Positions 1 to 64,000 of a stretch of 64,000 bases of DNA are shown here, piece after piece. The position numbers and the translations under genes are program-made. How positions within the stretch are numbered: the stretch's first letter is position 1; each line of letters opens with the position of its first letter. The stretch lies in sequence record KU521356.1; one strand, given 5' to 3'. A model generated the notes under the pieces. That model worked only from the letters and a program-made list of their open reading frames with translations, was not told the DNA's origin and did no database searches.

Positions 1-74
1 AGCCGTCTACCTGAATTGATGGATGAATATAATAATTAATTTTCTCAAATGAATTAGTTATAATAGCCAAAATA

Positions 75-98
75 AACCCTCCTCTTAGTAGGAGGGTT
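75..98 (+). terminator. Intrinsic terminator hairpin
   Basis: AACCCTCCT-cttagt-AGGAGGGTT followed by a T/A-rich tract. Confidence 0.75.
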
Positions 99-142
99 TA
101 TATCGTCTCAAATTAGATTATCAATTAGAAAAGGAACATCAA

Positions 143-1243
143 ATGAATTATCGTAATAGCAAACTTACGTTAGTCCAGCAGAAGTGGATTGATCGTTTTA
201 TCTCCATTGCTATGGAGGTTGATAATGGCCGTGCAATTTCCAATGCATATCGCTATACTCTTAATGAACAGGGAATTAGTTCAGATAGTGAAGATCTACG
301 TATTCACTATCCTTTTGGAGTTGATAGAAAAGAATTCATCAAAGAACAAATTTACAAACTATGTGATGAAGTTATAAGCCCTTTAAATCTGAAAGCATTC
401 AGAATTAGTGGTGGTTTTGCATTACTAGATGATGAAGGAATCATTGGTTTCCTAATGAATGGAATGGAAGGTACCACTAGTCAGAACTTTAGATTATACT
501 CCAATGAAGAACTGATCAAAGTATTTAAATTACGTTTTGAAGAAGTATTTGATCAGACTCGTCCACCTAGTATTAAAAGAATTCGGGTTAACTATCAAAA
601 TAATGAACTATATAGCTTTAGTGAAGTTATTTCTGTTCGTAACTACAATCCAAATATGATGGAAATGTATCCATTCCTAGATCGATCTCCAGCTGAAATC
701 TGGACTGAATTCGCTGCATCTGAATCTAATGTTCTACTATTGATTGGTCCTCCTGGTACTGGTAAGTCTAATTATATCAATGAGATTATTCGGGCTCGTG
801 GTTATAATGATCGTAATGTGTATCTAGCTGATCAAGATGATGTACTTGGCCACGCCGGTTTGACTAATTTTATTCGTGGTGTTGAGGATAATTCACTCAT
901 TATTACAGAAGACTCTGATAAAATGGTGGCTAAACGTGTAGATGGTAATAGTAATATGTCAGGGCTATTAAATGCTACAGCTGGTCTAGTATCTACTAAG
1001 ACCAAGATTATCATTTCTACTAATCTTCCGACTCTTCGTGATGTTGATGAAGCTTTAGTTCGACCTGGCCGTGCTTTCGATATTCTTACCTTCAAAACAC
1101 TTACTGCTGAACAAGCGAATGCAGCTCGTTTAGCTAATGGTCTAGATCCAGTTGAGTTTGTCGGTAATAATCTTACTTTAGCTGAAGCATTGAATACTAG
1201 TTCTTGCAGTAGCCAACGCAAAGCAAGTCGTGTAGGTTTCTAA
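143..1243 (+). CDS. AAA+ family ATPase
   Basis: Walker A GPPGTGKS, Walker B LIITED, sensor STN, arginine-finger ALVRPGR; AAGGAA RBS. Confidence 0.85.
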   Translation: MNYRNSKLTLVQQKWIDRFISIAMEVDNGRAISNAYRYTLNEQGISSDSEDLRIHYPFGVDRKEFIKEQIYKLCDEVISPLNLKAFRISGGFALLDDEGIIGFLMNGMEGTTSQNFRLYSNEELIKVFKLRFEEVFDQTRPPSIKRIRVNYQNNELYSFSEVISVRNYNPNMMEMYPFLDRSPAEIWTEFAASESNVLLLIGPPGTGKSNYINEIIRARGYNDRNVYLADQDDVLGHAGLTNFIRGVEDNSLIITEDSDKMVAKRVDGNSNMSGLLNATAGLVSTKTKIIISTNLPTLRDVDEALVRPGRAFDILTFKTLTAEQANAARLANGLDPVEFVGNNLTLAEALNTSSCSSQRKASRVGF

Positions 1244-1350
1244 GGAAAAGTAAGCTGCTTTTAAACTAGCGAAGAAACATGAATTCCAACGTGTTATTTA
1301 TAATCCTGATGACCTTAAAGTAAAGCATTATTTCACATACGGAGATCAGC

Positions 1351-1953
1351 ATGCAGCGCAATAATGACCCGCAGCAAGTAATCATGTCGATTGAGATGTA
1401 CAATAGCCTACTGGCTATGGCTAATGATTCACCTCATTACACGACAAAACTTATCCAACGTCACGTGCGAAAGATGAATCCTTTTTTACAACCTGCACAT
1501 CTAAAGAATGTCAGAACTAAGGAAGCTATTCGGTCCCAACGTATTCGTGAAGCTCGGGCTTTCTTCGAAGCCAATCATAGAAAAATTCTGTACGCAAAGG
1601 TTGATATGGGTAACTGTAAAAAAGGAGATGATCCGGTTTACTTCCCATGCATATCTGAACGTATTGCCAAGAATAGACAACTAATCCAAGTTCGTCATGC
1701 CAATGAAGTTGGTTATGGACGGTGCATCCGGTTGGTAGAGGCTAAATATCTCACAACCATTATTCCTGATGGATATATCCAAGGAACTGGGCCGTATAAA
1801 AAATATCTTGTTAAAGAGAATGGTCCTTACGATATCCGTGAACAAGAAGAAAAACGTAAACAAGCTTTTTCGAGTGAGATAGCTAAGAAGTTTGAGTTCA
1901 AACATGATTCTTACGATATGGATAATCTCAAAAAGAATTATTATACACAATGA
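1351..1953 (+). CDS. Hypothetical protein, paralog of 26666..27049
   Basis: GGAG RBS; shared N-terminal pattern with the 26666 ORF. Confidence 0.75.
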   Translation: MQRNNDPQQVIMSIEMYNSLLAMANDSPHYTTKLIQRHVRKMNPFLQPAHLKNVRTKEAIRSQRIREARAFFEANHRKILYAKVDMGNCKKGDDPVYFPCISERIAKNRQLIQVRHANEVGYGRCIRLVEAKYLTTIIPDGYIQGTGPYKKYLVKENGPYDIREQEEKRKQAFSSEIAKKFEFKHDSYDMDNLKKNYYTQ

Positions 1954-2080
1954 GATTAGTATAAATGGACATTAGTTTATCTCCAGTATGAGTATTCCAA
2001 CTTCTTAAATATTACTAAAGAGCAGACTATGAATATATCAGTGTTTGCTCTTTGGAGGTAATTACTCTGGAGCATCTAAT

Positions 2081-2413
2081 ATGTGTGCAATTCCTGTAAT
2101 ACCTGTATCAAATGACATCACTATTATTAAGCCAGGTGATACAGTTTGGTCAACAGGTGTTCTCGGTATGAAAGCATCCTGTGAGCATCCACCAGCGCTA
2201 TTCTGTATACGGGGTGATGAACTTGAAGTTCTAGAAATTAGCCCTCCCACGGAATATGAGAAAAAAGAAATGTATAAGTGCCGCTTAAAAAGAGGCACTG
2301 GTCATTTCTGGATTTATCGTAGTGGGTTTACTAAAACAAAGCCATTTAATCACAATATGACTGGTTATGAGTTTTGGGATGGTGAGAAAATTAGAGAATA
2401 TGGTGGGTATTAG
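2081..2413 (+). CDS. Hypothetical protein (possible SH3/KOW-like barrel)
   Basis: ATG 2081 with GGAG upstream preferred over TTG 2045; IKPGDTV motif. Confidence 0.6.
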   Translation: MCAIPVIPVSNDITIIKPGDTVWSTGVLGMKASCEHPPALFCIRGDELEVLEISPPTEYEKKEMYKCRLKRGTGHFWIYRSGFTKTKPFNHNMTGYEFWDGEKIREYGGY

Positions 2414-2424
2414 AGTAAAAGAAA

Positions 2425-2550
2425 ATGACTAGCGAAAATAATAAATCAGACATACAACATGAACAAGAAGAACCACCCATATTCAAGATGCTTTTTCTAA
2501 GTGCAGTTATAGGTGGATCATTATGGGAAATAATTAGACAGTGGTTTTAG
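2425..2550 (+). CDS. 41-aa small protein with C-terminal hydrophobic helix
   Basis: Read by hand, below track cutoff: MTSENNKSDIQHEQEEPPIFKMLFLSAVIGGSLWEIIRQWF. Confidence 0.55.
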   Translation: MTSENNKSDIQHEQEEPPIFKMLFLSAVIGGSLWEIIRQWF

Positions 2551-2584
2551 CCACTGTCTTTATAATGTATTTTGAGTTATAAAA

Positions 2585-2933
2585 ATGTCCATAGAAAAAG
2601 CCTATTCCAATTTAATAGCTTCAATTAAAACAGTTAGAAAACATTTTCCTAAATTAATTCAAGAGAAGAATTTAGATGAGGAATTACGACGGGAGTTTAC
2701 GACTCCTATTCAATTCGACCCGACTAAGAAATCGGGAAACTCCTTTTGATAACGAACAGTCAGAAATGGATAAGTTAAAACCAATCGATGACTTTTGGAA
2801 AACTAAAACAATTAAACCATCAGATGCTTATTTAGAAAGAAAGAATGAGCAACTAAAGATGATTAATCCGCATAAAGTTTATAATCCATTCAATGAAAAA
2901 GATACGGTATTAAAACCTATTTCTAAATTATAA
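2585..2933 (+). pseudogene. Frameshift-split ORF (54 aa + downstream +1 frame)
   Basis: TCC TTT TGA at 2741-2749; removing one T joins it to the open frame ending 2933. Confidence 0.5.
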
Positions 2934-2945
2934 AAAGGATTTACT

Positions 2946-3365
2946 ATGAAACAAGATCATCAATTCTGGCATGATAAACCATTTTCAGAAAATGAAGTTA
3001 GGAAGAAACTTGGCGGATCGTCATTATCCAAACTAAGTACAGAACAGATTTTAGAAGAGTGGCGAACAGAACATATTGAACGTAATACTCCTTTAAGTAA
3101 AAGGCTATATGACATTCGTAATAAAGCCATCAATGATTACTCACTTACTGATAATCAACAAGTTAATAATTTGTTGCAATGTGCAGTGGATCAAGTCTTA
3201 GCAGATGTGATCATTATGTTAGATGGTTCAGTGCCACATAAGCAATTTCAAATTTCTGAATATGAAATTGAAATGGACAGTAAGGAATTATCGATTAAAG
3301 AACATACTCGTCCAATAACTGAAGATCTACTAAAAAATTATTTTGAATTGGTGAATGGCAAATGA
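2946..3365 (+). CDS. Hypothetical protein, possible distant paralog of 29477/30208
   Basis: AAGGA RBS; VIIMLDG..F motif. Confidence 0.7.
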   Translation: MKQDHQFWHDKPFSENEVRKKLGGSSLSKLSTEQILEEWRTEHIERNTPLSKRLYDIRNKAINDYSLTDNQQVNNLLQCAVDQVLADVIIMLDGSVPHKQFQISEYEIEMDSKELSIKEHTRPITEDLLKNYFELVNGK

Positions 3366-3706
3366 CTGAACGTATTCATTACTCAGATCGTAAGTTACCG
3401 CTGTGTTTTAAAGGTGTTTATGACATTCCAGTTGTAACCATCGAAAACTATTGTAAGTGGTATGGTCTTAATATTGTCTATCCAGATGGGCGTGTTGAAT
3501 GGGTTGACACTGATTTACTTGCTGAAATAGAACGGGAAAGCAAGTTCTCAGTAATGGGTGATCACAACTATCATCCAATTCTGCTGGACAAAGTAGCTGA
3601 GAAGATTGGCGGGGTGGCATGTGAGGTTGCACGTGAGTTGATGACTGGTCGTTGGGTACTAGAGGTTATGGACGGTAAAATCCCTGGTCAAGAAAAATTC
3701 TGTTAA
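3362..3706 (+). CDS. Hypothetical protein
   Basis: ATGA overlap with upstream stop. Confidence 0.75.
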   Translation: MTERIHYSDRKLPLCFKGVYDIPVVTIENYCKWYGLNIVYPDGRVEWVDTDLLAEIERESKFSVMGDHNYHPILLDKVAEKIGGVACEVARELMTGRWVLEVMDGKIPGQEKFC

Positions 3707-3710
3707 ATGG

Positions 3711-4259
3711 ATGATTAAAATGGGTATTGATGTTTTCCCTGTAGTTACCAAACGTTCCACACGTTCTTCAGATGGTGCACGTGTACTTAAATTCATTGAC
3801 ATGCATACATGCGAGGCTCTTAACTTTAGCCGTTGCTATTATCTTTGGGATTGGTTAACCGATAATAATGAGTATACCAACCGATTCTGTCGACCGACTC
3901 TTAAAGGCTGTGGATTTGGTACACTCGTCAGTGATGACTCGCATCCAGTATGGAACAACTTTGAAGGTCGCCTTTCACAAATTGTCAATTCCAAACAGGA
4001 CAATCTAACACCGTACGCCTATTATAGTGAAGATGGTTGGTACCCACTTACAATGATCTTCAATATGGAAGACCTCTGGAACTTCGATTATGATCAGAAG
4101 CCAACGATGTTCGATCAAGATGTTAATGGTGAAGTCATTTCGGAAAAAACCTATCGCCAGCTATTTTTGAGCAATAGTGTGGATGATGGTTATTTCAAGT
4201 TCCTGGAAGAAACTAAAAAGATGGAGTGTGTTCACTTCATCGCCCGATTCTGGGGATGA
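3711..4259 (+). CDS. Hypothetical protein
   Basis: 182-aa ORF tightly packed in operon. Confidence 0.7.
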   Translation: MIKMGIDVFPVVTKRSTRSSDGARVLKFIDMHTCEALNFSRCYYLWDWLTDNNEYTNRFCRPTLKGCGFGTLVSDDSHPVWNNFEGRLSQIVNSKQDNLTPYAYYSEDGWYPLTMIFNMEDLWNFDYDQKPTMFDQDVNGEVISEKTYRQLFLSNSVDDGYFKFLEETKKMECVHFIARFWG

Positions 4260-4282
4260 TTACTTAACAGGAAAAGTTAAAA

Positions 4283-4852
4283 ATGGCTATTCTATCTGAT
4301 AAAACAATCACTGACTTATCTAAAGGTCGTGAACCAATGATTACGGATTTCATTGGTCACCAGGTCCGTGAAAAAGATGGTAAAAAGATTATTAGTTATG
4401 GGCTTAGTTCATATGGGTACGATGTAAGGCTAGCCCGTAATTTTAAGATCTTTTCTAATGTAACAAGTGCAGTTATTGACCCATTAGACCCTAGTGATGG
4501 ATTCTTAGTAGATTGGACTGGTGATTATTGTATTATTCCACCTAACAGTTATATTCTTGGTCATACTGTAGAATCGTTTAATATTCCAGATGATGTCCTA
4601 GCTATTTGCACAGGTAAATCAACCTATGCACGACTAGGTGCAATTGTTAATGTCACTCCTATTGAACCAGGTTTCAAAGGACAAGTCGTTATTGAGATTG
4701 CAAACTGCACTACACTACCTCTAAAAATTTATGCTGATATGGGTATTGCTCAGTTTATGTTCTTTAGAGGTGATGCCCCATGTGAAGTTAGTTATGCAAA
4801 ACGTAATGGTAAATATCAAAATCAAATTGGTATCACAACAGCGAGACTTTAA
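4283..4852 (+). CDS. dcd: dCTP deaminase
   Basis: MAILSDK start, ISYGLSSYGYDVRL, GKSTYARLG, TPIEPGFKGQVVIEIAN, KYQNQ.GIT motifs. Confidence 0.95.
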   Translation: MAILSDKTITDLSKGREPMITDFIGHQVREKDGKKIISYGLSSYGYDVRLARNFKIFSNVTSAVIDPLDPSDGFLVDWTGDYCIIPPNSYILGHTVESFNIPDDVLAICTGKSTYARLGAIVNVTPIEPGFKGQVVIEIANCTTLPLKIYADMGIAQFMFFRGDAPCEVSYAKRNGKYQNQIGITTARL

Positions 4853-4854
4853 TA

Positions 4855-5091
4855 ATGCTTAGTCCTAACCAAGAAAAGTTTGTCAGTCGGCTAACTGAAA
4901 TTACAAAGGCATCTGATTCAGAACTTTGTGCAGTTAATGATACAATCTCATTTGATATTTCAACTGATAACATGCATGCTGAATTCTTTAATTTGGTTGC
5001 TGAACTGCATTTTAAGATTGTTCATATGTTTCCAATTAACCAATATAACACTCGTTATCGGGTTGTTATTCATGAACCATTCTATCTATGA
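4855..5091 (+). CDS. Hypothetical protein
   Basis: Coupled to dcd stop (TAATAATG). Confidence 0.65.
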   Translation: MLSPNQEKFVSRLTEITKASDSELCAVNDTISFDISTDNMHAEFFNLVAELHFKIVHMFPINQYNTRYRVVIHEPFYL

Positions 5092-5114
5092 TTGACCAAC
5101 ATAGTGGTTTATAC

Positions 5115-5150
5115 ATTTAAAGCATTTTAAACAGTATATCACAAATGTGA
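5115..5150 (+). promoter_or_regulatory. Early-type promoter (TATATCAC variant)
   Basis: ATTTAAAGCATTTTAAACAGTATATCACAAATGTGA, nearly identical to the copy at 31074-31109. Confidence 0.75.
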
Positions 5151-5181
5151 TATAATCAACATATATAGGAGATTCTAATAC

Positions 5182-5658
5182 ATGTCACGCAATACTATTT
5201 CTTCCTGGAGTGAACTTGGTTCAATGCTGGGTGTACAGCCGAAGCCGGTTCAGAAGAAACAGAAAAATCGAGCTAAAAAGAATCATGAAGCTGCGGTTCG
5301 TAAAAATTCTAGGGAAACCTTTATGGACATTGCTGCAAAACAAACTAAATCAAGTCCTAACTTCCGTAAGAACAAACAAAAAGATGTTCGTCATTGCAGT
5401 GTATGTGATAATATTAAACTAAAAGAAAATGGTATCGAAGAAGGGCGGGCCAAACCAATTGGTATGACCGAATTAGCTAAGTTCAAAGTTGAGCTAGCAA
5501 AAAATGGTCTTGAGCTATTCGGTTGTGAAGTACGTAAGCAAGAATCTTTTGCAGATGCATTTTATGGTAATAATACCATTTGTGAAGAAACTGCAAAGCT
5601 GATTAAAGCATACCAGGAAGAGTTTGATTCAGTCTTCCGCCGCGCTATTACTGCCTAA
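5182..5658 (+). CDS. Basic hypothetical early protein
   Basis: AGGAG RBS downstream of early promoter; Lys-rich N-terminus. Confidence 0.75.
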   Translation: MSRNTISSWSELGSMLGVQPKPVQKKQKNRAKKNHEAAVRKNSRETFMDIAAKQTKSSPNFRKNKQKDVRHCSVCDNIKLKENGIEEGRAKPIGMTELAKFKVELAKNGLELFGCEVRKQESFADAFYGNNTICEETAKLIKAYQEEFDSVFRRAITA

Positions 5659-5715
5659 CGATATAGGGGACCTTCTGGTCCCCTTAGTCATTATTATTTT
5701 TTTTGGATTTTAGCT

Positions 5716-5907
5716 ATGGATGATATTGAAAAGAAAATAGCCAAAATGGAAGCTCTATTTAGGTACCATGGTATTACCGTTGATATTAACCATAAGTTGA
5801 AACCTAATGCTAAGACAAAATTAACTCGTGCGGAAATTAACCGATTACAAATACAATATGATAAGCTTTTAGCTGAACGCGAAGAAGCTTTAAAAGCAAT
5901 TCCTTAA
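5716..5907 (+). CDS. Hypothetical small protein
   Basis: 63-aa helical ORF after a terminator. Confidence 0.6.
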   Translation: MDDIEKKIAKMEALFRYHGITVDINHKLKPNAKTKLTRAEINRLQIQYDKLLAEREEALKAIP

Positions 5908-5926
5908 ATTATTGAGGATTTATAAA

Positions 5927-6142
5927 ATGTTCAAGCGCGTTATGAGATATATTCGTGTTTTGAAATTAATTGTTATTTTCTATGTTAGGCGACAACTGGG
6001 TTTACACGATTATTGTACACGAAAAAATACAATTGCATTAGATCGTGAAAATAATAAACGTGTTCAAATAAATGCTATTTCTCGTAAAGTCGAAGAAGCA
6101 TTATTTAAAGTTGAACTAGCTGCGATAATGAGTAAGCGGTAA
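5927..6142 (+). CDS. Hypothetical small protein with hydrophobic N-terminal stretch
   Basis: GAGGA RBS before ATG 5927. Confidence 0.65.
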   Translation: MFKRVMRYIRVLKLIVIFYVRRQLGLHDYCTRKNTIALDRENNKRVQINAISRKVEEALFKVELAAIMSKR

Positions 6143-6148
6143 TGTTGT

Positions 6149-6202
6149 CATAAAGCCCTCCCTTCGGGGAGGGCTATTGCACTAAATTTTATTTGAGATC
6201 TA
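6149..6202 (+). repeat. 54-bp terminator + early-promoter cassette, copy 1
   Basis: Identical to 21620..21673 (CATAAAGCCCTCCCTTCGGGGAGGGCTATTGCACTAAATTTTATTTGAGATCTA). Confidence 0.9.
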
Positions 6203-6252
6203 CATTATAGATTAGCATATACTAATGGAAACATCTACATGAGGTAATTATC

Positions 6253-6552
6253 GTGAACGAAGCTATTATTTCACTGGACCGCAGAGGAGCCCATCATTTA
6301 GGATCTCGCGGTTATCCAATTAGATCAATTGGAGATGTTACAGTATTTGATTTGAATCATAATCAACTATATCCCAAAATCCATTCTCTTAAAGATCAAA
6401 ATCATGATGGATGGCACTCCATTAGTGTTGATGATGAAAATGGAGTAACAGCATATACGTTTGTTTTGAATATGGATCTTAATCTAGGATGGCTAAGACC
6501 TAAGCAGCCTAATGTTGGTGGTGGATATATCAAAATCAAATTTGAACAATAA
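6253..6552 (+). CDS. Hypothetical protein
   Basis: GAGGT RBS, GTG start. Confidence 0.7.
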   Translation: MNEAIISLDRRGAHHLGSRGYPIRSIGDVTVFDLNHNQLYPKIHSLKDQNHDGWHSISVDDENGVTAYTFVLNMDLNLGWLRPKQPNVGGGYIKIKFEQ

Positions 6553-6601
6553 GCGGTGTGTACACCGCTTTTATTCCGTGTTTATACTCAAAAGGTAATT
6601 T

Positions 6602-7735
6602 ATGATTATGTTTAAGTACTTAAAAAATGTTATTGATATTTTTAACAAACCAAAAAAGGTAGATACATTAGAACAAAAGATAGCTAATCTAAATGATAAA
6701 TACATCAGAGAAAATGTAGATGTTGATCAAATTGATATTCTGTCAGGTTATTTCACAGGAATGCTATCTGGGAAATTACATGATCGAAGTTTAGTATGGG
6801 GTTATTATACCAAAGAAACTAAGACATGGATGATTTATTTTGTTGAACAAAATTTTGATTCATTCATGTATAAAGTAACTAATAATTCATTAGATATTAT
6901 TAATCTAACTGATATAGAAGATCTTAAATTATTCTATTTCTCTAATGAACAATACATACCTGTAAATACACCAATCAATAGTGATCTAAATGTGGCTGTA
7001 ATTTTCACATCAAAACCACTCACTAAGGATTTCATTGATCCATCTTTAATAGATCAAGTTAAATCAGTTAATAGTAATTACAAGATTGTGATGGGTGGGT
7101 TATCTAATAATTCCAAATTTGATAGTAACCCAATAACTCTAATTGTAGAGTCTTATGAAGCAGATGGTGATATCGTCGTAGTTGAACTAACTAATGGTAC
7201 AACTGTGGCCATCAATAGAAAACTACTTAATATGTTTATGTATCAGTCAAGAATAGTTGATACATGTAATAACTCAAAAGTGCTTATAGATTTCAATGGA
7301 CGGCTAAAGTTCACACCTATGGAGAATCATTTAGGTGGTATAAATAGTGCAATGCATTATTGGTCAAGTAATGGAATTATCAAAATTAGGTGTGACTATA
7401 GTATCATATTAGATCTAGATAAGTTTCCAGAGATTGCTAATCATATTGGAAACTGGATACATATTGAAGCTAAGACAATTGCAAAAGTAATTGACTCGGT
7501 TGTGGTACCATACTTAACAAATGGGGAGCTTAGTACGCTCATTGTTGATTTAGATAATATCGATATTCAGTATCGTGGTTTAACATTATCTGGTAATATC
7601 AGCTTGCGTGATCGTTTAGATAAATGCAAAATCAAACTGATAAATCCATCAACTGATCCATATGAGATACCTAGTCTAAATGGTAAACGTGATGTCCATG
7701 GTTTTTATAGAGTAGATGGAAGTTTATTAAAATGA
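6602..7735 (+). CDS. Hypothetical protein (377 aa)
   Basis: AAGGT RBS; long ORF, no recognised motif. Confidence 0.8.
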   Translation: MIMFKYLKNVIDIFNKPKKVDTLEQKIANLNDKYIRENVDVDQIDILSGYFTGMLSGKLHDRSLVWGYYTKETKTWMIYFVEQNFDSFMYKVTNNSLDIINLTDIEDLKLFYFSNEQYIPVNTPINSDLNVAVIFTSKPLTKDFIDPSLIDQVKSVNSNYKIVMGGLSNNSKFDSNPITLIVESYEADGDIVVVELTNGTTVAINRKLLNMFMYQSRIVDTCNNSKVLIDFNGRLKFTPMENHLGGINSAMHYWSSNGIIKIRCDYSIILDLDKFPEIANHIGNWIHIEAKTIAKVIDSVVVPYLTNGELSTLIVDLDNIDIQYRGLTLSGNISLRDRLDKCKIKLINPSTDPYEIPSLNGKRDVHGFYRVDGSLLK

Positions 7736-8202
7736 TTAAATTAGTGATTAGTCTTTTTTATAAAATAGTTAATGAAAAGATGTCACCCACATATAAGAAA
7801 TTAGTTACATTAGATAGAAATGGATACATTTTCAATAATAAACAAGATCTGTATTCGATTAATCTTTCACTCTATCTTGAACTTATTCATTCAGTGACGA
7901 ATGACTATATTGTTCAAGAAATTATAATGTGTCTAAGTTCTAAGCCACAAGCAGTGAAAGAACTATTCCTTGAAGACCTAAGTACTAATAATCAACTACA
8001 TTATTCATTGTTAGCTTGTAAAATAATGAATGAGAGGAAAATCATTAATAAGAATATTAATAAAGCGTGTGCTAAAAATATGGCTACTTTTTTAAAGGGC
8101 TATTTCCCAAGAGACTACTTCACTTGGTATAGTTGTCTCTATTTAGCGCTATCGGCTAAAAGTAAAGCTGAGAATAACAAAGTATCTGTTATTAATGAGT
8201 AA
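7732..8202 (+). CDS. Hypothetical protein
   Basis: ATGA overlap with upstream gene. Confidence 0.7.
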   Translation: MIKLVISLFYKIVNEKMSPTYKKLVTLDRNGYIFNNKQDLYSINLSLYLELIHSVTNDYIVQEIIMCLSSKPQAVKELFLEDLSTNNQLHYSLLACKIMNERKIINKNINKACAKNMATFLKGYFPRDYFTWYSCLYLALSAKSKAENNKVSVINE

Positions 8203-8281
8203 ATACAATACTATGTAGTAGTATTTCTATTACGTACCTTTCGAGGCATATACTCCATGACTTATGTTGTGGGGTATATGT
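8202..8281 (+). promoter_or_regulatory. TATG-type promoter with structured leader
   Basis: AAATAC-N5-TATGTAG at 8212, followed by three hairpins. Confidence 0.5.
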
Positions 8282-8304
8282 GTTATAATGTTTAAGAGGT
8301 TAAA

Positions 8305-8652
8305 ATGCAAAAGCAACTAAATTCTGATGATCTAGATGTTCTTGACTCCTTTAATGCAGCATGGGAAATTGTTAAGGAAGAACATACTGATCTATTCTCA
8401 CGTATAGCGATGATGGCTATTAATAAGTTAACTGATGATGATATCTCAGTCAATGATACTAAAGTAAGTATTCAACAAGTAGTTAATTTCCATGAGCGAA
8501 TTCGAGATATCATTCCTAGCTCTGAGATTGTTAATCTTACGATTGTTAAAACTATCTTAGGTGAAATGAATGGTTGGTTAGAATTTGATGAACTTAATGA
8601 AGAACTATTTACAGCTTTAGGCAAAGCTTATAGCACTGTTAACTTTAATTGA
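8305..8652 (+). CDS. Hypothetical acidic protein
   Basis: GAGGT RBS. Confidence 0.75.
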   Translation: MQKQLNSDDLDVLDSFNAAWEIVKEEHTDLFSRIAMMAINKLTDDDISVNDTKVSIQQVVNFHERIRDIIPSSEIVNLTIVKTILGEMNGWLEFDELNEELFTALGKAYSTVNFN

Positions 8653-8720
8653 TCATTAATATGAAAATTAAAACAATATAAGTGAGGCATGTGCCTCACT
8701 ACATAGTAGAGGACTAACAC

Positions 8721-9053
8721 ATGCAGATTCAATTAGATCCATTAATGGTTTACCATGGTAGCACTAGATCTTTATTTAATGAAGATTCTAGTTTAAATGT
8801 TGTTGATGTAAGGGGCATTCAATTAAATGCTGAAGGGATAGCTGATAACAAAAATTACTATTTTGATTATGGACGTAAGAAAGATGATGATGGTGAAATA
8901 CTCACTATTTACGTACATGATCGAAATGTAGCTAAAGATTTTATTGTACTGTACGTTGAATTCCATTTAGGCACACATAAATTTCATACGTATGTACATC
9001 CACAATATCGGCATAAATTTCCAGTATTAGTACTGGAGTTATTATTCGTTTAA
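8721..9053 (+). CDS. Hypothetical protein
   Basis: GAGGA RBS; N-terminal VYHGS motif. Confidence 0.7.
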   Translation: MQIQLDPLMVYHGSTRSLFNEDSSLNVVDVRGIQLNAEGIADNKNYYFDYGRKKDDDGEILTIYVHDRNVAKDFIVLYVEFHLGTHKFHTYVHPQYRHKFPVLVLELLFV

Positions 9054-9241
9054 TATTAAGGGACTCTTAATGAGAGTCCCTATTTATTTTGCGTAAGTGT
9101 ATATATGAAAAAGAAAGCATTTATTGAAACTAGTCTAAAATATTCAAACACCAAATATAACAAAGCGATCATCTGTAATGAAATAAAATTCAAACGGTAC
9201 TAAACATACTAACCCTATGAATTAAAACGCACGGTGGTTGT

Positions 9242-9640
9242 ATGAAAATCTATGGTTCTTCTTTTCATGAGGTCACACTAGAATATGGAAAACCCTTTAT
9301 ACGCAATGGGGTTTTAAAACATTTACCTGATCTAGGTACACCAGACTTAGGATGGACTGATTTTAATATCCTTGAAATTATTCCAGGACCAGGTTATATC
9401 GATAAGAATACTCTAAACTTTTATAAAGAAAGAGATTGCTTATTTCCAGCAATCGTCAGGTTTACTGTATTTGAAGAAGAGCGTAATCGTATTATATCAA
9501 CAATTAATGTTGATCTGGCGAAAAAGGAATTAGAGTGGAATAAGACTGATCGTTTTTGGGAAATCGAAAACTTTGCAATTAGATTCCAATTAACTCAAAA
9601 TCCTTATTCAGTTTTATGGGCATCCAATGGATCACTATAG
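9242..9640 (+). CDS. Hypothetical protein
   Basis: 132-aa ORF. Confidence 0.7.
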   Translation: MKIYGSSFHEVTLEYGKPFIRNGVLKHLPDLGTPDLGWTDFNILEIIPGPGYIDKNTLNFYKERDCLFPAIVRFTVFEEERNRIISTINVDLAKKELEWNKTDRFWEIENFAIRFQLTQNPYSVLWASNGSL

Positions 9641-10061
9641 GTGTCATATGCTTACAATGGTTCCGTTATACCCTGGTGTGAGAGGATATCTTGAAGACTC
9701 GGTATTTTCAAAGAATGGGATTAATGATATTGGTTATCATAAATGGCTATCCCCTAAACGAGTGGTAGGTCCAGATGGGCTAATCATTAGTGAGGTAAAG
9801 ATAACTCCACGTATAGCCAGAATGGAAGGCGAAGTAATTCTTAAAGTATGGGATAAATGGCGAAGAGCCCAGCCTAAGCTAGTTGCTACTGTGTATATTG
9901 ATCCTAAAGATAATTCATACAGGGTAGAAGTAGAGCCTTTTTATGCATGTCGTCGGATATTACTTGAAGTGGATTTATGGGCTCAAGTAATACCTGGTGA
10001 CCGTGCACCATTTGTAAATGACTCTGTAGATGGTACATGGGCATCAAGAGATATTATTTAA
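9627..10061 (+). CDS. Hypothetical protein
   Basis: 144-aa ORF overlapping upstream stop. Confidence 0.7.
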   Translation: MDHYRCHMLTMVPLYPGVRGYLEDSVFSKNGINDIGYHKWLSPKRVVGPDGLIISEVKITPRIARMEGEVILKVWDKWRRAQPKLVATVYIDPKDNSYRVEVEPFYACRRILLEVDLWAQVIPGDRAPFVNDSVDGTWASRDII

Positions 10062-10375
10062 TGCTTATACCAATTAAACTTCGTAAGACATTTAAAAGAC
10101 TGGGCAAAAGACATTCTAAAAGAGTGTTGGCTGCCCAGTCATCTTTTCTGCCGTTTGGTGAATTAACGTTGAGGAAGCAAAGAATGCCTAAGAAAAATAA
10201 AGAATATATTCTTGATGTTATTGATACTAATACTAAAGAACTACAGGCACAGATTAATACGTTAAGTGAACTTGTATGTGAACAACAGAAACAAATTAGT
10301 TTATTAAACAGAACACTAGTTGAGTTACAAGATAATTTGAAAAAAAAGATAGGGATTAAAAATGAATGTAGTTGA
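10061..10375 (+). CDS. Hypothetical protein with C-terminal coiled coil
   Basis: TAATG coupling; heptad-like C-terminus. Confidence 0.65.
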   Translation: MLIPIKLRKTFKRLGKRHSKRVLAAQSSFLPFGELTLRKQRMPKKNKEYILDVIDTNTKELQAQINTLSELVCEQQKQISLLNRTLVELQDNLKKKIGIKNECS

Positions 10376-10691
10376 TGAGTACCTACTTTTGACCTTATTC
10401 TGGATAGTTGTTTTATTTTCATTTATCCATGTATCGCAACGTTATAAACGAATTAAAGAAAAACGAAGAGTTGATTTTCTAGTTAAAAGAGAATTAGTAT
10501 ATAATTATTTCAAAGTAACAGATCCTTCTGAATTAACTAATGATTCTATAGAAAGTATTATACTTAAATTAATTGGTGATAATTATAGAAAATTAACAGA
10601 TATGCAGAAATTAGTAATTAGGGCAGCAGCAGGTCGTGGTTATATGTATAACCCTAACAGACCAATTGGCAAACATTTGAAATATATGTGA
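10362..10691 (+). CDS. Single-pass membrane protein
   Basis: N-terminal YLLLTLFWIVVLFSFI followed by basic residues. Confidence 0.7.
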   Translation: MNVVDEYLLLTLFWIVVLFSFIHVSQRYKRIKEKRRVDFLVKRELVYNYFKVTDPSELTNDSIESIILKLIGDNYRKLTDMQKLVIRAAAGRGYMYNPNRPIGKHLKYM

Positions 10692-10700
10692 GTTATAAAA

Positions 10701-11216
10701 ATGTCAGAAAACCGCCCGTTATATATAGCTGCTATTAAAAAAGATCTTTTAAAAACAACAGGTTTGTATAAACCTTATAATGATTCACCAATAGCTGTGG
10801 TTAGTAATGAAACCAGTAAGTGGCATGTAATGCTAAATATATTACGACATGGTTGGGAATGGATTGAAATACCTGAAGGTGAGATTAAACAACCGGAAAG
10901 TTACCATGACTATGTTATTCTAGCATTAACCACTGTATTAACTGATACTTTAGATTATAAAAATGATCCAAACTCTGATAAATATATCAAGCAAATAATC
11001 TGTACTGATATAGCACTAAAAGTTGAATATGATAAATTAATCAATGTGCTAGAGACAAGTAACGAGTTAGATTTAGCTGATGAATACACCTTTACTAAAC
11101 AAGGTAATCTCAGAGGATATTTCCATTATGATGAGTATTATGGTTTAGATGTACTGGCATGTGCATCTTATGTGATCTGTTCACATATCGAACTAACACC
11201 TAGAAATGTTAAATAA
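10701..11216 (+). CDS. Hypothetical protein
   Basis: 171-aa ORF in operon. Confidence 0.7.
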   Translation: MSENRPLYIAAIKKDLLKTTGLYKPYNDSPIAVVSNETSKWHVMLNILRHGWEWIEIPEGEIKQPESYHDYVILALTTVLTDTLDYKNDPNSDKYIKQIICTDIALKVEYDKLINVLETSNELDLADEYTFTKQGNLRGYFHYDEYYGLDVLACASYVICSHIELTPRNVK

Positions 11217-11228
11217 TAGGAACTACTG

Positions 11229-11828
11229 ATGAAAAAACGTACCGCTTATATCGATCGTGCTAAATTCCGAGATTTTCTAGCCGAGAAAAAAATTAGCGTA
11301 AGTAGCCGACAGTGGATTGAAAAGAGCCACCCAGATCATAAAGAATATTACAAGGCAATCCTAGATTACGTCGTATCTAATGTAAAATTCAAAGAAGAAC
11401 GTTATATTGAAAAGGCAAATGAGGTTATTATTAATGGGTGTATTCGATATCATCTACCCATTCACGCTCAACGTGCACTAACTGTAGTTGAAGAAGAATT
11501 CATTAATAATGCTAGTCTTCAATTTACTTATCTGAATGATAATGATACTAATATTGCCAATATTAACTTTGAAGAAGTTCTTGATGCACAAGTAACTGAG
11601 AATGAAACTGAACTAAGACAAAGTTGGGAATATGTCAATTGTGATATCAACCCATCAGAATACTTTATTGATGTTGTTGATGTACCAGAAGAACTAATTC
11701 TTCGTCTATCTGTATTCCGTTTTGTACACAGTATCAAGAAACTGGAAGTAAAGGATAAGTTAGATCTTGCCGATGTTGTAGGTAAAGATCTAGTTATTGA
11801 AGATGGTAACGTTAAGGTTGTAGAATGA
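11229..11828 (+). CDS. Hypothetical protein
   Basis: AGGAA RBS; 199 aa. Confidence 0.75.
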   Translation: MKKRTAYIDRAKFRDFLAEKKISVSSRQWIEKSHPDHKEYYKAILDYVVSNVKFKEERYIEKANEVIINGCIRYHLPIHAQRALTVVEEEFINNASLQFTYLNDNDTNIANINFEEVLDAQVTENETELRQSWEYVNCDINPSEYFIDVVDVPEELILRLSVFRFVHSIKKLEVKDKLDLADVVGKDLVIEDGNVKVVE

Positions 11829-11881
11829 TTTAAGGCTATTTTAGTAGCTTTATATTCTGATCTTAGCAACCTAGGTACAAC

Positions 11882-12250
11882 GTGATGCAATGTTTAACAC
11901 ACGTAATGAAGTTAGTGGCCGTATTAAGTACGTTGTTATACGTATCAAACCCACTAGCTGCATCGTTGGTAGTTGACGAGAATTACTGTAATGGTGTTGC
12001 ACTTATAGCACATGCCACAGCAGAAGCACGTCAGCGTAAAACACCCATTTTACAATGGGAAGAAAACCTACGATCCCTAAAAGGGTACGGCGTGAAGAAC
12101 AAAGATAACGTTCTTTACAATGTTCTCCCAGCAGCAATTAAAGAGGTGCACGTTGTGTATTCACGTAGACAAAGCCCACGTGATGCATACGTTACATCAT
12201 TTAAAACCTGTATGGATAACAACTACGGTAAAGCTGTGGTTGTAAAATAA
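11882..12250 (+). CDS. Exported two-Cys helical protein (25-28 kb family)
   Basis: Signal-peptide-like N-terminus; ENYC...FKTC cysteine pair. Confidence 0.65.
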   Translation: MMQCLTHVMKLVAVLSTLLYVSNPLAASLVVDENYCNGVALIAHATAEARQRKTPILQWEENLRSLKGYGVKNKDNVLYNVLPAAIKEVHVVYSRRQSPRDAYVTSFKTCMDNNYGKAVVVK

Positions 12251-12306
12251 ATACCAGCCCTTCGGGGCTGGTTTATTTCATCTAGATGAGAATCTGTGGG
12301 TTGCAA

Positions 12307-12603
12307 ATGTATAAAGTATTTGTTATATCAATGATAACACTAACGGCTATATCAACATGTGTAACTTTCATTATTAATATAAAAAATCATTATATTCACT
12401 GGATGGGTGTTTATAAGGTTAGATATGTATTAGATAAAATGCCCAATGGCATAAGTTATTTTTTCTATCAAAATGCTGTCCAAGACATTATAGATAAAGA
12501 ATCATCTAAAATAACAAATCAACATATTTTTACATCTTTTATTTACGATATCAACTCATTGATTATATTAAAATGTAATAATAGGGAAACAGCAAATGAA
12601 TGA
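12307..12603 (+). CDS. Single-pass membrane protein
   Basis: Hydrophobic N-terminus VFVISMITLTAISTCVTFII. Confidence 0.6.
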   Translation: MYKVFVISMITLTAISTCVTFIINIKNHYIHWMGVYKVRYVLDKMPNGISYFFYQNAVQDIIDKESSKITNQHIFTSFIYDINSLIILKCNNRETANE

Positions 12604-12886
12604 TATCATGACAGTAATTATAGGTATTTTGTTTCTGATTATAATGATGGCTTTAATTAACTGGGGTTATTATGCCATCAAACACACGATAAAGTGTAAC
12701 AGGCTTTATAAAGAAGCACTATCAATTATTGACAATATGAGTGATGGTTTATCTGAATACCAGTATACAGTAGCTATTGGACGTTTACGTAAAAAGGCAT
12801 ACTCTATCGACCATTTAACTGCTGTTAAAATGTTTGAAGCATTAGACTTAGTTATTAAAGATAAGTCAAGAAAGAAAAATAAATAA
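12596..12886 (+). CDS. Single-pass membrane protein
   Basis: N-terminal VIIGILFLIIMMALINWGYY; AGGGAA RBS. Confidence 0.7.
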   Translation: MNDIMTVIIGILFLIIMMALINWGYYAIKHTIKCNRLYKEALSIIDNMSDGLSEYQYTVAIGRLRKKAYSIDHLTAVKMFEALDLVIKDKSRKKNK

Positions 12887-12921
12887 GCATAAATAGGAGA
12901 GCTATTTAGCTCTCCTTTATT

Positions 12922-12955
12922 GCATTAAATTTTTTTTGAAATCTATATTACATAT
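12922..12955 (+). promoter_or_regulatory. Early promoter
   Basis: CATTAAATTTTTTTTGAAATCTATATTACA, TATATTAC at 12944; same string recurs before 28415. Confidence 0.8.
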
Positions 12956-13068
12956 TTGGTCAAGTCATATCAAAATAGGTAGTTATAATGCTAGCATTAC
13001 ATTCACTACTATTATTAGTTATAGTGATTTGTTATATAATTCATAAGTGGTTGTGGTATACTTTCAAT

Positions 13069-13161
13069 ATGTTTAAACTAAAAGACATTATTAAAAATAA
13101 AGACAATTTAACTAATGATGAACTATTAAAATTACTCATTGATAAAATAAAGGCAACCTAA
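13069..13161 (+). CDS. 30-aa small ORF coupled to next gene
   Basis: MFKLKDIIKNKDNLTNDELLKLLIDKIKAT; TAATG overlap; weak RBS. Confidence 0.35.
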   Translation: MFKLKDIIKNKDNLTNDELLKLLIDKIKAT

Positions 13162-13628
13162 TGTATCCATTCTTTACAGGTAATGAGAAAGTTACTGTAG
13201 ATGTTCTTGATGATAAACATAATCTACATAGAAGTTGGACTGATTATAAACATCCCATCACGACGCGTGTGGACGGTAAACTAACCAATGTGTGGTATAA
13301 AGTTGAACCACCGATGAGTGCTAAGGATATTGAAAATAACTTTACAATTGACAAAGATAAAGTTAAATTATCTAATCGTTTGCACCAAGCTTTAGATGCA
13401 ACGTTGATTAAAAATGAATTAGAAGAGTTTAACAAATTAATTGATCTATGTGTAAAACATGTTAATTCAGTTAGTATTCATCTAGGTCTTACTATTTGGA
13501 AATTAGCAGATACTGTAAAATATGAAAAAGCAGATTTAAAGAAACTATTTAATGCACATTATACCAAATCTACTGAACTTGTAAAAGAAAAGAATATAGT
13601 GCCCTCAGTAGAAGATATCTTCCTATAA
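13161..13628 (+). CDS. Hypothetical protein
   Basis: 155-aa ORF. Confidence 0.7.
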   Translation: MYPFFTGNEKVTVDVLDDKHNLHRSWTDYKHPITTRVDGKLTNVWYKVEPPMSAKDIENNFTIDKDKVKLSNRLHQALDATLIKNELEEFNKLIDLCVKHVNSVSIHLGLTIWKLADTVKYEKADLKKLFNAHYTKSTELVKEKNIVPSVEDIFL

Positions 13629-13650
13629 TTTATTTAAAGGTAATGCAAAT

Positions 13651-14559
13651 ATGCTAAAGGTAAAATCATTACTCACTGGCCATATTCTTCGAGCTACCTA
13701 TGATTGGTTTCTTGAGAATAACTTCAGAGATATTCTAATTGTAGCACATACTCAATTAGTACCTGATTTATCTGAGGTAGCTCTAAAGCATGCGAAAGAA
13801 GATCACACTATCACTTTCAATATCCATCCACGCTGTGCAAAGAATTTTTATATCAGTGACGAATATATCTCTTTCAATGTAACAGTAAATGGAGTTGGGG
13901 TCAGTATTAAACTTCCTCTTTATGCAGTATTGGGTGTAGTTACACCTATTGATGATAATTCTAACGCATTCTTTGAAATGCCACTAGTAGATAGATATCT
14001 CAATGCAGATACTATTCGTGCAACATTAGAAGGAACTGTTAATAATGTAGTTGACAAAAACCCAGTATTAACTACCGTAGGTAATGTCACTGAGGTTAAT
14101 TTTAAAAATAAAGCCGATACCACTAATGGTAAGTTAGTTGTAAGGAATACATCTGAGAATGAGCATGATCAGATGATTGAAAGCGCCATTAACAGAGTAA
14201 CTGAATTTAGTAATCCAGAATTAGATGCACATATTAGAGTAGCGGTAACTGTAATTAAACAGAATGCACCAGAATTAATTATGGATTGGTGTGAGCGGGT
14301 TATTAATTGTACACGTAATGAAAACTATCAGGATAACATCAATGTACTTATGATGGAACTCCTCAGTTACCCTATTTCAAATGTGGTTAGTGAATCAACT
14401 GTGGACTCGGGTGATAATACATCTAATTCATTTGACAATGATGTAAATAAGATGGTTGAGGATTTCAATAATTCTTCCAATTCGCAGGTTATTATTAATA
14501 AACCTTCTCGTCCTACCGGTACACCAAAACTCACTGTTATTAAAGGTGGTAAGAAATGA
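13651..14559 (+). CDS. sspB: SspB-like ClpXP adaptor with internal extra domain
   Basis: HILRATYDWFLEN / FNIHPR / LPLYAVLGV match the SspB core (E. coli YLLRAFYEWLLDN, LNIAPR, VPLAAVLAI); C-terminal PKLTVIK resembles the ClpX-binding tail. Confidence 0.8.
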   Translation: MLKVKSLLTGHILRATYDWFLENNFRDILIVAHTQLVPDLSEVALKHAKEDHTITFNIHPRCAKNFYISDEYISFNVTVNGVGVSIKLPLYAVLGVVTPIDDNSNAFFEMPLVDRYLNADTIRATLEGTVNNVVDKNPVLTTVGNVTEVNFKNKADTTNGKLVVRNTSENEHDQMIESAINRVTEFSNPELDAHIRVAVTVIKQNAPELIMDWCERVINCTRNENYQDNINVLMMELLSYPISNVVSESTVDSGDNTSNSFDNDVNKMVEDFNNSSNSQVIINKPSRPTGTPKLTVIKGGKK

Positions 14560-14813
14560 ATGCAACTTTAGCAATTCTTTTTAGTAGTATCAGTATCGCT
14601 GGTTATCAAGCCAATGGTGCATCGCAGTCAACCGCTGAGTTCTCTGACATGGCTACTTGTTTTAGCGCGATTGAGCGCATTCAAAAACTAGCTAAAGCAA
14701 GTGCTATTCGTAATAATGTAGAGACTGTAAAAATCAGTGATGGTGTTCTATTACGTTATTTTTCTTCTAGTACTAGTAAAGTAGAACATACTCTAATCTG
14801 TGTAAATAAATAG
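14556..14813 (+). CDS. Small exported/membrane protein with F-x5-C...C pattern
   Basis: Hydrophobic N-terminus, FSDMATC, C-terminal LICVNK. Confidence 0.65.
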   Translation: MNATLAILFSSISIAGYQANGASQSTAEFSDMATCFSAIERIQKLAKASAIRNNVETVKISDGVLLRYFSSSTSKVEHTLICVNK

Positions 14814-14821
14814 GTACGGAT

Positions 14822-15529
14822 ATGTCTGAGAAAATGTATTTATCTTTTTCTGGAATTGGACACAATGACGTAATCAAACAAGATCTTAATGGATTCGTTC
14901 CAATGGATGTATCAACTATTGATAATGAAGTGGCTGATCGATTATTTTATACTCCATTCAATAGTTCTGAACCAGGTACCTCATTACCTAATGTTGCTAA
15001 TGTGGTATTCAAGGTATTACCTATCCATATCGAGGATAACACTATCTGTGTTTTAGATAGTTGTTCTAGTACCGAATACTCATTGAATGACTTAGTTGAT
15101 ACCAGTGTCTCATCATTAGAAACATATGGCCCATTAATAGATTTACGTAGTAGTGATCCAATTGAGACATATGCTAATCAGGCAGTGTATACTTGGTTAA
15201 ATAAGAATATCTGTGATATCGAATTTGAAGTACATGGCGGGCTGCAAGTGCAACTAACTGCTGACCAAGTGCGTTCCAATGTTAATGCATTTGTAGCAGG
15301 TATTGATCTTGACATCGACGATAAATTGATGGTATATGTGGTGATTAAAATCAATGATCGTTTATACGATGCTTGGTCTAGTCAACATGTGGTGGAACCA
15401 TTAACAATGTATCATGTGCAAGGTGGTCATGAGCCTATTGTCTATAGTGAGACCCATATTGAAAATAGCCTATTGCGATATGCTAAAGAGAAAGGTTGGG
15501 CTGAAATTTTGACTCGTATTGGTCTGTAA
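14822..15529 (+). CDS. Hypothetical protein, possible degenerate NUDIX fold
   Basis: IHIEDN and FVAGIDLD segments recall a phage NUDIX-like family; no intact Nudix box. Confidence 0.5.
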   Translation: MSEKMYLSFSGIGHNDVIKQDLNGFVPMDVSTIDNEVADRLFYTPFNSSEPGTSLPNVANVVFKVLPIHIEDNTICVLDSCSSTEYSLNDLVDTSVSSLETYGPLIDLRSSDPIETYANQAVYTWLNKNICDIEFEVHGGLQVQLTADQVRSNVNAFVAGIDLDIDDKLMVYVVIKINDRLYDAWSSQHVVEPLTMYHVQGGHEPIVYSETHIENSLLRYAKEKGWAEILTRIGL

Positions 15530-15634
15530 TAAAAATACTTCTTATAGACTAATAATATAGGTAAGATACTAGCCGATTGGTTAGTTGCGCTTAGGGAGTC
15601 CTTCGGGACTCCCGTATATCGTCTAGGAGGTTTT

Positions 15635-15928
15635 ATGTATACAGTTACACTTGAACAAGTAGGACACCGTATACCGTCTAGTTTAAGTGCTTTTGTAATT
15701 AGACCGTTTGAAAATACCATTACGCATAATGATACGTCTTATTACTTGATCATGGGTAAAGATGATTTCGATAACATGCACATGGAATGGCGAGATGTAG
15801 CTGTAGTTGATAGTCAAGCCGTTATAGTTGCTACATACACTCCATCGAAAAACTCATTTAATCTTGTAAAAAATGAATTAGGTATTCCAGTTAATATCAA
15901 ATACAAACGGATAGAGGTTGATCTATGA
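15635..15928 (+). CDS. Hypothetical protein
   Basis: AGGAGG RBS. Confidence 0.75.
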   Translation: MYTVTLEQVGHRIPSSLSAFVIRPFENTITHNDTSYYLIMGKDDFDNMHMEWRDVAVVDSQAVIVATYTPSKNSFNLVKNELGIPVNIKYKRIEVDL

Positions 15929-15955
15929 TTACCAGTAAGGTTAGAGGAATGAAGT

Positions 15956-16156
15956 ATGGATCGTCTTGATGAAAGAATCGCATTCAGTGTAAAGTCGTAC
16001 AAAATTTTCAATGCTCTCTCCCATGGCCGAGTTCGGGCATTGATTATTAACTTTAAAGATGGTAAGGGTACGATCGTATCTATTAGTGATGAGCGCCGCC
16101 ATGATAAACATCTCTGGTTCAACTGTGGACTAGTAGACAATCCGAGGATCAAGTAA
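15956..16156 (+). CDS. Hypothetical small protein
   Basis: TAATG-coupled to thyA. Confidence 0.6.
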   Translation: MDRLDERIAFSVKSYKIFNALSHGRVRALIINFKDGKGTIVSISDERRHDKHLWFNCGLVDNPRIK

Positions 16157-17622
16157 TGGAACAATATCTTAATTCAATCCGTTTAGTTAAAGAACACGGT
16201 GTACATAAAGGTGACCGTACTGGTACTGGTACTCAGAGCATGTTTGGTCAACAAGAACGTTATAGTCTGCGTAATAATCAGCTACCAGTTGTAACCACCA
16301 AGAAGATTCATCTAGCTTCTGTAATTCATGAATTGTTCTGGATGCTGTCAGGTGATACTAAGGTGGATTACCTGATCGCTAATGGTGTACGCATCTGGAA
16401 CGAGTGGGTTAAACCTGAAACCGCAGTATATGAGCCGATGACCGATGAGGCCGTTCTTAAAGCAGTAACTGCCCTCATTGGTGCCCCATTCGTAATGTAC
16501 TTACATTGTATGAACGATGACTCTACTCCATTCATTGAGACTGTAGCGGAATTCGAGTCGGGTATGACTCCAGAGACTATTCAGGCCTTCTGGGATGAAT
16601 ATCCAGTTAACCGTGAGGAAATCCAATACATCATTGGAGTTAGCGTAACGTCGTGGAATAGGTTCGCTACTGAAGGGTTCGATGAAGCCAAAAATCCTGA
16701 AGGTATTCGTGCTGAATATAACAAGCGACTGTATCGTGCTTTGATGCATAAAGAACCAGAGCGTCTGGTCGGCGGCGATCTAGGTGCTGTTTACGGTAAG
16801 ACATGGCGTAATCTTGAAGACACTCGTGTAATCCCTAAATATGAGTGGTTTGATTATGAGAAGCGTGGTTTTGACTTCGTGGCGGATATCCCAGGTACAA
16901 CCATGGAAACCGATCGATGCGTGGTTACTCGACGTATCGACCAAATCCAAGACATCATCGATCAACTTCGCACCAACCCGGATTCTCGTCGGATCATTGT
17001 TTGTGCATGGGCGCCACATCTTATTGATGAGCAGGCACTCCCACCTTGCCACGCATTTATTCAGTTCTGGACCCGTGAACTGACCGTAGATGAACGAGTG
17101 CAAGCTCTAGACCAAACCCAGTTCGAAGCTGATGCTTATCATGATAAGATTAGTGGTGAGATTACTCGTGGTCAACCTCCATTCGATAGTGCTGAGCAGG
17201 TTAAAGCACTTCTGCGTGTCTGTCGTGGTTATGAAAAGGCTACAGATGAAGCAGTAGTAGAATGGCTGGATCAACATGGTGTTCCTAAACGTGCATTGAG
17301 TTGCCAACTCTATCAAAGATCTTGTGATACTTTCTTAGGAAAACCCTTTAATATCACGTTCTACAGTCTGCTGACCCATATGTTAGCTAACCAAATGAAT
17401 ATGATTGCTGAAGAGTTTATCTGGACTGGTGGTGATGTACATATTTACTCTAACCACCAAGAACAAACTGATCTTCAATTAACTCGTGAACCGAAGGTTC
17501 TACCTACCATCCGTTTTAAAGAAGAAGCTATTGGTAAAGATATTCGGGAAATTGGTGTAGATGATTTTGTTATCGAGAACTATGAATATCATCCACACAT
17601 TGCTGGTAAAGTTGCTGTTTAA
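16156..17622 (+). CDS. thyA: Thymidylate synthase with two large in-frame insertions
   Basis: GDRTGTGT, TTKKIH, GDLGAVYG..WR, PDSRRII, ALPPCH, LYQRSCD.FLG.PFN, GDVHIY.NH. Confidence 0.95.
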   Translation: MEQYLNSIRLVKEHGVHKGDRTGTGTQSMFGQQERYSLRNNQLPVVTTKKIHLASVIHELFWMLSGDTKVDYLIANGVRIWNEWVKPETAVYEPMTDEAVLKAVTALIGAPFVMYLHCMNDDSTPFIETVAEFESGMTPETIQAFWDEYPVNREEIQYIIGVSVTSWNRFATEGFDEAKNPEGIRAEYNKRLYRALMHKEPERLVGGDLGAVYGKTWRNLEDTRVIPKYEWFDYEKRGFDFVADIPGTTMETDRCVVTRRIDQIQDIIDQLRTNPDSRRIIVCAWAPHLIDEQALPPCHAFIQFWTRELTVDERVQALDQTQFEADAYHDKISGEITRGQPPFDSAEQVKALLRVCRGYEKATDEAVVEWLDQHGVPKRALSCQLYQRSCDTFLGKPFNITFYSLLTHMLANQMNMIAEEFIWTGGDVHIYSNHQEQTDLQLTREPKVLPTIRFKEEAIGKDIREIGVDDFVIENYEYHPHIAGKVAV

Positions 17623-17630
17623 CATAAAAC

Positions 17631-17652
17631 GCCTCCCTTCGGGGAGGCTTTA
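17631..17652 (+). terminator. UUCG-loop terminator
   Basis: GCCTCCC-TTCG-GGGAGGC-TTTATTTT. Confidence 0.85.
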
Positions 17653-17676
17653 TTTTCCTTTGGAGGTATACTTCTT

Positions 17677-18066
17677 ATGAACATTATCGAACTTAAACGT
17701 CAACTTTAACTCGCCGAGGAACTGATGGGTATAGACCCTGCTCCACTTAAAATCGGTATCGCTGGTGATCGAGTTGATACTGCAACTCGATGCAGTATTT
17801 TCAATGGGAAAGATCCAGGTAGGGAATTCAGTATCAGTCTTGGAATTGTTAGCCGAAAGCAATTGCTTGAACACACTGACGATGCATTGATTCTCAATAA
17901 GCCCGAGAAAGAGCCTATTGTCATCCCATACAAAGCTATCTACGACATGCCTACTTCTCTTGAATTCGAGGAAGAACTGATCTCGGAAGGATGGTTGGTC
18001 TACAATATTCTCAGGACACCGATATTCATGTGGCTTGATGCTGGTAAAACAGAAAAACTTAAATAA
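17677..18066 (+). pseudogene. Gene interrupted by in-frame TAA at codon 11
   Basis: GGAGG RBS, ATG 17677, MNIIELKRQL*LAEELMGIDP...; TAA at 17707-17709, frame then open to 18066. Confidence 0.7.
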
Positions 18067-18077
18067 GGAAAAATGAA

Positions 18078-18590
18078 ATGACTATGTCTACTCTTGGTTG
18101 GGATTTAAATGGCGGTGCTCTGGACACGCTATATCAACTAGTTCGTCATGGTTTCCGTGAACCAGGTGAGATCCCATCTAAAGCTGGCGCCGTCGATCTT
18201 GAACAGCTTCGACTGATTGATTACTTCCCGGATGGTTCCGGCATTGAGTTGACTCTATTGGGTTCTGTTGTTGGTGATCACATTGTCAACCATAAAGAAC
18301 TGATCGGTTTCAAGATTGACTTCGCTGAACGTTGTGGTAATGGTGAACTTGACGGTAAACCTATTCGGGTACTGAGTGACCATGATGACAACATCGTCTT
18401 TGTTCGTGATCTGATTCAAACTGCGGGCTTCAAGATCTCTGATCTGACCAGCGAGCACGATTATGCTGTATTCCAGATCAATGATCCAGATACTGATGGA
18501 AAGTATATTACTCTTTATCCAGGTGACATTGTTGTCAAGACGGGATCTGGTTATATTGTTCACACCACTACGGAAAACCAGAGTCGTTAA
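18078..18590 (+). CDS. Hypothetical protein
   Basis: AAGGAA RBS; intact 170 aa. Confidence 0.75.
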   Translation: MTMSTLGWDLNGGALDTLYQLVRHGFREPGEIPSKAGAVDLEQLRLIDYFPDGSGIELTLLGSVVGDHIVNHKELIGFKIDFAERCGNGELDGKPIRVLSDHDDNIVFVRDLIQTAGFKISDLTSEHDYAVFQINDPDTDGKYITLYPGDIVVKTGSGYIVHTTTENQSR

Positions 18591-18648
18591 ACAGTATATC
18601 GGGAGTCCATTTGGACTCCCTTTTATATCGTAAACATGTGAGGTCCAA

Positions 18649-19027
18649 ATGTTTGTAAAAAAGTGATCTACCCAGTAATATTGAAAATATCAAAGTTGGT
18701 GAGAAAGTTATCTCCCAATGGTTCGCTTTACCCAATTATACTGAGATGAAGAAGCTCTATTTGGATGATCTTCCAGCTCTCGGTTACCATCAATCAATGG
18801 CTGATTTTGAAGCAGCTGTCAGGAAATATACCACGGCATTCCTTATCGACAATCTACTGATGGATACTGCTGGTAAGGCTATCAACCCGATCTCACCTTA
18901 CTTCCTCGATAAGGTCAACGAGCGCTTGGCAGAACTCGGTGATCCATTGTATCGAGTTACATGCATTATATCTCGATGGCCAAACAAAACAAAATGCGTT
19001 GGTTGTCAGATGAGAAGGTTCGGATGA
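18649..19027 (+). pseudogene. Frameshifted hypothetical gene
   Basis: GAGGT RBS then ATG TTT GTA AAA AAG TGA; removing one A of the A6 run (18657-18662) gives MFVKSDLPSNIENIK... continuous with the 18746 ORF. Confidence 0.6.
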
Positions 19028-19371
19028 AGAAATACTTCTATTCATTGCGTCCTCTCCTTGCAGCATTGTGGGTTGAGACTAGCCATGAACATCCGCCCAT
19101 GGTTTTCCATGAACTGTTACCTATCCTGTCAGATCCTATCTTGTATAAACGTATCCAAGAATTGGTTAACGCTAAGGTTGGAGCTACTGAATAGGATCTG
19201 ATTGATCGTTGCCCAGTTCTGGATCGGTTCATTGACTTCCATCTGGCTAAAGAGAAACCCAACTTCGGTAAATATAAACGTCCGGACATCTATGCACTTA
19301 CCGACCTAGCCTGGCATTTTGTTGACCAGTACAAGCTCGACACATTCGTAAAACTACCTGGTACCGAATGA
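18961..19371 (+). pseudogene. C-terminal fragment of an RlaP/YcgL-type (Pol-beta superfamily) nucleotidyltransferase with internal TAG
   Basis: HYISMAK..VRMKKYFYSLRPLLAALW..PPMVF..L motif; catalytic N-half absent; TAG 19192-19194 then DLIDRCPVLDRFI in frame to TGA 19371. Confidence 0.65.
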
Positions 19372-19431
19372 AGAAAATATTAGTCAATAAAGAAAAAAGT
19401 CTAATACCATCTTATTAAAAGGAAATATACT

Positions 19432-19926
19432 ATGTTATTTAAAAAAGAAGTATGTATTGAGAATATCCTAGTACTAGAAAAACTATACATGGTTACTAAT
19501 CGTAAGGATAATATCTATCCTAATCCAGAGGTAACTTATGAAGATATTAAGAAATTTACCAAAACCTATGGTAAAATTCCAATGGACTTCTTAGGTCCAT
19601 TATTACATGAGATTGTTGAACGGGAAGATTATATTCTAAAAGAAAAAGAAGCTCAAGAATACATTGATAAAATGCCTATTATTGTAGAACACGATAATAG
19701 TCGTATTGTTAATGAATACACTATCTTGAATTATATTATTCCAGTTACTACTCATCCTAATCTTAATAATCGATCATATACCATCAATCTTTATAAGTAT
19801 GTCGACTGCCTAGAAAATACTACCAAAGCATTAAAACATTTTAGATGGACAAATAATCAAGATTATAATTTCTTAAAGACGGTGCATGGCCGTTTACTAG
19901 ATATTCTTGATATCATGGAAAGTTAA
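19432..19926 (+). CDS. Hypothetical protein
   Basis: AAGGAA RBS. Confidence 0.75.
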   Translation: MLFKKEVCIENILVLEKLYMVTNRKDNIYPNPEVTYEDIKKFTKTYGKIPMDFLGPLLHEIVEREDYILKEKEAQEYIDKMPIIVEHDNSRIVNEYTILNYIIPVTTHPNLNNRSYTINLYKYVDCLENTTKALKHFRWTNNQDYNFLKTVHGRLLDILDIMES

Positions 19927-20015
19927 TATGTTAAAAACATATTCATCTAATATACTCCATTACATACGTTACCCTACTCCATATTGGGGTAGGGGTATTA
20001 AGGTGGGGTATAAAT

Positions 20016-20309
20016 ATGTCAAGCAACAAACTATCTGCACAACTCAATCATCATCACAATACTCGTATAGTTAATTATTATGTCTCACTAGCCGCAAGTC
20101 GTTATGGCGACACCAATCCTTCAGCAAAAGCTAAAGGTAAATGGCGTAAACATAATCCATTTAATTGTGGTAGGTCTCGTTGTATGCTATGTGGTAATCC
20201 CCGTAAGCGTTGGAATAGACTTACTCTTAATGAGATTAAAATTAATATTTCATTAAAAGAACAATTAACTGAAATTAGTAGAGACATTGCTGAGCTAAAT
20301 GAGGATTGA
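20016..20309 (+). CDS. Small basic putative Zn-binding protein
   Basis: C-x4-C-x2-CGNPR motif. Confidence 0.65.
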   Translation: MSSNKLSAQLNHHHNTRIVNYYVSLAASRYGDTNPSAKAKGKWRKHNPFNCGRSRCMLCGNPRKRWNRLTLNEIKINISLKEQLTEISRDIAELNED

Positions 20310-20380
20310 ACAATGTATGAAGAGTACGAAGCAATTTAATAGTTTAGATTAACCATTCGAAATAAATTTGGAATAATTAA

Positions 20381-20503
20381 ATGAAAGTTAAAAATAAGCA
20401 ACAGCCTAAATTTGTCAATCTAGCTACTATGCAAGCCGCATGGCGTTTAAATAACGCAGAGCTTAAAGCTAAGCGGGAAGCTAAAGAAAAGCAAAAAGAA
20501 TAA
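20381..20503 (+). CDS. 40-aa basic small protein
   Basis: MKVKNKQQPKFVNLATMQAAWRLNNAELKAKREAKEKQKE, read by hand. Confidence 0.5.
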   Translation: MKVKNKQQPKFVNLATMQAAWRLNNAELKAKREAKEKQKE

Positions 20504-20668
20504 AACTATTTGATTGCATAAAGAGAGAGGATAAATTCCTCTCTCTTTTTATGTTGTTTTATAACTTATATTTAGTCTAAAAGATAATTATGGAATAAAC
20601 AAAAAATATCCTAACTGATATGTTTGTTCTTTATTCTTGACTTATTGAACCCAAAGAGGATTTTTAAA

Positions 20669-21154
20669 ATGACTGATATTTTAAATAAAGATAACTTCTT
20701 TTCATGGGGTGCTGTAGTAGGTGGTGCACTATTACAGTATTTTGAAAATGGTAAACTTGAAGGTGGTTATAGTATATTTAAATTCAGTGATGATGTTAAT
20801 GGCCTGGTAATTACAGGTGGTATAACGCATCGAAAAAATATCGGGATCCTGTGTGGTCAAGGTGATGATGAAGATCTATTTTTAGTATTCGTCATAAGTA
20901 ATACTGAAAAGCCACATGCAGTATGGTATTACGATATTTATGTAGATGATGAAAGTAGTATTTGTTTTACAAATTCTTCACCTACCAGTGGTCGTATCTT
21001 TAAATCAGATACTGATGGAAATAATGACCTGTCGATAAGTCAATTACTTAAAGTAGTTAAATACTTAGTAGATGAACGAGTTCGTTTAAATAAAAATATA
21101 GTTAATTCACCAGGTTATAAAATCATTGAAGAAGATAAAGACTTTCAACTATAA
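20669..21154 (+). CDS. Hypothetical protein
   Basis: GAGGA RBS before ATG 20669. Confidence 0.7.
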   Translation: MTDILNKDNFFSWGAVVGGALLQYFENGKLEGGYSIFKFSDDVNGLVITGGITHRKNIGILCGQGDDEDLFLVFVISNTEKPHAVWYYDIYVDDESSICFTNSSPTSGRIFKSDTDGNNDLSISQLLKVVKYLVDERVRLNKNIVNSPGYKIIEEDKDFQL

Positions 21155-21181
21155 TAAGTATTTTACAAAGTTACCATAAAT

Positions 21182-21250
21182 ACCTCCCTTCGGGGAGGTT
21201 TTATATTGTGTTTTTTTGTATTCAAACATATTTAAACAGTATATTACAAC
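21182..21250 (+). promoter_or_regulatory. Terminator + early promoter cassette
   Basis: ACCTCCC-TTCG-GGGAGGT hairpin, then TATTTAAACAGTATATTAC (TATATTAC at 21240). Confidence 0.85.
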
Positions 21251-21283
21251 AGTGAATTCAATCTTGAAAAAAGGAGATATACC

Positions 21284-21613
21284 ATGAATATGTCCACTAT
21301 TTCTACTGGTATTCTGGTGCTGGGCGGACTGGCATTTGGTTATAGCATTTGCAATGGTGTGCATTCAGTTTATAAAGAACTGGCTATGGAAATCTATTAT
21401 AAAAAGCAATTGACAAAAGTAAAAGAGAAACTCACCGAATATGAAAACAAATATGTAGAAGTACCCTCAACAGCTGAAGTAAATATTTATATCGAACCTC
21501 TACTAACTGAGGCCCTTAATAAACTAGATCGATTCACCTATGGGTGTTTCCTAGCTGAGGTTGAACAACATATCGATTTTATTATTGATAATTACCGTGT
21601 AGTTAACAGATAA
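21284..21613 (+). CDS. Early single-pass membrane protein (position of phiKZ gp241)
   Basis: Monocistronic behind early promoter; AAGGAG RBS; N-terminal TGILVLGGLAFGYSI; identity inferred from gene order only. Confidence 0.7.
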   Translation: MNMSTISTGILVLGGLAFGYSICNGVHSVYKELAMEIYYKKQLTKVKEKLTEYENKYVEVPSTAEVNIYIEPLLTEALNKLDRFTYGCFLAEVEQHIDFIIDNYRVVNR

Positions 21614-21619
21614 TAAGAG

Positions 21620-21680
21620 CATAAAGCCCTCCCTTCGGGGAGGGCTATTGCACTAAATTTTATTTGAGATCTATATTACA
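21620..21680 (+). repeat. 54-bp terminator + early-promoter cassette, copy 2
   Basis: Identical to 6149..6202; consensus TATATTAC at 21672. Confidence 0.9.
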
Positions 21681-21724
21681 TGTGTGTATTACAAAATCAA
21701 ATTAATGTGTCGAGGTTTTAATAG

Positions 21725-22162
21725 ATGGACGTAGTTACTAACATTTGGGAGGACGTTCTTACGAACGTGCACCACAAACTAAAGGTAATGGCCACTACTG
21801 CTGGCGATGTCATTCATACAGTGGAACCCAAATTAAATGAAATGATTAAATCGAATATTAATCAACTACAGACAGAAAGGTATAGTCTTAGTTTAAACAA
21901 AACTAAAGACAATAAATACTACGCAAAATACCATGATAATCATCATGGCTGGGATGTTTATTTATTTGTTGAACAAACTAGGTATGGGGCTATTGTTGGT
22001 AGTGGGTTACGCCATCGTGCTAAAGAAGCTTGGGGGCTTAATAAATTCAGAGAATATAATCTTATCAAAGTAAGGTGTACTCGACAAAATAGTGTTGTTG
22101 ATAGTATTGTCTTCTTCGATGATCCATCTGAATATTTTCTTAGAGCTGTAAATAAATTTTAA
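21725..22162 (+). CDS. Early hypothetical protein
   Basis: GAGGT RBS downstream of early promoter. Confidence 0.75.
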   Translation: MDVVTNIWEDVLTNVHHKLKVMATTAGDVIHTVEPKLNEMIKSNINQLQTERYSLSLNKTKDNKYYAKYHDNHHGWDVYLFVEQTRYGAIVGSGLRHRAKEAWGLNKFREYNLIKVRCTRQNSVVDSIVFFDDPSEYFLRAVNKF

Positions 22163-22182
22163 ATTAACTAAAAGGTAAAAAA

Positions 22183-23079
22183 ATGAATAATCTACAAGTT
22201 AATACCACTATTAAAGAATTACATAAACTTCTAATCTGTAATATTATTGATGGTAAACTAATTGAATATAATGATATTGTGAAAGAACTGAAAATTACTA
22301 ATGATGAATTAGATAATCTACTAATAGCTATTTCAAAGCTATCTGATACACCAATTAATAATATCTTTAAATCACTTTCACTAGCAATTGATCTACGTAC
22401 AATTACATCCGTCATTGAAAAACTTAGTAATTCTACGAAACTATCTAAAAAAGAAATCCAACTAGACCTGTTAACTAGTTTAGGAATAAAAGATAATTAT
22501 TTTTCGAATAGTTGCACTAACGTGTATCATGAACTAAGTGATATTATCAAAAAGCTTGAACATAGTGATAAACTATATCAAACAGATTATCAAAACTTTA
22601 TTATTGATAAAGTAACTAGTCATTTTAAAGATGTATTGTATTCGGCTGGTTATGCAATCAGTGATATTTATAAGTACACTGATTCTAAAGTAGTTAATGT
22701 AGATAAAAATGGACTATTGATAGGTATGAGCATTACCAATTATAGCTTCCATAATAAGGATGAACCAATTAGGACTATTGGTTTTTCATTAATTGATAAA
22801 ACCGAATGTTGTGTTGGAAAATCTGAAACTATTAAAAAGTTTGATGTTGAAGATTTTCTTAATGCAATGGATACTATCAATATTAACCCTACTTCTATTA
22901 TTTTTTCAAACCAGTATCGAGAAAAAGACTTAGCCATTCATAATGCGATCATGAATGAATTTAAGGTGAACAAGATTTCAAATAATACACGTGACAATAT
23001 AGTATCTTATCATACTGTCATGATGGGGCATAACTGTATTATCTCATTTAATCACAATGGGTTCCTATTGAAAATTTAA
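22183..23079 (+). CDS. Hypothetical protein (298 aa, very AT-rich)
   Basis: AAGGT RBS. Confidence 0.75.
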
Positions 23080-23136
23080 TAGAATATCAATTAAAAATTA
23101 TCTTATGTAGTTTATCTAATTAAGGAAACAAAAAGA

Positions 23137-23493
23137 ATGCCAACTTATATTGAATTAATCAATATTGTCAATGACGATACTCCTGAAGATGATGCAGTTA
23201 TTAGTGATCTGATGAGTCAAATGAATGATAAACAAACTGTTCTTGACAGTTGTCGTATCAATCATAAAGGCTATGCTTATTTTAAGTTCCATGTTAAGGG
23301 ATCAATTAGTAAGGATAAACTTAAGGCTCTAAATGAAACTTTAAAAGATTCTAATCTTGTTGTGACTGATGCTAGTACACAACGTGGTTTCATGCCACCT
23401 AATAAGTTTGATGATATCACTTATACTGAAGAGAGTGTTGGTTATAGGGCAATGGTCTGGACAAGCTTCACTATTGAAAAGCTACTTGTATAA
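23137..23493 (+). CDS. Late, probably virion-associated protein
   Basis: Preceded by TATGTAG at about 23104 and followed by its own terminator; virion role is inference. Confidence 0.6.
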   Translation: MPTYIELINIVNDDTPEDDAVISDLMSQMNDKQTVLDSCRINHKGYAYFKFHVKGSISKDKLKALNETLKDSNLVVTDASTQRGFMPPNKFDDITYTEESVGYRAMVWTSFTIEKLLV

Positions 23494-23543
23494 TAAGAGC
23501 CCTTCGGGGCTCTTTCTATTTCGCAATTAGGTATCTGTATTAA

Positions 23544-23978
23544 ATGGATAAGTATCCTATTCTACAAGCTATGTCTAAAGAAGAGGCATTTAGACTTTTA
23601 GACATACAAGGTGAGTTTAGAAAAACTCAAATGAAAGAAAGGTATTGGAATGAGGAAACTGGTCTATGGTGGTGGGAACAACATCCCGATGTGAAATTAA
23701 GGATAGTTGCCGCCTGCAATAGATGGAAGGATGTTTATTTCATTGCAGCGAGGCATTCATCAATCATAATGACTCAACAACAGCTAATGTATGGTGGTCT
23801 TAAGGTATTGCATGAATATGCAGGAGATGATCATGAACAAGGTTTTATTGATCAGTATGAAAACTTCCACTCTAGGGAAGAAGCAGTAATTATCGCTAAG
23901 AATAATAATCAGTTATATCGAGCTGAATTAGAAAATAGATTAGTAACTAAATATTTATTTAGTGAAGACCTATATTAG
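23544..23978 (+). CDS. Conserved phage hypothetical protein
   Basis: IVAAC.R..ARH..QGFIDQ..F.SREEA..IA..LFSEDLY pattern recalled from many phages. Confidence 0.7.
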   Translation: MDKYPILQAMSKEEAFRLLDIQGEFRKTQMKERYWNEETGLWWWEQHPDVKLRIVAACNRWKDVYFIAARHSSIIMTQQQLMYGGLKVLHEYAGDDHEQGFIDQYENFHSREEAVIIAKNNNQLYRAELENRLVTKYLFSEDLY

Positions 23979-24008
23979 GTTTCCAATAATTTAAATAGGA
24001 ATATAGCT

Positions 24009-24665
24009 ATGCTAATGAATGAAATTATCGATATTCTAGAAGGAGGGAAAGAGAATATTCTCTTAACTAACCATCTAGGTAATGGCAAATATTCCAATGC
24101 GGGTAATGCAATGGCTGCATCATATGCCATTGCGGCACATACTGCTGTTGGTCAATTGCGAGATGGTTCAGGAAAACCTTACTGGCATCATTTATTACAA
24201 GTAGCTGAGATGGCGCAATTATTCGACCTATCTCACGCTGCTTATAAAGCAGCATGGTTACATGATGTAATTGAGGATACTGCTGTAACTGCTTCTGATC
24301 TAACTAAACTATTCTCAATCCCTGTTGTTAATTTAGTAACTGAACTAACAAATGTAACTTACGAAGGTAATCGTAAAACTAGGATTAGTTTACAACATGA
24401 AAGACTTTCTCGCATTTCATGGAGTGGTCAATCTCTTAAGTTACTAGATTCCATTTCAAACATGTGGTCGATTGTTAATGATAAGCCTGATTTTGCTGAA
24501 CTGTATCTGACTGAGAAAGCTCAACTAATCAGTAAGTTAAATAATTGTCACCCCGCTATTAAAGATCTGGCTATATCTGTTCTCTATGGCAGGTGTACTA
24601 TGGTTGGTGGGGATGCACTAAAAGAATATAATAAACTATTTTCTGATAATGAAATTGTATGTTAA
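24009..24665 (+). CDS. Stand-alone RelA/SpoT-type HD hydrolase (small alarmone hydrolase-like)
   Basis: AH..Q.RDGSGKPY..H, AAWLHDVIEDT, LKLLD.I.N motifs. Confidence 0.85.
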   Translation: MLMNEIIDILEGGKENILLTNHLGNGKYSNAGNAMAASYAIAAHTAVGQLRDGSGKPYWHHLLQVAEMAQLFDLSHAAYKAAWLHDVIEDTAVTASDLTKLFSIPVVNLVTELTNVTYEGNRKTRISLQHERLSRISWSGQSLKLLDSISNMWSIVNDKPDFAELYLTEKAQLISKLNNCHPAIKDLAISVLYGRCTMVGGDALKEYNKLFSDNEIVC

Positions 24666-24683
24666 AATAATTACTTAATATAC

Positions 24684-24755
24684 ACCCTCCCTTCGGGGAG
24701 GGTTTTATTTATCTTTTTTTTGTATTTAAACTATTTAAAAAGCTATATTACAAAT
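24684..24755 (+). promoter_or_regulatory. Terminator + early promoter cassette
   Basis: ACCCTCCC-TTCG-GGGAGGGT; TATATTAC at 24744. Confidence 0.85.
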
Positions 24756-24784
24756 ATGAATTTAATAACCAAGAGGGCAATACA

Positions 24785-25048
24785 ATGACTGAACGTTTGA
24801 AATCCGTATGGTGCGCTTGCAGCTTACTGCGTGAACGCTGGAGACACATCCAAGACATTGCTGTCGGGGATGAACATCATGTCATAGTAAAAAACGATAT
24901 GCTGATGGTGTTTCGTGGTCAAGTACCGGTAGGTAGCATGTACCGGGGTGACAGTGACCCACTCATCTACGAGGGTGGTGCACTGGAAGAATTTACTAAA
25001 GTTGTATTGGATTTAGAATTCAATACTCGTGGTGAAACCAATAGTTAA
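24785..25048 (+). CDS. Early hypothetical protein
   Basis: GAGGG RBS. Confidence 0.7.
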   Translation: MTERLKSVWCACSLLRERWRHIQDIAVGDEHHVIVKNDMLMVFRGQVPVGSMYRGDSDPLIYEGGALEEFTKVVLDLEFNTRGETNS

Positions 25049-25074
25049 TAAAATTAATTTTGAGGTAATTCATT

Positions 25075-25482
25075 ATGAAATATGTAATTGTATTTATGTT
25101 GTCTATTGTAACTATCACTGCTAACTCGGCTGTCATGTACACTAATCGTGATTCATGCATCGAGTTTGTAAAACAGGCAGATGAATTGTTTGTAAAAGGT
25201 GCATCTGTAACTGAAGTGCAAATGAAGACTTATGAAAGGATTCATTATATCCTTAATAACACTAAAGATCTAAAGACCAACCAGTCTAAAGTTGAAGAAC
25301 TCACTGGTCTATTTTACCTATGGTCTAAGGTAGATAAAATGGCAATTGAGGCAAGTTTGCCACGTGCAACAAATGCTGCTAAAGTCTATAAGACCACTCC
25401 TGAGAAATTCATCATTGATGGTTATTTCCAGCGTTGTGTAGCGGCAGGTGCGTTTGAAGCAAAACCACTTACTCTAAAATAA
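25075..25482 (+). CDS. Exported two-Cys helical protein
   Basis: Signal peptide ending TANSA; RDSC...FQRC. Confidence 0.75.
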   Translation: MKYVIVFMLSIVTITANSAVMYTNRDSCIEFVKQADELFVKGASVTEVQMKTYERIHYILNNTKDLKTNQSKVEELTGLFYLWSKVDKMAIEASLPRATNAAKVYKTTPEKFIIDGYFQRCVAAGAFEAKPLTLK

Positions 25483-25494
25483 TGGAGGTACAAC

Positions 25495-25854
25495 ATGCTT
25501 AAGAATTGGCTATTATTCCTTTTCCTGCCAATCCTGTCCATTGCATGTCAGCCTGCCCACGCTGTAGAAGTGGGTATTACTAAGAAATCATGTAATGTGG
25601 CAGTAAATCTTTCACAAAAAGCAACTGAGCTTTATGATAAGAACCTATCCCAATTTGAGATAATGATGCAGTTAGATATGATCTCTCGTAAGGATATGGA
25701 TGACTTAGAGTTCTATGCAGGTACCGTATATGCTAAATTAAACTTAGTTGATATTCGCGTAAATAAACGAAAAGGATTTACCAATGGAGCTATTCTAGAT
25801 AGGCTAGCTGAAAACTGTGTTGAAGCAATTGGTACTAAATTTAACTTGGAGTAG
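25495..25854 (+). CDS. Exported two-Cys helical protein
   Basis: Signal peptide ending PAHA; KKSC...AENC. Confidence 0.75.
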   Translation: MLKNWLLFLFLPILSIACQPAHAVEVGITKKSCNVAVNLSQKATELYDKNLSQFEIMMQLDMISRKDMDDLEFYAGTVYAKLNLVDIRVNKRKGFTNGAILDRLAENCVEAIGTKFNLE

Positions 25855-25857
25855 AAT

Positions 25858-26652
25858 ATGGTTAGTATTTATATTGTCATTATACTCATGGCTATGCTAG
25901 CTGCATTGACATGTGGTAATTTGGTAGATAGCTGGGTAAGGCCAGCTATTCTAAAGTGGTTAAATGATGATGTCGCTATTCATTTCACCAATGCTACCTG
26001 GATGGTTGGGGGGATCCCTAATAGTGTTCCAATGCAACTAGGTAAAGCTGTTTGGTTACCCAAATACGTGGGTGACGGAATACGTCTTTATATCACGGCT
26101 GATGAAATAAAATTTGGATGGAATGGTAAAGAAAAAGATGCTTTAGCACGAGCCATTGTTGAAGTTATCTTTATTGGTAAAAATCCAAATAGTAAACTTC
26201 TTGAAGTAAGTATTAAACCTATTTGGTTACACCCTTCTATCCAAAAAGAAAGTTTCTATTTAATGTTTGATTGGGAAAAGCTTTATACAAAAAATGAAGA
26301 GATGCGTATTTGTTGGAAGACAATACGTCACACTTTTTTCTATGGATTCCTAGGTTTGCTATTTGGCGGTAGTGCCAATGCAGATAACCTTGTATTAACT
26401 GAACGTGGATGTGACCAATATGAAGCAATGGTGAGAACTATTGCATCTAAAGCTTATATTGGATTAGATCCAGTTATGGGTAGGGAATTCATTATTAATG
26501 ATCCTGATATGTTAAATGCCCGTGAGAAAGCACAACGTAATACCCGTATCATTATCGATATGGTGGAAACTGGACAAGAACCCAAAGACATTGCATTATG
26601 GATGAATACTCAATGTAAACAAGAAGCAGTGTCAAATTTAATCAAACAGTAA
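25858..26652 (+). CDS. Membrane protein apparently fused to a further exported two-Cys protein (internal start 26302)
   Basis: N-terminal hydrophobic helix; internal MRICW...GGSANA signal-like segment, then ERGC...NTQC. Confidence 0.6.
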   Translation: MVSIYIVIILMAMLAALTCGNLVDSWVRPAILKWLNDDVAIHFTNATWMVGGIPNSVPMQLGKAVWLPKYVGDGIRLYITADEIKFGWNGKEKDALARAIVEVIFIGKNPNSKLLEVSIKPIWLHPSIQKESFYLMFDWEKLYTKNEEMRICWKTIRHTFFYGFLGLLFGGSANADNLVLTERGCDQYEAMVRTIASKAYIGLDPVMGREFIINDPDMLNAREKAQRNTRIIIDMVETGQEPKDIALWMNTQCKQEAVSNLIKQ

Positions 26653-26665
26653 AAAAGGCATAGAT

Positions 26666-27049
26666 ATGAAAAGAAATTTTGAAGATGATCACGTGGTAAT
26701 GGCAGTGGAAGTATATGAGAAACTGAAAGAAGCTGCTGCTTATTCATTACACTCTTCTGAAATTAGTAAGATCGAACGACATATGCGTAAGTTTAATCGT
26801 GTTCAACGCGATAAACATATTGAAAATATGCATATGGAAATGCTTGAGAAACGCGAGGCTATTAGAAAAGCAAAATCTTTCTTTTCTCAAAATGCCGGTA
26901 AAATTGGTTGCGTAGTAGATAGGCTTGTCAAAGTATGTGAAGTGTATAAAATGGATAAGTCTATGGTGGTTGTTGAGTTTCTCCAACATAAATCTAAAAT
27001 TAAAGTTCCAGTAAATCCTGAAAAAATTACTATTCTTACCATTAAATAA
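26666..27049 (+). CDS. Hypothetical protein, paralog of 1351..1953
   Basis: VVMAVEVYEKL...IERHMRKFN...IRKAKSFF. Confidence 0.75.
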   Translation: MKRNFEDDHVVMAVEVYEKLKEAAAYSLHSSEISKIERHMRKFNRVQRDKHIENMHMEMLEKREAIRKAKSFFSQNAGKIGCVVDRLVKVCEVYKMDKSMVVVEFLQHKSKIKVPVNPEKITILTIK

Positions 27050-27066
27050 ATGAAGAAGGATTTAAA

Positions 27067-27522
27067 ATGAAAAATGTAATTGCAGCAGCTTTCGCTGGTC
27101 TCATTGCCATTACCGGTATCATGTTCAATACCGCAATGGCTGAAATCAAGATTGGTAAAAAAGATGCTCAACTCACTGTGCAGTCGTGTGCAATGGTTGA
27201 AACCATTACTAAACAAGCTGTATTTCGAATGAGTGAAGGTCATAGCGCAGATGAAGTTGGTGTGCTTATGCTCAACAACTCTGCTAAACTAAAAGATGAG
27301 TTGGATACCAATAATTGGATTGCGTTAACATTCGTATTCAATAGTCTTAATAAAATCAATAATGACCTTAACAGTAAAGAGATCCATGATTATATCCGTA
27401 GTCAAGGTTACAATGTGACTACTCCTAATCTGGCAGCTTTTATCAGCGGGTATTATGGCAATTACTGCATGAAGCATATTGGTGAGAAATTCACTCACAT
27501 GGTAATTGTTGAACTCATTTAA
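27067..27522 (+). CDS. Exported two-Cys helical protein
   Basis: Signal peptide ending TAMA; VQSC...GNYC. Confidence 0.75.
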   Translation: MKNVIAAAFAGLIAITGIMFNTAMAEIKIGKKDAQLTVQSCAMVETITKQAVFRMSEGHSADEVGVLMLNNSAKLKDELDTNNWIALTFVFNSLNKINNDLNSKEIHDYIRSQGYNVTTPNLAAFISGYYGNYCMKHIGEKFTHMVIVELI

Positions 27523-27554
27523 TTCATATCGAATACTTTCAAAAGGAAAATAGG

Positions 27555-27932
27555 ATGAAATACGTCTTCTCGCTCATTATCACTATGGTAGCAATGTCGG
27601 TTAATGCACAACCCGTAACCGTGTCATCTTGCTACGTGCTGCACAGCTTGGCAAAGAATATGGTTCAATTCTACACTAATGGCGGTGAGCCATTGGAGAT
27701 GTATGCAATACTGCAAGATGAACTATCCATTGCCATAGATAAAAACCAGAGTGATAAGGCACTCGCTATTAATATCGCATTGGATAATGTCGATGTAATA
27801 TACCAAAATCTCACTGATCCCGCACTTAAGCTTTTGGCAAAGAGCGAGGGAAGTGATCTTGGTGAGATGCTGACTGAAAAACTCAGTAATGGGTGTTTCA
27901 ATATAGTCGGCGAGGAGTTGTATGATAACTAG
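27555..27932 (+). CDS. Exported two-Cys helical protein
   Basis: Signal peptide ending SVNA; VSSC...SNGC. Confidence 0.75.
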   Translation: MKYVFSLIITMVAMSVNAQPVTVSSCYVLHSLAKNMVQFYTNGGEPLEMYAILQDELSIAIDKNQSDKALAINIALDNVDVIYQNLTDPALKLLAKSEGSDLGEMLTEKLSNGCFNIVGEELYDN

Positions 27933-28161
27933 AATCATCCTAATTGTTGCATGGGTATGGGTAATCTCTCTTATGGGAATGATTACGTATGTTCTTTATG
28001 ATACGTATCAATTTCGTAAGAAATTAGAAATGCCTGTTGTAGAATGGGAAGATAAGGCGAAGGACACTCCTGTTAAGAAGTGTCCAGATGAAGTATTATT
28101 CGCTGAAGACCCAAAGGATGGCAAACTCAAAATGGGATGCCCTGAGAGTTATAAGAAATAA
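27922..28161 (+). CDS. Single-pass membrane protein
   Basis: N-terminal TM helix; GAGGAG RBS; C-terminal Cys pair. Confidence 0.7.
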   Translation: MITRIILIVAWVWVISLMGMITYVLYDTYQFRKKLEMPVVEWEDKAKDTPVKKCPDEVLFAEDPKDGKLKMGCPESYKK

Positions 28162-28243
28162 TTAGAGGACCTTCGGGTCCTCTTTTTAACCGACTGGACG
28201 GTTAAAACTAGGTGGGATAAATTAAACTATTTGAGGAAATCTA

Positions 28244-28351
28244 ATGCAACTTAGTAATGAACTTTTCTATGTGGGTATGGTAGCTGTATCAATGTCAATC
28301 GGTATGCTATTTAGCTATATTTATCACACTCATAAGAAAAAATATAAATAA
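28244..28351 (+). CDS. 35-aa membrane peptide
   Basis: GAGGA RBS; [35 protein letters not shown]. Confidence 0.6.
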
Positions 28352-28356
28352 AGTCA

Positions 28357-28420
28357 TAAACCCTCTCCCAAAGGAGAGGGCTTTTACATTAAATTTTTTT
28401 TGAAATCTATATTACACTAA
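28357..28420 (+). promoter_or_regulatory. Terminator + early promoter cassette
   Basis: CCCTCTCC-caaa-GGAGAGGG; TATATTAC at 28408. Confidence 0.85.
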
Positions 28421-28454
28421 TACAACATTAAACTATTAAATAGGTAATTAAAAA

Positions 28455-28829
28455 ATGAATGAAAATATTAAACGCTCATTTATTGGTATGCCACTGTCTA
28501 TCAATATTGGTAAAGATATTGATTTATCAATGTATGAACGAATTGTATTTGTATCACAAGTAGATAAAAATGATATAAAATACTTTGTTTATAAATTAAA
28601 TAAATCCAAATTTAAACATGAACCAAATGTAGTTAATTACGCCGAAACAGATAAGGATATTATTATTTATCCCCCGCTTGATTTCATTCAGACAATTAAT
28701 GAATATTATCGAGTATCATTGGAAAATGAATTTATGTGTCATCCTGTTATTCTAAAAGCAGATGATAGTAATAATCAAGAAGTATTTTTGAAAACTATTA
28801 AAATGGTACATGAGTATGTCGATGAATAA
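28455..28829 (+). CDS. Early hypothetical protein
   Basis: First ORF after early promoter. Confidence 0.7.
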   Translation: MNENIKRSFIGMPLSINIGKDIDLSMYERIVFVSQVDKNDIKYFVYKLNKSKFKHEPNVVNYAETDKDIIIYPPLDFIQTINEYYRVSLENEFMCHPVILKADDSNNQEVFLKTIKMVHEYVDE

Positions 28830-29277
28830 CTGCGCATTTATTAATTTAAGGCAACGTTTAGTTAATGATAAACTAACCTATGTGATTCATCCCATAGTGA
28901 AGGTTTATGATTTCACTAGAAAGGCTATTAGACAATTAACTGATTTTGCTATTTTAGATAGTTATAACTTCCCAGAGGAAACTTCCAATATTAGTGTTCA
29001 GCCAACTATCACAGATGATACTAATAATAGAAATTCTTTGATACATCTTGGGGTTATAGAAGAGCCTGATTTTGGACCAACTAGATTATACGCCATCTTA
29101 GATAGAGAAATCAAAGATGATTCTAATCTAATTGAAACAACTGATGATGGCTGGTATACATTGGATGAGTTAATTCTAGTTGAAGACGATATGGATGAAT
29201 TCGCGCGACTTATTGTTCAGTACTTGCGAACTATTCCGAGGAAGCCACAATGGTTAACTTCGACAAAAGATGTTTAG
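28810..29277 (+). CDS. Hypothetical protein, possible degenerate NUDIX fold
   Basis: IHLGVI and GWYTLDEL...MDEF..LI resemble a NUDIX C-terminal half; start uncertain. Confidence 0.5.
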   Translation: MSMSMNNCAFINLRQRLVNDKLTYVIHPIVKVYDFTRKAIRQLTDFAILDSYNFPEETSNISVQPTITDDTNNRNSLIHLGVIEEPDFGPTRLYAILDREIKDDSNLIETTDDGWYTLDELILVEDDMDEFARLIVQYLRTIPRKPQWLTSTKDV

Positions 29278-29480
29278 AAATAGAGCCTAATCAGTTAGGT
29301 TATGTATTTACAAAGATCGGTTGGGAAATATGTGTTACTATTGGCATACGACATATATGTGCTAAAACCTATTATACAGTGTATTCACTTAATGATAAAT
29401 GCATTTATTACATTGAGCATTCAGCGCAATTTACTAAACGCATAAAACCAAACTATATACAAAGGTTTCATGTTCTATGA
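29250..29480 (+). CDS. Hypothetical small protein
   Basis: Fills the gap, stop overlaps next start; no clear RBS. Confidence 0.4.
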   Translation: MVNFDKRCLEIEPNQLGYVFTKIGWEICVTIGIRHICAKTYYTVYSLNDKCIYYIEHSAQFTKRIKPNYIQRFHVL

Positions 29481-30163
29481 TCAATACAACCGATAAAACT
29501 ATAGTTGGTATAGGATTTGAAACAAAGGTTTCAGATTCACCGATTGAACAACCTGTAAAGAAAACTAAGACTCCTAAGATAAATAAACAAAAAGAATGGG
29601 AGAAAGTAGATGATCCGAGAGAATATACAAAAGAGGAACAAACTTCTCTCTTTGTAAATTGGCTTCAAAGCACACGTAATTACTGGCATAAACAGTATAC
29701 CGATACTCAAAATACAGATAAGGCACTATCTATCAGAGATATGCTTGATGGATTTATATATAGCATCGCAGCTGGCCTAGATGGCAATGATCCAAATATA
29801 CCCGGATTCAAACTTATACCTAATGTTACTCAAGAGGATATTGACTACCTAATAAGTATTGGTGAGAATTATTGGCCAGTAAACCCAGTTGAAAATTTAA
29901 AAGATAATATCCGTGCAAAGTGTGATGCAGTTGATATTTCTGGTAATCTACGTTATCAAGTTTCTAAGACATTTACGGAACCTTTCAAAGGACCACATGC
30001 ACTATTGAACCATTTCCTTAGTTTAGCAGGTGAGAAACCTGTTAAGTATTACTCGGGTAATTTTACGCAAGAGCAACTTGCTATGTTAGTAGAAAAAGCT
30101 AAAGAAAAAGCGGAAAAGATACAATCACAAATAGCTGATGATATCAGTCGAATAATGCGTTAA
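29477..30163 (+). CDS. Hypothetical protein, paralog of 30208
   Basis: SIAAGLDGN...PGFKLIP motif. Confidence 0.75.
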   Translation: MINTTDKTIVGIGFETKVSDSPIEQPVKKTKTPKINKQKEWEKVDDPREYTKEEQTSLFVNWLQSTRNYWHKQYTDTQNTDKALSIRDMLDGFIYSIAAGLDGNDPNIPGFKLIPNVTQEDIDYLISIGENYWPVNPVENLKDNIRAKCDAVDISGNLRYQVSKTFTEPFKGPHALLNHFLSLAGEKPVKYYSGNFTQEQLAMLVEKAKEKAEKIQSQIADDISRIMR

Positions 30164-30207
30164 TGAACTAATAAATTTATAAGCTACTGATAACAAGGTA
30201 TGTAATT

Positions 30208-30582
30208 ATGATCTATTTTGAAGGCGATGGTAATGTTAAACCTGTAACACAGGAACAAGTTAAAGAACTATTTATTAGTAGTGTTGTCAATATGCGTGAT
30301 AATGCTATCAATAACTCTAAACTTGATCAATTTACAGAGCCAGCTGATCGGGACAGGGCTGTAGCAGATAGTGTCATTACAGGCATGCTAGATATACTAG
30401 ATGGCAATAATGACGATTGCCCAGCGTTTCATTTAATTCCAGCAGTTGGTGAGGAAGAATATTTAGCGGCTGTAGAAGCAGGTGCTGATTATATCCCTTA
30501 TGATGATGGTAGTGATAATTATCAACCATTAGATTTAGCTGGTGAACTACGAGATTATTTTATCTTTGTTAATAGGGGTTAG
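30208..30582 (+). CDS. Hypothetical protein, paralog of 29477
   Basis: GMLDILDGN...PAFHLIP motif. Confidence 0.75.
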   Translation: MIYFEGDGNVKPVTQEQVKELFISSVVNMRDNAINNSKLDQFTEPADRDRAVADSVITGMLDILDGNNDDCPAFHLIPAVGEEEYLAAVEAGADYIPYDDGSDNYQPLDLAGELRDYFIFVNRG

Positions 30583-30584
30583 TA

Positions 30585-31019
30585 ATGACTGAGGTAGTGA
30601 TTGCACTTATCCTGTCAGCAATTATTGTTTACTTAATTAATATTTTTAAACAATCGAAAGTAATTTATACTAATGCCATAAATGATAATGTCTTTGTTGT
30701 TACTGGTTGTACTTACATATCAGAAAATAATGAGGACGGTACATTAACAACTTTTTCACCTAAATTAAATAATAGGTTAATAATTGATTTAACTAAAGGT
30801 CAACCCAATAAAGACTTTTATATTTCAGTATTAGATAACACACTTAAATTCCATCACACTGTTGATGAAATCATCACAGCTAATAAATGGGAAGCTTTAT
30901 TTAAAATTAGCATAACTAAAGAGGATGTGTGTATCTCAGGAATACCTCTTAAAAATAAAAGCATGAAATGTAATTTACACTGGGTTATAGCACCAAGTAA
31001 AATGGTGAATAAATTGTAA
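30585..31019 (+). CDS. N-terminally anchored membrane protein
   Basis: MTEVVIALILSAIIVYLI. Confidence 0.7.
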   Translation: MTEVVIALILSAIIVYLINIFKQSKVIYTNAINDNVFVVTGCTYISENNEDGTLTTFSPKLNNRLIIDLTKGQPNKDFYISVLDNTLKFHHTVDEIITANKWEALFKISITKEDVCISGIPLKNKSMKCNLHWVIAPSKMVNKL

Positions 31020-31032
31020 TAGTTATTATATT

Positions 31033-31109
31033 GCCCTCCCATTGCGGGAGGGCTTATATTTTATTTTTTTGTATTTAAAGCATTTTAAACAGTATATTAC
31101 AAATGTGAT
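31033..31109 (+). promoter_or_regulatory. Terminator + early promoter cassette
   Basis: GCCCTCCC-attgc-GGGAGGGC; TATATTAC at 31093. Confidence 0.85.
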
Positions 31110-31143
31110 AAAACTATCTAAATTTCAAATAGGTAAATCAATT

Positions 31144-31503
31144 ATGTTGGACTATGCTTTGGAAAAGTGTCGTGAAATCCCTTATGTAAAACATCGTCAA
31201 CGTGTTTATTCAGTCATTACTGATAAACGTGGTAGGATCATTAGTGAAAGCCAAAATATGTATGGTAAAACACATCCTGCTCAGAAACGTTATTCTCTAA
31301 AAGCAGGATTGTCCGATCTACGTTGTGAGATGCATAGTGAGTTGCGTTCTATCATCCTCTCCAAGGGAAAAGGATATAGGATCTATGTTGCGCGAGTCGG
31401 TTCTGATGGTAGGCCATTAGATGCATATCCGTGTCCCACTTGTCAAATGGCAATTAATGACCATGGTAAATTAAAAGAGGTAATTGTATCTATTGGTAAA
31501 TAA
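31144..31503 (+). CDS. Zn-dependent cytidine/dCMP deaminase-fold protein
   Basis: HSE ... PCPTC Zn motif; ATG 31144 follows the promoter (the track start at 31042 runs through the terminator). Confidence 0.75.
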   Translation: MLDYALEKCREIPYVKHRQRVYSVITDKRGRIISESQNMYGKTHPAQKRYSLKAGLSDLRCEMHSELRSIILSKGKGYRIYVARVGSDGRPLDAYPCPTCQMAINDHGKLKEVIVSIGK

Positions 31504-31548
31504 TAACACTATAGTTAATTTCCTTATTTATTTAAAAAGGAAAATATA

Positions 31549-32079
31549 ATGCCTAATGATTATTTAAATAATAAACCATCCAAATATCTTAAGAGGATTC
31601 ATCTTACAGCAAATGGTACATTGGCTACAACTGTAGAAACATGTCTAGAATATCAACCAGTTAGTGATATCCACAAGTTCTATCCTTACTTCAATTTTAC
31701 ACCAGCGGAACTTTGGGATAAATTTTCTGAATCTAGTTTTAATGTACTAACTATTTTTGGTAAACCAGATACCGGTGAGTCAATCTTCGCTAGAGAAATG
31801 TTGAATCATCGAGGCTGGGATGATAAAATTTATTTAGCTGATCGGTCCGATATTTTAGAACATCCTGAATTCGCTGACCTCATTAGAGGTTTTCCAAATG
31901 GATCTGTTATTATTGCCGAAGATGTTGATAAAGTAGTGCGTGCACGTACAGGTGGTAATGGGGTTATGTCAGCTATCATTAATGCTAGTGAAGAAATTAC
32001 CAAACGTAATATTAAATTAGTCATCACTACCAGCTTACCAACACTTAAGGATACTGATGTAGGCATTTTGATGTTCTAG
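31549..32079 (+). pseudogene. Truncated, Walker-A-degenerate paralog of the 143..1243 ATPase
   Basis: FYPYFNFTPAELW..F.ES..NVL; GKPDTGES in place of GPPGTGKS; ends before the RPGR finger. Confidence 0.6.
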
Positions 32080-32099
32080 AATTTAATTAGGATCAAACT

Positions 32100-32522
32100 A
32101 TGAAAAATACACACTTAGTTGAAGTAGCAACACATGCTTATTGTCTGGTTGGTGGACTTCCTAAACCAGAAGAAATGGATGAGGCTGAAAAAGAGTATTG
32201 GGCATCTGTACCAAGTGAGGATATTAAATTAGCTTCATATTGGAAAATGGTCCAACCACCACTATATGACCTAGTGATGAAATATAGTGGAATTGATTAC
32301 GAAAGATTTTATCCTTATCCTGGTGGTCCTTCTCTTAACACTGGCGAACTTGAAACATTCAGGCTTCCAGGTGCAGATGAAGGGGCTCTGGTTTGGCGTG
32401 ATGTCTGTATTACGTGGTATAAAAGACCAGGTCGATGTATGTGTATTTCTCGTAATCTGACTGATGATGAACTCGTACAACTTGAACAGGAACTCATCAA
32501 AGCCATCGCAAAACCGGAATAA
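32100..32522 (+). CDS. Conserved phage hypothetical protein
   Basis: ITWYKRPGR.M..SRNLT motif. Confidence 0.7.
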   Translation: MKNTHLVEVATHAYCLVGGLPKPEEMDEAEKEYWASVPSEDIKLASYWKMVQPPLYDLVMKYSGIDYERFYPYPGGPSLNTGELETFRLPGADEGALVWRDVCITWYKRPGRCMCISRNLTDDELVQLEQELIKAIAKPE

Positions 32523-32575
32523 CTTATAAAAGAAGTTTAACAGATTTTTTTAATCCAACTAAAAGGAAATTGTAA

Positions 32576-32809
32576 ATGCAACATGTAACTGTAAAGACTA
32601 TGAACTCTGGACTGAAAGTCATTGATTTGGATGGTATCCGACTCAAAGAAAAAAATATTATCCAGCTACGTTCTATTATGAATCACGATGCAGCAAAGCA
32701 ATCATCAGCTTTTATGCATCACGATAGCCAGTTCAATAATGTACGTATTGAATTTTGGCGCGAACCATCAGCGCGAATTATCTCGCTGATTAAAGATGCG
32801 GTCGCATGA
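32576..32809 (+). CDS. Hypothetical protein
   Basis: AAGGAA RBS. Confidence 0.7.
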   Translation: MQHVTVKTMNSGLKVIDLDGIRLKEKNIIQLRSIMNHDAAKQSSAFMHHDSQFNNVRIEFWREPSARIISLIKDAVA

Positions 32810-32836
32810 CCGCTTTCTTTTAAGAAGGTAACTAAT

Positions 32837-33115
32837 ATGTCTATCTCTGATGTAGTATTTGAAGCCGCTGTCAAAAGTGGTGTTAGTCTTGAACACCTTG
32901 GTAAAGAAGAGCCTATTCTAAAAATTCGCTCTGTTAAAGAAAGTGATGGATGGGATATCATCCTCTATTATCCTGGTAAGATTACCAAGACTGTGAAACT
33001 ACTATCAAGCGATGTAGCTGGGTCAGATGCATCAAAGTTTATTGAACATGTATTTGGAGATGTTCAATTTGCTAAAGAAGCAGTACGCAATGCTGAAGGC
33101 ATTGTAATAAAATAA
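32837..33115 (+). CDS. Hypothetical protein
   Basis: AAGGT RBS. Confidence 0.7.
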   Translation: MSISDVVFEAAVKSGVSLEHLGKEEPILKIRSVKESDGWDIILYYPGKITKTVKLLSSDVAGSDASKFIEHVFGDVQFAKEAVRNAEGIVIK

Positions 33116-33139
33116 TCAATCTGGAAAAAGGAAATATAA

Positions 33140-33559
33140 ATGTATCTTGATGAAAAGTATTGGGCTTATTCTGTAAAAGCTATGGATAACAAACATCCAG
33201 TTTTGATGAATGTACATGGTCTTCATTGGTATTCACCGTCTTTGGTTAATTGGAGCCTAACTGCTGTCAAACGGGATGGGACACTTTCATCAAAAGAAGT
33301 GTTTGATATCACTAGCAAATATGTCAGCCATCTCATTGATAATGAAGTTAAAATCGTTAATGATCAGTTGGTCTACCTGATCAAAAATAATCTGATTAGT
33401 GGTATCACTGAGCTTGATGATGGTTTCTTTGTATTTGCAAATATTGATGGCGAGTCATGGTCCATGCATGTTGTAATTGAATGCTTGATGGAACATGAAG
33501 AAGATTGGGAAAAACTCGCTGCCGTTAAATGCAATGAGTTGGCCATTTCTGCATTCTAA
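33140..33559 (+). CDS. Hypothetical protein
   Basis: AAGGAA RBS. Confidence 0.75.
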   Translation: MYLDEKYWAYSVKAMDNKHPVLMNVHGLHWYSPSLVNWSLTAVKRDGTLSSKEVFDITSKYVSHLIDNEVKIVNDQLVYLIKNNLISGITELDDGFFVFANIDGESWSMHVVIECLMEHEEDWEKLAAVKCNELAISAF

Positions 33560-33637
33560 TTAATTATGAAAATGGGGGTCTAAAGACCCCCTATCTATTT
33601 AATAGAATGAAACTAATCTTAATAATGGTGAATACTA

Positions 33638-33934
33638 ATGAATAAATATTACCATTTGAAGAAACAGAAGGATGCTACATGGACAATTGAATTTCTAGGA
33701 AAGATGCGTAATTTTAAATTCAACCATGTAACTAAACAGAATAATAGCTGGGTTAGCATGGGTATTGAAGGTTATCCAGCACTTAAATTTAACTGTGATG
33801 GATTTGGTAGATTAGAAAGTATTCAACCCATTGATGATGATTTAACCATCGATGAAATATTTATTCCACGTAAACATTCTGTTTCACAGTGTATCGATAT
33901 AACAACACTTTACATAGGTGGTCAATGTGACTGA
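33638..33934 (+). CDS. Hypothetical protein
   Basis: 98-aa ORF after a hairpin. Confidence 0.65.
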   Translation: MNKYYHLKKQKDATWTIEFLGKMRNFKFNHVTKQNNSWVSMGIEGYPALKFNCDGFGRLESIQPIDDDLTIDEIFIPRKHSVSQCIDITTLYIGGQCD

Positions 33935-34364
33935 GATAATATTAGTTATTTTATCATTGTTTGTTCTTTCAGTCATAACCGGCTATTGTATAACCCGGTT
34001 AGAGAAAACCGAAGATATAGCCTATTATGTTAAATCAATTACGTATTACTTAGGTGAATCCGGTGATACATTTTTTAATAGTGAACCCAAAGTAATACAG
34101 CTGGATAACCCTGTAAAACTAGTTTTCACTAATGAACCAGTTCAAATAAAAACACTTTATTTAGACCTAGATAAGAAAGAATTATATCTTAATCATCCCG
34201 AACATGCTTGTATTGTAATGCGTGTTATTTTCTTTTTAAATTATCATAACCAGAAAAAACTCATCGGTTATTCAGATGAGTACTATCATGACAATGAGTA
34301 TGTTGATAGTGAGTTTGATATGGTCATAAAGAAAATTAGTGTAGAATGCTATAAAGGTTTATAA
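33927..34364 (+). CDS. N-terminally anchored membrane protein, possible paralog of 30585
   Basis: GTG start, MTEIILVILSLFVLSVI. Confidence 0.65.
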   Translation: MTEIILVILSLFVLSVITGYCITRLEKTEDIAYYVKSITYYLGESGDTFFNSEPKVIQLDNPVKLVFTNEPVQIKTLYLDLDKKELYLNHPEHACIVMRVIFFLNYHNQKKLIGYSDEYYHDNEYVDSEFDMVIKKISVECYKGL

Positions 34365-34400
34365 TGGTCAATTTTATAGACCATCAATCAGGAGTTAATA

Positions 34401-34832
34401 ATGAGTGTTCTACAACAGCTAGGAAGTTTCCCAGTATATAAGAAAACTAATGGTGAAACTCGATTTCTATTAGACCATGATGTTGCTATCAGCATGGTTA
34501 CAACTGAGCAAGGTAGTTTTATGACTGCCCCACTAAAAACAGATGGGGTAGAGTTCAATCTATCTGAAGTCTTTGGTGATTATAAAAAATTCGATAATGT
34601 GATTGTAGATAAACTCTACTATCGTGATTTATCTGGTAAAATGCAGTCTAAAAAAGTACCAACTATCCCACAGCTTTATAAAGACATGACTGTATTTAAA
34701 AGTGGGTATACCACTAAAATAAATAACCTTCGCTGGGGTTATTGTGTAACTATTAAAAATGATGGTACAGCTAAAATTTGGACAGATTCTAATAGTCCTA
34801 TTTGTGGTGTGTCAATTCGTTTCACAATGTAA
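34401..34832 (+). CDS. Hypothetical protein
   Basis: AGGAG RBS. Confidence 0.75.
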   Translation: MSVLQQLGSFPVYKKTNGETRFLLDHDVAISMVTTEQGSFMTAPLKTDGVEFNLSEVFGDYKKFDNVIVDKLYYRDLSGKMQSKKVPTIPQLYKDMTVFKSGYTTKINNLRWGYCVTIKNDGTAKIWTDSNSPICGVSIRFTM

Positions 34833-34894
34833 CGCCATAATGGCCTCCCTTCGGGGAGGCTTTTATATCCCTTTATATAAACAGGTATATTCAA

Positions 34895-35197
34895 ATGAAA
34901 ATGAATAATAAGGTAATTGACTCGGCGTCGTATATGTTGGCTAATACCGATAAGTTCATTAGTACTGTATTCGCTGGTGAAGACCGGTATATTGAGTCCT
35001 GTACTGGGCTCATTAGCGCACATGGTGATAAGGTGGAGCAGTACCGTAATGGTTGGGAAGAGGCTGGATTAGACTTTAATAAAGCACAAATAATCTATCT
35101 TCTAACCTATACTAAACTACTAGGTGATACTCCTAAGTATATGTCTAATCAATGGGTGATTGACAACTATTCTAAATACAGTGAACTATTGCCATAA
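34895..35197 (+). CDS. Hypothetical protein
   Basis: Follows terminator 34843-34860. Confidence 0.7.
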   Translation: MKMNNKVIDSASYMLANTDKFISTVFAGEDRYIESCTGLISAHGDKVEQYRNGWEEAGLDFNKAQIIYLLTYTKLLGDTPKYMSNQWVIDNYSKYSELLP

Positions 35198-35280
35198 TGC
35201 ATAAATGGTTTATTATAAGTAAATTTAAAAATATATAATAACCATGCTAAGTTAGATAATCATTATTTGAGGTACTCAAA

Positions 35281-35433
35281 ATGGAAGGAATCAAATATGT
35301 AGCACTGTTTTTGATTATAGCTATTTTAAGTAGTACATTAGTTGGTATTAATAAAATTATTAGTATAGGTGATATCGATGGATATAGATCAGAAAAAGAA
35401 AGAATCACCGAAATTCAATCCCATCATAAATAG
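35281..35433 (+). CDS. 50-aa membrane peptide
   Basis: GAGGT RBS; MEGIKYVALFLIIAILSSTLVGI... Confidence 0.6.
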   Translation: MEGIKYVALFLIIAILSSTLVGINKIISIGDIDGYRSEKERITEIQSHHK

Positions 35434-35489
35434 TATCTTTAACAAGTCATGATTAACTGAAGATAAAAGTGGTAAAGAGGTAAAAAGAA

Positions 35490-35792
35490 ATGAGTACAAC
35501 AGTGAGCTGTCTAGCAAACGTGCTAGCTAATGGTATTAGTCTTATCGCTAAGAATAAAGTTCAAGTAGGTATGATTCTACAAGCAACACAGGATATTTGG
35601 ATCATGCGTACTTGTAAAAAGAATGGTTATTTAGAATGGAAGTTTGCTAATGAAGGTGATGACCTAACCGTATTAGGTGTTGATGAGGGTAATCCCGAAG
35701 GCGGCTTTAGAGTTTTAAATGCCGACAATTATAATCAAATTGAAACTGTACAATGTACAGATATGGATGATATTCTTCACGCCTATAACTGA
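35490..35792 (+). CDS. Hypothetical protein
   Basis: GAGGT RBS. Confidence 0.75.
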   Translation: MSTTVSCLANVLANGISLIAKNKVQVGMILQATQDIWIMRTCKKNGYLEWKFANEGDDLTVLGVDEGNPEGGFRVLNADNYNQIETVQCTDMDDILHAYN

Positions 35793-35800
35793 GGTGATAT

Positions 35801-36013
35801 ATGTCAAATTCATTTAAAGCCGGTGACAAAGTTGTAGTCAATACAGATATTATTAATAGCACCGGTGAATGCGGCTATGATCTTACACTATGCAAAGCTG
35901 GCACTGTAGTTATAATCGAGTCTGTTAATGGAGACCATCTGTTAGTTTATCCATCTAATAGTGGTCCTAGTAATGGGTTTTATGTTCATCTACATCAGGT
36001 TAATGCACAATGA
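35801..36013 (+). CDS. Small SH3/KOW-like protein
   Basis: FKAGDKVVV...GTVVII pattern; GAGGTG RBS. Confidence 0.6.
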   Translation: MSNSFKAGDKVVVNTDIINSTGECGYDLTLCKAGTVVIIESVNGDHLLVYPSNSGPSNGFYVHLHQVNAQ

Positions 36014-36387
36014 AACTTGAATGCGTAAGAGATACTGCACAGATCCTCTATAGTAAAAGAGCTTTTATAAAAGGTAATTATATTGGTAGCGAATATCATA
36101 TTTACCAATTACTAACCCATCTTCATCATCGTATCGTTAATGCGCTTATTGAAATATATGATGATGATTCACTAACTGATGTGCTAAATAAAAGTCCTGA
36201 TGATATTATTATCTTGTTCTCTAAACATGCGACTAATGCGTACCAGCATTACAAAGTTCTTCGCCAAAATATAAATGCTAAGATTGAAGAAGTAAATGCA
36301 TCACGAAATAGGTATACTCTGTGGTCTAACTTAGTAGAGGATATTCTTAAGTTTAGACTATATTGCAGTAAACTAAAGGTGGGTTGA
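36010..36387 (+). CDS. Hypothetical protein
   Basis: ATGA overlap. Confidence 0.7.
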   Translation: MKLECVRDTAQILYSKRAFIKGNYIGSEYHIYQLLTHLHHRIVNALIEIYDDDSLTDVLNKSPDDIIILFSKHATNAYQHYKVLRQNINAKIEEVNASRNRYTLWSNLVEDILKFRLYCSKLKVG

Positions 36388-36388
36388 G

Positions 36389-36754
36389 ATGATCGAAATT
36401 AATTCTGCTGAAGTAGAAATGCTTGTTAAAACGATTACTGGTGATCTGTTATACTCTATCCATGACGGCACATATCCAGCTGAAACTTATTGGATGTTTA
36501 AAACAGATGTTGCAATGTTGGATGCATGGTTTGCTAAAATTTATCAGTTTGGTATGTCAAAGCAAATCCCATATGCCAGTATCCCATTTACCAATCTAGT
36601 GGATGTATCGACTGAGTGGTTATTCCAATATATGGCCAATCTGGCAGCTGATCTAGGTGATTTTGAAGAGGTCCAAGAACCTATTTTCAATATCATCAAT
36701 AAGATCCATTCAATGTGGTCAGTTTATGATAAGTATTCATGGACTGGTAGCTAA
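36389..36754 (+). CDS. Hypothetical protein
   Basis: Packed in operon. Confidence 0.7.
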   Translation: MIEINSAEVEMLVKTITGDLLYSIHDGTYPAETYWMFKTDVAMLDAWFAKIYQFGMSKQIPYASIPFTNLVDVSTEWLFQYMANLAADLGDFEEVQEPIFNIINKIHSMWSVYDKYSWTGS

Positions 36755-36797
36755 TACTTGACCGTCCAATTAGATAGTTATAGGACGGGAATTAACC

Positions 36798-37133
36798 ATG
36801 TTTATAGTTGATGATAAGTGTTATAGTTGGTCGAGTACTTCGCACGGTCGTGGGAAAAGAAGTGAAATAGTTGGAGCAGGTGTTTATGTTATTGAACACA
36901 TTGCAACTGGGAAGTATTTAGTAGGGCTTTCAAAGACTGTTAGTAATGAAGTTGATAAACATATCGCTGCATTACGTAATAATAGTCATCAAAATAAGGC
37001 AATGTTGGGTTTAGTACATCGGGACATGGATTTACGTTTATTAGAATACCCCATTAGTAAGGTTAGTGATCAGAAAGCACTTATTGCTAAGATCCGAGCC
37101 ACCACTGAACCTAAATATCTAATGCTTAATTAG
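36798..37133 (+). CDS. Stand-alone GIY-YIG-like domain
   Basis: GVYVIEHIATGKYLVGLS...H...L..N.H.N motif. Confidence 0.7.
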   Translation: MFIVDDKCYSWSSTSHGRGKRSEIVGAGVYVIEHIATGKYLVGLSKTVSNEVDKHIAALRNNSHQNKAMLGLVHRDMDLRLLEYPISKVSDQKALIAKIRATTEPKYLMLN

Positions 37134-37178
37134 GGAGGGTAATACCTCCCTTTTTTATATAAGAAAAGGAAATATACA

Positions 37179-37865
37179 ATGAGTAACCCGTTAGTTATCA
37201 AATCGGCAAGTGATCTAGTAGAACCAAAAGAGATAGATTACAAAGCGCCTATTTTTAAGGCCAGTCACGAATATGCATCTATTCGTGAGAATAGCAGACA
37301 GTTAATTGAAAAGCAAATGAAACTATCCAAAAAGCCTTTTGCCGTGCTTGAACGAGAAGGTGATATTGGTCCCAATGTTGTTTATTACACGTGTGGGTGT
37401 AATAAAGAAGATCCACTCTTTCCTGAACTGGTGATCACTGCATGCATCACTAAGGAATCGGCAGTAAATACCTTTTACGCCATTTTTGAAAAATTAAAAG
37501 AAGTGAAACAGATCACGGGTAGCGTAGAGATTGCAGATTTACTGAGCGCATTTGAAGAAGATCAAAGGATGGGACGACAACCTAAATTTGGTATTCGTCT
37601 AATTGATACTCATCAGTTTGTATATGGGTTCGGTGGTAAACTCCACGCATACTACAATATGGATGACTATTATAACCAATTGCCCATCTGGCAAATTCTC
37701 ATCAGTGATATTGAAGGATTCCTACCCACTGATAGTGGTTATCTACAAACAGTTTGTCCGCAGTTTCTTCTAGCCGATAAACCTTTCGGACAAGCTGGTA
37801 ATATCTATCCTACTGACATTTTTAAAACTATGAAATGTCGTCCTTCTGCAACAGTTATTCATTAA
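37179..37865 (+). CDS. DUF4262-like protein
   Basis: YYTCG...PELVI ... QILISD..G.LP.D.GY pattern. Confidence 0.55.
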   Translation: MSNPLVIKSASDLVEPKEIDYKAPIFKASHEYASIRENSRQLIEKQMKLSKKPFAVLEREGDIGPNVVYYTCGCNKEDPLFPELVITACITKESAVNTFYAIFEKLKEVKQITGSVEIADLLSAFEEDQRMGRQPKFGIRLIDTHQFVYGFGGKLHAYYNMDDYYNQLPIWQILISDIEGFLPTDSGYLQTVCPQFLLADKPFGQAGNIYPTDIFKTMKCRPSATVIH

Positions 37866-37877
37866 GAGGTTAATATA

Positions 37878-38117
37878 ATGCGTGAGTTTCGTACTGGTCA
37901 ATATTGTATTACTAAAATTGATATTCCTCATCCAAAACCCAATGCATTAACTGGCCCAACTTATTTAACAGCTGGACAGCAGTGCCAAATTATCGTTTAT
38001 GATCCATCGAAAACACCTTCTACTGGTATTCGTAAAGAAGGTGAAAACTTCGCAATGGTTTATGTAGAAGAATCTGCACTAATTGCTGATCCATCAAAAC
38101 CGGTTCCAACTCTATGA
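37878..38117 (+). CDS. Small SH3-like protein
   Basis: FRTGQYC...AGQQCQI pattern; GAGGT RBS. Confidence 0.6.
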   Translation: MREFRTGQYCITKIDIPHPKPNALTGPTYLTAGQQCQIIVYDPSKTPSTGIRKEGENFAMVYVEESALIADPSKPVPTL

Positions 38118-38473
38118 TATTTAAATTCTTTGATGTTAATGGAGAGTATGATCCACGTAACTTGTGGTTACCCGCTGAACGTCAGCTATATATCTCTATT
38201 ATTAATCCAGAGGGTCATGAGGTGCTCTGGTATGCTAGAAAACCAGGCACTAATGTAGCTATGTTGACACCTAAGCGAGATGATTATGAACTTGTAAATT
38301 GTTCAAATATTCTGAAGGCTAGGAATGTTCTATTGGTTAATCATGAGGCTGGTTCAGTAGAAAAAGCATTACGTTATTTTGACTTACCTGTTAAAGGTAA
38401 ATATAAATTAGCAAGTCGTACATGGGAATGTAGTGAACTATTCACTCTTCAATTTATTGAATATAATTTTTAA
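38114..38473 (+). CDS. Hypothetical protein
   Basis: ATGA overlap. Confidence 0.7.
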   Translation: MIFKFFDVNGEYDPRNLWLPAERQLYISIINPEGHEVLWYARKPGTNVAMLTPKRDDYELVNCSNILKARNVLLVNHEAGSVEKALRYFDLPVKGKYKLASRTWECSELFTLQFIEYNF

Positions 38474-38487
38474 ACAGGTAATTATAA

Positions 38488-39009
38488 ATGGCTCTTATTT
38501 GTGGATACGGTGAAAATGCCGTGCTATTTGGCGGCGATGTTGATGTAGTCGACTATGCGATGTCTCAAAGAAAATATACCTTAGATAATAAATTCATTAT
38601 CCGTGGTATCGCTGTTATGAGTGCTGATAAAAAAGCGCGACATAGTTTCTGCCGAGCTAATAGTGAGCTGTTTCTTAGCCATCGCACAAAAGACTATAAT
38701 GTAATCACACAACAATTCCAAGAATCGGTTAATAATTATAAAGTGATGGTTTACATTGTATTCGATGACGAACTAGCCGTCTTTGTACCGAATACACCAA
38801 TCACTGTACTGAATTATAAAAATAACCCGGATGGAGTTACTGTGATTAATAAAGGTTTCCGATATAAACAAAGGGAGAGGCTTAAAGTTCTCATTAAAAC
38901 ATATCACGATGATCTATTGTTATTGGCTAAGAATATTGCAGATAATTCATTGAAAGATGTTAATCAACTAACTGTCTTTAAAGACGGAACTACCCAACGG
39001 TTTATTTAA
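38488..39009 (+). CDS. Hypothetical protein
   Basis: AGGT RBS; N-terminus faintly Ntn-like but lacks Thr1. Confidence 0.7.
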   Translation: MALICGYGENAVLFGGDVDVVDYAMSQRKYTLDNKFIIRGIAVMSADKKARHSFCRANSELFLSHRTKDYNVITQQFQESVNNYKVMVYIVFDDELAVFVPNTPITVLNYKNNPDGVTVINKGFRYKQRERLKVLIKTYHDDLLLLAKNIADNSLKDVNQLTVFKDGTTQRFI

Positions 39010-39020
39010 GGTATCTTTAC

Positions 39021-39320
39021 ATGACCACTAAACAACAGCGCATTACCTATCACTATCATTGTAAAGGTCTTAAACAGACATATCACCCAGTCATTGGTAA
39101 AGATGGGGAATTGAAACTGTCTGTACTTACACCTGATAATATTTATAGTCAATATCCATTATACGAGGATGTAAAAGATGGAGCTATTGATAAATTATGC
39201 GATCAGGTAGAACAGCTACTGAGAAAAGAACTTGTGGGTGTAATTGCTATTAAATATAATGTAGATTATCTAGCTACCCCTGGTGAAAAATTAAAAGAAG
39301 TATATAGACTCGTAATTTAA
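39021..39320 (+). CDS. Hypothetical protein
   Basis: AAGGT RBS. Confidence 0.7.
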   Translation: MTTKQQRITYHYHCKGLKQTYHPVIGKDGELKLSVLTPDNIYSQYPLYEDVKDGAIDKLCDQVEQLLRKELVGVIAIKYNVDYLATPGEKLKEVYRLVI

Positions 39321-39378
39321 TAATGGTATAATTGCCCTCCTTCGGGAGGGCTTCTATTTCGTAAAAAGGAAAATACAA

Positions 39379-39819
39379 ATGAAAGCATTCATTCCAAAAT
39401 GGCGCCAAGATCCAAATAACGTTGACCATAAGTATGGTTATGAACTGAATGCGTACACCTCTGTTTCTGGTACTCGCGTCTTCATCGAACGTCGTGTTGA
39501 ATACTACAATAAGAAAAAGAAACAATGGTGCGATGAAACAATTCAAGTAATTCATCTTGGTAAACTGAATTGTTATATTTGGAAACACTATCCAGTTATC
39601 AGTTTCAGAGATGTTGGTGTAATCTACGGTCGGTTAGAATTTGATGAACTAAAGAAAGTAAATAAACTTATTCAGAGTTCAAATTCCGTATCTATTGAAC
39701 TGATGGAATCTATTTCAAAAGAATATCAGGTTTATATCACAGCTGTAATTAATAACATCAAATATGTGTTCAGCCCTGAACGCACTTATGTATCTGATGA
39801 GGGTTACGTAGATGACTAA
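39379..39819 (+). CDS. Hypothetical protein
   Basis: AAGGAA RBS after terminator. Confidence 0.75.
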   Translation: MKAFIPKWRQDPNNVDHKYGYELNAYTSVSGTRVFIERRVEYYNKKKKQWCDETIQVIHLGKLNCYIWKHYPVISFRDVGVIYGRLEFDELKKVNKLIQSSNSVSIELMESISKEYQVYITAVINNIKYVFSPERTYVSDEGYVDD

Positions 39820-40324
39820 AACACTCCGTGTAGTACGTGTCCGTGATGGGATCGTTGATAGTCTTAATAACGATGGTCTATGGGTTAACAAACATACCTT
39901 TTGTATGGAGGAGGTATGGGAAGCCCACAAACAAACAACCCAATTCCAGTCTTACAACTGGGGGACTATGTACTTCGTTAGTGAAAATGATGTAGCATGT
40001 AATCCATATCCCCATCATCAATACCGTGAGGTATGGATCTGTCAACGAGGTGTGCAACAAAAACTGGAACTATGTGAGGATTTAGAATCCGGTATAGTTG
40101 GGGATGATCATGTTGTAGTTATTATGACTACTACGGATGGATTAGATTATAGTTTTGTGAGTGGTGTGTATGGCGACCGTATTAACTACAGTCCTTACTA
40201 TGGTGATGCCATTTCTATACCTTGTACCAATAATCAAGAAGCAGACGATGTCTATCATAGCCTAGCTAAAATGGCCAATGGCATAAGTCTATCTGTTCCT
40301 CTAGTAATGAAGCTGATTAAATGA
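39812..40324 (+). CDS. Hypothetical protein
   Basis: Overlaps upstream stop. Confidence 0.7.
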   Translation: MTKTLRVVRVRDGIVDSLNNDGLWVNKHTFCMEEVWEAHKQTTQFQSYNWGTMYFVSENDVACNPYPHHQYREVWICQRGVQQKLELCEDLESGIVGDDHVVVIMTTTDGLDYSFVSGVYGDRINYSPYYGDAISIPCTNNQEADDVYHSLAKMANGISLSVPLVMKLIK

Positions 40325-40331
40325 AGGAGTA

Positions 40332-40670
40332 ATGATTATGGATTATAAATGGCATGATAAGTTCATTATAGAAATTATTAGTAAAAGTTGTAAAAAAGAT
40401 GGAATCTGTAAAAGTTACTTAGTACGTAAAGGTTGGAGAGATGTTAATCAGCGTGATTACGCCATTTTATCACGTATTGGTTTCCATGACACTCTTTTGC
40501 TTGATGAACATGAAGTCGAATACTATTTGAACAATGTGGTATTTGATATCGTAAAGGCCGTATGGGAGTCTGAAGGTAAACCAAAAGATACTCATATGCA
40601 TATTCGGGCATTGCGTGTAGATATGGATAGTCTATCTGATAGATTCAAGATATATGCTGATGTAAACTAG
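40332..40670 (+). CDS. Hypothetical protein
   Basis: AAGGAG RBS. Confidence 0.75.
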   Translation: MIMDYKWHDKFIIEIISKSCKKDGICKSYLVRKGWRDVNQRDYAILSRIGFHDTLLLDEHEVEYYLNNVVFDIVKAVWESEGKPKDTHMHIRALRVDMDSLSDRFKIYADVN

Positions 40671-40736
40671 ATATGGATAAGCACCGGAAATCGTAAAAGA
40701 TATCCATCGTATACATTTATTAATAGGAACCTACAA

Positions 40737-41093
40737 ATGCAACTAGATAAAGACAAATTGAAAGAATTGGTAAATATCATTGAAGAGAATACACGCCTTA
40801 AAGGTAAAGTATTCCACCAGGAAGTCTACTCCAGTGTTCACGGTGAAATAGAGGTTCGCAGTTACGCTGGTACTTTCACTTTTTACAAAGATCATACCAC
40901 TGAACATTATGCAATGTTTAATGTAGAGTTTGACACACATGGTAAGGTAGTTAGATTCATAGCACCTGCACTATTACGTGCGACTGTCATTTGGGAATTG
41001 AACGAAGAACCGGAATACTACAAAATCAACATCGAGCATATGCTGATCGAAGCAGTAACCAATCACTTCAATACGGCCACACTGCTACCTTGA
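40737..41093 (+). CDS. Hypothetical protein
   Basis: AGGAA RBS. Confidence 0.75.
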   Translation: MQLDKDKLKELVNIIEENTRLKGKVFHQEVYSSVHGEIEVRSYAGTFTFYKDHTTEHYAMFNVEFDTHGKVVRFIAPALLRATVIWELNEEPEYYKINIEHMLIEAVTNHFNTATLLP

Positions 41094-41139
41094 AGTTAAT
41101 TGATAACCATAACTCTTATAAAGCATAGTGGATTTTATT

Positions 41140-41655
41140 ATGAATAAACCAGAATTACTTTACCATGGTTCTCTTTATAAACAAGATGAATTAATGCCAG
41201 GATTTAAAAGATCTGGTGAACTTGTTATGTGGGATGGTATTGAGTCTAACCAATACCTATATGCAACGTCATCTGAAAAAGATGCATCTTATTTAGGTAT
41301 TGGTAGCGCTATCGAAAAGTTATTTGATAGTGATAGATATGCTACTGTTGATAGGGATATTACAATCTATTGTCAAAATAATATCGATAAAAGTGATATT
41401 TTAAAAATGGTTGTGTATGTTTATACCATTCCATTTAGGGACTCTGACAAATGGATTAAGAATAATAATCCTCACAATAGCATTGATACTGAGTGGATTA
41501 CGAAAAACACTATCCATGATGTTACTGTAAGGAAATTAGATATTGGTGAATTTTTAAAAGGTGCTCGCTTAACTGTCACTAAAGCACCAGTGGATGTTGA
41601 TCCATTAAACATCATGTCACAATATCGTTCAGTAACAGAGCGTTATCTGTTTTAA
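41140..41655 (+). CDS. ADP-ribosyltransferase-fold (Arr-like) protein
   Basis: LYHGS...LMPG...YLYATS strand motifs. Confidence 0.5.
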   Translation: MNKPELLYHGSLYKQDELMPGFKRSGELVMWDGIESNQYLYATSSEKDASYLGIGSAIEKLFDSDRYATVDRDITIYCQNNIDKSDILKMVVYVYTIPFRDSDKWIKNNNPHNSIDTEWITKNTIHDVTVRKLDIGEFLKGARLTVTKAPVDVDPLNIMSQYRSVTERYLF

Positions 41656-41670
41656 TTAAATAGGTTAATT

Positions 41671-42135
41671 ATGTATCACATATCGACAGTATACCTTGGG
41701 GATTATGTTTTATTAAGGCCATATATTCCAAGTAATAGAGCTGATGGCGAAGACAGTGTAACCAACCGTATATGTGTGGCCCCATCAGTTATTGAATGTA
41801 TTGCAGCTAAAAGCGGGAGTTATGATATCGATCTTAATTTACTTGGTTCTAAATCAACTATTTACGCATACCGAAGTAATTCTACTGACTACATTGTAGG
41901 AAATGTACCTGATCAAAAACAATATAGGGAACACTGGTATTTAAAACCAACTTTATTTACGTATGTTGGCTCTCTGCGATTATTAGAGACTGGGGTGATT
42001 AAGGTAAGTAGTGAAGTCGATATGCATTCTAAATTAATGGTATCACATCGGTTAAACTACTTCAATAATATTATTAGTAAAGAAGAACTAATACACCATT
42101 GGCATATAGAGGCTTTATCTATTTTAAATGGTTAG
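41671..42135 (+). CDS. ADP-ribosyltransferase-fold protein, second type
   Basis: YHIS...LRPYIP...ED..RICVAPS..CI.A motif. Confidence 0.45.
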   Translation: MYHISTVYLGDYVLLRPYIPSNRADGEDSVTNRICVAPSVIECIAAKSGSYDIDLNLLGSKSTIYAYRSNSTDYIVGNVPDQKQYREHWYLKPTLFTYVGSLRLLETGVIKVSSEVDMHSKLMVSHRLNYFNNIISKEELIHHWHIEALSILNG

Positions 42136-42139
42136 ATCA

Positions 42140-42168
42140 TAATTTATTTAAGATCTATATTACAAGTG
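42140..42168 (+). promoter_or_regulatory. Early promoter
   Basis: AATTTATTTAAGATCTATATTAC, TATATTAC at 42156. Confidence 0.8.
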
Positions 42169-42190
42169 TACTATCAATAAACTAATAGGA

Positions 42191-42553
42191 GTGATACAAG
42201 TGGATTTTATAATTGAAATTATCGATAATCCCAATAGTGATACTGCGTTGTATGTTTATGATTATTGGGGTACCCTAACTACGGTTGTGGGTAATGCAAA
42301 AACCCTGGCAGAAGCATATAGTTTTAAATATTCATCCATTGACAGCATTGAAAAATTAAAAGCTGTCATTGGTAAAAATATCGAATGCATTTTTAAAGAA
42401 ATGTATGATCAATCAAATAAGGTAATTCGTGTTAATATCGTAAAAGTAGATCTAGAGAATAAGATTATTAGTAAGCGCATCGAAATTGTAAAAAGCTATA
42501 GTGTTATCAATAGTGATGATGAACTTATTCTAATCACAGATGTAGTACGGTAA
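42191..42553 (+). CDS. Early hypothetical protein
   Basis: AGGA RBS, GTG start. Confidence 0.7.
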   Translation: MIQVDFIIEIIDNPNSDTALYVYDYWGTLTTVVGNAKTLAEAYSFKYSSIDSIEKLKAVIGKNIECIFKEMYDQSNKVIRVNIVKVDLENKIISKRIEIVKSYSVINSDDELILITDVVR

Positions 42554-42594
42554 TTGAATAAATAATTCATTAATTTAACATAGGTGATATAACC

Positions 42595-43467
42595 ATGGCA
42601 CGTCGTTCTAATAAAATTCGTATTGGTTTTAACGTATCGCTTAAAGCGCTTGAACGAAATGGATCTGATGTAATTAAACTACATGATGACATCATATCTT
42701 GTTTTAGTGAACTATATCAAAATTACGTAAAAATTGATACAACTACTGACAAAGATGACAAATCACTAAAACAAGGCATTATTGATGTCGTGGTGTATGT
42801 CGATCTAAATACAGCGAACCAAGCCATTCGTTTTAAAGGTATTAGTGATCTGGTAAACCATCTACAGTTTAATGTAATGGCGAATGATGTTATCGTCGAT
42901 ACAAGTGAATATATTCAGCCTAGCCATATGTCATATATCGAAGATGGTCACCTGAATATGTTAGTGCGTCGAGAAGGTAAAGAGGTTATCAAAACCATTT
43001 TCACTGATGAATATGGTGTTGATCCACTAGTTAATAATGGATCAATAGGAGATGGATGTAGTGTTTCCGGGATCTATCTAATCGGTGAAGAAAATCGGGT
43101 TAATAAACTGGCACGTATTGTTTCTAACAACATTCGCAACGGAGAGTTTAATTTCAAGACCGAAATAGGTATCCGTAAATTCTATTGGAGTGTACTCGGA
43201 AAACCAAGTGCGCAATTTAAGTATATCCACAGTGTGGTATTTAAGTACATCCACAATGAAATATGGAACCGTAATAGTTTCTATGTGGATACACTGATTA
43301 AGCTAACCAATGGCAATGTTTATAGCTATGCTAAGAATGGTTTTGTTGGTGGACCTACTGAACTAGAATTCCATTATTATGGTGTAACTGATCGAGAAAA
43401 TTGGGATAATGCGTCAGACAATTTCCTATATCAGGAATTCGAGCAAAGTTGGTCTGTAAAAATCTAA
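42595..43467 (+). CDS. Hypothetical protein, paralog of 43524
   Basis: CSVSGIYLIGEENRVN motif. Confidence 0.75.
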   Translation: MARRSNKIRIGFNVSLKALERNGSDVIKLHDDIISCFSELYQNYVKIDTTTDKDDKSLKQGIIDVVVYVDLNTANQAIRFKGISDLVNHLQFNVMANDVIVDTSEYIQPSHMSYIEDGHLNMLVRREGKEVIKTIFTDEYGVDPLVNNGSIGDGCSVSGIYLIGEENRVNKLARIVSNNIRNGEFNFKTEIGIRKFYWSVLGKPSAQFKYIHSVVFKYIHNEIWNRNSFYVDTLIKLTNGNVYSYAKNGFVGGPTELEFHYYGVTDRENWDNASDNFLYQEFEQSWSVKI

Positions 43468-43523
43468 TACATAAAGGGCTCTTCGGAGCCCTTTATTTTT
43501 TCTTTATTTGGCAGGAATATAAA

Positions 43524-44309
43524 ATGCATCGTCGAACTATGTACAGATTTAGCTTATCATATTCCAATAAACTTATTAATAATAACCCACTTGGCTTTAC
43601 AGTCGAGAGTTATCTTGAAAGCTGGTTTGACAAACTCAAGTGCCGATTAACTAAAGGTTATACCAAAAGCCATGCTATTCATTTTCGTGGAAGTTGGAAA
43701 TACTTTGAATTAGATCAATATAAGAACAATGCTTTCTTCAATCAATATCACATGGTGATGCAGTCACTAGAAGATCTAGAAAGAAAGATTAGTGGAGTGA
43801 TTGGGTTAAGTATCAAAATCACTAAACCAGAACGACATTTATTTCATGTTCTATTTAACCATGAAAAGATTATTCTATCCCCTAATGGCATTATCTTTGA
43901 TGTACGTGTTCCAAAACACACCGTGATAGCTAATCCTGATGTTATGGGATATCGTAATTGCAATGTAGATAAACTGACGGTATTTGGCGAGCGCTCTAAA
44001 GTTAACTATGTGGTTAAACAAGTACGTTATGCCTTAAAGCAGAAAGGGGTGACAACTGTTGCCAATAGTTCAATGGCTCGTTTTTTACATGACCTATTTC
44101 ATCCAAAATACAGAGACAATCAAATTTATAACTACGGCATGACTATGTCTGATGTTTATGTAATGGCCGTATTCAAAAATGGGTATACGGAAATCTATGG
44201 TAAAGATGTAGGTGAAGTATTTGAAAGTCATACTCTAGATTTCCTAGAGCGTGAGTACATGATCTGTGGACAATATTTTCCCATGTTATCCAGAGGGCTG
44301 CTAGTATGA
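43524..44309 (+). CDS. Hypothetical protein, paralog of 42595
   Basis: CNVDKLTVFGERSKVN motif; AGGAA RBS before ATG 43524. Confidence 0.75.
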   Translation: MHRRTMYRFSLSYSNKLINNNPLGFTVESYLESWFDKLKCRLTKGYTKSHAIHFRGSWKYFELDQYKNNAFFNQYHMVMQSLEDLERKISGVIGLSIKITKPERHLFHVLFNHEKIILSPNGIIFDVRVPKHTVIANPDVMGYRNCNVDKLTVFGERSKVNYVVKQVRYALKQKGVTTVANSSMARFLHDLFHPKYRDNQIYNYGMTMSDVYVMAVFKNGYTEIYGKDVGEVFESHTLDFLEREYMICGQYFPMLSRGLLV

Positions 44310-45832
44310 TTATAGAGACCTTATTGCAATATTACGCCATGTTCATCGACATCTCTCAAAAGAATATGGTGATGGGTGGTGCGATTGGTATGGCGATTGG
44401 TGGTGTATTATGGACCACTATCCGAGGTCTACCAAGTAAGATAGTTAGATTCACATTAAATCAATTTACAGTTAGTTTACATATCACTAATACTGGTAAT
44501 GGTTTAAATGAGAAAAACTTTGACTCATTTATGGAGTGGTATATTAAACAACCATTAGCTGGATTTAATCGCCGTTTTTCAACCAACGTTGATGAGCAAA
44601 GTTATAGTGCAACTAAACAGAAAATTGGTGTTGGTTTTGGCTTACATTTCTTTCTGTTTAAAGGTAGGTTATTCTGGTTTGTAAAAGCACGCCGGGATAG
44701 CCAAAATGCCAGTCGAGACCAGATGGACATTACTATCCGTGGATTATCTAGAAGTAGTAAACTTATTATTGATTTAGTTGATGCGTACCACTGGCGTCCA
44801 AATGAAATGGGTCTTACTATCTCACATTGGGATGGTAATCGCTGGGGTAATGAAATCGAAGTTACTAAACGCGATATCAACACGGTGATTTTGCGTAAAG
44901 AGATCAAAGAAGAATTCCTTAATAAGATTGAAGAATTCTATTCTGATCGGAAATGGTACGATGATCGTGGACTACCCTATAAATTCACTTGTGTTCTAAC
45001 AGGTCCTCCTGGTACTGGTAAAACCTCAATCAGTAAAGCGATTGCCTCACATTTTAATAAAAATGTTAGTGCACTGTCATTAGCCTCTATGACCAATGAT
45101 AGTCTTAGGCGGGCATTTACTACACTACCTAAAGGTAATATTCTTCTAATTGAAGATTTCGATGATACCCCGGCAGTTAAAGATCGTGTTTTAAATGATC
45201 CTGTAAAACTAGATAAAGAGATAAAGGAATTAGAGAGGAAATATTCTTTTATTGATTTAATTGAAAAATATCCGTCTGCATGGGTTGATCTTAAAGATGA
45301 CTATGAAGGATACTCTGTAGTTGGGTTTAATGACACCATCTATATCTTTGATGAAAATAGCGATGATCAAGGTTTTGGGATAAGTGCTTATGCTATGGCT
45401 GAACTGGGTGTTTCAAAATGGGCCGATGAAAAAGATCCATTATTTACCACAATTCGCCGATGGTGGAAATTAAAGAAGTGCATGAAGAATGGAATCACGT
45501 ATGAACAACCAGCTAGCGGATTAACTTTGTCAGCTCTATTAAATGGTCTAGATGGCATTGTTCCACTAGATGAAACTATGACCATTCTAACTACAAACCA
45601 TCCTGAGAATATTGATAAAGCACTTCTAAGGAAAGGTCGCGTTGATTACATGGTGGAGATTCCATATCTACGAGATCAAGAGGTTAGGGAGTATATTAAA
45701 CTAATGTTCCCTGACTTCGATATTCCTGAAGATATCAGATTTAAAGATCAACCAGGGTGTGATGTAATGGCGGCTTTTTCAAATAACCGTTATGACCCTA
45801 ATGCTTTTATCAATAGTCTATTGAAATATTAA
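44306..45832 (+). CDS. BCS1-like membrane-anchored AAA+ ATPase
   Basis: N-terminal TM; GFGLHFFLFKGRLFWF (BCS1_N-like); WY.DRGLPYK..LTGPPGTGKTS; LLIEDFD; LTLSALLNGLDG; TTNHPE.ID.ALLR.GRVD. Confidence 0.85.
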   Translation: MIIETLLQYYAMFIDISQKNMVMGGAIGMAIGGVLWTTIRGLPSKIVRFTLNQFTVSLHITNTGNGLNEKNFDSFMEWYIKQPLAGFNRRFSTNVDEQSYSATKQKIGVGFGLHFFLFKGRLFWFVKARRDSQNASRDQMDITIRGLSRSSKLIIDLVDAYHWRPNEMGLTISHWDGNRWGNEIEVTKRDINTVILRKEIKEEFLNKIEEFYSDRKWYDDRGLPYKFTCVLTGPPGTGKTSISKAIASHFNKNVSALSLASMTNDSLRRAFTTLPKGNILLIEDFDDTPAVKDRVLNDPVKLDKEIKELERKYSFIDLIEKYPSAWVDLKDDYEGYSVVGFNDTIYIFDENSDDQGFGISAYAMAELGVSKWADEKDPLFTTIRRWWKLKKCMKNGITYEQPASGLTLSALLNGLDGIVPLDETMTILTTNHPENIDKALLRKGRVDYMVEIPYLRDQEVREYIKLMFPDFDIPEDIRFKDQPGCDVMAAFSNNRYDPNAFINSLLKY

Positions 45833-45855
45833 TATACTAAAAAGGAATCTGTAAA

Positions 45856-46254
45856 ATGAGTCTACTCAACATTCTAAATACCGTTGCGGCTGCTAATGGT
45901 TTGGTACATAACTTTCTAGAATGTGATGAAAGTTATAAAAAGGTAGTTGATAAACTGCCTTCTAAACTACATCAGCTTATTCAACGTTGTGAAAACCACC
46001 GTATCACCATTACGCCCTATCAGGTATTACTTACAGAGCTTAGTAAGCTTGATAGGGAAGTAGATGATTTTAATATCACCTATTTAAACGATACGGATGT
46101 GTCATTTAGTTATACCTCATTTCGATATCAGTATGTTGATGAGGATCGTATTACACATATCTTCATTGCTTCTGAAAAAATCGAACAGGTTCGCTCATTT
46201 GTATTGTTGGCAAAACTAACTGGTTACAATGTAACTGTAAATACATGTATTTAA
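45856..46254 (+). CDS. Hypothetical protein
   Basis: AAGGAA RBS. Confidence 0.75.
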   Translation: MSLLNILNTVAAANGLVHNFLECDESYKKVVDKLPSKLHQLIQRCENHRITITPYQVLLTELSKLDREVDDFNITYLNDTDVSFSYTSFRYQYVDEDRITHIFIASEKIEQVRSFVLLAKLTGYNVTVNTCI

Positions 46255-46345
46255 TTTTGAAAACATACTGGAGTTATTGATGTATTGAGTTGAAACTCAA
46301 TAATAACTCCTACTTTAATTTAAAAAATACAAAAGGAATATTTCC

Positions 46346-46999
46346 ATGGCGTCAATCATTAGTCTACCTTTTATCAAACTAGTAATCAGCCGTAATAATA
46401 ATTACACTGTTAACCATCAGTCAGGTACTGATAATGTACCTCATCTATGTGTTAAAGTAAAACATTCTAACGGTTATGCCTGGTTCGGTATTATCATTGT
46501 TGATTATGAAAAACGTACCAGTGGTTGGACTGAAGAAGAATTCAATGCAGTTGTAACTCGTTTCCATGAGGCAATGAATTCTCAATGTGATATCCAACGA
46601 TTAGAAACAGACATTAACCGACTAATGGATTCCATCCAAGATGTTGTTACTGGTCGGAAACGACCAACCCTATTCGGCGGTGATGGTAATGACTTCATTC
46701 AAATGCATCTTCAAAATAATATCCAACTTGATATTTATCGGAATGAAATTAACGAAGATACTCTAACCTATGGTGGGTATCGTGGTAAAGTAAGTCTTCG
46801 CCATGGTTATGAAGAATATAACTTCTTCCTGTATCATCGTGGTATTATTCTAAACCATTACATCGATGCAGAGATTGCTAAAGAGCTAATTGAAGATGCT
46901 CTTAATAAGACTTTCCCGGAGATTACTTATCTACCGCGAGCCACTGTCGAACCTACAGCAGTGGAACGCACTCGTAATAGACATCTGGATAAAAGTTAA
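46346..46999 (+). CDS. Hypothetical protein
   Basis: AAGGAA RBS. Confidence 0.75.
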   Translation: MASIISLPFIKLVISRNNNYTVNHQSGTDNVPHLCVKVKHSNGYAWFGIIIVDYEKRTSGWTEEEFNAVVTRFHEAMNSQCDIQRLETDINRLMDSIQDVVTGRKRPTLFGGDGNDFIQMHLQNNIQLDIYRNEINEDTLTYGGYRGKVSLRHGYEEYNFFLYHRGIILNHYIDAEIAKELIEDALNKTFPEITYLPRATVEPTAVERTRNRHLDKS

Positions 47000-47000
47000 A

Positions 47001-47414
47001 ATGACTAGTCAACTTATCGTAGTTGATTTACAAAACCCTAGAAATAAACATATATACAGTGAATTAACTCATGAACATCCTAGAACAATAACATCACATC
47101 TAGTTGAAGAATTAGATGATTTTGATGTTCACCAATATTCATACCAAGCGGAGTATAAATCTGGGATTGATCTTAGATTAATATTCTTTTGGGATGGACC
47201 ATACACTGAACCAAGAGAAGAAGGTTACGAACCAACTGATCTAGAGAAAAGGTGTGTGAAGTTGTGTAGGCAATATGAGGCTGCGATTAACGGGCAATTA
47301 TCTGTAGTTGATCACTCTCGGTTCCGGACGGTGTGTACCTTCAGATCAGATAATAGTTTACCAACAACTTTAGACTGGATTCATAAAGAACCCCCATCTA
47401 AAGAGGTTATGTAA
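47001..47414 (+). CDS. Hypothetical protein
   Basis: ATG directly after the upstream stop. Confidence 0.65.
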   Translation: MTSQLIVVDLQNPRNKHIYSELTHEHPRTITSHLVEELDDFDVHQYSYQAEYKSGIDLRLIFFWDGPYTEPREEGYEPTDLEKRCVKLCRQYEAAINGQLSVVDHSRFRTVCTFRSDNSLPTTLDWIHKEPPSKEVM

Positions 47415-47443
47415 AAAATAGTAAAAGAAATACACTATTCTAT

Positions 47444-47534
47444 GTAGTTCCTTTACGATTGCTCTTTTATCTTAGTTTCAGTTTTGCTGAAGAAGTACCA
47501 ATGAGATACCCTCCCCTGATCGGGGAGGGTTTTT
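47444..47534 (+). ncRNA. Candidate sRNA A (about 90 nt)
   Basis: TATGTAG at 47441; ATCTTA/TGAGAT and TTCAG/CTGAA stems; terminator CCCTCCCC-tgatc-GGGGAGGG-TTTTT; no RBS-led ORF. Confidence 0.5.
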
Positions 47535-47555
47535 GACATCTAAGAGGAAAATATA

Positions 47556-47936
47556 ATGTGCAAACAACATCGTGTAGTATCTATGAAAGTTACATGCACG
47601 CAAGCTCGCTATCCGATCGGTCTGTGCGATCTCGGATTTGATAATGCTGCTGATGCTCGGCAATATCTATTAGATGTCGTTGAGTACAATATGGATCGTC
47701 TCCACCCGCAACATGCTAATACATTCCAGCTACAAAATCTACAAGACGGGTTCGTAGTATCCTACGATATCGAAAAAGATGGATCCGTTTATCTTCGGTT
47801 AACACTGGCGGCTGTAGCTTATCAATCAATCGATCTTGAGTTGGGGGTTACCGTTAAAGAAAATGAAGGGATCAGTGTTGTAATCAAAAATTGGATCAAT
47901 GGTGAGTATACTGCGGGGAACAAATACTTGCAGTAA
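47556..47936 (+). CDS. Hypothetical protein between two candidate sRNAs
   Basis: GAGGAA RBS. Confidence 0.75.
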   Translation: MCKQHRVVSMKVTCTQARYPIGLCDLGFDNAADARQYLLDVVEYNMDRLHPQHANTFQLQNLQDGFVVSYDIEKDGSVYLRLTLAAVAYQSIDLELGVTVKENEGISVVIKNWINGEYTAGNKYLQ

Positions 47937-47944
47937 TACCATAT

Positions 47945-48067
47945 GTAAAGAATACCCAAATCGGGATCTCCCGGACTATCTCCCTTCAGCGTTCCCGTCC
48001 GCAAATGAAGGTGCCGCCGAGATCCCACCTATTGATAATGCCCTCCCTTCGGGGAGGGCATTATTTC
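47945..48067 (+). ncRNA. Candidate structured RNA B (about 120 nt, possible pseudoknot)
   Basis: TATGTA at 47942; GGGATCTC/GAGATCCC, CGGAC/GTCCG and CCTTCA/TGAAGG pairings; 40 of 64 core nt are G/C; UUCG terminator 48040-48059. Confidence 0.6.
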
Positions 48068-48102
48068 GCTTAAGCCTATTTATTTTATTATAAGGAGTGA
48101 AA

Positions 48103-48834
48103 ATGACATATATCGTAAATGATGGTAAAGTCATGATTGCAGACTGCCTATTAATTGAGCGGAATAATGCAACTGATAGCATTGGGCGACTTCCAGTATT
48201 AGATAACGGTTATATTGATCTAACTGCTAAAGCTGAAGGTGTAGATGTATATTACAATGATTGCCACAAGATAATTTTTCATCCGACAGTTACTTGGCAA
48301 GGTAAACGTGTTAAAACTATGGCTTTTGCTGGAACTATAGATAATGTTTATGATCTATTGAATGCCCTTACCGCAGGTGTTGATTTAGCTGATTGGTTTA
48401 AAGTTGAAGTAAATATCTTGCCAGTCATAGAACGCAGGTTGTTTAATGGTAATACTTCTATGATGTTCACTATGGAGAATGGTGACATATATACAGTTAT
48501 TCTTAAAGACATGGGTATCAACATCACCAAGAAAGATTGGGCTCATTTGGGTAGTGGTGTAGATGCAGTTAATAGTGTACTTGAGTTTATCCCTAATTGT
48601 AATGATAATGGATCAACCAAACTAACTGCACTTGAAGCATTTGCTATTGCATGTGCACATACTACTACTGTAAGTCGTAAATTTGATTATTACATCCATG
48701 CTACAGGTGAGTACAAGCAAAATCAAGAACTATCAACTAAACAACTAAAATGGATACTAGCGCGCATTCAAAAGCGGATGGATCTTACCCGCATTTTCAA
48801 TGACCGCGAATATGCCAATAACATATGGGGTTGA
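48103..48834 (+). CDS. HslV/proteasome-beta-like Ntn peptidase
   Basis: AAGGAG RBS gives the start M-T-Y-I-V (Thr1 nucleophile); MIAD; HLGSG; LTALEAFAIAC helix. Confidence 0.65.
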   Translation: MTYIVNDGKVMIADCLLIERNNATDSIGRLPVLDNGYIDLTAKAEGVDVYYNDCHKIIFHPTVTWQGKRVKTMAFAGTIDNVYDLLNALTAGVDLADWFKVEVNILPVIERRLFNGNTSMMFTMENGDIYTVILKDMGINITKKDWAHLGSGVDAVNSVLEFIPNCNDNGSTKLTALEAFAIACAHTTTVSRKFDYYIHATGEYKQNQELSTKQLKWILARIQKRMDLTRIFNDREYANNIWG

Positions 48835-48839
48835 TTTGT

Positions 48840-49355
48840 ATGAGTAATTCTAATATGGATATGCTATATTACACTAATGTAAATTGGGAGCAATATTTTC
48901 ATCATGTGAAACAACGTGCAGATGATACTGTTAAAGTAATGTATAAACCTGAATATGAAGATCTTATTGATGAAGCATGTAGGCCATTAATTAAATGGTT
49001 TAATCAATTTATCAATGTTGCAACTATTTATTGCTGTTCAGGCCATGTTGATGAAGAAACTGGTGGTAGCCCTGGATACATTAGTCTTTTATTTAAAGAT
49101 ACCAATGCAGAGAATTCTGCAATGCGTTTATTGCGTGAAGCAATGTGTAAGGGGCGTGAGTGTAAGATCCCATTCGAAATTGAACTGGGGGCTTATTTCG
49201 GGCATCTACATGAGACCATTGATCAGAATCACTGGGTCGCCAATCTAGTCATCCGCACCAATAGCTACAAACGTAAAAATACGTATGATCGCTATTGGCA
49301 TCGTCTTTACAATATCATAACAACATGTAATACTGAGGGTTTATACACCGTCTAA
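48840..49355 (+). CDS. TYW3-like protein
   Basis: IDEACRPLIKWFN...ATIYCCSGH...GYISL motif. Confidence 0.55.
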   Translation: MSNSNMDMLYYTNVNWEQYFHHVKQRADDTVKVMYKPEYEDLIDEACRPLIKWFNQFINVATIYCCSGHVDEETGGSPGYISLLFKDTNAENSAMRLLREAMCKGRECKIPFEIELGAYFGHLHETIDQNHWVANLVIRTNSYKRKNTYDRYWHRLYNIITTCNTEGLYTV

Positions 49356-49373
49356 AAAATCTGAGATAATTTA

Positions 49374-49523
49374 ATGAATGATATTAAAAATACATTATTA
49401 GTTAGATTAAAGAGGAAACAAAAAGCTAAGCGTATAGATAAATTACAAAGACTAGGTTTATGGTTTATTCTATTGCTATGTGTATCTAATCTATTTGTCC
49501 AATTAATAAAAGGTATATTCTAA
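49374..49523 (+). CDS. 49-aa basic protein with C-terminal TM
   Basis: Read by hand; ...RLGLWFILLLCVSNLFVQLIKGIF; stop abuts next ATG. Confidence 0.55.
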   Translation: MNDIKNTLLVRLKRKQKAKRIDKLQRLGLWFILLLCVSNLFVQLIKGIF

Positions 49524-50204
49524 ATGGCAGAAAAGCTCAGTTTTGCTGATATATTTAAGATGGCTAAAGAGGAAAATGTTAAGCTTGAATTGCATTGTCT
49601 AATTGGTACTCGACCAGTTAGGGGTCTTATTAAAAGTTTAAACTTTAATTCAATCAGACCTGATATATGTGAATCTGTTAATTTATATGTAAATGTATTT
49701 TCTAAAGTAGTAGAGGCTAGAGTAGATCTATCAAGTACTACTGCTGATTATGGTTGCTGGAGAATGACGCCAGAAACTAAGAATTATGTAGATAGTAAAT
49801 ATAACTTACCAGAAAAAATTGATATCACTAATCCAGATATCGTTAGGAGTAATATTAATTATTACCTCAGTTTACCTACTAAGGAACGCACTGAGTTATT
49901 TAATAAAATAAATAATCCTAATGTCATTGAGGCAATAAACAAAGAATGGTCTAAAATGGTTGTAGAGTATTATCAATTTGAGATCGATTCGTTTATTGGA
50001 TTAATTGATTTCGATCATGTCCTTATCAGTAAGTTCATGGTATTTAACTGGATGGATGATCTGTTTGAATATGCTTTAAATATCCCATTAAAACAAACCA
50101 ATACAGTAAATGAAGGCACCTGTTGCTTACTGGTTCACAAAGATAAAAAGGCAACATATACCCATTTTACTGATATTAAAAATCTTATCAAAGTAAGTGT
50201 ATAA
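49524..50204 (+). CDS. Hypothetical protein
   Basis: AAGGT RBS. Confidence 0.75.
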   Translation: MAEKLSFADIFKMAKEENVKLELHCLIGTRPVRGLIKSLNFNSIRPDICESVNLYVNVFSKVVEARVDLSSTTADYGCWRMTPETKNYVDSKYNLPEKIDITNPDIVRSNINYYLSLPTKERTELFNKINNPNVIEAINKEWSKMVVEYYQFEIDSFIGLIDFDHVLISKFMVFNWMDDLFEYALNIPLKQTNTVNEGTCCLLVHKDKKATYTHFTDIKNLIKVSV

Positions 50205-50216
50205 TTACGGCATAAA

Positions 50217-50238
50217 CCCCTCTCCGTATGGAGAGGGG
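50217..50238. terminator. Terminator at the strand switch
   Basis: CCCCTCTCC-gtat-GGAGAGGGG between convergent + and - blocks. Confidence 0.8.
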
Positions 50239-50264
50239 ATATGTCTTTATTTTTTTATTTAAAC

Positions 50265-50654
50265 TCACTTAGAAAAATCTTCTACTGGAATATCATCCAG
50301 CCAATCATTAAGTAGTTTAAATTGATGAGGGTGTTGCATCTTAGTAACTTTACCATACTTAACACTAACTGCTTTACCAGTAGACACGGCAAGATCAACT
50401 AGTTTCTTTTCATATGCATTAAACTCATCATACCACCGAGTATGAATAAGTTTTGCTAGGCGATCGTAAGCCGTCTTTCGATAATGATCTTCTTGTTCGC
50501 GACGCTGTTCGTCAAGTAGTTCTTTTTGACGTTGTTCTTGCTGACGCTTTTCTTCTTCCTTTTTCTCTTTCTCTAGTCGTTTCTTCTCAGCAAAATATGA
50601 TAGAACCGGTAGTTTGAAAAGTAGGCTTAGAAGTAGTTGAAAGAATTGTTTCAT
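50265..50654 (-). CDS. Hypothetical protein, hydrophobic N-terminus plus charged coiled coil
   Basis: GAGGAA RBS before MKQFFQLLL. Confidence 0.7.
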   Translation of the reverse strand: MKQFFQLLLSLLFKLPVLSYFAEKKRLEKEKKEEEKRQQEQRQKELLDEQRREQEDHYRKTAYDRLAKLIHTRWYDEFNAYEKKLVDLAVSTGKAVSVKYGKVTKMQHPHQFKLLNDWLDDIPVEDFSK

Positions 50655-50734
50655 TAGTATTTCCTCAGTTTGATTAAATAGATAATTTACAAATAGCAAT
50701 CCGCCTAGTTACATACTAGATAGCTGTAAGTATT

Positions 50735-51145
50735 TTAATCCGTTACAATGTCTGGATAACGTTCATCAATTAATGATTTTCTATATGCAAACTCACGCAC
50801 CTCTGCTTCTAATTTTTCTTTAGTTGCATCTGTAGCACCGATCACAATAATTGAATCATTATTAATTGATAACTCTACGTCATTATCTTTTCCAAATACT
50901 AATTTAAAAACAGTATTTAATTCATCTAATTGATCTTGAACGGTTACTGTATCATCATGGATTGCCCTAGACGGTTCCTCTAATAGACCCTCTAGCACTT
51001 TATAAGACTTTATAAAAAGAGTATCATTAAAATCTTCTTTTAACCATGTTAATTCAAGTGTATATAAATCAACCACTCTATTAAGATTTGAAGTAGTTAT
51101 ATCTGTTTTCCATTCATAACCTAGATAGTTAGTTTCATTACTCAT
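50735..51145 (-). CDS. Acidic hypothetical protein
   Basis: AAGGAG RBS. Confidence 0.75.
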   Translation of the reverse strand: MSNETNYLGYEWKTDITTSNLNRVVDLYTLELTWLKEDFNDTLFIKSYKVLEGLLEEPSRAIHDDTVTVQDQLDELNTVFKLVFGKDNDVELSINNDSIIVIGATDATKEKLEAEVREFAYRKSLIDERYPDIVTD

Positions 51146-51187
51146 TATAAACTCCTTTGATTAATACATATTAAATAATCTGGAGTA

Positions 51188-51364
51188 TTATTTCTTTGTA
51201 ATGCGATAACCAACTGACCATAAATCTATACGGACGAAACCTTTTCCCTCATGTTGACCGTATAAACATACACGTAACATTCTATTACCTGGCTTCATAT
51301 CAATTCGTGTTACCTCAAATTTATTAGTAATGTATTCTTGGATGATAAATAATAGATGACTCAT
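51188..51364 (-). CDS. 58-aa small protein
   Basis: AGGAA RBS; MSHLLFIIQEYITNKFEVTRIDMKPGNRMLRVCLYGQHEGKGFVRIDLWSVGYRITKK. Confidence 0.65.
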   Translation of the reverse strand: MSHLLFIIQEYITNKFEVTRIDMKPGNRMLRVCLYGQHEGKGFVRIDLWSVGYRITKK

Positions 51365-51493
51365 TTTATATTTTCCTGATTAATGACAAACATAAGCCCC
51401 TCCATATGGAGGGGCAATATGATTTACTGAGTCTTTCGCGTTCAATCCCATCCTAACTAATATATTTAAGAATAGTTTAAACCTCAGTAAATT

Positions 51494-51570
51494 TGGTGCC
51501 GCCACTCCGAATCGAACGGAGGACCTACGCATTACAAGTGCGTTGCTCTACCTAGCTGAGCTATAGCGGC
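51494..51570 (-). tRNA. tRNA-Thr(UGU)
   Basis: Full cloverleaf, ACGCA-CTTGTAA-TGCGT anticodon arm, TTCGA T-loop, encoded CCA. Confidence 0.97.
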
Positions 51571-51629
51571 GGAATCTTCTACATATAGTGTATATGAAAG
51601 TATTATTTTATTATAATAAATAGAGTTAT

Positions 51630-51660
51630 ATTCAAACATATTTAAACAGTATATTATTAA
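51630..51660 (+). promoter_or_regulatory. Early-type promoter divergent from tRNA-Thr
   Basis: TTCAAACATATTTAAACAGTATATTA shared with the 21.2 kb promoter. Confidence 0.7.
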
Positions 51661-51713
51661 CTTGATATTACTAAATGTAATATTTTCTATTAATTGTAAA
51701 TAGGATACTAAAT

Positions 51714-51851
51714 ATGAATATTGATCCAAAAACTTTTGGTATTATTGTTAGCGCCACTATTGGCACCGTAGGTGCTCTTATTCTTACGTATGGTATCGTG
51801 AGAGCAGTGCGTGGAAATAATAAACCTGATGTAAAAGATGTAGCAGAGTAA
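51714..51851 (+). CDS. 45-aa single-pass membrane peptide
   Basis: AGGA RBS; MNIDPKTFGIIVSATIGTVGALILTYGIVRAVRGNNKPDVKDVAE; own promoter and terminator. Confidence 0.75.
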   Translation: MNIDPKTFGIIVSATIGTVGALILTYGIVRAVRGNNKPDVKDVAE

Positions 51852-51909
51852 GATAACATAGAGCTAGCCCATTAGGGGCTAGCTCTTATATTTATTTTTT
51901 TTATTTGTT

Positions 51910-52536
51910 TTAACTTGGGGTACTATAATAAATAAATTTAGTTAATTCGGCTTCTTGCTCTTTGATTATATTATTTTTTGTTTGCTTAACATTAATATAA
52001 GATTCAATAGATAGCCAACGCTGATCATATTCGGCTAAGTCATTGAATTCAATTTTCTCGAATCGCCATGACTGAACAGTGGTTCTAATCAGATTACCTG
52101 ATTTATTAACAATATAACCTTGCATTGTCTCAAAAAAGTCATCTGCTTTACTAATAACAATAATTAGATATACATCATCTGTGTTTTTAGTATGCATTGA
52201 TTTTAATTTATAGACACGTGGGTTAAAAGAATCAATATCTTTATAATGTTCTTTGATTTCTAGAACAGCATCAATCATCATCTTGGCGCTATTTTGAATA
52301 CCGTTATTAAGTAGATATTCATTAAGTTCTTTTAATGAGTCATCACTCAATGATGCTTCGATATGTTCTTCACTTATAGGGTAGTGATAAACTAATTTAT
52401 TAATAGCTGAATTAACAACATTTAGTTTATCAACATCATAAACTTCTAATGTTTGCTTGCCAACTTTTATTTTTAATCCTTTATTTGAATCATTAATAAA
52501 GTTGTCTAGATCTACTTCAGTAAAATGAAAAGCCAT
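51910..52536 (-). CDS. Hypothetical protein
   Basis: AAGGTG RBS before MAFHF. Confidence 0.75.
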   Translation of the reverse strand: MAFHFTEVDLDNFINDSNKGLKIKVGKQTLEVYDVDKLNVVNSAINKLVYHYPISEEHIEASLSDDSLKELNEYLLNNGIQNSAKMMIDAVLEIKEHYKDIDSFNPRVYKLKSMHTKNTDDVYLIIVISKADDFFETMQGYIVNKSGNLIRTTVQSWRFEKIEFNDLAEYDQRWLSIESYINVKQTKNNIIKEQEAELTKFIYYSTPS

Positions 52537-52700
52537 TTTAATCACCTTTATGTTTTCCGTAGTGAAGTGAATAAACACACACCCGGTTTCTGGTTAGGAT
52601 AAAGTATGGTTAATCCATACATAATAAAATACGCAAGAGTATTAAATTAAAAAAACTAATATAACCTGATAAAAACCCTCCCATAATGGGAGGGTTATAA

Positions 52701-53271
52701 TTAGCTTTTAAGAACAGGTTTTAATATTAGATAAATATAGCAGTTAGCAGTAACTGTGGTTTCAACTACTTTACCATCACTATCGATTGCTAAAAGATTA
52801 GATGGATTATTAGTGGATACAGTTGATGATAGTATTTTATACGAATCTGCTAATCGGATACTAATTAAAGGGCGTTGAGTACGTTTAACTCGACTACAGA
52901 AGAATGTTAAAAGGTATTCAGTACACTCTTCTATAGTAGGTATACTAACCTCCCAAGTAACATCCTGCATTTCGATATTACGACCTTGTTGAACAGGGCC
53001 TCCTAAAGCAGTTATCATTGCACTTGGTAACTTATCAGTCATGTCACCGGAAGACGCCATTAAACCAGCTTGATATATAGTTACAGCACTAACTAAATAT
53101 ATTGACGCTGTATCGAAAAGAGCTATGTATTTATCGCCAATCCCATATGTTACTGGCACCGCATCTAAATCGGCAAACTTAATAGGTTTACCAGGAGTAG
53201 CCGCAATTAATGAATGGGTTGGTTTATTTTCTGGAACATATGTTTTAGTTAAATGACATACACAAAGCCAT
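52701..53271 (-). pseudogene. Gene probably split by a 1-nt frameshift near its start
   Basis: ATG 53271 gives MALCMSFN*; removing one T yields MACVCHLTKTYVPENK... in frame with the 52701..53159 ORF. Confidence 0.45.
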
Positions 53272-53380
53272 TTTTATGACTTCGCGTATGCGTGGCACGT
53301 ATCTATTAAGATGATACAACTTCATATCATAACAACATAAAGCCCTCCGTGATGGAGGGCTTTTATTTTATTTTTATACT

Positions 53381-53905
53381 TTAACTAAAACGAACTACAA
53401 TTACACTAGTACCAAAAGTATCAGCTACCCACTGATTAAATTCTTTATCAGTAATACCTCGTAAATTCAGATTATAAGATGCGTTATCTACAAGTATATA
53501 GCGGATATCTGAAAGTAAATTTTCATTAAAGTCTTTCTGGATCGTTGATAGTCCAGATTTATGGATATAGCTACGTAGTTTAAATGTAGTTAAATATGGA
53601 ATAATGTTATCTGGTGTTTTGGATAGTTTATCTTGAGCACCACGTCGAATTCTTTCGTCGGTGAATACTGCCAAACATTCACCAGGGTAGCGTTTTGAAA
53701 ATTCCATTAATGCTGTAGTACTACCAGATTGACGACCAATAAAAAACCCTACTGTTCTATGATCACGTATAGTGATATGACTGACATCATTAAGATGATA
53801 ATGCATCCCATACTTATTCCAATTCTCATTAGTTTTATATATCAATGCATCCAGGATAGCCTGGTAATCAACAATAGTTTTTACAAACTGATTTGTGTTA
53901 TTCAT
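53381..53905 (-). CDS. Degenerate P-loop (terminase/helicase-like) protein
   Basis: FFIGRQSGSTT (Lys replaced by Ser); YILVDNA Walker-B-like. Confidence 0.55.
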   Translation of the reverse strand: MNNTNQFVKTIVDYQAILDALIYKTNENWNKYGMHYHLNDVSHITIRDHRTVGFFIGRQSGSTTALMEFSKRYPGECLAVFTDERIRRGAQDKLSKTPDNIIPYLTTFKLRSYIHKSGLSTIQKDFNENLLSDIRYILVDNASYNLNLRGITDKEFNQWVADTFGTSVIVVRFS

Positions 53906-54049
53906 TATAGAAGTTCCTTTATTACAATGTAGTATATAACCTTTATTAAATTAGGTTATATACCGGCTATGGAAAAGGCCTCGTCACCTTCCCTTCACCT
54001 ATATTAAATATCAATAGTGGTTATAAAGAACGAGATACACTCATTGACA

Positions 54050-54162
54050 TAATATAGCCAGGGGTGGCAAACCCCTGGCATTCAGACACACTCTATAATT
54101 AAATCTACCACCGAGTGTATTTAGTGGATAGCTTTAGGATTATCTAGATAAAGTAATCCTAC
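54050..54162 (-). ncRNA. Candidate sRNA C (about 110 nt)
   Basis: TATGTAG at 54165-54159; AGGATTA/TAATCCT 5' hairpin; ACACTC/GAGTGT stem; GCCAGGGG/CCCCTGGC 3' hairpin. Confidence 0.4.
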
Positions 54163-54196
54163 ATAATATCATCGCACTAGTATTTTTATCTTTAGT

Positions 54197-55204
54197 TTAA
54201 TCGAGAACTAATGGGGCTACTTTAACTTGATATATACCAGTTAATAATTGGCTTTTCAACATATATGCTCCACCACCAACCGCCATTTTAGATCCACCTA
54301 CAATGATCATGCTATTATCCGGACCTTTAGCTATAGATGAAATATTAAGGAATCCGATACCTAGTTCAAATGGTTCAGCCCATTTCCGGCGCCTAATATT
54401 AAAACGTTGTGCAAACATTTTAGTTACACCGCCGACATCAACAGCGTTAAGGTAATTAAAATAGTCCCCATCTACATAACCATTACCTTGCCAGATTGTT
54501 CCTTTATCAGCAGGTATAATCATCCAAGGTGTTTGCTCCCATATTAAGGTAGTTGCATTATATCGATAAACTTCAAGATTAGGTATGTTCTTTGTATTAT
54601 CCCAACCACCAAAATGGTAAAAGTAACCATTATAAAAGAATAACTGTTGACCTGAACGAGCACCACCTGAATAGTCTTGCCCGCTAAGCCAAGACTTACT
54701 TGATGGTTTTAATCGCATTGCGTTTACGCCAATTGGGTTAACGCATAGAATAAGATCATTACCATCTGATGCGGAGGCTGTGCCCCAAAGTGGTACGGGA
54801 CCACTATATCGCTCAACCCTATTGCCTGTAGCTATATCAAAATGTTGTATAAAGTTAGATGTTCCCGTACCACCATTACCAGCCGAGTTCCATCCAGTAA
54901 TACCGCCATAAACAATAAAGTTATTCTTATGTAATGTCCCAAATCCTAAAGATACCCCTGGTAAGAATGTTCCAGAAGCAGTTGCACCTATATCGGCAAA
55001 TGGCGATATGGTAAAACGTCTGAACACAGTTGCAGCTGTTTGTCCTTCAGTATGATGACCAGATCCAACATACAGTGTATTTCCATCCACATATGACATT
55101 GTACCAGCTAACGCTACAGGTAGATCACCTAATTTAATAATTTCATTAAATCCAACCAAGGGTAACTCTTCGCCTATATCTGGCGATAATAGTAATTCAA
55201 ACAT
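54197..55204 (-). CDS. Kelch-repeat beta-propeller protein
   Basis: Repeats such as NFIVYGG, GYFYHFGG, SMIIVGG with Trp at regular spacing. Confidence 0.75.
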   Translation of the reverse strand: MFELLLSPDIGEELPLVGFNEIIKLGDLPVALAGTMSYVDGNTLYVGSGHHTEGQTAATVFRRFTISPFADIGATASGTFLPGVSLGFGTLHKNNFIVYGGITGWNSAGNGGTGTSNFIQHFDIATGNRVERYSGPVPLWGTASASDGNDLILCVNPIGVNAMRLKPSSKSWLSGQDYSGGARSGQQLFFYNGYFYHFGGWDNTKNIPNLEVYRYNATTLIWEQTPWMIIPADKGTIWQGNGYVDGDYFNYLNAVDVGGVTKMFAQRFNIRRRKWAEPFELGIGFLNISSIAKGPDNSMIIVGGSKMAVGGGAYMLKSQLLTGIYQVKVAPLVLD

Positions 55205-55288
55205 GAGTGTGCTCTCAAGTAAATCATTTTAATTCATAAGATAACCCATGGCAACATAAAAGAGTAGCCGAAGCTACTCTTTAGAATA

Positions 55289-55364
<76 letters not shown>

Positions 55365-55370
55365 ATTAAA

Positions 55371-55447
55371 TGGCGCGCCCAAGGGGACTCGAACCCCTGA
55401 CCACCCGCGTGACAGGCGGGTATTCTAACCAACTGAACTATGAGCGC
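55371..55447 (-). tRNA. tRNA-Asp(GUC)
   Basis: Cloverleaf, CCCGC-CTGTCAC-GCGGG, encoded CCA. Confidence 0.97.
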
Positions 55448-55499
55448 AAACGTATGGACATGACTTCCTACATAGTATTACATAACCAGTAATATTTTA

Positions 55500-55847
55500 T
55501 TACGGGCGATCAGTCCAGTGCTTGAAATAGTTACCATCCTTGGGACGATCGTACTTAGCAAGAATATTTTTAAGTTCTTCGCCGGACAACTTAATACTAT
55601 CGCCTACTGGGCTATCCAGTTCAGGGCAAGGTTCAGTTTTACGTGTAATGATTAAATTATCAGTCCCATCTTTGAAGATAAAGATAAACTGCGTTTCATT
55701 AGCACTAATCTTTTTCTTAACGCAATGCTTTACTTCTGGATGTTTCTTGTGGATCGTTACAAAAGATTCAACAAGAGTTAGCTTTATAAACTCAGGGCTA
55801 ATAAATGTGAAATATACAGCGCTCTGCGTTGGGGTTAGATGATCCAT
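55500..55847 (-). CDS. Hypothetical protein
   Basis: GGAG RBS; lies within the tRNA cluster. Confidence 0.75.
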   Translation of the reverse strand: MDHLTPTQSAVYFTFISPEFIKLTLVESFVTIHKKHPEVKHCVKKKISANETQFIFIFKDGTDNLIITRKTEPCPELDSPVGDSIKLSGEELKNILAKYDRPKDGNYFKHWTDRP

Positions 55848-55849
55848 AT

Positions 55850-56155
55850 TTACTCCGTATGTTTGAGATAGGCTTTAACTGCTTTAAGACCTTTATTAAA
55901 GAACATAGCTTCAACATAAGTAATGTTACTTACATCCTCGCCGATAAGTTCCCATTTGATGCAACGTGTAACAGCGTTGATTGTAATATCTAATCCGTTT
56001 GGGAATAGGGTTACTTCATCGGTCAGGTGAATCCAATCGGGAGCCTTCGCTCCATTACGTAAACGGGGACTAAAAGTAAGATTATAAAGTGTTTGTAATG
56101 GTTGTCTCAATAGTTCTTTTTGTTCTTGATGTTCCATGTATTTTCCTAGAGACAT
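55850..56155 (-). CDS. Hypothetical protein
   Basis: 101-aa ORF; start may be the internal Met of MEHQ. Confidence 0.7.
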   Translation of the reverse strand: MSLGKYMEHQEQKELLRQPLQTLYNLTFSPRLRNGAKAPDWIHLTDEVTLFPNGLDITINAVTRCIKWELIGEDVSNITYVEAMFFNKGLKAVKAYLKHTE

Positions 56156-56367
56156 TTAAAAATATAAATAGAATGGTTATCTCTTTCGGTTATCTTTAGA
56201 GTATTCTCATTTCGAATAACTTCAAGAGACTTGTATTTATGTTCCAGAATATCCAGATGAGAAATACACTGTTCCCTATTTTCAAATAGGATATTACTTT
56301 CATTAGTCGAAATGAAACCAAATAATCCAACTTTGATAGATAATACCAACATTATTACTGTATTCAT
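56146..56367 (-). CDS. Small exported/membrane protein with F-x5-C...C pattern
   Basis: GAGGA RBS; MNTVIMLVLSI, FENREQC, C-terminal IFKCL. Confidence 0.7.
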   Translation of the reverse strand: MNTVIMLVLSIKVGLFGFISTNESNILFENREQCISHLDILEHKYKSLEVIRNENTLKITERDNHSIYIFKCL

Positions 56368-56419
56368 GTTTTCCTCAATGAGACAGTATAAAACCTCCCC
56401 CAAGTGGGAGGCTAGTATA

Positions 56420-56496
56420 TGGTGGGCCCAGCAGGACTTGAACCTGCGACCAAGCGATTATGAGTCGCCTGCTCTAACCAACTGAGCTATAGGCCC
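56420..56496 (-). tRNA. tRNA with CAU anticodon, most likely tRNA-Ile2
   Basis: Cloverleaf; GGCGACTCATAATCGCTTGGTCGC matches the bacterial ileX-type arm; paired G1-C72; encoded CCA. Confidence 0.9.
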
Positions 56497-56503
56497 TTTT
56501 TAT

Positions 56504-56797
56504 TTATTCTGGTAAGAATGTTCCATCTTTTTGACGGACTAATACACCTGACCATTTGAATGTATTTGTATCACTAGCAGGGCACTCTCTAATTACATTG
56601 GTTCTAAATGTGCCATGTGGATAGGTTACAGTGAATGTAATATGGTTATTACAAACATGTAATACAGAAGACTTTGCTTCTGTTAGATAGTGTAAGCCTT
56701 GAGCTAATTGAATATTAGTTAATTCAGGGTCACTAAGAATAGCGTAAAGAGCTGTTCCTATAATTTGATGTTCCCATGATATCCATTTATTATCCAT
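56504..56797 (-). CDS. Hypothetical protein
   Basis: AGGT/AGGA RBS. Confidence 0.7.
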   Translation of the reverse strand: MDNKWISWEHQIIGTALYAILSDPELTNIQLAQGLHYLTEAKSSVLHVCNNHITFTVTYPHGTFRTNVIRECPASDTNTFKWSGVLVRQKDGTFLPE

Positions 56798-56818
56798 CCT
56801 ATTTACCTATTATTAAAA

Positions 56819-56894
56819 TGGTCGGAGTGGGGAGACTCGAACTCCCGACATCCTGCTCCCAAAGCAGGCGCGCTACCAACTGCGCTACACTCCG
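56819..56894 (-). tRNA. tRNA-Pro(UGG)
   Basis: Cloverleaf, CCTGC-TTTGGGA-GCAGG, encoded CCA. Confidence 0.97.
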
Positions 56895-56903
56895 TATTTA
56901 AAT

Positions 56904-56988
56904 TGGTGCCCGAAGTCGGATTCGAACCGACAAGACCGTAGCCGGAAGATTTTAAGTCTTCTGTGTTTACCAATTTCACCATTCGGGC
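56904..56988 (-). tRNA. tRNA-Leu(UAA)
   Basis: Class II cloverleaf with long variable arm, GAAGA-CTTAAAA-TCTTC, encoded CCA. Confidence 0.97.
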
Positions 56989-57046
56989 ATTGTGCTTCAA
57001 TACATAACATGTAATGCTAGGTATTTTATTACAACTTATTTTAAAT

Positions 57047-57499
57047 TCAACGTGGCCATTGTAAAGAAGTTATCTTATTACCATTAATGTAGACATCGGT
57101 CACTTCGCACCAATCATTAATTCTGTGTTCAATAATTGGAACATCATTTCGGCCAGCCACTCCAATCATATTCCATTTAACATAAATATTCATTAGATCA
57201 ATTGTTAATTTCTCTTTTATGAGTTTAGGAGAAATTAATTTAATATTATTAATGTTAAAGAAGTAATTATTAACTTCTTCTAAATATTCATTAGTATTAG
57301 TAGTACTAACTTTGCCTTCATGTTCAAGTGAGGATGGTTTATTCTGATTTACAATATTGCTCACTAGACTTCTTAAAACGGCACTTGCCCTACCAGCTTC
57401 GCGTCTTTTATACTTATCATAGTCTTTTACATTAGCTGCAATTTTATCAAATTCTTTTTGGGCATAGATTAGCCCTGGTAAAAGTTCATTTTTGATCAT
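57047..57499 (-). CDS. Late protein, possibly head-associated
   Basis: TATGTA upstream; internal SSLEH resembles an S-x-E head-protease site. Confidence 0.6.
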   Translation of the reverse strand: MIKNELLPGLIYAQKEFDKIAANVKDYDKYKRREAGRASAVLRSLVSNIVNQNKPSSLEHEGKVSTTNTNEYLEEVNNYFFNINNIKLISPKLIKEKLTIDLMNIYVKWNMIGVAGRNDVPIIEHRINDWCEVTDVYINGNKITSLQWPR

Positions 57500-57559
57500 G
57501 TTATAATTACTCTATTTTATTTATACATATTTTAAGGTACACTAGTAAAAAACAAAAAA

Positions 57560-57702
57560 AATATAAAGCCTCCCCGAAGGGAGGCGATATATCGTCATTA
57601 ATGCCCAGCAAAGAGTTTTACTCTCTGGGAGCCAGTTGGAAGGGGGACTGGCTCCGATTTATTATGACTAATGTAGAAACGAGGGGGAGGGATCATTTCT
57701 AC
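57560..57702 (-). ncRNA. Candidate sRNA D (about 140 nt) with two C-rich loops
   Basis: TATGTAG start; three hairpins plus a closing stem; loops GAUCCCUCCCCCUC and CCCCCUUCCA; UUCG terminator with long U tract. Confidence 0.65.
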
Positions 57703-57724
57703 ATATCATTACATACTCAGTAAG

Positions 57725-59608
57725 TTATTCTTCAATACCAATGAGCGTATTGCGTTCATTAGTGTTCTCTACGGATGAACCACTTGGGAAGCTACTGATA
57801 GACGCTTGCATTAGTTTCAACATATCGATAGCAAATACTCGATAGGTAGATTCGACCTTAGCATCGTCGTACGCTGCATGAATGTTAAGAATGATATTAT
57901 CGGCCCGTTTAGCCAGCAGATATACGTCCTCAAGAGCATCTTTATCTTTAATAGTGGATAGCTTATGTTTGTAGATATCCCCATTGACAGATAGGTCAGG
58001 ATACTGGGCTACCCAAGTGTCCGCAATAGTCTTAGTGTTGTTAGACAGAACGTCAATGATAACGTTAGCTGCTTCCACAATACCGGTAGCATCAAGCAAC
58101 TTAATCTTAGCACCAGCATTATCTGGCCATTTGGGTTCTTGGAAGTTTGTCTTTACATTGGGTTTCCATTCAGCCAGAAGAGTAGCGACTTTCTTAGGGT
58201 CTTGCCAATCATTCCCTTTGAACAGATTAACCACGGGGGCTAGTATCTTACTGTTCTCATCCAGAACTTTCTGGTTGTGACGATCAGCTTTAGCTACAGC
58301 ATTAGTGATATTGGCTTTTGCGGTCTTAGGATCATTAGACGCGAACGTCTCGTAACTCGATACTTTTACTTCGCCGGTTTTAAGCTTTGCTTCTGCCACC
58401 CATTTGGCATCACCATAGGTACTTTTCAGTGTAGCAATAGCTTTCTTCTTTTTATCAAGATTGATCTCAGGGCCAGAGTCGAAGATACTCTTAATGGTGT
58501 CGATAAGACCTTCATTTGAGACTTGTATAAAACCGGGAGTATTAATGATGGACTTCTCTACATACCCGCCACGAATAACTCGATTTATAAAACCATTAAG
58601 ACCACTACCAGTTTCGGCCATATCTTTCATGATTTCTATATTTGTTTCACCAGCACTCTGGGCATTGTATAAATAATAAGAACCATCTTTAAATTTTAGT
58701 ATAATCCAGTCATCTCCAGTTAGATATGAATCAATATTACTATCATTCATACTTTGGTATTTAATGAATTCTGGATTAGTACTTAGTACTTCTTCAATAA
58801 ACTCTTCTAATGCCGCAGAATTATTAATAGCATCAACAGGTGGAATTTCACCATCAATGGGTTCAGTAGTTGGACCAGTAACAATGGCAGGTAACGGATC
58901 CTCCTCTACAATAACAGTTTCTTCCACTGGTAGAGCACCACATGAAGCATCAATTAGTTTATTAAAACTACTAATGATCTCACCAAGTGCTACAAGAACT
59001 GCTGGCTGTTCAACTTGTTCAACTTTAGCAATACCAGTTTCTGTAAATTCTTCAGTGATTCGGTTATAAACTTCTACTAGTTGGTTAGTAAGTTCTGCTA
59101 CTTTTGGCAGAGTCTGCTTAGACAGAGGTTCAACTACAGTTGTATCTGCTTCAACAAAAATAGAATCATCTTCTTCTAAACGGCTAGTATTAGCTGAGCC
59201 AGCTGTGAAGTTATAAGGCATATCTTGAATTACTTCATTAATTTCAGATGCCTCCATATCTTCATTTAGACGACCACTATAAGTACGCATCATACCTTCT
59301 GCTTCTTTAATAGTGGAATGCGCTAAGCGTCCCCAATCACCACGCATAATACCGCGCTCGGTAAGACCGCGTGCAGCTGAACCAAGATCAATAGGTTCTT
59401 CAATAAATGATTGTTCTTCAACCCACTCCTCATTACTGTAACATTCTTTTAGAATGGTTTTAAATTTAGTACTAAAGGGTTGTAGAATCTTTTTATCTAC
59501 TTGTTCAACATTTGTTTTAAAGTGTTCTAGACTTGGTGTAGCTTTTGAAGATACTTTTTCAGTACCGCTATATAGCGTACGGTTTAGGAAGTTTAGCATT
59601 TTATTCAT
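57725..59608 (-). CDS. phiKZ-type internal head protein
   Basis: Acidic N-half with S-x-E sites (PSLEH) and VSNEGLIDTIKSIF, typical of phiKZ inner-head paralogs. Confidence 0.7.
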   Translation of the reverse strand: MNKMLNFLNRTLYSGTEKVSSKATPSLEHFKTNVEQVDKKILQPFSTKFKTILKECYSNEEWVEEQSFIEEPIDLGSAARGLTERGIMRGDWGRLAHSTIKEAEGMMRTYSGRLNEDMEASEINEVIQDMPYNFTAGSANTSRLEEDDSIFVEADTTVVEPLSKQTLPKVAELTNQLVEVYNRITEEFTETGIAKVEQVEQPAVLVALGEIISSFNKLIDASCGALPVEETVIVEEDPLPAIVTGPTTEPIDGEIPPVDAINNSAALEEFIEEVLSTNPEFIKYQSMNDSNIDSYLTGDDWIILKFKDGSYYLYNAQSAGETNIEIMKDMAETGSGLNGFINRVIRGGYVEKSIINTPGFIQVSNEGLIDTIKSIFDSGPEINLDKKKKAIATLKSTYGDAKWVAEAKLKTGEVKVSSYETFASNDPKTAKANITNAVAKADRHNQKVLDENSKILAPVVNLFKGNDWQDPKKVATLLAEWKPNVKTNFQEPKWPDNAGAKIKLLDATGIVEAANVIIDVLSNNTKTIADTWVAQYPDLSVNGDIYKHKLSTIKDKDALEDVYLLAKRADNIILNIHAAYDDAKVESTYRVFAIDMLKLMQASISSFPSGSSVENTNERNTLIGIEE

Positions 59609-59663
59609 GTCTACTCTCTCGTTGATGACTGTTAATAAGAGTGCTATAGAATTGTTAGCATAA

Positions 59664-59685
59664 ACCCTCCCAATTAAGGGAGGGT
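59664..59685 (-). terminator. Terminator, 22-bp identical to 61338..61359
   Basis: ACCCTCCC-aattaa-GGGAGGGT (as read on + strand). Confidence 0.75.
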
Positions 59686-59693
59686 CATTATGT

Positions 59694-60107
59694 CTACATT
59701 ATATCCCGTGTACCATCATTCATTTCAACAACAGTGACTTTATCACCAACCTTTGGTTTTTCATTGGTAACTGTTTGAACCATGTACTGCTTGCCATCTG
59801 TATTAACAATCAGTTTACATTGGAATGTTTCAGTAGCACTAACATTATTACCGACTGCACCGCCAGCGGCACCACCGATTAAACCACCTACCCAACCTCC
59901 AGATTTACCAAAGATTGCTCGACCTAATACAGCGCCTGCGGTGGCTCCAACTGCACCTCCAACAGTAGTACCGACAACACTACTATCTTTAGCAACTAGC
60001 TGACATTCTGAATGTGCAATAATACCATCTGTAGTTGATTTTACTTCAGTTGCTGCAAATAGAACAGTAGACCATATTAAAACTACGAATGCGATAATCT
60101 TAATCAT
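59694..60107 (-). CDS. Glycine-zipper 2TM envelope protein (SlyB/Rick-17kDa-like)
   Basis: Signal peptide; GTTVGGAVGATAGAVLG...GGLIGGAAGGAVGN; C-terminal beta domain. Confidence 0.75.
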   Translation of the reverse strand: MIKIIAFVVLIWSTVLFAATEVKSTTDGIIAHSECQLVAKDSSVVGTTVGGAVGATAGAVLGRAIFGKSGGWVGGLIGGAAGGAVGNNVSATETFQCKLIVNTDGKQYMVQTVTNEKPKVGDKVTVVEMNDGTRDIM

Positions 60108-61267
60108 AAGAAGTCAACCTCAAATTCTTCTTCTTCACCAACATCATTTACAACGTTGACCATGTAATCAGGCTTCTCTTCTTCCTGAGGAGATGCTTGG
60201 GTTGATGAAATATCTAGGTAGTCTTCCATATAAAGAAGTGGGTTCTTCTCTGGCCAAACAAAATCAAATCCAGCTGATTCTTTAAACTCTACTTGATACT
60301 GTTCTACAACATCATTTTCAATACTTAGGAATGTTGCTGCGGCATTAGCATTGAAAAGTACCCAGTTAATAAGTTTAGTCGCATTAACACCAGTCAGTTC
60401 ACGACCTTCAGAGAATAGATAATTAACCCAGGTAACTTCAGTCTTTACAATTTCCCATAGTAGTTCAATGATTTTATCTTTACATTGGCTGTAAGCGAGT
60501 TTACCACGTTCAGTTGCCAGTAGTGCACGAATAACTTCTTGACCATACTGCGCATGGATTTCGAATTCGTCTTGGGCAATCTTCTTAACAGCAGCTGCAA
60601 TTTGCTGGAATGCACCGGTGCGGCCAATAGCGAAAGTTACAGCAAAGGATGCCATGAACTGAATACGCTCAAGGAAATATAGAGCGATGAAGAACATGAA
60701 TACCTTATTGTAAAGTTCTTGATCATTGGGTACCTGATTAAGAGCATACGCGTGAACTGCGTCATGTGCTTCACCCATAGTGCGGGCTACTGCAACCATT
60801 CGTTCTTGTGCTTCTTCTACCCTAAGAATTTCATCTAGAATAACTTTAGGATCTTTAAAGCTATTACGTACAATTTCAGAATAAGTTAAAGCATGTACGT
60901 CTTCATTATCATTAATACGTACATATCCTGCCCATACTCGTGAATCTGTCATGACAGGTGATAGAATATTAACAATGGAACGACTGGCTACAGAGTCAGC
61001 TTCCCATTGCCACGCCAGTGTCTTAATCATCATGTCATAAGTTGATTTATCACACGTTTCAAATTCTACTAGACAAGTGGAAAAGTCAAATTCTAGCTCA
61101 TCCCAATCAAGCATCTTTAGACGCTTATATAGCTCCCACATTTTAGGATAATGAGTGTGGATTGAATCTAGTAGACCTGGATCATCTCCAAGAATAATTT
61201 CCGGTAGATGATAATCACTCTTAGCAGCATTGAAGATTTTCTTTGGTAGTTGAGATTTAGTAGACAT
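60104..61267 (-). CDS. nrdB: Ribonucleotide reductase class Ia beta subunit
   Basis: WEADS, NEDVHALTY (Tyr radical), LERIQFMASF, DEFEIH di-iron ligands. Confidence 0.95.
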   Translation of the reverse strand: MSTKSQLPKKIFNAAKSDYHLPEIILGDDPGLLDSIHTHYPKMWELYKRLKMLDWDELEFDFSTCLVEFETCDKSTYDMMIKTLAWQWEADSVASRSIVNILSPVMTDSRVWAGYVRINDNEDVHALTYSEIVRNSFKDPKVILDEILRVEEAQERMVAVARTMGEAHDAVHAYALNQVPNDQELYNKVFMFFIALYFLERIQFMASFAVTFAIGRTGAFQQIAAAVKKIAQDEFEIHAQYGQEVIRALLATERGKLAYSQCKDKIIELLWEIVKTEVTWVNYLFSEGRELTGVNATKLINWVLFNANAAATFLSIENDVVEQYQVEFKESAGFDFVWPEKNPLLYMEDYLDISSTQASPQEEEKPDYMVNVVNDVGEEEEFEVDFL

Positions 61268-61367
61268 GTTAATTCCTTTACAATTTAAAAATATTTCTTA
61301 CAATAAATAATAGAGGTTAGTATAAATTGGGAATAACACCCTCCCAATTAAGGGAGGGTGTATACAC

Positions 61368-63656
61368 TTAAAGAGTGCACGAACCACCTGCACACCCAAC
61401 TTCAGTATTAGTTACCTCAACAGCACGTTCAAGTGATTTAATATCAAGTCCTGCTGCTGTTTCTAGATTTACATAATACCGGGTTTTCATTCCACGTTTC
61501 ACCATGTAGAAGTGATTACCTAGCATTTCATTAGAAGAGATCTTTTCAGAACCTACAATGCGTCGGTAGAGGTCCGCACTGATTGTTTGATCAGTCCACT
61601 TTTGAATAATGGCATAGCAATCAATAAGATCTTTAGTGGGGATATCATAAGCTGATTCATACACATAGGAGTCATCATCTCCATATGGAGCAGCCCATAG
61701 CACACGTGCACCATTATCAGTCTTATTAAGAATTAGGCGACGTACCGGGTATGGACCATTAGTTGACCCTAGTGCCTTAGATGATGCTTCACCAGGCATG
61801 TATGCAGCTAGTACGGAGTGTGCAATACCACCATTCTCCTTAATTTCTTTCTCTAGCTCATCCCATGGATAAAGTTCTTCAAAGCCACCTTCAATGATAG
61901 TATCCACTGACTTATTATAAGTCTTACGTGGAGTCCATCCCTCTGGCCATTTAGTCTTATGAATCCAAGGCGCATTCCCGCGTTCTTTAGAAATCTTAAG
62001 TGACGCCTTGATAAGGAAGTACATATGCCGTTCAGCAATGAAGTGGATTTCAGCTTTACCAGCATCGCTGCTATATTTAAGGCCAGCACGTGCCATATGT
62101 GTGGCTAGACCCATGATACCAACACCAGCACTCATTCGATTCTTAGCGGTTAGTGCAAGGTGTGGGAAAGCATACTCTGCATTAAGGATACAATAGTCAA
62201 TCATCTTAAGTGCGTAGTAAGCCGCCATTTCATAAGTTTGCTTATCAGGAACGTTATCCACTGCAATAGCAGCCAGTGAACAAGTAGCAATCTCACCGCG
62301 CCCGTGATCCTCACTAGAATAAAGATCTTCCATTCGATAGTAAGGCTTAGTGGGTTCTGCGATTTCAAGGCATAGGTTAGAACTGTAAATAGGTTCTTTA
62401 AATGGTGTATGATGATTGAGTTCATCAATTTGAGCTGAATAGATGGTTCCAGTCTCATATGCTTCAACTAGCATTGATTTGAGAAGATCCCGAGCATTTA
62501 CATAGGTTTTCTCAAATTTAGGATCCGCTTCATATTTTTCATAAAGCTTAATAAACTTATCAATATCACCACTATAGAAAGCATCATGTAGATCTGGAGC
62601 AGTAAATGGATTGAATACAAAGATCATGCCATCTTTCTGAGCCGCTTTCTTAGCAAAGAACTTATTACTTAGGAATGCATAGTGAAGATCACGGTTCTTC
62701 CTATCCTCAGTAGAACGTGGATTACGTAGCTGAGTAATCATATCTGCTTCAGGATCGAAAGCACTGTAGTAACACGTAACAGCACCACCTCGACCATTTT
62801 GTAGGTTAGCCCTTACTGCTTTACCAATTACATCGATGTATGGTTTCTTACCTTGGTGAATGATTAGGCCATTACGGATAGGATCACCAATTGACCTAGT
62901 CATTAAGTTAACACCAATGCCTGCTGATGATTGGGTCATGATGTTAGCAATATAATCGCCCATTGCCAGTGATACACCATTATCACCAGAAGCAAATAGG
63001 CAACATGATGCAAAACCACGAAGCTTAGTACCTAGGTTAACGTAGTTAGGTGTTGGCGCACTAAGAATTTTATTAGAAAGTAGTTTATAGTAATTCTCCA
63101 CATGAGTCATGCGAGTTTCAGCTGGCTCTTTTTCAGCTAGAGCCATTGCCATTCGCATATATACAAACTGGGCAGTCTCATATTCTTGACCAGTTTTACG
63201 ATTACGTAGAGCATACTTTCCACGAATGTGATGAAGTGAAAAATGCGGACAAAGTAGGTCAAGATCGTGATCAATGATCTTTTCAATCTGAGCGTATTCT
63301 TTACTACTATAATCTAATTTAACAATGATACCATCTTTACGCATCCTGGTTTGAAGCGCTTTAACAGTTGGGATGCCATTTAGACCATAGAACTTCTTAC
63401 GAAGATAAATCGCATATAGTCTACCAGCCATTAGATAATAAGACCATGTCTTACGATTTAAACATTCTTCAATAAGTTGTAATTGTAGTTCTTGTGATGA
63501 AGTTTTATCACCAAGAGCTTGAACAGCATCCATCACAACACTACTCCAATCCACCTTATCGCCAAGATGTTGGGCTGCCCATTCACCCCAACCATTAATC
63601 TTAGCAGGTGAGTATGCTTCTTCAGTACCGTCTAGTTTAATGATAGTTTTTAACAT
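61368..63656 (-). CDS. nrdA: Ribonucleotide reductase class Ia alpha subunit
   Basis: ATP-cone start MLKTIIKLDG, FASCC, SSNLCLEI, ATCSL, TRYYV, C-terminal CAGGSC; the ATG at 63707 coincides with a TATG promoter motif. Confidence 0.95.
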   Translation of the reverse strand: MLKTIIKLDGTEEAYSPAKINGWGEWAAQHLGDKVDWSSVVMDAVQALGDKTSSQELQLQLIEECLNRKTWSYYLMAGRLYAIYLRKKFYGLNGIPTVKALQTRMRKDGIIVKLDYSSKEYAQIEKIIDHDLDLLCPHFSLHHIRGKYALRNRKTGQEYETAQFVYMRMAMALAEKEPAETRMTHVENYYKLLSNKILSAPTPNYVNLGTKLRGFASCCLFASGDNGVSLAMGDYIANIMTQSSAGIGVNLMTRSIGDPIRNGLIIHQGKKPYIDVIGKAVRANLQNGRGGAVTCYYSAFDPEADMITQLRNPRSTEDRKNRDLHYAFLSNKFFAKKAAQKDGMIFVFNPFTAPDLHDAFYSGDIDKFIKLYEKYEADPKFEKTYVNARDLLKSMLVEAYETGTIYSAQIDELNHHTPFKEPIYSSNLCLEIAEPTKPYYRMEDLYSSEDHGRGEIATCSLAAIAVDNVPDKQTYEMAAYYALKMIDYCILNAEYAFPHLALTAKNRMSAGVGIMGLATHMARAGLKYSSDAGKAEIHFIAERHMYFLIKASLKISKERGNAPWIHKTKWPEGWTPRKTYNKSVDTIIEGGFEELYPWDELEKEIKENGGIAHSVLAAYMPGEASSKALGSTNGPYPVRRLILNKTDNGARVLWAAPYGDDDSYVYESAYDIPTKDLIDCYAIIQKWTDQTISADLYRRIVGSEKISSNEMLGNHFYMVKRGMKTRYYVNLETAAGLDIKSLERAVEVTNTEVGCAGGSCTL

Positions 63657-64000
63657 TGTTAATTTCCAATTGTGAGTCGTAAGTTCATGTGAAAAAGTAT
63701 TCAACATATCTTTAGATCAACTAAGTATTTTTACGACCCATTTTAAATGAATTTAGTTGATCTATTGTAAAAGCATATTATGGTACATTGGATATCTTTA
63801 TCTTAAAAACCTCTGTAGCCTTAGTGCCTTAAGGGTTACAGCTATATAGTCCAATATCGTTCTACCATGCTATTTAAGAGCTTTAAATAATAACCCACTA
63901 TGTACCCTTAGGTTTTATTTTATCAACAATATAGCTTAAAATAGAAATATACCTAAGTGCTTTTTACTATACTACTATTATTTATCGGAGTTAATTAAGA

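Follow-up and report, generated by a model that had tools for sequence, protein, structure and literature searches.

A diverged SspB-like protein with an inserted helical bundle and an extended tail in phiKZ-like jumbo phages, a candidate partner of host ClpXP

Background

Little has been documented about how phages take over host proteolysis. The closest known counterparts of the gene analysed here, PHIKZ232 (gp232), include the cellular SspB proteins, such as b3228 of Escherichia coli and PA4427 of Pseudomonas aeruginosa. The P. aeruginosa protein is 135 amino acids long, ends at K135 and is disordered over residues 99-135; its terminal tail, R128-K135, mediates binding to ClpX with a Kd of 27 nM, and alanine replacement makes this binding about 7-fold weaker (PMC13251409). 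It has also been reported that an engineered split SspB carrying folded FRB/FKBP domains between the core and the C-terminal XB peptide still delivers substrates (PMC8138137).

Genomic data have led to proposals of phage-borne Clp adaptors (ClpS, RAY gp039), but no such adaptor of a nucleus-forming phage has been characterised. [quoted passage not shown] The ClpS adaptors of jumbo phages (Iyer et al. 2021, PMC7824862) follow the same concept, that of a phage adaptor steering a host Clp protease, although ClpS belongs to another adaptor family and serves ClpAP, unlike the SspB-like gp232; SspB is absent from that survey of jumbo phages, which discusses phage ClpS and ClpP. What was known before this analysis is that phiKZ-type phages have an SspB homolog, as stated in a few GenBank annotations, and that RAY gp039 is a putative ClpXP adaptor. 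In the literature we found no paper dealing with the function of gp232, with ClpXP during infection by phiKZ or with the gp232 features described below.

The DNA of phiKZ is shielded in a protein shell, and the phage proteins located in the cytoplasm, together with host defence and stress proteins, stay within reach of ClpXP. If the proposal made here is true, a phage protein that acts early to redirect or block this protease would offer a direct handle on that interface.

Results and discussion

Identity of gp232 and its SspB domain

The window, that is, the whole stretch of 64,000 nucleotides from KU521356.1 that was analysed, belongs to a phiKZ-like jumbo phage of P. aeruginosa, and the 2.6 kb around gp232 are 100% identical to KTN4 and 99.8% identical to phiKZ. 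In the list of open reading frames the gp232 coding sequence spans 13651..14559 on the + strand (302 amino acids plus stop), and the protein has the C-terminus KPSRPTGTPKLTVIKGGKK. An identical protein (100%) is found in phiKZ, KTN4, PA7, SL2 and many other phages, labelled as hypothetical in most records and as stringent starvation protein B in two (Churi and Bobae). It constitutes its own PHROG, 25970, with a function-less label (E 5e-214), which is also matched by the SspB-like protein of Psa21 (E 2.9e-9), and it matches PHROG 8945 (phage "SspB-like", host takeover) weakly, over residues 14-99 (E 2e-4, 22 bits). No other SspB-like gene was found in the phage genome.

An initial annotation, made from the letters alone, had described this open reading frame as SspB-like, with an SspB core at about residues 5-110, and both statements were borne out. 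The domain occupies residues 1-110 (13651..13980, +), with HILRATYDWFLENN as its N-terminal helix and a strand reading NIHPR, and its sequence matches cover residues 11-110. The NCBIfam model NF008762 (PRK11798) aligned with residues 11-110 (E 3.9e-13), and a phmmer comparison with SspB chains from the PDB (1ox9) gave a clean, colinear alignment over residues 11-108 (E 1.4e-8). The Pfam family PF04386 was matched with an E of 6.1e-5 and 23.5 bits, narrowly missing the gathering score of 27 bits, and the NCBIfam score was 49.7 bits against a curated cut-off of 202 bits. Because these scores lie below the curated cut-offs of Pfam and NCBIfam, gp232 is best regarded as a divergent SspB member and not as an equivalog.

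Structure comparison, which the initial annotation had suggested as a check, also recognised the SspB fold: Foldseek matched the gp232 model to 1ox8 (E 1e-5), and VIA-align superposed it on 8et3_Z, the SspB chain of a ClpXP delivery complex, over 101 residues (Z 10.2, rmsd 3.1), the full-length AlphaFold model being poor overall (mean pLDDT 50.7, from three sequences). Residues 1-110 are thus a genuine SspB substrate-binding domain by sequence and by fold, with about 30% identity to cellular SspB.

To the plan shared with cellular SspB, namely a core, a linker and a C-terminal XB-type peptide with the tail core PxLxhhK, gp232 adds several differences: it is about twice as long, a four-helix bundle and a conserved helix lie within what should be the linker, GGKK follows the XB-like motif, two conserved blocks of the core are gone, and the gene is part of a phage early operon, whereas the cellular sspB lies next to sspA. 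The phage-encoded homologs RAY gp039, pf16 gp18 and Ralstonia phage FLC4-3B gp94 have 128-150 amino acids and a terminal xLxVVK and, unlike gp232, carry neither the insert nor the GGK ending.

For residue-level comparison we used 20 gammaproteobacterial SspBs taken from a spread of genomes, alongside published data on the PAO1 SspB. Of the core positions, gp232 keeps four in the N-terminal helix (R, A, W and N), two in the NIxPR strand (I and N) and, beyond these, F, G, P and F; the helix HILRATYDWFLENN aligns with YLLRAFYEWLLDN, its R, A, W and N being unchanged. In contrast, gp232 has replaced both ARF at 74-76 and YAxENGxG at 94-101 (E. coli numbering), blocks with a conservation of at least 85% among the 20 cellular proteins. 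Both are also missing from its Pseudomonas jumbo-phage relatives, and both are present in the SspBs of the ordinary-sized phages RAY, pf16 and FLC4-3B. We infer from this pattern that gp232 keeps the SspB fold, and probably the dimer helix too, and that its cargo surface has changed. The loss of both blocks favours altered cargo over ssrA-type cargo, and binding of ssrA or of RseA/MucA-type cargo by gp232 seems doubtful on the basis of its residues. This loss of the cellular cargo-side blocks is a new observation.

An orphan four-helix bundle within the linker

Beyond the SspB domain, the initial annotation had counted about 170 extra residues including a helical segment. Extra residues are indeed present, but they number about 190, and the helices form a four-helix bundle at residues 167-238 plus a further helix at 259-274 instead of a single segment. 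A low-confidence linker rich in N, T and V comes first (residues 111-166; 13981..14148, +), with two short predicted strands and a pLDDT of 25-42. It is followed by the inserted bundle (14149..14364, +; pLDDT 82-92 when residues 158-302 were folded alone), then by a disordered linker rich in S, N and D (residues 239-258; 14365..14424, +; pLDDT below 50), and finally by the helix with the conserved KMVEDFNN (14425..14472, +), which is 69% identical to that of P0002, a metagenomic homolog of 318 amino acids with 61% overall identity to gp232. Folded alone, residues 158-302 gave the bundle, a disordered stretch, the helix, here at 261-274, and two short strands in the tail. The disorder-like parts of the gp232 linker are limited to residues 111-166 and 239-258. 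The bundle is acidic, with 13 D+E against 5 K+R, and its third helix has the conserved sequence NAPELI.DWCERVI.

HMMER searches with residues 111-302 against 1.84 billion representative proteins found relatives limited to the phage's own clade, namely P0002 and one fragment. Against structure libraries, the PDB and the viral BFVD, the bundle retrieved generic bundles at best, and the BFVD match was gp232 itself only. The added central domain, as modelled, is real, folded and an orphan, and such an orphan four-helix bundle inside an SspB linker is new. A folded insert would be compatible with adaptor function, given that the engineered split SspB mentioned above works with folded inserts.

Several candidate relationships were rejected. 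Likenesses of the bundle to p84, the four-helix bundle (4HB) of the Zuotin ribosome-binding region, the DAXX 4HB and T4 Spackle had Z values of 5-8.7, below the threshold of the tool for helical bundles. A match of the linker and first helix to staphylococcal SSL7 (E 5e-6 and 26 bits in NCBIfam, where the cut-off is 313 bits; E 0.002 in the PDB) and one to FUR (E 0.008) were taken as compositional, since both are far under the cut-offs, fall in low-confidence sequence and lack support from the fold search. The top score of residues 111-302 in the ESM Atlas, 0.77, is a lead only.

A cellular-type tail with a clade-specific extension

The tail begins with a basic, proline-rich lead-in, SNSQVIINKPSRPTGT (residues 275-291; 14473..14523, +), which aligns with PPQPPRGGR of E. 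coli SspB, and continues with the XB-like motif P-K-L-T-V-I-K (residues 292-298; 14524..14544, +), which fits the cellular consensus, and with the extension G-G-K-K (residues 299-302; 14545..14556, +), which is specific to the Pseudomonas jumbo-phage clade. The end of gp232, TPKLTVIKGGKK, aligns with that of E. coli SspB as TPKLTVIK against RPALRVVK, and one cellular SspB ends in GKPKLTVVK, compared with GTPKLTVIK in the phage. In the gammaproteobacterial sample, the C-termini of all 20 cellular SspBs read [RK]-P-x-L-[KRT]-h-[VI]-K. The LxVVK-type tail of the initial annotation therefore stands as a motif, PKLTVIK agreeing with the XB consensus of 20 out of 20 cellular proteins, but it is not terminal, for GGKK follows it. 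No such extension is found in any of the 20 cellular SspBs or in those of RAY, pf16 and FLC4-3B; the 20 cellular proteins and the three from ordinary phages all stop at a final K or D.

The tail motif P.L[KRTM][VLI][VI][KQ] occurs once in the six frames of the 64-kb window, where 0.24 matches are expected by composition, and a GGK-type ending is carried by gp232 alone among the 592 open reading frames of the nearest complete phage genome, which rules out the tail as a general phage sorting signal. The tail alone matched nothing among PDB sequences. When gp232 was compared region by region with P0002, the one divergent homolog on which these values rest, identity was 89% in the tail, 76% in the substrate-binding domain (SBD), 69% in the helix, 55% in the linkers and 43% in the bundle, making the tail the best-conserved and the bundle the fastest-evolving part of the protein. 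Conservation and uniqueness together point to selection for this tail as a trait specific to the gp232 family. From its sequence, we consider it likely that this tail binds host ClpX.

In the PA7 record, an open reading frame of 721 amino acids on the - strand (end at 181030) also closes with an XB-like L-K-L-I-K, within AVLLKLIK, which may be due to chance.

Relatives in other nucleus-forming phages

PhiPA3, D6, RVTF4, Psa21 and 201phi2-1 encode proteins that, like gp232, combine a diverged SspB domain with a long C-terminal region, their N-domains being 21-27% identical to that of gp232. The tail PxLxhIxGGK[KA] is common to gp232, P0002 and the proteins of PhiPA3 (gp270, 262 amino acids, ending in KPTLTLIKGGKK), D6 (235 amino acids, PPHLRVIQGGKA), RVTF4 (238 amino acids, APHLTVIQGGKA) and Psa21 (gp299, 248 amino acids, GPNLTLIQGGKK), while the diverged protein of 201phi2-1 (373 amino acids) has the ending WLQVHEGGLK, with GGLK. 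Unlike the tails, the middle regions of the sister-phage proteins are unrelated to that of gp232 and, between lineages, to each other, and they lack the four-helix bundle. An h-h-[DE]-F element is nevertheless present about 20 residues before the tail, as KMVEDFNN in gp232 and as PLLDFG or PLLEFP in D6, RVTF4, Psa21 and PhiPA3. The extended tail as a signature of Pseudomonas nucleus-forming phages, with variable middles, is likewise new.

A gene with BCS1_N and AAA domains is the second gene downstream of the SspB-like one in D6, RVTF4 and Psa21, whereas 30-40 kb separate the BCS1-like and SspB-like genes in phiKZ-type phages and in PhiPA3. The conserved three-gene cluster, encoding the SspB-like protein, a 240-aa protein and a BCS1-like AAA+ protein, spans 2501-5334 in the Psa21 sequence (L106), 2474-5288 in that of RVTF4 (L105) and 1474-3357 in that of D6 (L004). 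The 240-aa protein had no match in Pfam or PHROG and shows a faint likeness to phiKZ gp233 only. Synteny of gp233 with the gene that follows the SspB-like gene in Psa21, D6 and RVTF4 was considered and rejected as too weak (BLASTP E 0.014; hhalign E 0.009, probability 4%). In the window, the open reading frame at 44306-45832 (+, 508 amino acids) is a candidate BCS1_N plus AAA ATPase, placed by offset from the PA7 record.

A phage of Xanthomonas, LucasX, encodes a 188-aa SspB-like protein (L110, 853-1419) that ends in FRARRKPSS, without an XB-type ending; it would be a phage SspB homolog with no obvious ClpX tether.

Expression and location during infection

Published proteomics place gp232 early in infection. 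In phage Churi its ortholog gp079, which is 99% identical, was detected 15 min post infection as a non-virion protein, on the basis of 8 peptides and 72 PSMs that gave 45% coverage (PMC11849849 S3 Table), and the Churi orthologs of the two downstream open reading frames, one of 85 amino acids (gp078) and gp233, were also detected by mass spectrometry at that time (PMC11849849). RNA libraries from five studies contain the gp232 region as contigs, which informs on its presence and not on strand, level or ends.

In phiKZ, SEC-MS identified PHIKZ232 as one of six proteins that are enriched in shell preparations and absent from virions, and the mNeonGreen-tagged protein was diffuse outside the phage shell and not on it (PMC10449902). 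As published, tagged gp232 is located in the cytoplasm, where ClpXP is. In the supplement of the same study ClpX did not change markedly on infection (log-change -0.05), and ClpX is not mentioned in its main text (PMC10449902). The co-fractionation with the shell hints at another partner of gp232.

A candidate adaptor of host ClpXP and its alternatives

Judged by its core and its tail, gp232 probably plugs into the host ClpXP protease. The reading that we prefer, with a probability of roughly 45%, is that gp232 is an early cytoplasmic member of the SspB family that docks host ClpX by its tail and acts as an adaptor with changed cargo. The SspB-like domain would dimerise by its N-terminal helix and hold a client peptide, the tail PKLTVIK-GGKK would tether the complex to the N-terminal zinc-binding domain of host ClpX, and the client would be fed into the ClpX pore for ClpP to degrade. 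The four-helix bundle of the phiKZ clade, set in a normally flexible linker, might either bind clients as an additional module or act as a rigid spacer. This adaptor reading is favoured by the strong conservation of the core and by the lineage-specific middles, which look like swapped functional parts. Speaking against it are the four residues behind the XB-like motif, the family scores below the curated cut-offs, the two lost blocks, the lack of a marked ClpX change in the SEC-MS supplement and the enrichment of PHIKZ232 with the shell.

All the evidence on the tail applies equally to a decoy or competitor, in which the gp232 tail would occupy the N-domains of ClpX without useful delivery and displace host SspB and other adaptors or substrates that depend on these domains. 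ClpXP-dependent host responses would then be blunted, for example SspB-assisted degradation of MucA and activation of AlgU, or phage proteins would be protected, and the main role of the SspB-like domain would be dimerisation, giving bivalent docking of high avidity, or the sequestering of tagged peptides. The loss of the ARF and YAxENGxG blocks fits weakened cargo binding, a clade-specific GGKK is what would be expected of a tail tuned to outcompete that of the host, perhaps with higher affinity, gp232 is expressed early, and docking of host SspB to ClpX through its terminal tail feeds the AlgU pathway (PMC13251409). The substrate-binding domain, however, is 76% conserved and keeps the NIxPR strand and the core residues, seemingly beyond what dimerisation needs, and the variable middles resemble lineage-specific functional parts more than inert spacers. 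We regard a decoy as unlikely.

A partner other than ClpX seems improbable. The tail would in that case dock the phage BCS1-like ATPase encoded at 44306-45832, the chimallin shell or the import apparatus, and the SspB fold would have been turned to peptide binding or dimerisation unconnected with proteolysis by ClpXP. The neighbourhood of the BCS1_N plus AAA gene in D6, RVTF4 and Psa21, the enrichment of PHIKZ232 in shell preparations with which it co-fractionates, and a GGK extension unlike every cellular XB sampled all speak for it, but the BCS1-like gene is remote in phiKZ-type phages and PhiPA3, the tagged protein is diffuse and off the shell, and the tail has a core that matches a cellular XB almost perfectly. 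To our knowledge, BCS1-type ATPases have no ClpX-like zinc-binding domain, and thus no docking domain of the ClpX type, which also argues against such a partner. More improbable still is canonical replacement, in which gp232 would substitute for host SspB, or boost it, in clearing ssrA-tagged (tmRNA) products, the insert being a neutral spacer. Membership of the same family, the same core-linker-XB plan and the existence of ordinary-sized phage SspBs with canonical tails (RAY gp39, pf16 gp18 and FLC4-3B gp94) are in its favour; against it, the blocks kept in cellular and ordinary phage SspBs are gone from gp232 and its jumbo-phage relatives, the insert is confidently folded with a conserved helix and is not spacer-like, and the host already has its own SspB.

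Returning to the adaptor reading, a bolder version, which we hold to be quite unlikely, is that these proteins are modular, plug-in ClpXP adaptors in which a constant, diverged SspB core and a PxLxhIxGGK tether are combined with a middle swapped by lineage to select victims. The phiKZ bundle would recruit a specific host protein for destruction by ClpXP, e.g., a defence, stress-response or ribosome-associated factor, which would be degraded in the cytoplasm around the phage nucleus, and the tail would outcompete host SspB. The value of gp232 lies mainly in a sharp, testable and cheap hypothesis on how nucleus-forming phages deal with host proteolysis, and it offers as handles an 11-residue tail, a bait domain and a set of natural homologs that share the tail but differ in the middle. 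An extended XB variant could also become a tethering tag for engineered degradation in Pseudomonas.

Transcriptional organisation around gp232

The gene lies in a co-directional block on the + strand with no obvious internal signals, composed of gp230.2 (57 amino acids) and gp231 (155 amino acids) upstream (12988..13628), gp232, and the 85-aa open reading frame (Churi gp078) and gp233 (235 amino acids) downstream (14556..15529); gp231 matches only its own PHROG, 26021. The block is headed by a phiKZ-type promoter motif, TCTATATTACA (12942..12952, +), and TATATTAC is listed as a phiKZ promoter motif (PMC7058600 Table 2). Just before it, the hairpin AGGAGAGCT-ATTT-AGCTCTCCT, followed by a run of T (12895..12937, +), is likely a terminator that closes the upstream unit, a function assigned by inference; the same stem was found by the scan on the opposite strand. 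The extended block ATTAAATTTTTTTTGAAATCTATATTACA at 12942 is common to the sites at 21670, 28406 and 42154, and a 30-nt piece, 12923-12952, recurs in other RNA contigs.

Along the window, the promoter block ATTAAATTTTWTTTGARATCTATATTACA has exact copies at 12942, 21670, 28406 and 42154 and copies with one mismatch at 24742 and 48863. Often standing behind a GC hairpin, these copies show where successive transcription units begin on the + strand.

Immediately downstream of gp232, the 85-aa open reading frame at 14556-14813 is uninterrupted in the window and overlaps the gp232 stop, and the phiKZ record has two tiny coding sequences there instead, PHIKZ232.1 (24 amino acids) and 232.2 (54 amino acids). 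Since the frame is intact here and its product was detected by mass spectrometry in Churi, the annotation or the sequence of phiKZ probably needs revising at this point.

Within gp232, a 33-nt piece at 14382-14414 (residues ~245-255) is also contained in longer contigs of three RNA libraries, which makes it a short repeat with further copies in either the phage or the host. Beyond gp233, very many short contigs of a Nanopore cDNA library start at 15559-15566, with a bin depth of about 36,000 against about 22 upstream. The segment 15559-15620, which lies just before the GC hairpin GGGAGTCCTTCGGGACTCCC and the start of gp234 at 15635, looks like the 5' end of a very abundant transcript or a small structured RNA or leader.

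Follow-up and report, generated by a model that had tools for sequence, protein, structure and literature searches.

The locus and its transcript

The window analysed here, meaning the whole stretch of 64,000 nucleotides from sequence record KU521356.1, is 100% identical to Pseudomonas phage KTN4 (Phikzvirus, phiKZ-type), and phiKZ coordinates were obtained by adding 215226 to the window position. Upstream of the PHIKZ289 homologue lies a 64-nt core with exactly 40 G+C, as a first-pass annotation made from the letters had counted, in a window whose G+C content is 35.2%. This G+C density is matched at only three places in the 64 kb, namely the core itself and two tRNA clusters. Checks of the sequence also confirmed TATGTA at 47942-47947, the complementarity of the outer 8-bp stem (GGGATCTC at 47963-70 with GAGATCCC at 48019-26) and the hairpin with a TTCG loop at 48034-48065. 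The + strand RNA of 47937-48075 folds at -50.6 kcal/mol, compared with -33.4 +/- 4.1 kcal/mol for shuffled sequences (z = -4.15), and none of 200 shuffles was equally stable. Because of the coordinates, the G+C density and the shuffle test, we regard the GC-rich feature as real and as exceeding chance. The core is present in a single copy per genome and is thus no repeat; a longer query including the terminator found 12-15 places per genome, and since the core by itself gives one place per record, the extra places probably stem from the terminator part.

The features of the locus, from the promoter to the next gene, are as follows.

47897-47946, + strand: promoter P130 region (-50 to +1), with TATG(T) at 47942-47946 (Table S3 of Putzeys et al. 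2024, coordinate conversion)
47946-47962, + strand: unpaired 5' leader, whose published sequence begins taaagaatacccaaatc (Table S7; MFE fold)
47963-47970, + strand: P1, 5' strand GGGAUCUC (partner 48019-48026)
47972-47974, + strand: P2, 5' strand CGG (partner CCG at 48014-48016; covariation)
47975-47982, + strand: asymmetric internal loop, 5' side ACUAUCUC (alignment columns, MFE folds)
47983-47988, + strand: P3a, 5' strand CCUUCA (partner 48006-48011; covariation)
47989-47991, + strand: P3b, 5' strand GCG (partner CGC at 48000-48002; covariation)
47992-47999, + strand: apical loop UUCCCGUC (alignments)
48000-48002, + strand: P3b, 3' strand CGC (MFE, covariation)
48003-48005, + strand: 3' bulge AAA at the P3b/P3a junction (MFE, alignments)
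48006-48011, + strand: P3a, 3' strand UGAAGG (MFE, covariation)
48012-48013, + strand: internal loop, 3' side UG (alignments)
48014-48016, + strand: P2, 3' strand CCG (MFE, covariation)
48019-48026, + strand: P1, 3' strand GAGAUCCC (MFE, covariation)
48027-48033, + strand: single-stranded tail or linker ACCUAUU (alignments, folds)
48034-48066, + strand: intrinsic terminator T119, a 14-bp hairpin with a UUCG loop followed by UUAUUU (MFE, terminator scan, Table S4)
48091-48105, + strand: Shine-Dalgarno sequence AAGGAG and ATG of the PHIKZ289 homologue (KTN4_349, 48103-48834; annotation)

With reference to the published transcriptome, ONT-cappable-seq of phiKZ detected a 120-nt primary RNA running from P130 to T119 (Putzeys et al. 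2024, microLife, Table S7). It is labelled "5'UTR-derived ncRNA candidate" of PHIKZ289, at 263172-263292(+), as one of 17; by coordinate conversion it corresponds to window 47946-48066, and the entry carries no validation (no northern), structure, function or conservation. P130 is classed as a 'middle promoter' with its TSS at 263172(+) (Table S3), T119 is listed as 'intrinsic' with its TTS at 263292 (Table S4), and TU198 between them is 120 nt long with no feature inside. In the window, the TSS falls at about 47946, within the 3' end of the PHIKZ288 homologue, and the mapped 3' end at about 48066. Candidates of this class were defined by a TSS-TTS distance below 250 nt and a position upstream of a gene, with Shine-Dalgarno-preceded ORFs of at least 10 aa excluded, and window 47946-48066 has these properties. 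The independent transcription proposed in the first-pass annotation is therefore borne out by a published TSS at the TATG(T) motif, a published TTS at the hairpin and a 120-nt gene-free unit between them, and the lack of a transcript, named there as counter-evidence, is contradicted by the published phiKZ RNA. The + strand is backed by the TSS and TTS, by the terminator orientation and by the helix wobbles (8 G.U vs 2 A.C).

Additionally, the 'longest read' of TU198 extends to 264292 and spans PHIKZ289, the next promoter being P131 at 264056, and T119 is also the usual 3' end of PHIKZ288 mRNAs (TU195/197) (Putzeys et al. 2024). That study reports no TSS in the interval from T119 to the PHIKZ289 ATG, so PHIKZ289 is reached only through read-through of T119. 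We found no interactome data for the P130-T119 RNA in the papers and supplements covered, and the locus was not found in the covered part of the Grad-seq, dRNA-seq and 201phi2-1 supplementary literature.

Fold and homologues of the core

Homologues were searched in phage genomes and UViGs with a model of the core (R1), which matched RVTF4, Psa21, D6, PA1C, HPP-Temi, PhiPA3, Phabio, Viktualia, 201phi2-1 and several UViGs, always as one + strand copy at the same position in the genome. Core homologues are thereby present in at least eight other Pseudomonas jumbo phage lineages (PA1C and HPP-Temi taken as one, uncultured contigs included), and the RNA family as a whole extends over nine or more phage lineages, six named genera among them. 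In 12 homologues a TAT(A/G)T(A/G) motif preceded by GTAAT is found 8-30 nt 5' of P1. A pattern search (ATCTCCC..CCCGTC..GGTGCC) of metagenome and genome collections gave, among the matches listed and after a crude flank-pairing filter, only GC-rich and chance-like ones.

The 64-nt core folds as a single irregular rod, in which P1 (8 bp) and P2 (3 bp) are followed by ACUAUCUC opposite UG and then by P3a (6 bp), P3b (3 bp) and the 8-nt apical loop UUCCCGUC, with no pseudoknot. A MAFFT alignment of seven sequences showed compensatory changes at 12 of 21 pairs, with 89% of cells paired vs 36-45% in slid controls. In a model-based alignment of 15 sequences the figures rose to 18 of 21 pairs and 93.6% vs 38-47%, values reached by none of 500 shuffles, though this alignment was fitted to the model and its counts are biased towards structure. 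Homologues with covariation, which the first-pass annotation had put forward as a check, do exist in these phages, and independent MFE folds return the same architecture in most of them (about 12 of 15).

Examined helix by helix, P1 displays compensatory changes at seven of its eight pairs (15 homologues), and P2, which was absent from the first-pass annotation, covaries too (GUGG/CCAC, GUAG/CUAC, AAGGG/CCCUU, CAAAG/CUUUG). P3a varies as CCAGCU/AGCUGG, CCAAC/GUUGG and UCUAACC/GGUUAGA; its first base, 47983, is a C in the majority of homologues, 201phi2-1 and Viktualia having U there. The GCG (47989-91) and CGC (48000-02) pairing, earlier mentioned only as a nested alternative, is present as P3b and covaries at 4/4 model pairs (GCU/AGC, UACC/GGUA, CACC/GGUG, CAAG/CUUG), and the bulge between P3b and P3a ranges from 0 to 12 nt in relatives. 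The loops are kept in sequence: AUCUC (47978-47982) is invariant across the homologue alignments and unpaired in most homologues' own MFE folds, CCCGUC of the apical loop is invariant in 15/15 homologues, and the internal-loop UG, within a conserved GGUGCC block, is kept in 15 of 16, the UViG L458 being the one without it. The tail begins with NCCU in most homologues (ACCU, GCCU or CCCU), PhiPA3 having ACUU.

In the U1B clade the leader and core are identical to KTN4 at 87 of 90 positions, compared with DNA identities of 81.7% for gp288, 65% for the terminator and 78.7% for gp289 (79% at the protein level). Judged from these comparisons, the core is under strong constraint at the nucleotide level. 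It is very probable that we are dealing with a real conserved structured ncRNA with a nested fold.

In several phages the core is also the 5' domain of something larger. In PA1C and the 201phi2-1 group it begins a multi-helix RNA of 370-420 nt, for which RNAalifold shows 29 compensatory pairs out of 95, and the PhiPA3 extension resembles this long form. Blocks of conservation, and a terminator with a Shine-Dalgarno sequence and ATG after it, were found in PhiPA3, PA1C, 201phi2-1, Viktualia, L067, L419, L458 and L471. A second model, R2, made from the 201phi2-1 group's 3' domain, picked up PA1C where it was expected but nothing in PhiPA3, L020 or KEN49. L020 and the phiKZ-like KEN49 carry extensions of similar length, the kinship of KEN49 being suggested by short aligned blocks only, and BLAST of the KEN49 insert matched only its own record. 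The core is likely to be the autonomous domain 1 of a longer RNA family, in which the RNA of several genera would run on through about 300 nt of helices before the terminator, with phiKZ and many others having retained only domain 1 and the terminator.

As for known families, Rfam 15 returned six tRNAs only for the whole window at the gathering threshold, terminator-like partial matches of 13-19 bits (cut-offs 41-60) for 47800-48200 at E<=10, and nothing at the RNA for the long-form loci at E<=1. The earlier statement that no known family matches is thus correct for Rfam 15, but the transcript had already been catalogued (Putzeys et al. 2024). A tRNA identity was rejected, as ARAGORN gives only the six known tRNAs, the Rfam model RF00005 makes no call and the rod is unbranched. 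A resemblance to 5S rRNA or the 16S rRNA 3' end, seen by eye, concerned the phiKZ sequence only and not the family, and was dropped.

A proposed trans-acting RNA and its alternatives

Our overall explanation, to which we give a probability of about 50%, is that window 47946-48066 (+) holds a genuine conserved structured ncRNA of nested fold that acts in trans. The phage's own RNA polymerase transcribes it from P130, inside the end of PHIKZ288, and the intrinsic terminator T119 stops transcription to give the primary transcript of about 120 nt. The same sequence doubles as the 3' UTR of PHIKZ287/288 mRNAs and as the 5' leader of read-through PHIKZ289 mRNA. The covarying helices may serve as a rigid scaffold presenting the invariant C-rich single-stranded AUCUC and CCCGUC to a conserved partner, with a protein or ribonucleoprotein more likely than an mRNA, and the short RNA would act in trans in a regulatory or decoy role, the throttling of transcription into PHIKZ289 by the terminator being a side effect. 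Hallmarks of Hfq-type trans-sRNAs are present (own TSS, Rho-independent terminator, conserved unpaired AUCUC/CCCGUC), and for the mode of action, trans-acting factor binding is our best guess, tentatively held. What stands of the first-pass annotation is an independent, structured and non-coding RNA, not the pseudoknot or switch topology that it had drawn. On none of the three grounds for refutation that it had named (no conservation or compensatory change, no transcript, a translated 47899-48093 frame) is that part of its reading refuted.

The main rival is a cis-acting attenuator or riboswitch-like leader, in which domain 1 or the long form would sense a metabolite, ion or protein and set the choice between stopping at T119 and reading through into PHIKZ289 and beyond, the 120-nt RNA being a terminated by-product. 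We consider it possible, though less probable than the trans-acting reading. The 5'UTR-derived class, the apparently promoterless gene with a Shine-Dalgarno sequence past the terminator and the gp289 neighbour fit a cis leader equally well. The order of promoter, structured RNA, intrinsic terminator and Shine-Dalgarno-ATG is kept in all homologues, each with a co-oriented gene that has a good Shine-Dalgarno sequence about 20-40 nt past the terminator and apparently no promoter of its own; PHIKZ289 is without its own TSS and is covered by the longest P130 read; and the invariant loop nucleotides between covarying stems recall riboswitch aptamers. The transcriptome authors also interpret the class as conditional premature termination (Putzeys et al. 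2024). However, a search for alternative pairing of domain 1 with the terminator found none that is conserved: in the comparison made, of one pairing type in nine sequences, duplexes of domain 1 with the terminator 3' half reached -9.6 kcal/mol for cognate vs -8.9 kcal/mol for non-cognate pairs, and the cognate one ranked 2-5 of 9. Most phages have a gp289-family gene and a gp290.1 homologue on the downstream side, yet the first ORF there varies between clades, being drawn from three or more unrelated families (gp289, a small membrane protein, a 64-aa protein), with gp289 absent in L054. Moreover, Rfam 15 holds no riboswitch match, T119 is the normal 3' end of PHIKZ288 mRNAs as well, and a multi-domain leader of 400 nt would be unusual. 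The element thus shares with riboswitches and attenuators a TSS, an aptamer-like fold with invariant loops, a terminator, a Shine-Dalgarno-ATG and a gene dependent on read-through, and differs from them in the missing Rfam match, the conserved antiterminator that was not found and the non-uniform downstream genes.

A somewhat more doubtful reading starts from the long form and makes domain 1 the core of a new multi-domain RNA class of about 400 nt in phiKZ-like nucleus-forming Pseudomonas phages, as an RNP component or a regulator. Such an RNA might regulate the non-canonical phage RNA polymerase or translation (put-like, 6S-like or as a ligand sensor), and would be neither an ordinary base-pairing sRNA nor a passive leader. 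With the large phage-associated structured RNAs GOLLD and ROOL the element shares its encoding by a phage, its many helices, its backing by covariation and a location close to a tRNA region, but there is no covariance-model match and the long form, at about 400 nt, is smaller.

A processing or tRNA-like signal is improbable. Here P1 and P2 would make up an acceptor-like minihelix with NCC(U) after it, as a target of RNase P, 3' processing or the CCA-adding enzyme, or else the RNA would be a put-like element that modifies the phage RNA polymerase and lets it pass terminators. A terminal helix of 7-8 bp does stack on P2, the conserved ACCU, GCCU or CCCU (ACUU in PhiPA3) follows it, and the promoter-proximal site just 5' of a terminator is as in HK022 put. 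Against this, neither ARAGORN nor the Rfam tRNA model makes a call, the fold is a rod and not a cloverleaf, and the 120-nt species, recovered by capped enrichment, is a primary transcript that still carries its whole leader. The element has no relation to put RNAs in sequence or structure, and the phiKZ non-virion RNAP is the polymerase at work here.

The H-type pseudoknot or switch of the first-pass annotation, possibly a ribozyme, is more improbable still. It was drawn from CGGAC (47972-76) with GUCCG (47997-48001), crossed by CCUUCA (47983-88) with UGAAGG (48006-11), and both stems can indeed form in the phiKZ and KTN4 sequence; a tertiary contact is conceivable, as the inner G-C and A-U pairs of CGGAC/GUCCG use invariant nucleotides. 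But CGGAC/GUCCG is not kept in relatives, and counts on 15 homologues led us to reject it. It has zero compensatory changes, 5-8 of 11 homologues disrupt the two outer pairs, and with a paired fraction of 65.5% it stays under the shuffled mean (68.1%), while its CGGAC strand is taken by the covarying P2 and the 3' end of GUCCG by the covarying P3b. As read from the alignments, CCUUCA/UGAAGG, which is P3a, is maintained and CGGAC/GUCCG is not, so that of the two kept helices of an H-type pseudoknot only one is seen. No ribozyme family matched in Rfam 15, and a ribozyme or ligand-switch role is pure speculation.

Finally, it is hardly credible that the 64-aa ORF at 47899-48093 is the product and the RNA structure incidental: the frame is open in KTN4, phiKZ and U1B and automated pipelines annotate it (a hypothetical protein in several GenBank records), yet we rejected it, as its ATG lacks a Shine-Dalgarno sequence, its C-terminus is altered in U1B and truncated in KEN49, each of the three sense frames is interrupted by stops within the element in PhiPA3, Phabio and 201phi2-1, changes occur as compensatory base pairs, and the screen of Putzeys et al. 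(2024) excluded candidates with Shine-Dalgarno-preceded ORFs (>=10 aa).

Meaning for phiKZ-like phages

The element belongs among the phiKZ 5'UTR-derived candidates (Putzeys et al. 2024), e.g. those upstream of PHIKZ221, PHIKZ302, p40 and PHIKZ182, and shares with them a short primary transcript that starts at a phage promoter and ends at an intrinsic terminator ahead of a gene. What the P130-T119 RNA now has beyond the catalogue entry is covariation across genera and a long form. The published 'conserved giant-phage sRNA' (201phi2-1 sRNA005 / phiKZ sRNAgp182) is a different locus. The trans-acting reading also invites comparison with sRNAs that bear C-rich seeds, such as those with the Staphylococcus UCCC motif (e.g. 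RsaE) and those of Hfq type, which share an own promoter, a Rho-independent terminator, an A/U-rich stretch ahead of the terminator hairpin, and unpaired CUCC/CCCG able in principle to base-pair with G-rich stretches or Shine-Dalgarno sequences. Unlike these seed-and-scaffold sRNAs, the element has helix lengths and loop sizes that are more tightly conserved than usual, and in some of its relatives a further 300 nt or so of structured RNA is present.

The transcript itself was already published; new here are the homologues, the covariation-backed nested fold and the long form. An anonymous line of Table S7 has thus become an RNA family, ready-made as an Rfam entry, and spurious ORF annotations in many phiKZ-type genomes are corrected. 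Precise mutational targets in phiKZ follow, namely AUCUC, CCCGUC and compensatory helix swaps.

Phages of the phiKZ type build a nucleus-like compartment and encode their own RNA polymerases, and to our knowledge almost nothing is known of RNA-based regulation in them. Large RNAs with covariation support but no known function are seldom met, and such RNAs have often later proved to have unusual biochemistry. The lineage span, the 18 of 21 compensatory pairs, the invariant loops and the long form of about 400 nt mark this RNA as a clear candidate functional RNA, one that would have a conserved partner in these phages.

A transcribed spacer RNA of the + strand

Over the surrounding 4 kb the sequence matches Pseudomonas phage KTN4 (KU521356, genus Phikzvirus) at 100% identity; identity to phiKZ and some 40 further isolates is 98-99%. 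Window coordinates convert to KTN4 by adding 215593 and to phiKZ by adding 215226. The element lies within a 166-nt spacer that separates the PHIKZ288 and PHIKZ289 homologues, both of which lie on the + strand with no function assigned.

Features of the locus (window coordinates)
47556-47936 (+): PHIKZ288 homologue
47946-48066 (+): transcript of the element, corresponding to phiKZ 263172-263292
47963-48026 (+): GC-rich core, also called domain 1
47963-47970/48019-48026: helix P1
47972-47974/48014-48016: helix P2
47983-47988/48006-48011: helix P3a
47989-47991/48000-48002: helix P3b
48103-48834 (+): PHIKZ289 homologue
51494-56988 (-): tRNAs for Thr, Asn, Asp, Met, Pro and Leu (six genes), 3.5-9 kb downstream of the element

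The existence of the 120-nt transcript is already published, and its expression basis is one catalogue, given in the supplement to Putzeys et al. (microLife 2024; PMC10914365; bioRxiv 10.1101/2023.10.13.562163). There, TU198 runs for 120 nt from promoter P130 (TSS 263172(+), class 'middle promoter', -50..+1 sequence ending CCATATGT) to the intrinsic terminator T119 at 263292, with no annotated feature inside, and Table S7 gives the same interval as a '5'UTR-derived' ncRNA candidate of PHIKZ289 (RNAfold -46.6 kcal/mol) with an empty validation column. Since this unit maps onto the element, TATGTA is the motif of the promoter and TSS, and the hairpin with the UUCG loop, taken by the first-pass annotation as the terminator closing the unit, is the mapped 3' end. 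T119 is also the end of the PHIKZ287/288 mRNAs (TU195, TU197); no TSS is reported from T119 up to the start codon of PHIKZ289, P131 at 264056 being the next promoter, so that PHIKZ289 is reached only via read-through of T119. The longest read from the P130 TSS extends to 264292, across PHIKZ289, and such units were read by the authors as termination that is premature under some conditions and as potential regulatory RNAs (Putzeys et al., PMC10914365). The 201phi2-1 paper's 'conserved giant-phage sRNA' belongs to a different locus, upstream of gp182.

Another published ncRNA candidate lies nearby, upstream of PHIKZ288 (window 47445-47534, phiKZ 262671-262760, P129 to T118, 89 nt), and terminates in a hairpin at about 47507-47535; its 141-nt spacer (47415-47555) shows 100% identity in the KTN4-U1B comparison, against only 81.7% in the adjoining gp288. 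A 160-nt query including the terminator of our element found 12-15 places per phiKZ-type genome and the core alone one place per record, so the extra matches are probably the shared terminator hairpin (GCCCTCCC-TTCG-GGGAGGGC type), which is probably reused at many transcription-unit ends.

The element is a + strand RNA and not a protein. TSS, TTS and the T-tract of the terminator all lie on the + strand, and the helices contain 8 G.U against 2 A.C cells, pointing the same way. The 64-aa ORF at 47899-48093 was rejected as a protein gene, having no Shine-Dalgarno sequence; its C-terminus is altered in U1B, it is shortened in KEN49, and stops occur in all three sense frames over the element in PhiPA3, Phabio and 201phi2-1. 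A small-ORF product is a minor alternative, and the earlier proposal of an independent non-coding RNA holds, with a published unit lacking annotated features and an overlapping ORF that is not conserved. Several GenBank records place 44-64-aa 'hypothetical proteins' over the RNA (window 47899-48093; compared sequence L004 463-657; KEN49 record L005 463-645 and 784-918); these ORFs were probably called in error.

BLAST-table records in which a CDS underlies the RNA (coordinates checked for 6B and KEN49 only)
6B, 9-Ps-8B, 9Ps-7B, 14Ps5-6, KEN19, KEN49, KEN51, AttikonH10, ANB1, PhiPizzaParty, Bobae, MKR2

Homologues and a covarying nested fold

All the strings described by the first-pass annotation are present at their positions, and the 64-nt core does hold 40 G+C, against a window average of 35.2% G+C; at least 40 G+C per 64 nt occurs in the window only in the element and two tRNA clusters. 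The + strand RNA at 47937-48075 folds at -50.6 kcal/mol (z = -4.15), with 0/200 shuffles equally stable. The minimum-energy fold is nested, comprising the outer stem of 8 bp, the CGG/CCG pairing and CCUUCA/UGAAGG extended by GCG/CGC, followed 3' of the core by a terminator hairpin of 14 bp whose loop is UUCG.

A 78-nt core is single-copy and 100% identical across 40 phiKZ-type genomes. In the U1B/T2P/U5 clade, leader and core differ from KTN4 at 3/90 positions, both substitutions within the core hitting unpaired positions, compared with DNA identities of 81.7% in gp288, 65% in the terminator region, 78.7% in gp289 (79% as protein) and 75% in gp290. The same element, with its own terminator, was observed upstream of the gp289 homologues in RVTF4 and Psa21, where the helix sequences differ and the blocks ATCTCCC, CCCGTC, GGTGCC and CCACCTATT are kept. 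A pattern scan of IMG/VR added four further sequence variants from large viral contigs. The covariance model R1, made from 7 sequences, found exactly one + strand copy each in D6, PA1C, HPP-Temi, PhiPA3, Phabio, Viktualia and 201phi2-1, and one each in the divergent contigs L020 and L067, all at one shared genomic position 3' of gp287/gp287.1 homologues. Every member identified is a Pseudomonas phage or an unassigned viral contig, a range that covers the phage collections and the matches listed in the metagenome and genome scans.

The homologue search yielded compensatory changes across phage genera. In a structure-blind MAFFT alignment (n=7), 12/21 pairs carry compensatory changes and 89% of cells pair, against 36-45% in slid controls; in the model alignment (n=15), which is biased towards structure by construction, the values are 18/21 pairs and 93.6%, against 38-47%, and shuffles never reach the observed level. 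Folded singly, about 12/15 homologues show the same architecture.

Helix variants among homologues
P1: GGGAUCUC/GAGAUCCC, GGAGUGCA/UGCACUCC, GGAAUUC/GAAUUCC, GAGGUUAC/GUGGCCUC
P2: CGG/CCG, GUGG/CCAC, GUAG/CUAC, CAAAG/CUUUG
P3b: GCG/CGC, GCU/AGC, CACC/GGUG, CAAG/CUUG

The conserved blocks covary as well, being AUCUCUC/AGAUGCC in 201phi2-1 and Viktualia and AUCUCCC/GGUGCC elsewhere. Two motifs are invariant and unpaired, AUCUC in the 5' strand of the internal loop and CCCGUC in the apical loop; the UG facing AUCUC is kept in every homologue but one, and the unpaired NCCU 3' of P1 is conserved less strictly than these two motifs.

The first-pass annotation had weighed an H-type pseudoknot against a nested GCG/CGC alternative, and it is the latter that stands, as the covarying P3b of the minimum-energy fold. 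The CGGAC/GUCCG stem of the pseudoknot shows 0 compensatory changes, its outer two pairs are broken in 5/11 and 8/11 homologues, its paired fraction (65.5%) falls below the shuffled mean (68.1%), and its strands are taken up by the covarying P2 and P3b. The bases of the inner two pairs are invariant, so the data speak neither for nor against them as a tertiary contact. No other crossing helices were found in the element, and a pseudoknot or ribozyme is a minor alternative.

Short and long forms

phiKZ, the U1B clade, RVTF4, Psa21, D6, Phabio and several contigs have the short form, made up of domain 1 and a terminator. Domain 1 is accordingly a module that persists alone. In PhiPA3, PA1C/HPP-Temi, 201phi2-1, Viktualia and the contigs L067, L419, L458 and L471, no terminator directly follows domain 1; about 300 nt more of conserved RNA follow, in which a long-range helix CUUUCGG...CCGAAG(C) surrounds hairpins that covary and the blocks GAAGUUA, CGACUGACAAAGUGAUAC and CUGGCCAGCAC are kept; a strong terminator then ends the RNA and, 15-25 nt on, the following gene starts with AAGGAG-ATG. 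For six sequences of the 201phi2-1 group, RNAalifold predicted 95 pairs, an extra 5' hairpin among them; 29 of the 95 show compensatory changes. The 3'-domain model R2 recovered PA1C where it was expected (E about 0.02), and PhiPA3, L020 and KEN49 were not recovered.

KEN49 (PP456877), otherwise about 99% phiKZ, carries a ~280-nt extension between core and terminator (L005 about 598-925, inserted between window 48033 and 48040), which is found only there among phiKZ-type records and has no other BLAST match. In some short blocks it can be aligned to the long form, to which it is putatively homologous; the extension may be a retained long form.

The annotated start of 201phi2-1 gp425 (L403 6499-6765) lies within the long form, upstream of its terminator; an in-frame ATG at about 6568, which follows AAGGAG, agrees better with the 64-aa proteins homologous to it. 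In Viktualia, CDS0139 (L405 6381-6662) overlaps domain 1.

Neither the element nor the long form matches Rfam, in line with the earlier failure to place it in a known family, and the family, covarying fold, invariant motifs and long form were not found in Rfam 15 or the literature searched. That the long form represents a new class of large functional RNA has a low but real probability.

Downstream genes and mode of action

The gene order of the neighbourhood is kept across phages carrying the RNA, and the first downstream ORF is of three kinds.

Downstream ORFs
gp289-family gene: phiKZ, U1B; distant in PhiPA3, PA1C
56-78-aa membrane protein, then gp289: RVTF4, Psa21, L101 (sequence match); D6, L048 (assigned from position and ORF size only, tblastn giving no match)
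64-aa protein: 201phi2-1, Phabio, L067
Positions of the small hydrophobic ORF between RNA terminator and next gene: RVTF4 L006 1271-1504; Psa21 L007 1334-1504; L054 2015-2203(-); L101 about 1210-1356(-)

The hydrophobic ORFs of Psa21, L054 and L101 share the motif LExRYxLHFDM..W.YW. Contig L054 has the membrane protein ORF and lacks gp289; D6 has an annotated 72-aa ORF at the same position (L408 7156-7374) with no sequence match to the hydrophobic ORFs; and phiKZ has no such ORF. The PHIKZ289 homologue begins MTYIV and has a weak match (E = 5e-5) to a PHROG of HslV-family peptidases, suggestive of an N-terminal-threonine hydrolase fold; the PHIKZ290 homologue (48840-49355) has a sub-threshold TYW3 methyltransferase match (16.8 bits vs cut-off 27).

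The data show a conserved, structured RNA close to its promoter whose loop motifs are invariant, a defined primary transcript of 120 nt, and read-through as the sole route to PHIKZ289. Such a layout could also belong to a cis-acting conditional attenuator or riboswitch-like leader, the main rival and a somewhat less probable one, which is favoured by the invariant order of promoter, RNA and terminator and by the frequent association with gp289. No conserved antiterminator was detected among duplexes of domain 1 with the 3' half of the terminator in 9 sequences, which average -9.6 kcal/mol for cognate vs -8.9 for non-cognate partners. A processing-signal or put-like role is given minor weight.

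The element belongs with the phage-encoded promoter-proximal structured small RNAs. Its helix lengths and loop sizes are kept as tightly as its loop sequences, and domain 1 outlasts both loss of the remaining RNA and changes of the adjacent gene, suggesting that the helices may serve as a scaffold. We tentatively favour, at a probability of roughly 0.4, that this scaffold would show AUCUC and CCCGUC to a conserved partner, more probably a protein or RNP of the phage or its host than G-rich/Shine-Dalgarno mRNA sequences; the short RNA would then work in trans, and attenuation of PHIKZ289 would be a by-product.

Follow-up and report, generated by a model that had tools for sequence, protein, structure and literature searches.

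The 64,000-nucleotide stretch of KU521356.1 analysed here (the window) carries, on the - strand at 57560..57702, a small RNA of about 141–143 nt that is conserved in Phikzvirus, Pawinskivirus and phiPA3 and exposes two C-rich loops, a feature newly described here. The transcript itself is already known, having been published as part of the phiKZ transcriptome, Northern blot included. Our leading, still tentative, interpretation is that phiKZ-like phages make a late, non-coding RNA from a transcription unit of its own, present in the window in its KTN4-type copy, and that this RNA would act in trans via its C/U loops. The comparative analysis adds that this is an independent, conserved, gene-like module and not a leader, and it gives what was an anonymous 'ncRNA candidate' a concrete hypothesis, open to testing with mutants.

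The transcript, its boundaries and its locus

The window covers the final 64 kb of a phiKZ-type phage genome and is 100% identical to KTN4/SL2; its bases 1–50,000 correspond exactly to KU521356.1 215594–265593, and by this offset the end of the window is the end of the record. The 501 bases around the small RNA show 100% identity to the Pseudomonas phages KTN4, SL2, FBPa36 and Pa_AttikonH10, and 93–97% identity to other Phikzvirus genomes. On the - strand, the RNA is flanked by homologues of two phiKZ genes. Upstream lies the PHIKZ303 homologue (57725..59608, - strand), which encodes a virion/head structural protein of 627 aa according to annotation and phrog_24656; downstream lies the PHIKZ302 homologue (57047..57499, - strand), which encodes a protein of 150 aa with unassigned function. 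The latter is followed by annotated genes for tRNA-Leu and tRNA-Pro (56819–56988), the tRNA order past the PHIKZ302 homologue being Leu, Pro, Met, Asp, Asn.

In phiKZ, ONT-cappable-seq mapped a late-type transcription start site (TSS), P144, and an intrinsic terminator, T131, at this locus (Putzeys et al. 2024, microLife; PMC10914365). The unit between them, TU237, is 141 nt long, gene-free and confirmed by Northern blot; it was labelled '5'UTR_PHIKZ302 ncRNA candidate' and classed as 5'UTR-derived, with no function assigned (PMC10914365). According to the tables of the corresponding preprint, P144 belongs to the late-promoter class with its TSS at 274148(-), and T131 belongs to the intrinsic class with its termination site at 274007(-) (10.1101/2023.10.13.562163). 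The same tables place the 3' end of TU238, the PHIKZ304-303 mRNA, at T131, describe TU233-236 as P144 transcripts that read through into PHIKZ302 and the tRNAs, and list an additional late promoter, P143 (TSS 273977), just 3' of T131, which was seen by dRNA-seq too (10.1101/2023.10.13.562163). P144 is absent from an earlier dRNA-seq study that covered the early infection phase. Table S7 of the preprint gives the + strand for this - strand RNA (10.1101/2023.10.13.562163), so the loops read as G-rich there. The TU237 paper comes without structure, conservation analysis or function, of which structure and conservation are added here, and in the literature we found no later paper giving TU237 a function or mentioning its C-rich loops.

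TU237 and the window element are the same RNA at the same locus, the window copy being 95% identical to that of phiKZ with no indels inside the RNA. Because there is no indel and phiKZ 274149 corresponds to window G57702, the published ends 274148/274007 fall at window 57701 and 57560, and both the TATG and the terminator are intact in the window. The original prediction, made from the sequence, had proposed a discrete late small RNA of about 140 nt starting from a TATG promoter. This is borne out by the phiKZ data, with ends that agree with the predicted span almost to the base. Accumulation of the transcript has been shown in phiKZ; for the window's strain, we infer it.

The late-type promoter equivalent to P144 occupies 57702..57716 on the - strand, with an invariant TATG at 57705–57702. 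The TSS lies at U57701, with G57702 within mapping error, so that the RNA begins 2–3 nt inside the DNA hairpin that we call A below. At the promoter, ATATGTAGA is invariant in all nine variants compared, which come from three genera; a second TATG farther upstream (57715–57712) is TATC in phiKZ. The equivalent of T131 (57551..57585, - strand) consists of GCCUCCC-UUCG-GGGAGGC (57585–57568) followed by UUUAUAUUUUUUUU, giving a 3' end at about 57560. The phage terminator motif, BCCYCCCCHWWDGGGRRGGBYTTAT, describes a G/C hairpin followed by TTAT; CGCCTCCC-TTCG-GGGAGGC-TTTATAT is a near fit, with a G/C core of 6 nt and not 7, and we assign it to the phiKZ-type intrinsic terminators, eight more of which occur elsewhere in the window. 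The RNA is accordingly a discrete, non-coding transcript with its own promoter and its own terminator. The mRNA of the PHIKZ303 homologue stops at this same terminator, as TU238 does in phiKZ, and the small RNA therefore also constitutes the 3'UTR of the PHIKZ304-303 mRNA. A separate late promoter, P143, drives PHIKZ302 and the tRNA genes; it is found about 35 nt past the small RNA's 3' end (57525..57529, - strand; TATG at 57529–57526), and its AAAATATGTA is present in the window.

Fold and conservation across phage genera

The exact transcript (57702–57560) has a minimum free energy (MFE) of -55.9 kcal/mol, compared with -30.6 ± 3.4 for dinucleotide shuffles (z = -7.54), and none of the 200 shuffles folded as well. 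MFE and centroid folds are identical and contain every element named in the original prediction; apart from the register of hairpin C, all of the elements described there are present in the sequence of the - strand. The fold is a 5' hairpin, a junction domain with two further hairpins, and the terminator. Hairpin A (57671..57704, - strand) comprises a 5' arm (57704–57693), the loop UCCCUCCCCC (57692–57683) and a 3' arm (57682–57671), its stem measuring 12 bp in the full DNA hairpin. In the MFE structure, the three-way-junction domain (57594..57668, - strand) is closed by an outer stem, GUCAU (57668–57664) with AUGAC (57598–57594), around hairpins B and C. Hairpin B (57628..57655, - strand) has the stem GGAGCCAGU/ACUGGCUCC and the loop CCCCCUUCCA (57646–57637), and hairpin C (57609..57627, - strand) reads CAGAGAGU-AAA-ACUCUUUG. 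The pairing of CCCAG with CUGGG originally drawn for hairpin C has to be revised: the real register, CAGAGAGU/ACUCUUUG, is backed by covariation, and the extension is unconserved and competes with hairpin B. Both C-rich loops are predicted to be unpaired with a probability of about 0.99.

The absence of any open reading frame, also part of the original prediction, does not hold literally, since a 32-codon ATG frame runs along 57598–57696(-); the RNA is nevertheless non-coding. A small protein from this frame was rejected: its ATG is ATA in phiKZ, and in relatives whose loop A is 4 nt shorter the frame is shifted. When the window was screened for hairpins with C/U loops, stems of at least 8 bp were found only in A and B. 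The overall count of C/U-loop hairpins was seven, with A and B each entering in two registers, and lies within the range of 0–9 given by shuffles. We also considered 5'UTR_PHIKZ289 as a second 'C-rich' ncRNA and discarded it; its CUCCC motifs are mostly paired and its architecture is different.

Copies of the RNA extend beyond Phikzvirus. Those of the Pawinskivirus type, found by BLAST and synteny in PS119XW, phiLBG22, phiHQ, BRkr, PA1C, HHBS36_1 and HPP-Temi, show about 73% identity, and the phiPA3 copy was spotted by eye. A covariance model of eight Phikzvirus and Pawinskivirus variants, from which phiPA3 had been left out, recovers the phiPA3 copy with 66.6 bits (E = 1.7e-12). Searched with a covariance model for paralogues, neither the window nor the rest of the KTN4 genome contains a second copy, and the RNA is single-copy there. 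A scan for the hairpin-B pattern in IMG/VR, JGI metagenomes and 185,579 species genomes returned only phiPA3, PA7 and chance matches, with no copy in any Pseudomonas or other bacterial chromosome and no further family members. In 201phi2-1, Viktualia and Phabio, which infect other Pseudomonas hosts, the syntenic position is taken by a short RNA that likewise starts at TATG and ends at a terminator; it is a different RNA, without C-rich loops.

RNAalifold, run on the nine distinct variants, predicts the terminator as well as hairpins A, B and C. Standard pairs fill 96.4% of the alignment cells, compared with 36–47% when the partners are slid by 1–3 columns; 10 of 28 pairs show compensatory changes on both sides, compared with 0–2 in the slid controls; and none of 500 shuffles attained the observed covariation values. 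These figures derive from about four independent lineages, which limits their power, and from a covariance-model alignment that was fitted to, and so leans towards, the modelled structure. In hairpin A, both sides have changed in 7 of the 11 stem pairs across the genera. In hairpin B, all cells are paired (100%) and the two loop-closing pairs covary (U-A/C-G and G-C/A-U/C-G), and in hairpin C, with 93% of cells paired, alignment pair 82-94 is A-U, G-C or U-A depending on the genus. Covariation over three genera thus supports hairpins A, B and C as predicted structures. The outer stem recurs in the same place in the relatives with unrelated sequence, as ACCACAGC/GUUGUGGU in PS119XW and as a CUCGGCGC-based stem in phiPA3. 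As these stems cannot be aligned by column, they were treated as shared architecture and left out of the covariation count.

The genomic context of the copies bears on whether the RNA belongs to the gene downstream. All copies have ATATGTAGA as their start, immediately past the PHIKZ303 homologue's stop codon, and a phiKZ-type terminator as their end. The next gene is PHIKZ302 in the Phikzvirus genomes, tRNA-Leu in those of Pawinskivirus and gp374 in that of phiPA3. The published 5'UTR-derived reading would make the element a cis-acting leader or conditional terminator that tunes the amount of P144 transcription continuing into PHIKZ302 and the tRNAs, with the short RNA as a by-product. It can point to TU233-236, the read-through units that share the P144 TSS, and to the authors' view of the short and the long transcript as two strict modes (PMC10914365). 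We nevertheless regard a cis role as quite unlikely. A downstream gene that is a different one in each of three genera shows no linkage, P143 supplies PHIKZ302 and the tRNAs with a promoter of their own, the Rfam leaders and riboswitches all score below threshold, and the loop sequences are conserved although the terminator does not involve them. When loop A is made to pair with the terminator's 3' arm, pseudoknot-free folding gives a penalty of +13.1 kcal/mol (+9.4 and +15.7 for the equivalents in PS119XW, which include its extra C-rich strand), and a cis antiterminator of this kind, being energetically unfavourable and unconserved, was rejected as a competing fold. Read-through from P144 looks like ordinary terminator leakage. 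Since the downstream gene differs by genus and P143 is separate, we consider the RNA self-contained, a module that is not tied as a leader to any one gene. The same two facts, an unlinked downstream gene and PHIKZ302's own promoter, lead us to favour a trans-acting RNA over a leader.

Exposed loops and candidate partners

No part of the RNA is as conserved as loop B, in which CCCUUCCA does not vary and 8 of the 10 loop columns are invariant in three genera. Loop A reads UCCCUCCCCC in KTN4, UCCUUCCCCC in phiKZ, UCACUCCU in Pawinskivirus and CCUACUCCU in phiPA3. It varies in length and sequence but is pyrimidine-rich except for single A residues and always retains a CUCC or CUUCC core. Both loops are predicted to be single-stranded, as expected of exposed seeds; loop B surpasses its stems in conservation, and loop A does so in its core only. 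Additional single-stranded motifs occur in the relatives, CCCCUCCUUU and UUCUCCUU in Pawinskivirus and UUCUCCUU in phiPA3. The loops are therefore conserved in relatives, and the invariant element is loop B and not loop A, on which the original prediction had laid its emphasis. Its proposal that loop A mimics the 16S rRNA tail (GAUC-CCUCC) is not sustained, because this likeness is unconserved: the GA lies in the stem and is replaced by AA/UU in phiKZ. All of the C/U motifs could pair with GGAG, CUUCC via a G-U wobble, and the term 'anti-SD-like' fits them loosely. In number, CUCC/CUUCC motifs exceed the expectation from each RNA's own dinucleotide composition modestly in the relatives (P = 0.009 for PS119XW, 0.03 for phiPA3) and not significantly in KTN4 and phiKZ (3 compared with 1.5, P = 0.11–0.16). 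As these counts are weak, the argument for the loops rests on placement and conservation, and the comparison adds that selection acts on the sequence of the exposed C/U-rich loops.

The ribosome-binding sites (RBSs) of the phage fit the idea that its own messages would be spared. Among the RBSs of the window's 113 annotated genes, AGGA (43), AGGU (38), AAGG (33) and GAGG (26) are found and GGAGG is rare. With the 16S tail these RBSs form duplexes of -5.7 kcal/mol in the median, with the loops duplexes of -3 to -4 kcal/mol, and only 4–7% of them get to -8 kcal/mol or lower with the loops. The phage RBSs are thus weak, A-rich sites of the AGGA/AGGU/AAGG types and poor predicted partners of the loops, as the original prediction had held. 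Its complementary claim, that host RBSs of the GGAGG type would be blocked, is unlikely to hold as a global effect, because a model GGAG site pairs with the loops at only about -6 kcal/mol, compared with -9 to -12 kcal/mol for G-extended sites. A global shut-off of host translation, in which a free anti-SD mimic titrates the GGAGG RBSs of the host and leaves phage mRNAs unaffected, would agree with the weak, A-rich RBSs of the phage and with the Grad-seq study in which host mRNAs leave the ribosomal fractions during phiKZ infection. We judge it the least probable of the explanations weighed here, and highly improbable: besides the weak pairing with plain GGAG, the likeness to the 16S tail is unconserved, and to titrate every host mRNA stoichiometrically the RNA would have to be extremely abundant. 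Moreover, P144 is of the late type and was undetected in early-phase dRNA-seq, and the shift of host mRNAs would presumably precede the RNA. Given the weakness of plain GGAG pairing, bulk titration of host sites is implausible and targets with extended G-rich sites are more likely.

Strong complementarity to the loops is found within the phage genome. As originally noted, CCCUCCCC is the exact complement of the GGGGAGGG arms of phage terminators. In the window, CCCTCCCC occurs seven times compared with 0.35 expected, six times in terminators and once as loop A. A duplex scan of the whole KTN4 genome, using probes that held a few stem nucleotides and therefore give energies that are upper bounds on affinity, identified G-rich terminator arms as the only strong loop partners (161 of the 408 sites at <= -13.5), and no site near an RBS stood out. 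It has thus to be asked whether the loops pair with G-rich RNAs other than mRNAs, either with the GGGRRGG arms of about 60 or more sequence-conserved phage terminators, so as to alter termination or the stability of 3' ends, or with the GGA-rich host RNAs RsmY and RsmZ. The exact match and the leading place of terminator arms in the list of phage-genome partners speak for such pairing, as does the fact that the phage terminators have a sequence motif in common, beyond their shape. However, the arms that paired with the loops in the scan are sequestered in stable hairpins, the 3' arms being locked co-transcriptionally in G/C tetraloop hairpins of 6–8 bp, and loop A of Pawinskivirus and phiPA3 (CACUCCU and UACUCCU) pairs with only 4–5 nt of their own GGGAGG arms. 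Because the arms are locked and loop A matches poorly in the other genera, we rank pairing with terminators low, and regard G-rich RNAs of this kind as very unlikely partners overall.

The loops might instead be sites for a phage or host RNA-binding protein, the RNA then being a protein-binding RNA or 3'UTR element. Both as free RNA and within the PHIKZ304-303 3'UTR, it could serve as a decoy or sponge, or as an export/stability or processing signal. This explanation accounts for a module that is always found right behind the PHIKZ303 homologue and has its terminator in common with it. An invariant loop with covarying closing pairs would suit recognition by a protein equally well as pairing with RNA, and the phage genome is without a convincing RNA target. 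On the other hand, we know of no C-rich-loop-binding protein in the phiKZ system, and interchangeable C/U motifs that vary in sequence, number and context are more typical of base-pairing seeds. We therefore consider a protein-binding role unlikely, if the most credible of the alternatives to a base-pairing RNA.

Returning to the trans-acting small RNA, three points are shown: (i) the non-virion RNA polymerase starts at the TATG right after the PHIKZ303 stop codon; (ii) most transcripts stop at the strong phiKZ-type terminator, the sequence doubling as the 3'UTR of the PHIKZ304-303 mRNA; and (iii) the two almost pure C/U loops are kept single-stranded in the predicted fold, with one or two more exposed C/U-rich motifs outside the loops in relatives. 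We propose as further steps that (iv) the RNA, which is made in the phage nucleus and is assumed to be exported to the cytoplasm, may act in trans; (v) its loops, chiefly the invariant CCCUUCCA of hairpin B, would function as redundant seeds that pair with G-rich sites of the GGAG/GGAAGGG type, typically in the Shine-Dalgarno regions of mRNAs; and (vi) this pairing would lower the translation or stability of the target. The weak, A-rich RBSs of the phage would be poor partners, and a subset of G-rich host or phage sites would be likelier targets than all host RBSs. Our comparison puts the anti-SD mechanism on firmer ground, and we consider it a reasonable hypothesis.

A bolder version, which we think doubtful at present, is that a family of RNAs with two to four redundant anti-SD-like motifs leaves the phage nucleus late in infection and silences host or early phage mRNAs with strong, G-rich RBSs, so that phage messages with weak Shine-Dalgarno sequences keep the ribosomes. 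If true, the RNA would represent an RNA arm of the translational takeover and a rare example of a lytic-phage RNA that biases translation; to our knowledge, what small RNAs do in virulent phages is known in very few cases. If the loops pair with RBSs, the route by which a non-coding RNA gets out of the phage nucleus would need to be explained as well.

Comparison with known small RNAs

Among other small RNA candidates of jumbo phages, sRNAgp182 of phiKZ, sRNA005 of 201phi2-1, and ncRNA1 and ncRNA2 of PAK_P3 resemble the RNA described here in being short and structured, in having a TSS and a nearby terminator, and in their conservation within or between genera. They are unrelated to it in sequence and fold, and C-rich loops have been reported for none of them. 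In its genomic arrangement, the RNA is reminiscent of the DapZ/MicL type, that is, of small RNAs that are embedded in a 3'UTR and have their own promoter: it is initiated from its own TSS where the upstream gene ends and has its terminator in common with the upstream mRNA. Unlike in that type, the promoter is located just past the stop codon and not inside the coding sequence, and it is used by a phage polymerase.

With regard to the loops, RsaE/RoxS, RNAIII and Mycobacterium 6C use C-rich-loop seeds against RBSs. The likeness extends to C-rich apical loops that pair with G-rich RBSs, often redundantly. These Gram-positive RNAs have no sequence or Rfam relationship to the phage RNA, which is encoded by a virus, expressed late and found in a Gram-negative host with Hfq.

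In Rfam, no family reaches its gathering score, the best matches being STnc100, which involves the terminator only, and ar14, both far below threshold. For ar14 (RF02344), the score is 19.9 bits compared with a gathering threshold of 58.8 (E = 0.05–0.56), and the Rfam alignment places loops A and B on two of the CCUCCUCCC anti-SD loops of ar14. Membership of ar14/NfeR1 was rejected on score, motif identity, number of motif hairpins and taxon. Whereas ar14 carries three identical CCUCCUCCC motifs, the phage RNA has CCCUCCCCC and CCCCCUUCC in two C-rich loops of different sequence (UCCCUCCCCC and CCCCCUUCCA), with AAA as the loop of its third hairpin. Furthermore, ar14 belongs to alpha-rhizobia, and the phage RNA, which has a different junction architecture, derives from a phage of a gammaproteobacterium. 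What the two have in common is a series of several hairpins in which C/U-rich anti-SD motifs are unpaired on stems that are unrelated in sequence. In ar14/NfeR1, these motifs are redundant, Hfq-independent seeds that occlude RBSs. We thus regard ar14/NfeR1 as an analogue of the phage RNA and not as its family, and pairing with G-rich sites resembling Shine-Dalgarno sequences, of the kind seen there, is our best guess as to how the phage RNA may act.

Upstream gene and strain breakpoint

The PHIKZ303 homologue, the virion protein gene directly upstream of the small RNA, encodes a product of highly variable length across phages: 627-646 aa across Phikzvirus (window 57725-59608), 233-250 aa in phiPA3 (locus L006, 4154-4855) and Pawinskivirus (L003, 754-1506), and 736-768 aa in Phabio (L009, 2468-4678) and 201phi2-1 (L011, 2462-4768). 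Despite these length differences, the DNA junction GAAGAATAACTTAC and the promoter are almost the same in KTN4 and Pawinskivirus. In sequence searches, the alignment of phiKZ, fnug, PaZh_1 and others to the window starts only at about 57716 and runs downwards, and the 3' end of PHIKZ303 in these phages is unlike that of the window (protein of 646 aa versus 627 aa). The alignment edge and the differing 3' ends thus place a breakpoint between Phikzvirus strains, from mosaicism or recombination, at window 57716, directly upstream of the small-RNA promoter.

Published entry and shared terminators

For the small RNA (phiKZ 274148-274007(-)), the sequence printed as 5'-3' in Table S7 of the preprint is the + strand, i.e. 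the antisense of the - strand RNA, and the RNAfold value is given as -48.7; for the adjoining - strand entry (270595-270485), the table shows a correctly oriented sequence (10.1101/2023.10.13.562163). The value of the former was presumably computed on the printed antisense strand.

Identical CCTCCCTTCGGGGAGG terminator cores occur on the + strand of the window (n=7), with such cores at 6157, 17632, 21183, 21628, 24686, 34844, 48042 and other positions. Several can be extended to a palindrome, so that these terminators are readable on both strands. The window holds seven copies of CCCTCCCC, six of which are part of such terminators.

Related and neighbouring RNAs

The small RNA of Pawinskivirus and phiPA3 carries an additional 35-60 nt (L003 1626-1700; L006 4975-5010) separating the junction domain from the terminator. 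This segment contains UUCUCCUUGUUGUGUUGAUG in both, which phiKZ and KTN4 lack, and in Pawinskivirus also CCCCUCCUUUC.

Among the other published ncRNA candidates, '3'UTR_PHIKZ298 / 5'UTR_PHIKZ297', expected from the coordinate offset at window ~54038-54148(-), has no C-rich loops in its published sequence. The second candidate, 5'UTR_PHIKZ289 (window 47946-48068(+); fold z = -5.3), contains several CUCCC motifs, base-paired for the most part, and ends 3' in a perfect terminator, CCCUCCC-UUCG-GGGAGGG; its architecture is not like that of the small RNA at 57702-57560(-).

Immediately 3' of the PHIKZ303 homologue, 201phi2-1 (L011 4795-4870), Viktualia (L010 3950-4030) and Phabio (L009 4683-4810) have a different short unit, comprising a TATG start, 80-130 nt and a terminator. 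It looks like a positional analogue of the small RNA, occupying the same position but sharing neither its sequence nor its C-rich loops.
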